Positions 1-14,358 of a stretch of 14,358 bases of DNA are shown piece by piece. The translations under genes and the position numbers were made by a program. Below the pieces are notes generated by a model. It was not told where the DNA came from. It did not search any database and was given only the letters and a program-made list of their open reading frames with translations. The DNA is from Candidatus Bathyarchaeota archaeon (lineage in GTDB: Archaea; Thermoproteota; Bathyarchaeia; Bathyarchaeales; Bathycorpusculaceae), in assembly GCA_963739305.1 (NCBI GenBank), contig CAVTZU010000034.1:1-14358 (forward strand). Reading direction: 5' to 3'. Positions within the stretch are counted from its first letter, which is position 1. Every line of letters begins with the position of its first letter.

Positions 1-207
1 AATTACTTAACACGTCTGGGTTTTTTAGTTTTGTGGAATCTTCTTCTATCTGATTTGCACTTGAGTTGCGCCCGAAATTTCAGGCACTAAAGATATTAGA
101 ATGCAAATTCCGTTGGAAAATCGAAGACAAGTTTAAACTATTGCATATTCTGGGAGAAGTTTTTAAGGATGAATTCTCATATATGCATGTGCGCAGAGGC
201 GAGGAAT

Positions 208-649
208 TTGAAGACGGTAACATTGCTGTATGTGGCTCTTGCCTTTTCCGTCATATTAATAGCCCTGGTGCATTTCTCGCTAAGTGCCGATACAACAGAC
301 ACAACAACACCAACTCAATATATCCCTAGCGAAAAGGCAAATCCTGGTTCAGAATTCAAGAAATCTACAGGAGACACGACAAACAACGAAACATACTTCA
401 ACATACCCGAACGAGACGATCAGATCATAGGTGGGCAACCTGATAACGCATCATGCCCTGACGCTGTCGACTCAACTGGATCTCATGGGCAAGTTACAAA
501 TGTTCCCAGTATGTAATGAAAACGTGTCATTACCGACCCCACTTCCAGATGGACGTATCTTCACGAGCGGGGAACCACCTTATGGTTATCTCCCAACTTG
601 CAGTCCAAAGGACAGAAACATGCCGTTTGTTCCCGTTGAACCAGACTAG
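208..649 (+). pseudogene. Membrane-anchored or secreted Thr/Pro-rich hypothetical protein, apparently frameshifted near 505-507
   Basis: A TTG at 208 follows GAGG and leads into a hydrophobic segment (TLLYVALAFSVILIALVHFSLS). This frame stops at 516. Removing one C from CCC (505-507) joins it to the +1 frame (NVPVCNENVSLPTPLPDGRIF...VEPD*), which ends at 649. Confidence 0.5.
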
Positions 650-749
650 CGATTTCTTGTGGTCTTTCGAAAACGAACATGTTTATTTTGGGCATTTCGC
701 TTCTCTTACTGATTCATGAGAAAAAAAGGATCTCGAGTGACACAGTCAT

Positions 750-1374
750 ATGACGAAGAAAAGAGCGACTTCATGGATTTTCGCTGGGCTCTTTCTGATT
801 CTCCTAGGCGCTGTTCTAGTGGTCTGCTCGAAGCCTTATTTCAGTTACACAATCGAAAAACTGGAGGCAAGTTCAAAGATCCGAGACCATAATGAACTCT
901 TCCTTTAACCTACATATGTCTCAAGACAAAATGGTTCAAGTTCAGTTGAGCATCGGTCAGACATTAGACATTTTGGCATCAGGGAGTGAGAACTTCACTT
1001 TTCTGATTGCTAACTACACAGACCCAAAAAACGTTACGGCACTGGACGAACCAGACGTGACCTACTACATGGCGAACGGCACTTTGACCGTCAATACAAC
1101 ATGGAGCCCTCAAATAAGAACAGCCAGCCCTGGAAATTACTATCTAACCTTCTTGGCTCGCGATTTTTCCGCTGAATCGCCCGTGCACGTCTACGCAAAC
1201 ATAACCAAGAAATGGACAGATCTAGTCACCAAAATAGTCGTAGCACCAGATCTCAGGGCTCTCATAGATTCGAATTACGCCTTCGTAGGTCTGGGCGTCG
1301 CAATTCTGGGCGGAGTCGTTCTTGCGTACACTTTCTACAACAAATCTAGACCGAGAAGTCAGCGGCATGGATGA
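750..1374 (+). pseudogene. Two-TM membrane protein with an extracytoplasmic domain, frameshifted at the A5 run 856-860
   Basis: The ATG at 750 gives MTKKRATSWIFAGLFLILLGAVLVVCS (signal/TM) but stops at 908. Deleting one A at 856-860 gives ...YTIENWRQVQRSETIMNSSF..., continuous with ORF 892..1374. That ORF has 7 N-x-S/T sequons, a C-terminal TM and a basic tail. Confidence 0.75.
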
Positions 1375-1769
1375 GCACAAAACCCATGAACGCTGATTCT
1401 TTCTTTTCAGAAAGCGATCGAATTCGCGAAAGACTGAACAAGAGGTTACAGAGGGTGGGAGGGGAGACAAAAATAGTATATATACTAACTTTCCAGGCTA
1501 CCTATATCCAGAATAGCATCATCTGCGGCCCATTGAACGGCTGCCTGCCTATTGATAAACAGTCTGATCGAAGCGATTCGTTCTCTTATCCAGTTCGCGC
1601 GTCCGCACCTCCGCATCCAAGTGCCTTTGAGCAACCTTAAAGTCAGCAAGTGCTGGGTCCAGGTCTTGACATTATCCCAGTTCGCAGCGCGCGCTACGCC
1701 AGATATGGAGGACAGTTCTATATTATGGTTCCAGAACGCATATTTTTCCGTTTGAACCGTGGTTTAAGT

Positions 1770-1882
1770 GGCGTGCGCGGACTTTTCATCTCTACGGCGG
1801 CACCATGCTCACCTCTGAAAAGGGGGAGATGGGAGAAACCAACTTTTGGTTCATGTCGCCACCCTCACAGTCCGCGCACGCC
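1770..1882 (+). ncRNA. Candidate structured ncRNA of unknown family (alternatively a MITE-like element)
   Basis: A perfect 14-bp terminal inverted repeat (GGCGTGCGCGGACT/AGTCCGCGCACGCC) encloses an inner stem, a GAAA-tetraloop hairpin and a second hairpin. G-U pairs favour the + strand. Confidence 0.55.
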
Positions 1883-1889
1883 TTCTTGC

Positions 1890-1945
1890 TTGATGAGAAG
1901 TGTGCGTAGCTTGCAGAATGAAAATTCGTCTTTCAGCTGCGCTGA
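1890..1945 (+). ncRNA. Possible C/D-box sRNA
   Basis: TGATGA at 1891-1896 (C-like) and CTGA at 1942-1945 (D) span about 55 nt. Internal CAGA/ATGAAAA could be a degenerate D'/C' pair. Confidence 0.25.
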
Positions 1946-2782
1946 CTAGATCCTTCCAGCTCTTTTGAACTGGCGCGTGACGCTATTGATGTCTTCGCCC
2001 AGAACTTGTATGTCATCAATTTCGCCCAGCTTTCTCTCGTAGGCCATGCGAACGTGAGCAACTTCATGAGGATCAAACCCCATAATCCTGCACGCCGTAG
2101 CATCTGTGGCAACGACGTCTTTTCCCGCAAGTATCAGATCCATCTTGACTGGTGAACCGCTTACAGGTCCATTTCCTTCCATCGCGACAAATCCGTCAAT
2201 CACGGTCAGAACTGGTTTGATCACGGTGTTTATGTCCGCGATCACCTTGCTGATGCCTTTGATGTGATACTTTCCCTTGAACTTGTCGGGAAGTAGCCCA
2301 AACATGTTCTTCATTCCCAGCGTAACCTTCGTAGACCCGTGAGTCTTCAGTTTCGCCGCGCTTATCACGGCGGACTCAGTCACCAACCTCGGCACAGTAA
2401 TGCTGTCCAATGCCCTGCCGTCTGGAATATCGATCTTAACCCTGTCTTCTACGTATCTTAAGTTCAAGCATTCCACACCGTTCCGCTCAGCCATTTCCTT
2501 CATACCCGTGGCTTCGAAAGTTTCATCCGCACTAGTCATCGTGGCGTCCGATTCGACAACGTAGATTTTCACAGGCAAATCCTGCAGCTTCTTAATAATA
2601 GCTTCAACCACGATTGGGTCTGTTGTGGCTCCAGTGTCCCATGTTTTCACCGTGATGAAGTTGACCTTGATAAGAACCGTTTTCCAGCCCGACAGAGCAG
2701 ACTTGTAATCTATCATTTCCAAGGCTTTGAAAACGGGTTCATGACCTCTCTCACCCTTGACGACTGCAACCTTTGAACCCAA
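1946..2782 (-). CDS. DUF362 domain-containing protein
   Basis: 278 aa with family motifs VLIKVN, GATTDP, KLKTH...VTLGMKNMFG, IDGFVAMEGNGP and DVVATDA. No C-terminal ferredoxin domain. Confidence 0.9.
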   Translation of the reverse strand: MGSKVAVVKGERGHEPVFKALEMIDYKSALSGWKTVLIKVNFITVKTWDTGATTDPIVVEAIIKKLQDLPVKIYVVESDATMTSADETFEATGMKEMAERNGVECLNLRYVEDRVKIDIPDGRALDSITVPRLVTESAVISAAKLKTHGSTKVTLGMKNMFGLLPDKFKGKYHIKGISKVIADINTVIKPVLTVIDGFVAMEGNGPVSGSPVKMDLILAGKDVVATDATACRIMGFDPHEVAHVRMAYERKLGEIDDIQVLGEDINSVTRQFKRAGRI

Positions 2783-2818
2783 TGAAACACGCCTCGAAGG
2801 CAGAGATCAAGAGTCATT

Positions 2819-2832
2819 CTTAAGTCTTTTTC
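2819..2832 (-). promoter_or_regulatory. BRE/TATA promoter of the DUF362 gene
   Basis: Minus-strand AAAAAGACTTAAAG about 37 nt upstream of the start. Confidence 0.5.
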
Positions 2833-2889
2833 AGAAAACCCAAAAAATCCAGAGCAAACTTTACGCAGCAGAAAATTCGGCTCTAAATG

Positions 2890-3592
2890 TTATGCAGGCT
2901 TCAGATATTGCGAGTAGAATTTGAGTGTTCTCTCCCACGCATCCTTTGCCGCTTCAGGCCTATAATTCTCTCGGGTATCATTGAAAAACCCGTGAGGAGC
3001 GCCAGGATAGATTTTCACGTCAAACGTCTTTCCATACTTCGTCAGTGTCTGTTTCAGAAGGTTGATGTCTGATTCCGTGATCGACATATCTGCGCCGGCA
3101 TAATTGCACAGGATTGGGCATTGAACATTCTTCACTAGGTCGATAGGCGAAGGGTTTCTACCGTAGAATACGACGGCTGCCGCGAGGTTCTTGTTATGAC
3201 ATGCGAAAAGAAGCGACAGTCCGCCGCCCATGCAGAACCCAATGCTGCCTATACGCTTTGGCCTCACGAAATCCAGAGATTGGAGATAGTCGAATCCGCC
3301 TCTGAGATCTTTGAGAATCTTCTCTTCACGGAATTCTTCTCGCAAAGCGCGACCTTCTTGTATGTTCGAAACGATCTTTCCGTCAAACAGGTCAACTGCG
3401 AGTGATACGAAACCTTCGTTTGCGAATCTTCTAGAAACGTCTTTGATGTGCTCTACCAGCCCCCATATCTCATGGATGACTATAACGGCGGCATGTTTCT
3501 CAGTCGTCGTCAGGTCTGGCCAAAAAACCCTTGGTCTTTTGCTTCACGTTTCCGCCTGAGAATTCTACGGTTGAAGAGAGAATTTTCGTCAT
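2890..3592 (-). pseudogene. Dienelactone hydrolase family protein, frameshifted near 3500-3510
   Basis: The ATG at 3592 gives MTKILSSTVEFSGGNVKQKTKGFLARPDDD*. The +1 frame continues EKHAAVIVIHEIWGLVEHIKDVSRRFANEGFVSLAVDLF into ORF 2890..3345, which has the GFCMGG nucleophile, a GAD Asp and the HGF His. The span is 703 nt (3n+1). Confidence 0.85.
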
Positions 3593-3703
3593 TATTCGCA
3601 GCGACCCAGCGTAACGTGCCGGGCCTTTTCTAATAAGACTTTCTTGAATCGAAACGGTTAGCTTGAAATACCTTCCTAGACATGTTCACAAAACGTGAGG
3701 AAA

Positions 3704-4081
3704 ATGAAAACGGCAACAGGTGGCACTTTTTATCAACGCATAGAGAAGGCAATTCGGAATATTGAAGAAGATGACAGAAAACTTCTGGACACTCTGAGAA
3801 CGTTGAAAGATGATATGAACAGACTTGAGGAAAGAGTTGGGGAGAAAAGACAACCTGGAGACTTGGATAAACTGAACTGTGCAATTGAAAGCCTCAATCA
3901 ACTGACGGATTCGCAGATTCTTGCCAGCAAAAAGGCTTGGAGAATTTACGAGGAATTTGAACGCGAATCCACGGGTCAGTCATTGGAACCAGACAAGCTT
4001 AATGAACTACGAGTAGTGTGCAAGAAAAGGGAGCAAATCGCAGCAGATCTGCTCTGCTATTCACTCGGCCATCTCAAGTAG
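3704..4081 (+). CDS. Hypothetical coiled-coil protein
   Basis: Charged heptad-like sequence. GTGAGG precedes the ATG at 3704 (alternative start GTG at 3695). Confidence 0.7.
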   Translation: MKTATGGTFYQRIEKAIRNIEEDDRKLLDTLRTLKDDMNRLEERVGEKRQPGDLDKLNCAIESLNQLTDSQILASKKAWRIYEEFERESTGQSLEPDKLNELRVVCKKREQIAADLLCYSLGHLK

Positions 4082-4175
4082 AAGAGGTTCAGAATGGACT
4101 TGTCCAGTCTCTCACAAATGCGCCCCTTCAGAATAACTCACGTGTGCTACCGCTAGAGGGAAACCTGGTGATAAA

Positions 4176-5000
4176 CTAGAACTCGAATTTCTCTATGATT
4201 TTTCTTTCTTTCTCCCAGTTTATCTCCGCGACAACATGAATGTAGTTCTGCAATCCAGAGTTCTGTATCCTCGGCTTGAGCAGCTCATCTATCTGGAAGA
4301 TGCCGGCAGAGTTGGACATGGTTATTCTCACAGTTACGGGTGTCTTTTCGCCCTCTTGAACCTCAACCTTCTCGATTGCCAACGCGGAAACAGAGTGGAT
4401 GTCCACTTTCCCCGCCTGGAACGGGATTCGAGCTCTGCCCTCTTCCATGTCCAGCGCATCGGAGATTCTTACGACTCCCGCCTCTATAGTCAATGGTCGT
4501 CTCGGTTCTTCGTGAGCGGTTATGCAGTGCAACACTTCAGAACCTATTATCGTGCGTTCTTCTTCGGAGTAAACCGGCTGCAAGAACTTGTCAAGGAAGC
4601 CATACGCAAGAAGCGCTCCGAAGATTTCGTGCTGATCTCTAATGACCGTCATACCAAGGTCATGAAAAATAGAGCCCAGAACAACAACCACCTCAGCGTC
4701 TTCGTTCTTCATCCTGTAATCCTTCACTATGCTGGGAACGATCTGTTTGTTGATCAAGATTCTAAGAAGTTTCAAGGCCAGGTTTGAAACAATCTTGACA
4801 TGAGTCGGACCATGGTCAGTGTACCCCATGCGGTCGATAGCCATAACGTTTGAGCATCTCCACAGAGTATGAAGTCTAACGTCGCTCTTCACTTGATCCA
4901 TCACCTTCTCGAGTTTGTTGTTTCCGCGGAACGGTATGTTGAAAACGTAAGATGCACTCTCTCCGCGTCTGTTCGTCTTGAATCGTTTCTGATTCTGCAT
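4176..5000 (-). CDS. HD-domain metal-dependent phosphohydrolase
   Basis: DHGPTH...FHDLG...HE...SDALDMEEGRARIPF motifs typical of archaeal HD-superfamily proteins. Confidence 0.9.
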   Translation of the reverse strand: MQNQKRFKTNRRGESASYVFNIPFRGNNKLEKVMDQVKSDVRLHTLWRCSNVMAIDRMGYTDHGPTHVKIVSNLALKLLRILINKQIVPSIVKDYRMKNEDAEVVVVLGSIFHDLGMTVIRDQHEIFGALLAYGFLDKFLQPVYSEEERTIIGSEVLHCITAHEEPRRPLTIEAGVVRISDALDMEEGRARIPFQAGKVDIHSVSALAIEKVEVQEGEKTPVTVRITMSNSAGIFQIDELLKPRIQNSGLQNYIHVVAEINWEKERKIIEKFEF

Positions 5001-5154
5001 TACCCGCTACACCTGGTACGTTAAACTACTTTATTGTGACCACTCAGCATATCAATTCTTTCATGATTCTCGGAGAAGGGTCGTATTTTAGATATGAGGA
5101 TCGTCTATACTTGCTTGTTGCATTTTGAATCAATCTCAAAGATTCCAGTGTACA

Positions 5155-5167
5155 CAAAACTTTTTAC
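5155..5167 (+). promoter_or_regulatory. Putative BRE/TATA for a leaderless transcript of the amidinotransferase-family gene
   Basis: CAAAACTTTTTAC lies about 23 nt upstream of the ATG at 5190. Confidence 0.4.
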
Positions 5168-5189
5168 TTCGTTCAAGGGTACAAACGTT

Positions 5190-6308
5190 ATGCGAACCAA
5201 GGACAAGACTCGCGTCAAACACCCGAGATTGGATTGGAAAGGTGATATCAGCAACTATCCACTCGAAAACTATCCCGATTATGAGCCGGGCAATCCGCCC
5301 CGTTTTGAGAAGCTCGCGGAGATAAGCCACCTTGACGAATACGAAAAACTGTGGGGTCGACCGTGTGGCGATCAGGGCATCGGAAGACTCCGAGAAGTCG
5401 CATTGATTAGGCCCGACGAGTTCGAGATGAACAAGCTCTTTGTCAACAACCCAGAATTCTTCCTGATGAGGCACATGGTGGTGACGAAAACAAAAATGAC
5501 TCTTGAACGGTTGCAGGAGAACTTCGATCAATACGTCAACATACTCAAGGGCGAAGGCGTCAAAGTCGACCTGCTTGAACAACCATACCCGGCCATGGGC
5601 GTCTACGGACCTATAAGGAAACAGTTCGTCGCCGCAAGGCTCGGATTCGTCATTCGAGGAGGCGTAGTGCTGAAGAGGTGGGGTCATTCATCGTGGAGCA
5701 GGGGGCTGGAGTACTATGCACAGCGTTTCTTTACCGACCTCGACATCCCGATTCTTCTCTTCCCCGCGGGAAAAGCAATCTTCGAGGATGCATGGGTCTG
5801 GGCAGCCGAAAACGTGGTGATCGGAAACTACGGTCTCGCTTGCAATCAGGAAGCTATGGACCAGTTGATGCCCGTTTTCAAAGCCGCTGGTATCGAAGAA
5901 GTAGTGATGGGCAGCTCCACAACTATAATGGACAGCTTTGAATCTGGCGGAGACTTCCACACTGACGTCGTCCTCGGTATTGCCGACGTTGGCCTTGCAG
6001 TCGTCTATCCTGCACAGATGGACTGGAAGATCTACACTTGGCTCAAACAGCACAACTTCAGACTTCTTGAGATACCACACGACGAGCAAGTTAAGTTTCT
6101 GCCATCAAACGGCGTATTGATCAAGCCCGGCAAGATAATCATGTCCTCCGGCGCGAAGAAAACCAACGCGATGCTCAGGAAAGAGGGAGTGGACGTCATA
6201 GAAATGGACACCGACGGGCTGGCTCACGGAGGAGTGAACGGAATCCGCTGCTGCACGTGCAGAATCTACAGGGAACCAGGACCGCGTCTCGAGGAGATAG
6301 TGCATTAG
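5190..6308 (+). CDS. Amidinotransferase / arginine deiminase / DDAH superfamily (pentein) enzyme
   Basis: GRLREVALIRP N-terminal motif, FHTD (catalytic His-x-Asp), SNGV and C-terminal GGVNGIRCCT with the catalytic Cys. Start 5190 is preferred over 5094 because of the promoter position. Confidence 0.88.
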   Translation: MRTKDKTRVKHPRLDWKGDISNYPLENYPDYEPGNPPRFEKLAEISHLDEYEKLWGRPCGDQGIGRLREVALIRPDEFEMNKLFVNNPEFFLMRHMVVTKTKMTLERLQENFDQYVNILKGEGVKVDLLEQPYPAMGVYGPIRKQFVAARLGFVIRGGVVLKRWGHSSWSRGLEYYAQRFFTDLDIPILLFPAGKAIFEDAWVWAAENVVIGNYGLACNQEAMDQLMPVFKAAGIEEVVMGSSTTIMDSFESGGDFHTDVVLGIADVGLAVVYPAQMDWKIYTWLKQHNFRLLEIPHDEQVKFLPSNGVLIKPGKIIMSSGAKKTNAMLRKEGVDVIEMDTDGLAHGGVNGIRCCTCRIYREPGPRLEEIVH

Positions 6309-6314
6309 TTTCAG

Positions 6315-6330
6315 TGGACCGGGCGGGATT
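6315..6330 (-). repeat. att site: duplicated 3' end of tRNA-Ala
   Basis: TGGACCGGGCGGGATT is identical to 8875-8890. Similarity extends to 20/23 nt through the T-loop. Confidence 0.85.
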
Positions 6331-6398
6331 CAGACCCAAAAGGGGTCAAGTCCAATACTGCCACAGCGCGCGCTAAACATCGAAATCAGGAAGAATCT

Positions 6399-6932
6399 TC
6401 AGACCCTAATTGAGTCGTAATCCTCCACGAATTCTCGAATTGCCTTATAGTATTGGTCTTTCCCCACTATGAACAGATCGCCATGATCGGCGCTTGGGAT
6501 GATCACGAGTCGTTTGCATTCGGCAGAAGAGTTTTCATACAGTTCTTTTCCTTCTTCTACCCGAATCAAACTGTCTTGCTCCCCATGGATGATTAAAGTC
6601 GGTTTGGAGATTGAACGCAATTTCACCTTGTTAAGAAACGCATAGTCGTCTCTCCAGATTAGATTGTCGGGCGGAACCAAAGAAACTAAATACTCTCTGA
6701 TATTGTTGGCAGGTCCGCTTTCAACTATCAACCCCTGAATATCATCCTGATACTTGTAGGCCAGTTCTATTGCTGAAAAACTTCCAAGTGAGCGACCCAT
6801 GAGAAAGTAGCTCTCCTTGAAACCGTAATCCTCGACTATTCTTTTGAATCCTTCAAAGATCCGGTGAGAATCCCTAATCATGTTGGTCACCATTGGTGTG
6901 CCATCGCTCAGCCCGCATCCACGATAACCTGC
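6399..6932 (-). pseudogene. N-terminally truncated alpha/beta hydrolase
   Basis: The frame opens after a TAA with AGYRGCGLSDGTP (decayed DYRGYG motif), then has GRSLG, IIHGEQD and the DHGD His. The N-terminal strands are missing. Confidence 0.8.
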
Positions 6933-7043
6933 TTATCTGGATATTAGCACGATACTGACGGAACAAGTGTTGTTCTCGCAGATGTACCTGCTTTTGTGCT
7001 TACCCTTCCTCAATGGTTTCCCGCAATCTGGGCAATCAACCAT
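6933..7043 (-). CDS. 36-aa Zn-ribbon microprotein (possibly truncated)
   Basis: MVDCPDCGKPLRKGKHKSRYICENNTCSVSIVLISR*, with a CxxC...CxxxxC pattern. Below the ORF-track size cutoff. Confidence 0.6.
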   Translation of the reverse strand: MVDCPDCGKPLRKGKHKSRYICENNTCSVSIVLISR

Positions 7044-7217
7044 CTTTAGATTCCCATATCAAAACGGAGGAGATAACGTAAAACGGTTATGAAACCCACA
7101 TAATGATGTAAGCTCCATTTCTACATGGCGCAGGGGAAAAGCGCTATCCACGATCTATATTCTTGATTCATAAGTCAGATATGCCCTAGACAAGAATTAC
7201 CAATAAGGTGAATTGGC

Positions 7218-7627
7218 ATGAGCAACGCGGTAAAGGAAAGAAGAAGATCGCTGGAAGAAAAGGCAAAAACTCTTGGGGAAAAAGCGCGCCTGGAAAGACT
7301 CGCTATTGACAAGAAACTCGCTGTCCAAATTCTTGAGGAAGAGAACCTTACGCACGATGCTGCAGTCAAAGAACTGGAGGAAGAGAATCGTATGCACGAT
7401 GCAGCAGTCAAAGAATTGGAGGACAAAATAGCGGACTTGGAACAACAAATGAAGCCTTTGCCTTCGGGCAGGGAAGCCACCAACCCAGACCGCTTCCGAA
7501 CCTGCGGAAGAGATTTCCTGACGATCTCGGCGAGTGTGTCAGTGTAGACGTGTTGCCACCGCCCGAGGAAAGCGTGGTTGACACGGTCATAGAAGGGTCA
7601 AAAAAGAAGAAACGCAGCTTCTACTAA
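7218..7627 (+). pseudogene. Coiled-coil hypothetical protein with an internal 14-aa repeat, probably frameshifted in the 3' part
   Basis: AGGTGA RBS precedes the ATG at 7218. The annotated frame ends at 7547, but protein-like sequence (PDDLGECVSVDVLPPPEESVVDTVIEGSKKKKRSFY*) ends at 7627 in another frame, followed by a T-tract. Confidence 0.55.
7335..7423 (+). repeat. 42-bp intragenic tandem repeat (2 copies)
   Basis: Encodes EEENLTHDAAVKEL / EEENRMHDAAVKEL, with period 42. Confidence 0.9.
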
Positions 7628-7779
7628 ATGCGCAGTTGCCCGAAAAACCCTTTTTCTATTCTTGTAGTAGCCACGCCCCCGCATTTTTTAGCGCGCTACG
7701 TGCAACTTGATTAAGAGTTTTGAATAGTGTTCTTAGCGCTCAAAACGCATTTGATGTGTGGAAGTGTACATTCCAAGCT

Positions 7780-7853
7780 GAAATCTCTGCGTTTTCATCG
7801 AAATCTCAGAGTTTTCCTTTCACATAGAAGATTTATCCACAAATCTTATAAAA
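7780..7853 (+). promoter_or_regulatory. Promoter with phased operator-like repeats upstream of the secreted-protein gene
   Basis: Two 17-bp repeats 20 bp apart, an inverted repeat AAGATTT-N6-AAATCTT, and a TTATAAA box. Confidence 0.55.
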
Positions 7854-7918
7854 TGAGAGGTGCGCATTAGCCAACTGGCAGTCTAATGCCAAAAAACATT
7901 TGGAAGGAGAAAGAAAGG

Positions 7919-8410
7919 ATGAAAACGAAAATGGCTCTGTTCGTGATTTTGCTTGCTGCCTTGTTCGTTGCCTTACCCGTGCAAGCCAAAATGAATTTTG
8001 GGCCCGCGCCGCCACTGCCTTTCATAGCCCACATATTGTACTTAGGCTCGCCTTTCCCAGCAGCTCCGCCACCATGGTATCAGACGGTCTCTGGCTCAGG
8101 AACCTGCACTCATATGGGAAAGGTAACCGTTTATCAACACCACATGGTTGTGCCCGCAGCCGACGGTGGGATCGACTTCTATGATGGAGAATTCTTCTGG
8201 ACAGCGGCTAATGGTGACATAGTGATGGGCACGTATTCAGGACATATGACTCCTAACCCAGCTGGCTATCTCGACATCCACGGATATTGGTATATCGACG
8301 GTGGCACTGGACGGTTCCAACACGCTACAGGACAGGGACCCGCTTCAGGCATACAGCACTTTGACGGCACTGGTGACCTATTCTGCGACGGATGGATCAA
8401 CTACAACTAG
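7919..8410 (+). CDS. Secreted hypothetical beta-barrel protein (AOC/dirigent-like GGTGRF motif)
   Basis: Signal peptide MKTKMALFVILLAALFVALPVQA, then motifs GTCTHMG, TAANGD and GGTGRFQHATG. Confidence 0.8.
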   Translation: MKTKMALFVILLAALFVALPVQAKMNFGPAPPLPFIAHILYLGSPFPAAPPPWYQTVSGSGTCTHMGKVTVYQHHMVVPAADGGIDFYDGEFFWTAANGDIVMGTYSGHMTPNPAGYLDIHGYWYIDGGTGRFQHATGQGPASGIQHFDGTGDLFCDGWINYN

Positions 8411-8437
8411 CTCATACATGGGAAGTTGGATTCACAT

Positions 8438-8459
8438 CTTCCTTTTTTTTCTGTTTCTC
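8438..8459 (+). terminator. Oligo-T archaeal terminator
   Basis: CTTCCTTTTTTTTCTGTTTCTC about 30 nt after the stop at 8410. Confidence 0.5.
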
Positions 8460-8553
8460 GTCAAGTTCCACTCTACAATAGTCCACTAAGGTGGAGTAGA
8501 ACATAGTTCTAGAACATAAGTGAACAAGTTCTAATTAGGTAGAAGTGCTATCA

Positions 8554-8874
8554 TCATGGGTTTTTTGCTTCAACTTTAGCTAAGCTATCTCCCATCTTTT
8601 GTGTATCAACTATTCCAACGTAGTATTCAAATGCAGCTAGGCTTAGTCCTGTCGAACTTCGCAACTGCGCTGTAATATAGCCTTCTGTAAAGAATTTGGT
8701 AATCCAGGATAGCCGGAATAAATGCGGATACTTGAAGGCTCTTCTAACAATGTTGTAGCCTGTCTTACCACAGTAAGGAAAAACCCTTTTGCCTTCGGGG
8801 GTTTCTTCTATGCACTTCTTTAACTCATTCATGTAGGGCGCATCTAACGCGCGCGCTTTACCAGGGAAGGTTGA
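8554..8874 (-). pseudogene. Tyrosine recombinase/integrase C-terminal fragment
   Basis: RVFP...YPHLFR (H-x-x-R) ...TGLS...EYYVG (catalytic Tyr region). It lies directly downstream of the tRNA att site and lacks the N-terminal Arg/Lys part of the catalytic domain. Confidence 0.75.
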
Positions 8875-8949
8875 TGGACCGGGCGGGATTTGAACCCGCG
8901 ACTTCCGCATTGCGAATGCGGCGTTCATACCAGACTGAACTACCGGCCC
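8875..8949 (-). tRNA. tRNA-Ala(CGC)
   Basis: GGGCCGG acceptor stem with G3-U70, anticodon arm CCGCA-TTCGCAA-TGCGG, T-arm GCGGG-TTCAAAT-CCCGC, discriminator A. No intron and no encoded CCA. Confidence 0.97.
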
Positions 8950-9152
8950 AAGGTGACTCTTTCAGAAAAGAACCGTCGGTAAGAAATTTAGAGCTTTCGG
9001 TTTATGTTTCTGAGGGAATACAATTCATAATTGACGAAATGAACTATTCGCAAACCAGCTTGTCTTGAAGTTTCGTTTCCGTCCCTTACTCGAGGATTTG
9101 CGGCTTAATGGTTAGCGCGCGCACTTCCTAACCTCTCAGTTTCATTGACAGT

Positions 9153-9365
9153 CTAGCGATCACCCTTTCCATAGCGGAAAATGATAATTTCGCCCTTCTC
9201 GCATCTTGAAACGGCAGCGTGTGGGACAAACCAACCACTATCATACGGATCCAGCAGAGTATCCCCTGCGCCGCCGACAAGTCTGCGTGTTTTTTCGTCC
9301 CAGTATAAGCCCCTAGGAGCGTTCACGACTGCTTTTTCGAGTTCCCCGCCGTACACTGGGCACTT
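9153..9365 (-). pseudogene. Degenerate small Zn-ribbon protein (resembles DUF6487/PF20097)
   Basis: KCPVYGGELEK...LYW...SRCEKGEIIIFRY. Both expected CxxC motifs have lost the second Cys, and there is no in-frame start before KCP. Confidence 0.55.
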
Positions 9366-9484
9366 GTTGGTTGAATCAAGTTTGGAATAGTCTACACCTT
9401 TGCTTACGAATTGGCACCTTTCTTTTTCTCTTTCTCTCTTAGGACTTTGCCAAATGCAGTGTCTGGTCCGTATGGCATCTGATT

Positions 9485-9709
9485 TTAAGTCAGTTTCTGT
9501 CGGATCTTTTCATTTGCGTACAGCTCTACCTTGCCGCAATTTGGGCATATGTAAACGAGGAGAGGAAGCATGTCCTCGCCGAGTTCGGCCCATTCGCCGA
9601 AAAGCAGTTTCCATCCACCACTCGTTCCCCCCGTTCTGAACGAGTTCTCTCCCGCAAACTTCATCTCGGCGCCGCAGGCTTGACACTTCTTTACTTCACT
9701 CACACTCAT
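9485..9709 (-). CDS. Small Zn-ribbon protein
   Basis: CQACG...YICPNCGKVELY. ATGA overlap with the upstream Lrp gene. Confidence 0.85.
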   Translation of the reverse strand: MSVSEVKKCQACGAEMKFAGENSFRTGGTSGGWKLLFGEWAELGEDMLPLLVYICPNCGKVELYANEKIRQKLT

Positions 9710-10221
9710 TCTCTCCTCATCGTGGCTACGTAGTCTGCTATTTCGGAAAACGTCATTAGCTGAAAGTGGTGACTGTCAGCCAAGTTAACTAGGAAACTGG
9801 TTGTTTCTTCAATGCTCACAAGTGGGTGTTGCTTCATCATTGCGATGTAATCCACGTATTCAGAGTAGTTTTGGTGGAACGCAACGGCAATTCTGTCGGC
9901 GCGTGCACCCAAACCGCTGAGGGTAAAAAACGTGGCAAAGGGCTTCTTCTTCAAATTCTCACGCAACTGTTCCCTGATCTTCATCTCGACCTCGGGGTCC
10001 TCCTTCTTCAGCTTGATAAGTATGAATGACATTATTTGAAAACCAATCTTGCCAAAATCGGGTATTGTAGTGTACTCTTTGATGTAACCTTGTTCTTCGA
10101 GTCGGTGTCTTATACGCGTCACGGTAGGTTGAGAGACGTCGAGGGTCTTCGACAATTCACGATCACTCCTATGGCTGTTTTTCATGAGCGCCGAAATCAA
10201 TTTCAACTCAAGTTCTTTCAC
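9706..10221 (-). CDS. Lrp/AsnC family transcriptional regulator
   Basis: wHTH (NSHRSDRELSKTLDVSQPTVTRIRHRLEEQGYIKEYT), linker PDFGKIG and a C-terminal RAM-like domain. Confidence 0.92.
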   Translation of the reverse strand: MKELELKLISALMKNSHRSDRELSKTLDVSQPTVTRIRHRLEEQGYIKEYTTIPDFGKIGFQIMSFILIKLKKEDPEVEMKIREQLRENLKKKPFATFFTLSGLGARADRIAVAFHQNYSEYVDYIAMMKQHPLVSIEETTSFLVNLADSHHFQLMTFSEIADYVATMRRE

Positions 10222-10488
10222 GTCGCAACACCGTTTGTTTTCTCTGATCGGCCATTTATGTTCGAACGTAACTCCAGTATCAAGGCGAATTTGAACAAGA
10301 GTTACTTTCTAAGACATTATCTCTCAAACAATATAGACTTTACGCATATTTGATTTCTTATTCTTCGCACGCCCATATGAGGTCACTTGAGCAACGTGCC
10401 TTTTTGTTCTATCAACCAGCAAAACATATTGGAAAGGTCTAAGAACTTTGGCTATGAATACTACGGGTAAAATGGGGCAACCAAGCTA

Positions 10489-11190
10489 ATGAAACCTCGC
10501 GCTCTTAGATCGGTGCTATTTGTTATCCTTCTCGGTCTTGTTCTGGCAAACTTTGCCAAAGCAGACTACCCGGTAGGGGTCAACAGAGGAGATTGGATGA
10601 TTTACGATGCAGAAGTCACTTACCTTGGACAAACCTTCGAAGAATCGGTCAACCTTACGATCCAAACTGTTGAAGGCGTATTGATAACGGGAACATTTGA
10701 AGCCACCACTCAAGGACAATAGGTAGTGCCGACCGAACAGTTCACACTTGACGTATCAACTGAAATCGGTCAATCTGCCCGTGGCTTCATCATACCCGCA
10801 AACTTAACAGTAGGAAGTAGTGTTCCAGGCGAATCCGCAACAGTGCTGAATTTGACTGATTGGAATGGCAGAACAGCAGTGGTAGCGAACGCGTCCGCGC
10901 CTTTCTTAGGCTATCCTTCACAGGTATACTGGGATCAGGCAACGGGCATCTTGCTTCAAGCTAACGGTTCCTCACAGAGTTCTGACTACCGTATCACCTT
11001 GGTTGATACCAGCCTCTGGAACAACGGATTTTTCGGCCTCAACTCGACGACACTGGCGGTGCTCGTTGTAGGGGTCATTGCAACGGTGCTCGTTATCTAC
11101 TCTCTCTTGGTTCGGAGGAGAAAAGCCAAACACTCTGAGCAGTCGCCCCAAAACGTTCAGCCTACGAAAATCTCTGCACGAAAAAATTAG
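10489..11190 (+). pseudogene. Secreted, C-terminally anchored surface protein interrupted by an in-frame TAG (10720-10722)
   Basis: Signal peptide plus VGVNRGDWMIY. The frame continues after the TAG to YWDQATGILL and a C-terminal TM followed by RRRK. The two track ORFs share one frame. Confidence 0.8.
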
Positions 11191-11246
11191 AAGAGTAGGG
11201 TGTTTTCAGACTGGAAACAATTTCGAGTGGACCACACGATGCGAGT

Positions 11247-14200
11247 CTACTTTGTCTTTTCACCCTGAATCGCTATGGACACCTTTTTCTCGTCCAACTG
11301 AGACTCGTGCCACTCCACATTCTCTTCCCCTCTTTTACCGAGCAGATGAACATCCTTCGCACGCACAAGCTCCTTCATCTCCAACACGTAAGATTTCAAT
11401 AGCCCGATGCTCTCGTCATCAAGCTCAGATATGTAAACCGCCCTCAACACGTCTGTGGGCATGTAGCCGAGCTCCTTTCTTAGCGCTTGAACTCTCCTTG
11501 CCAGATCGCGCATCAAGCCGGCGCCTAGAAGCCGCTCGTCTCGATGAGTGTTCAAGAAGACCCGAATGTCGCCTTCAGACGCGGTTGCCCATCCATCAAC
11601 TTTCGGTTCAGAAGACTTCTTAGTCGAGTACTCGACAGCCTGAACGTTGGCAAGCTCAACAAACAGATCCTCCATGCCCTCAAGCGCGTCCAAAGCACTT
11701 TCCGAAGCAACCAAGATCAGACGGCTCAGCGGCCACCTTCTCTTCAGTCCCGCACTCTGCCTGGCAGCATACACAAGAGACAAGCATTTGAACAGAGTCT
11801 CAAAGTTCCCCTCCAACCTCTTGTCCCTCAACGTCTCGTCTGTTTTAGGCCAACTTTCAAAGTTAACAGACTCAGCCAGCGTGGGATCAAGTCGTCTGCA
11901 CACTTTCTCATGCAGAGCTTCGCTCAAGAAGGGCGTCACAGGGTTAAACAGTAGCGTCACGGTCCCTAAGGCATTCCACAACGTCGCGTAGACAGCCAAC
12001 CTGCGGTCAAGAGTCTCTGGATCATCAGTCCACAACTCTTTCCGAACCATTGGCACGTACAATCTGCTTAAGCTCTCTATGACGAAATCCTCTAGAACCG
12101 CCAGGGCCAAGTTGAATTCACATGTTCCCAGTTTGCCCGTGTAAGCATCTATGGTTTCCTGAAGCTTCGAGAGCAGCCACAAGTCCGCTTTCTTGAGTTG
12201 TTTACCTTTTCTGGCCCATTCAAGAGTGTGCTTGAGGGCAACGAAACCGTCGAATTCAGCGTTCTGCAAGAAAAACCTGTTCAGATGATATAGCGTCGAT
12301 AGCACATGATAGGTACGACGTCCTAGCTCGTTCGGGTCGAAGTTTATGAAATCTATTGGCGGGCACTTGCGAAGACTGTAGAACCTAGTCACGTCGGCCG
12401 AAGCGGTCTCCAGCAACTTGCTAGGGTCTATCACGTTTCCAAGACTCTTGCTCATCTTCCTTCCTCTAGCGTCTTGCACTAATCCTTGGAACAGAAACGC
12501 CTTGTACGGTGCCTCAGGCTTTCCCGTGAGTATGACGTGTTCTAATAGCAGTGAATTTGCCCACCCTCTCGTCTGGTCAACTCCTTCAGTGAGAAAATCA
12601 ACCGGCACAAACCTCGCATATTCCTCATCGGTGAACCTCGCATATGGTGAAGCCCCGCTGTTGTGCCAAGTGTCCAGCACGAAATCCTCACGGAGCATCA
12701 TGCCGCCACACTTTTCGCATTTCAACGTTACCCTGTCGACCCAAGGCTTGTGCAGCTCAAAATCTTCCGAGGGTTTTTCAACAGCTCTTTCGAGAAGTTC
12801 CTTCTTACTCGCGACCAGCGTTTTTGATCCACACTGCTTACATTTCCAAACAGGCAAAGGTGCTCCCCAAACTCGTTCCCGGGATATGCACCATGGTTTT
12901 CCCTCCCTCAGGAAACTCATGAATCTGTTCTTCGTTTCATCGTAGAAATAAGCAACTTTGTCAGCAGCTTCCAATACTCTTCCGTTTATCTTGTCCGTTC
13001 TCAGGAAGTACTCTTTTCTCGCAAGCCAGACTATCTTGTGGTGAGACCGCCAACACGTTGGATACTCGTGTTTCACGGGTTTCGTGTCGACGAGCAAGCC
13101 TCTGCTTCGAAGTTCTTCGATGACCATCTTGTCCGTGTCTCTTGCAAACACTCCGCAGAATTTGCCGCCTTCAGCAGTGAACTTGACCTCATCGTCGAAC
13201 GGTGCGAATATCGGCATCCCACGCTTCATCGCCGCAAAGTAGTCCTCCTCACCATTGCCAGGAGAAAGGTGAACCACACCCGTCGCCGTCTCAATGTCCA
13301 CGAAGTCCTCGCATATCACCTTGTGAACCAACGGATGACTCTTCTCAAGTTCAGCTTGTCTCGGAACCAAATCCTTGAACGGGAACTCGTACTTCATGCC
13401 TTCGAGACTCTTGCCGCTTACGGTTTCCACTTCGGCGTACTTCTTTACGCCAAGTTCTTTCATCAATGGTTCGACTCGCTGTTTAACAAGGATCCAGACT
13501 TCGTTGTCCACCCGAACTTTCACATACTCAGCGTCAGGCCGAACAGCAAGCATCGTGTCAGTGATCAGCGTGAACGGCATCGTTGTCCAGACGAGAAAAT
13601 ACTCGTTCTCAGCGTCCGCGACTTTGAACTTGAAGTACAGACTCGGGTCTTCAACTATCTGATAGGAGTCTTCAAAGCCTATTTCCGCGTTGCTTAAGCT
13701 CGTTTGGCAACCTGGACAATAGGCCACGACATAGTGTCCTTCTTCAAGCAAACCCTGATCCCACGCGCGTTTGAGGATCTGCCACTCCCGCTCGATGTAA
13801 CCATCATGGTACGTCCAGTAAGCCTTGTCCTGGTCTATGAAGACGCCAAGTCTGGCATCCAAATCTACCCATCGCTTGTGATATTTCATTATCGTTTTCT
13901 TGCACACTTCAATGAAACTCTCCTCGCTGACCCGCTCAAGAAGTTCACGCTTGTTTTTCACGCCCAGCTGCTTCTCAACCTCCAACTCCACGGGCAGTCC
14001 TTGACAATCCCATCCTGCCCAGAACGGTACATAGTAGCCCTGCATGGTCTTCCATCGATACCTAAGATCCTTCATCACGCGGCCTCTCGCGTGACCAACA
14101 TGCGGCATACCGTTGAGCGTTGGAGGTCCTTCCACGTAACCCAGAACGCCTACGTTGTGTTTCTTTCTTTCTTCCGCTAGCTTCTGTTGTATGTCTCTTT

Positions 14201-14294
14201 TCTGCCAGAATCTGCGTATTTCTTGTTCAAGCTCAAGCGGGCTGTAATCTTCACTAAGGCTCGTTTCAGAATCAGTTTTTGATTTGGCGGTCAC
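11247..14294 (-). CDS. ileS: Isoleucine--tRNA ligase (archaeal/eukaryote type)
   Basis: EGPPTLNGMPHVGH (HIGH), GWDCQGLP, WTT editing motif, WCISRERVWG, EGVDQTRGW and KMSKS. 1015 aa. Confidence 0.97.
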   Translation of the reverse strand: MTAKSKTDSETSLSEDYSPLELEQEIRRFWQKRDIQQKLAEERKKHNVGVLGYVEGPPTLNGMPHVGHARGRVMKDLRYRWKTMQGYYVPFWAGWDCQGLPVELEVEKQLGVKNKRELLERVSEESFIEVCKKTIMKYHKRWVDLDARLGVFIDQDKAYWTYHDGYIEREWQILKRAWDQGLLEEGHYVVAYCPGCQTSLSNAEIGFEDSYQIVEDPSLYFKFKVADAENEYFLVWTTMPFTLITDTMLAVRPDAEYVKVRVDNEVWILVKQRVEPLMKELGVKKYAEVETVSGKSLEGMKYEFPFKDLVPRQAELEKSHPLVHKVICEDFVDIETATGVVHLSPGNGEEDYFAAMKRGMPIFAPFDDEVKFTAEGGKFCGVFARDTDKMVIEELRSRGLLVDTKPVKHEYPTCWRSHHKIVWLARKEYFLRTDKINGRVLEAADKVAYFYDETKNRFMSFLREGKPWCISRERVWGAPLPVWKCKQCGSKTLVASKKELLERAVEKPSEDFELHKPWVDRVTLKCEKCGGMMLREDFVLDTWHNSGASPYARFTDEEYARFVPVDFLTEGVDQTRGWANSLLLEHVILTGKPEAPYKAFLFQGLVQDARGRKMSKSLGNVIDPSKLLETASADVTRFYSLRKCPPIDFINFDPNELGRRTYHVLSTLYHLNRFFLQNAEFDGFVALKHTLEWARKGKQLKKADLWLLSKLQETIDAYTGKLGTCEFNLALAVLEDFVIESLSRLYVPMVRKELWTDDPETLDRRLAVYATLWNALGTVTLLFNPVTPFLSEALHEKVCRRLDPTLAESVNFESWPKTDETLRDKRLEGNFETLFKCLSLVYAARQSAGLKRRWPLSRLILVASESALDALEGMEDLFVELANVQAVEYSTKKSSEPKVDGWATASEGDIRVFLNTHRDERLLGAGLMRDLARRVQALRKELGYMPTDVLRAVYISELDDESIGLLKSYVLEMKELVRAKDVHLLGKRGEENVEWHESQLDEKKVSIAIQGEKTK

Positions 14295-14340
14295 CTTGCA
14301 TCACATTGCACCCGCAAACACAGCAGAATTGTGCCTGCAG

Positions 14341-14354
14341 CATATAACCTTTTT
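14341..14354 (-). promoter_or_regulatory. BRE/TATA promoter of ileS
   Basis: Minus-strand AAAAAGGTTATATG about 47 nt upstream of the GTG start. Confidence 0.6.
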
Positions 14355-14358
14355 GAAT

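Follow-up and report, generated by a model that had tools for sequence, protein, structure and literature searches.

The window, the whole 14,358-nt stretch of DNA that was analyzed, is an entire 14.4-kb contig of a Bathyarchaeia MAG. Its positions 1770 to 1882 on the + strand hold an element of about 113 nt, designated RNA-A, which lies between an upstream ORF (1371 to 1640), for which no annotation was obtainable, and a convergent downstream DUF362 gene (1946 to 2782). A further ORF (1650 to 1949) overlaps RNA-A; it was rejected as a coding sequence, with no Pfam match and with indels that break the frame in homologues, since the length changes in the loops are not multiples of 3. The features of the element and of its 5′ flank are collected in Table 1.

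Table 1. Predicted elements of RNA-A and of the conserved region upstream of it (positions in the window)
Feature	Positions	Strand	Sequence	Remarks
Conserved promoter-like region	1716-1769	+		Kept in all three subtypes
Promoter-like box	1717-1723	+	TCTATAT	
Promoter-like box	1729-1736	+	TTCCAGAA	
Promoter-like box	1740-1747	+	ATATTTTT	
Promoter-like box	1761-1769	+	GGTTTAAGT	
P1, 5′ strand	1770-1783	+		Pairs with 1869-1882, 14 perfect bp
Internal loop (pocket), 5′ strand	1784-1795	+	TTTCATCTCTAC / UUUCAUCUCUAC	Conserved core UCAUCUC
P2, 5′ strand	1796-1802	+		7 bp with 1854-1860; G-U cells present
P3 hairpin	1803-1832	+	CCAUGCUCACCUCU as the pyrimidine strand, a variable A-rich loop and the motif's purine strand	12 bp, bulges G1807 and A1811, GAAA loop
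Invariant purine motif	1822-1838	+	GGGGGAGAUGGGAGAAA	Common to RNA-A and RNA-B
P4 hairpin	1837-1851	+	AACCAA/UUGGUU	Subtype specific
P2, 3′ strand	1854-1860	+		Pairs with 1796-1802
Internal loop (pocket), 3′ strand	1861-1868	+	ACCCTCAC / ACCCUCAC	Mean identity 0.96
P1, 3′ strand	1869-1882	+		Conservation ends at 1882

As summarized in Table 1, RNA-A is built of a terminal stem (P1), a 12/8-nt internal loop, a second stem (P2) and a three-way junction that carries the hairpins P3 and P4. A sequence-only reading of this DNA had described such a multibranched fold with helices P1 to P4; each element that it described was confirmed at its position, and RNAfold returned exactly this fold for the + strand, with a free energy of −56.6 kcal/mol. 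The mean of 200 dinucleotide shuffles was −33.3 ± 3.7 kcal/mol, which gives RNA-A a z score of −6.33, and none of the shuffles folded as well. The reverse strand of 1770 to 1882 was also stable (−54.5 kcal/mol; z, −5.17). Since the minus strand folds well too, the fold of a single sequence cannot assign the strand, and it is the comparative data given below that do so. No RNA run was listed as containing positions 1700 to 1900, and one DNA run was listed with a quarter of the sampled words.

Conservation spans from about 55 nt upstream of P1 to exactly the 3′ end of P1. In all subtypes of the element, the upstream block comprises TTCTAGAA, TTCTATAG, TTCCAGAA, a weak TATA-like box and then GGTTTAAKT abutting P1. 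In the window, the TATA-like box is centred about 26 nt before G1770 and is preceded by the purine-rich stretch AGAACGC; by the usual archaeal promoter geometry, ATATTTTT would act as BRE/TATA and place the RNA start at the first base of P1. On this BRE/TATA reading we infer a putative start near 1770, and an alternative putative start near 1746 would follow from the better-conserved TCTATA box at 1717 to 1723. The sequences 3′ of P1 are unrelated between lineages, and a T run of three or more was counted by eye within 12 nt in about 20 of 52 flanks. No clear oligo-T terminator is present, because the window continues 3′ of P1 with TTCTTGCTT and T runs occur in only that part of the flanks.

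BLAST searches of 40 relatives found RNA-A homologues in 7 of 10 same-genus genomes, at 76 to 85% identity; the three same-genus genomes without RNA-A are 65 to 89% complete. A covariance model built from eight same-genus sequences matched one of 40 other genera of the family (G183; 65.9 bits) and one further Bathyarchaeia MAG (L098; 53.5 bits), and under strict filters it gave no match in a sample of 150 further genomes from across the class. When metagenomes were scanned for the P3 hairpin, 57 contigs were returned; the covariance model, applied over 70 sources, then yielded 59 matches, of which 49 lie on metagenome contigs, and these comprise 46 distinct sequences. In building the 46-sequence alignment (A7), the sequences were fitted to a model that was itself based on this structure. 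The metagenome search pattern fixed the letters of P3 and left P1, P2 and both loop strands outside the pattern; the conservation of P3 and of the motif is therefore partly ascertained, because the scan required the P3 sequence.

Among the 46 distinct homologues, standard pairs filled 95.4% of the pair cells. Changes on both sides were found at 16 of 37 pairs, compared with 6.9 ± 1.6 in shuffles, and 0 of 500 shuffles reached 16; with slid partners as controls, pairing fell to 39 to 57%. The doubly changed pairs were distributed over P1 (6 of 14 pairs), P2 (3 of 7), P3 (3) and P4 (4), and 98.4% of the P1 cells were paired. G-U cells were frequent, with pair 2-128 being GU in 23 sequences, pair 49-62 UG in 46 and pair 35-101 GU in 16. 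On the other strand such cells would be A-C, and these results indicated that the RNA is read from the + strand.

The homologues fall into three subtypes, and P4 is found only in subtype 1, to which the window sequence belongs. In same-genus homologues P4 is formed by AAACA/UGUUU; in subtype 2 (like L138) its place is taken by ACCCUCAUU, which is a second copy of the 3′ loop sequence, and in subtype 3 (like L098) by AUUCAUGUU. The P3 loop is A-rich and varies from 4 to 9 nt across homologues. The GAAA tetraloop of the window sequence, which had been offered as a sign of selection, is thus not conserved. In subtypes 2 and 3, lower P3 is paired in another register (UUCUC with GGGAA or GAGAA), and the letters of the purine strand are unchanged. 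Since the P3 register shifts and the motif letters stay constant, the element's own helix does not explain the conservation of the motif.

Measured as mean identity to the consensus of the 46 distinct sequences, the best-kept parts of RNA-A are the purine motif (0.97) and the two loop strands, not the stems. The 3′ loop strand has a value of 0.96, and in the 5′ loop core UCAUCUC (A7 columns 19 to 25) a single base accounts for 93 to 100% of each column; the last three bases of the 5′ loop strand (UAC, next to P2) vary among homologues. The stems around the loop range from 0.80 to 0.91 (P1, 0.91 and 0.88; P2, 0.80 and 0.86), the P3 5′ strand has a value of 0.91, and the P4 region is the least conserved, at 0.62. 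Substitutions in the CAUCUC core were all C to U except one C to G, with zero U to C. Taken over both loop cores, C to U made up most of the changes, with six sequences affected at one column and one or two at others, and U to C was never seen. This pattern is compatible with pairing to fixed G and A partners, but among neutral changes, too, C to U is the most common. The view, put forward in the sequence-only reading, that the RNA works by pairing through its exposed loop strands is consistent with this conservation, and the rRNA target named with it fared otherwise, as described below.

We compared RNA-A with known RNA classes and repeats. The sequence-only reading, which could not assign the element to 5S rRNA, SRP RNA, RNase P RNA or any ribozyme or riboswitch, had proposed a search of Rfam, a count of genomic copies and a search of relatives with a covariation test; all three were run, the last with the homologues and doubly changed pairs given above. 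Against Rfam 15, the only match in the whole window at the gathering score was a tRNA-Ala (8873 to 8950), and at an E value of ≤10 the interval 1600 to 2050 gave no match, including to H/ACA, Y RNA, ribozyme and riboswitch models. The models of 5S rRNA, SRP RNA and RNase P RNA match elsewhere in the genome, at C15:54591-54710, C17:46993-47306 and C15:105952-106259, respectively. Box C/D sRNAs carry conserved C (RUGAUGA) and D (CUGA) boxes near their ends; UGAUGA is absent from the 46-sequence alignment, in which CUGA is confined to the window sequence, within its variable P3 loop. RNA-A is not a MITE or REP-like repeat, because it is single-copy in its own 2.3-Mb genome (G000, 97% complete), and relatives likewise carry one copy per genome. 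A riboswitch or other cis-regulatory leader was rejected, with the downstream gene convergent, neighbours varying between subtypes and no neighbouring gene kept across all of them. A viral origin was rejected as well: the 17-mer of the motif was found in three viral contigs, and 0 of 3 matched the RNA-A model. No description of RNA-A was found in the parts of the literature that were covered, full text included, a word search of the accessible part of preprint 10.64898/2026.10.21.760802 did not find it described there, and a literature search on non-coding RNAs of Bathyarchaeia, within the same limits, returned nothing.

A 14-bp perfect inverted repeat whose minus strand also folds well could in principle act at the level of DNA, as an inverted repeat, a protein-binding palindrome or the terminator or leader of a neighbouring gene. 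We consider this extremely unlikely, as the element is single-copy, its G-U cells suit one strand only, compensating changes occur in four helices, and its neighbours differ among lineages, with the downstream gene convergent. The earlier proposal that selection acts on a + strand RNA rather than on a DNA repeat is thus borne out. Taken together, these data provide good support for RNA-A as a genuine family of structured RNAs, not catalogued before and narrow in its taxonomic range, and we put at roughly 90% the probability that positions 1770 to 1882 (+) are a stand-alone gene for a predicted stable non-coding RNA of about 113 nt, belonging to a new family found in a few genera of one Bathyarchaeia family.

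The motif of RNA-A led to a second RNA. The 18 nt AGGGGGAGAUGGGAGAAA (1821 to 1838) recur exactly at C24:65237-65254 and in relatives, and in the own genome the 17-nt motif, at two or fewer mismatches, is found at two loci only, both exact: RNA-A and C24:65238-65254. The latter lies in RNA-B, an intergenic, conserved fold of about 130 nt (C24, about 65185 to 65320; z, −4.1), which has a covarying core helix and displays the motif as three GGAGA units in an apical loop of about 40 nt; in the consensus fold this motif loop is unpaired. The motif is identical in the RNA-B of many Bathyarchaeia. RNA-B is situated between a DsrE-like gene and a convergent gene for a Vps4/CdvC-like ATPase, just beyond the stop codon of the latter in all 21 aligned loci with a visible flank. 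Against Rfam it gave only a spurious 12-bit match.

RNA-B was present in all three lineages with RNA-A that were checked (genus g1, G183 and the MAG of L098/L099). Because many genomes have RNA-B alone, it does not need RNA-A. A scan of 185,579 species genomes for the 17-mer gave 110 matches, which were sorted by scripted flank patterns, with L099 read by eye: 7 were of the RNA-A type, 19 (and in addition L099) of the RNA-B type, and the other 83 are mostly chance. At one or fewer mismatches the motif occurs in 15 of 401 genomes of the class, several of these being chance matches in coding DNA, and its presence in so few genomes implies that RNA-B itself is patchy. The strand of RNA-B was also considered. 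The single-sequence minimum free energy is lower for the + strand in 20 of 21 sequences, and the mean advantage is 6.75 kcal/mol; a minus-strand RNA serving as a vps4 3′ UTR was provisionally rejected on these energies, the alifold consensus being ambiguous. A minus-strand coding sequence with an SD+ATG-like start was likewise rejected, its frames stopping or shifting in many of the 21 sequences, including that of G000. The 3′ tail of RNA-B, often CAUCAUCUCCUU, can pair with the motif in many homologues, with a weak mean z score of −1.0, and no covariation was seen between the variant motif GAGAAG and the tail.

In the RNA-B loop, a single uninterrupted stretch, UGAGGG-G-GAGAUGGGA, is complementary to the two loop strands of RNA-A. 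To judge this match, we ranked sites genome-wide and compared the loop strands with shuffled ones. The two-armed RNA-A/RNA-B hybrid has an energy of about −22 to −23 kcal/mol, and the RNA-B site was the third of 7335 prefiltered candidate sites genome-wide, less than 1 kcal/mol behind the best, although the top-ranked candidates differ from one another by less than 1 kcal/mol. Shuffled loop strands did as well against RNA-B in 14 of 300 trials for G000, 1 of 300 for G183 and 96 of 300 for L098 with L099, and we estimate that about 1.4 perfect 6+6 matches are to be expected genome-wide. Furthermore, the GAGAUG half of the match lies inside RNA-A's own motif, which leaves the UGA before the motif as the sole independent part, and since the RNA-B motif is invariant, covariation in trans cannot be seen. 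Thus, the complementarity between the two RNAs appears modestly better than chance, which is suggestive, not strong.

The target that the sequence-only reading had proposed, a GUAGRGRUGAAA-like sequence in rRNA, does exist: GUAGGGGUGAAA is present in the own 16S rRNA (C17:32813-32827) and pairs with all 12 nt of the 5′ loop strand. It was, however, only the 10th of the 7335 candidate sites, and shuffled loop strands were as good against the whole 16S rRNA in 15 of 100, 71 of 100 and 8 of 100 cases, so the real strands do no better than shuffles and this part of the proposal was not supported. The site corresponds approximately to positions 682 to 696 of E. coli 16S rRNA in helix 23, GGGG-UA-GGGGUGAAA. 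RNA-A might act there as a noncanonical H/ACA-like guide, its loop pairing on both sides of an unpaired UA as in a pseudouridylation pocket, or as an rRNA chaperone that would hold pre-16S rRNA in the manner of snR30/U17. Such a role fits a pairing in which the 5′ loop strand forms 9 to 12 bp and the 3′ strand 4 bp around an unpaired U-A, the genes for Cbf5 and Gar1 in the genome, and the guide RNA pattern of fixed loop strands and covarying stems. Yet the long match relies on the three G000-specific bases UAC, the homologues retain it only in part, and a U of the core would face G, where U to C should be tolerable and zero such changes were seen. Nop10 was not found in the genome, which for so small a protein is weak evidence, and RNA-A has no ACA/ANA box, no K-turn or K-loop, a spacing of 22 nt and no Rfam H/ACA match at an E value of ≤10. 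We regard a function on helix 23 as most unlikely.

The comparison with guide RNAs is instructive in its own right. Archaeal box H/ACA sRNAs carry an ACA (ANA) box directly 3′ of the lower stem, about 14 to 16 nt from the top of the pocket, and, in their upper stem, a K-turn or K-loop with tandem sheared G-A pairs as the site of L7Ae. RNA-A resembles them in size and as a hairpin in which a two-sided loop with conserved strands separates a lower from an upper stem and the stems covary, and its proposed target would likewise lie on both loop strands in an omega topology with an unpaired nucleotide at the top. In contrast to H/ACA sRNAs, no ACA follows P1, where the trinucleotides are GTA, GTT, AAA, TTT, ATT, TCT, GCT, TTC, ACC, AAC, CGC and others; the lower stem has 14 bp, with 22 nt rather than 14 to 16 from P2 to the end of P1; and no opposed GA dinucleotides with a 3-nt bulge were seen by eye at P2, P3 or P4. 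RNA-A has a variable apical loop and, as its upper part, a conserved purine/pyrimidine helix, and the unpaired base of the best candidate target is G, not U. In snR30/U17, a eukaryotic H/ACA snoRNP, the m1/m2 elements of the internal loop pair with 18S pre-rRNA and no modification results. This is how the proposed RNA-A would work, with both internal-loop strands holding another RNA without modifying it; RNA-A has no homology to snR30/U17 and none of its boxes.

From the complementarity, we considered a mechanism in which the two-sided internal loop, rich in pyrimidines, would be the part by which RNA-A acts in trans. Of its two strands, CCCUCA (3′) would pair with UGAGGG and UUUCAUCUC (5′) with GAGAUGGGA, in an omega-shaped three-way arrangement with a single unpaired G at the loop top. 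RNA-A would thereby clamp or mask the RNA-B loop and compete with its usual partner, for example the pyrimidine 3′ tail of RNA-B. That RNA-A is a trans-acting RNA clamping the RNA-B apical loop is a tentative proposal, which we hold to be possible rather than probable. The fuller version, a two-RNA system in which RNA-A grips the purine loop by H/ACA-like three-way pairing, without H/ACA proteins or modification, and switches the partners of the loop (the 3′ tail of RNA-B itself, the 16S rRNA end that bears the anti-Shine-Dalgarno sequence, or a protein), is doubtful. As RNA-B lies directly behind the vps4/cdvC stop codon, the RNA-A/RNA-B pair could tie into the control of that gene. In RNA-A itself, a built-in anti-motif strand locks a copy of the motif into P3, which suggests that RNA-A may have arisen from RNA-B-like material.

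The sequence conservation of P1, P3 and the motif exceeds what pairing needs, and this excess points to a protein reader. RNA-A may thus be a protein-bound RNP scaffold or decoy, with the motif, the loop strands and the base of P1 as sites for one or more proteins and with a reader common to RNA-B; the purine motif being single-stranded in RNA-B and pre-paired in RNA-A, RNA-A could titrate or deliver the protein. The motif is letter-perfect in spite of the differing P3 register in the three subtypes, and P1 is conserved in sequence (GGCGCGUGC..., 0.91) besides its pairing. A genome-wide duplex scan disclosed no outstanding RNA partner for the motif, only the antisense of the two loci and generic pyrimidine tracts, and at eight loci, all of subtypes 2 and 3, RNA-A is adjoined in two arrangements by a small zinc-ribbon ORF (CxxC...CxxC) that belongs to no known family. 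Against a shared protein, no candidate is linked to RNA-A in the subtype of the window, G000 has no homologue of the zinc-ribbon ORF, and no known protein-binding motif (K-turn, C/D boxes) is visible in the 46-sequence alignment. This proposal, too, is a possibility that falls short of probable, and we consider the clamp and the shared-protein models about equally likely.

Two further explanations concern what the motif and the loop strands might do. The pyrimidine strand of P3 contains UCACCUC, which equals 7 nt of the own 16S 3′ end (GGAUCACCUCCU), and the motif, similar to an extended Shine-Dalgarno sequence, agrees in its segment GGGGGAGAU with the perfect complement GGAGGUGAU at 7 of 9 positions. 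RNA-A might thus mimic the Shine-Dalgarno/anti-Shine-Dalgarno helix and, together with the RNA-B loop, engage the 30S platform or a reader of the 16S 3′ end, for which the three GGAGA units in the open loop of RNA-B and the anti-SD-like character of both the RNA-B 3′ tail and the RNA-A P3 strand would also speak. However, this is one short post hoc similarity among many looks, with a chance estimate of about 0.01 per look, no conserved ORF follows the SD-like units, and neither RNA is linked to ribosomal genes; we think such mimicry unlikely. The highly conserved unpaired nucleotides framed by covarying helices and the multihelix junction would alternatively suit a self-contained ligand sensor or ribozyme with the loop strands and motif as its tertiary core. 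With no ribozyme or riboswitch model matching at an E value of ≤10, a dispensable junction helix P4, no gene context kept in cis, and P3-loop bases that could pair with the 3′ loop strand varying with no matching change, a sensor or ribozyme is hardly to be expected.

If the clamp operates, its nearest relatives in action would be the sibling sRNAs and sponge pairs of bacteria, in which, likewise, two unlike RNAs of one genome have an identical short stretch in common and the first can pair with the stretch that the second exposes. The bacterial RNAs are usually Hfq or ProQ dependent, and for Bathyarchaeia nothing comparable was documented in the part of the literature that was searched. With Y and Y-like RNAs (Ro60/Rsr), RNA-A has in common a length of about 100 nt, a long end-to-end terminal stem and a large pyrimidine-rich internal loop; the conserved Ro-binding bulged helix of Y RNAs is absent from it, and TROVE/Ro60 (PF05731) was not found in G000, which is 97% complete.

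Bathyarchaeia are abundant, almost entirely uncultured archaea of sediments and soils. RNA-A gives them a well-supported new RNA family, with 46 distinct sequences, four covarying helices and a conserved promoter-like region. It also offers functional handles in its two conserved loop strands and in the invariant motif that it shares with a second new RNA beside vps4/cdvC, and the sequences of RNA-A and RNA-B are short enough for direct in vitro tests of the clamp and the shared-protein models. If a protein reads the motif, RNA-A and RNA-B would define a new RNP. If the two RNAs pair, they would form an archaeal RNA-on-RNA regulatory pair with H/ACA geometry and without H/ACA machinery, and such pairing, if true, would bear on the origin of guide-RNA architectures.

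The ~130-nt RNA-B, found in the window's own genome, is a second uncatalogued, conserved and structured RNA after RNA-A, the structured RNA of the window. Its large apical loop holds the invariant purine motif of RNA-A in the form of three GGAGA units, and RNA-B always lies directly beyond the stop codon of a convergent gene for a Vps4/CdvC-like AAA ATPase. Its homologues are listed by locus in the table, together with the other features described here.

A long hairpin of a distinct type was observed at L217, a locus of genome G037, in which the stem is formed by CCGAGUUGAAAU and AUUUCAACUCGG and the loop displays the variant motif GGGGGAGAAGGGAGAAA; this hairpin may represent a third RNA type with the theme of a motif presented in a loop. 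Two contigs, L039 and L056, carry the record title Acidiferrales bacterium, and their RNA-A and RNA-B sequences are identical to those of G010, a Bathyarchaeia genome of the same genus. These contigs look mis-binned.

Feature coordinates and loci
Feature	Location	Strand
RNA-B, own genome	C24 about 65185-65320 (= L002:1449-1582)	+ (putative)
RNA-B homologues	L027, L029, L035, L037, L048, L050, L054, L056, L057, L059, L060, L064	
RNA-B homologues, continued	L077, L079, L084, L086, L089, L099, L113, L130, L200-L203	
Long hairpin	L217 (G037:C84:2730-3180)	
Zinc-ribbon ORF	L138:1151-1345	-
Zinc-ribbon ORF	L098:7743-7934	+
Zinc-ribbon ORF, further loci	L140, L145, L161, L171, L173, L192	
Low-complexity-protein family ORF	window 169-516	+
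Alpha/beta-hydrolase ORF	window 2890-3345	-
Alpha/beta-hydrolase ORF	window 6399-6893	-
Cbf5, own genome	C26:41766-42739	
Gar1, own genome	C35:33217-33432	
Upstream block	window 1716-1769	
TCTATA-N5-10-TYCCAKAA, own genome	C5:36313-36334	-
TCTATA-N5-10-TYCCAKAA, own genome	C28:11358-11381	+
TCTATA-N5-10-TYCCAKAA, own genome	C28:99475-99494	+

RNA-A of subtypes 2 and 3 is adjoined by a ~60-aa CxxC...CxxC zinc-ribbon ORF, positioned 122 nt downstream on the same strand in subtype 2 and divergently, about 420-440 nt upstream, in subtype 3. This ORF matched no Pfam family above the cut-off, and no homologue was found in the window's genome. At subtype-1 loci, an ORF of a low-complexity protein family with a conserved C-terminal PPDGRIY..PYAYIPT motif usually stops 130-220 nt upstream of RNA-A; in the window the corresponding ORF is 1.25 kb distant from the RNA, and the segment examined shows no such motif in it. 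Elsewhere in the window, two alpha/beta-hydrolase ORFs matched Pfam models in their C-terminal part only (DLH, positions 73-217 of 217; Hydrolase_4, positions 188-233 of 239), and they may be truncated genes or have mis-called starts.

Six-frame searching of the whole own genome for H/ACA RNP proteins identified Cbf5, in two pieces, and Gar1, while Nop10 (PF04135) was not found at E<=0.001 and may have been missed through shortness or divergence.

The block upstream of RNA-A contains three TTCnnGAA-like words (TTCTAGAA, TTCTATAG and TTCCAGAA) kept across all RNA-A subtypes. Three further sites in the own genome match TCTATA-N5-10-TYCCAKAA, versus about 0.4 expected by our own estimate; the pattern may be a promoter or regulator site common to several loci.
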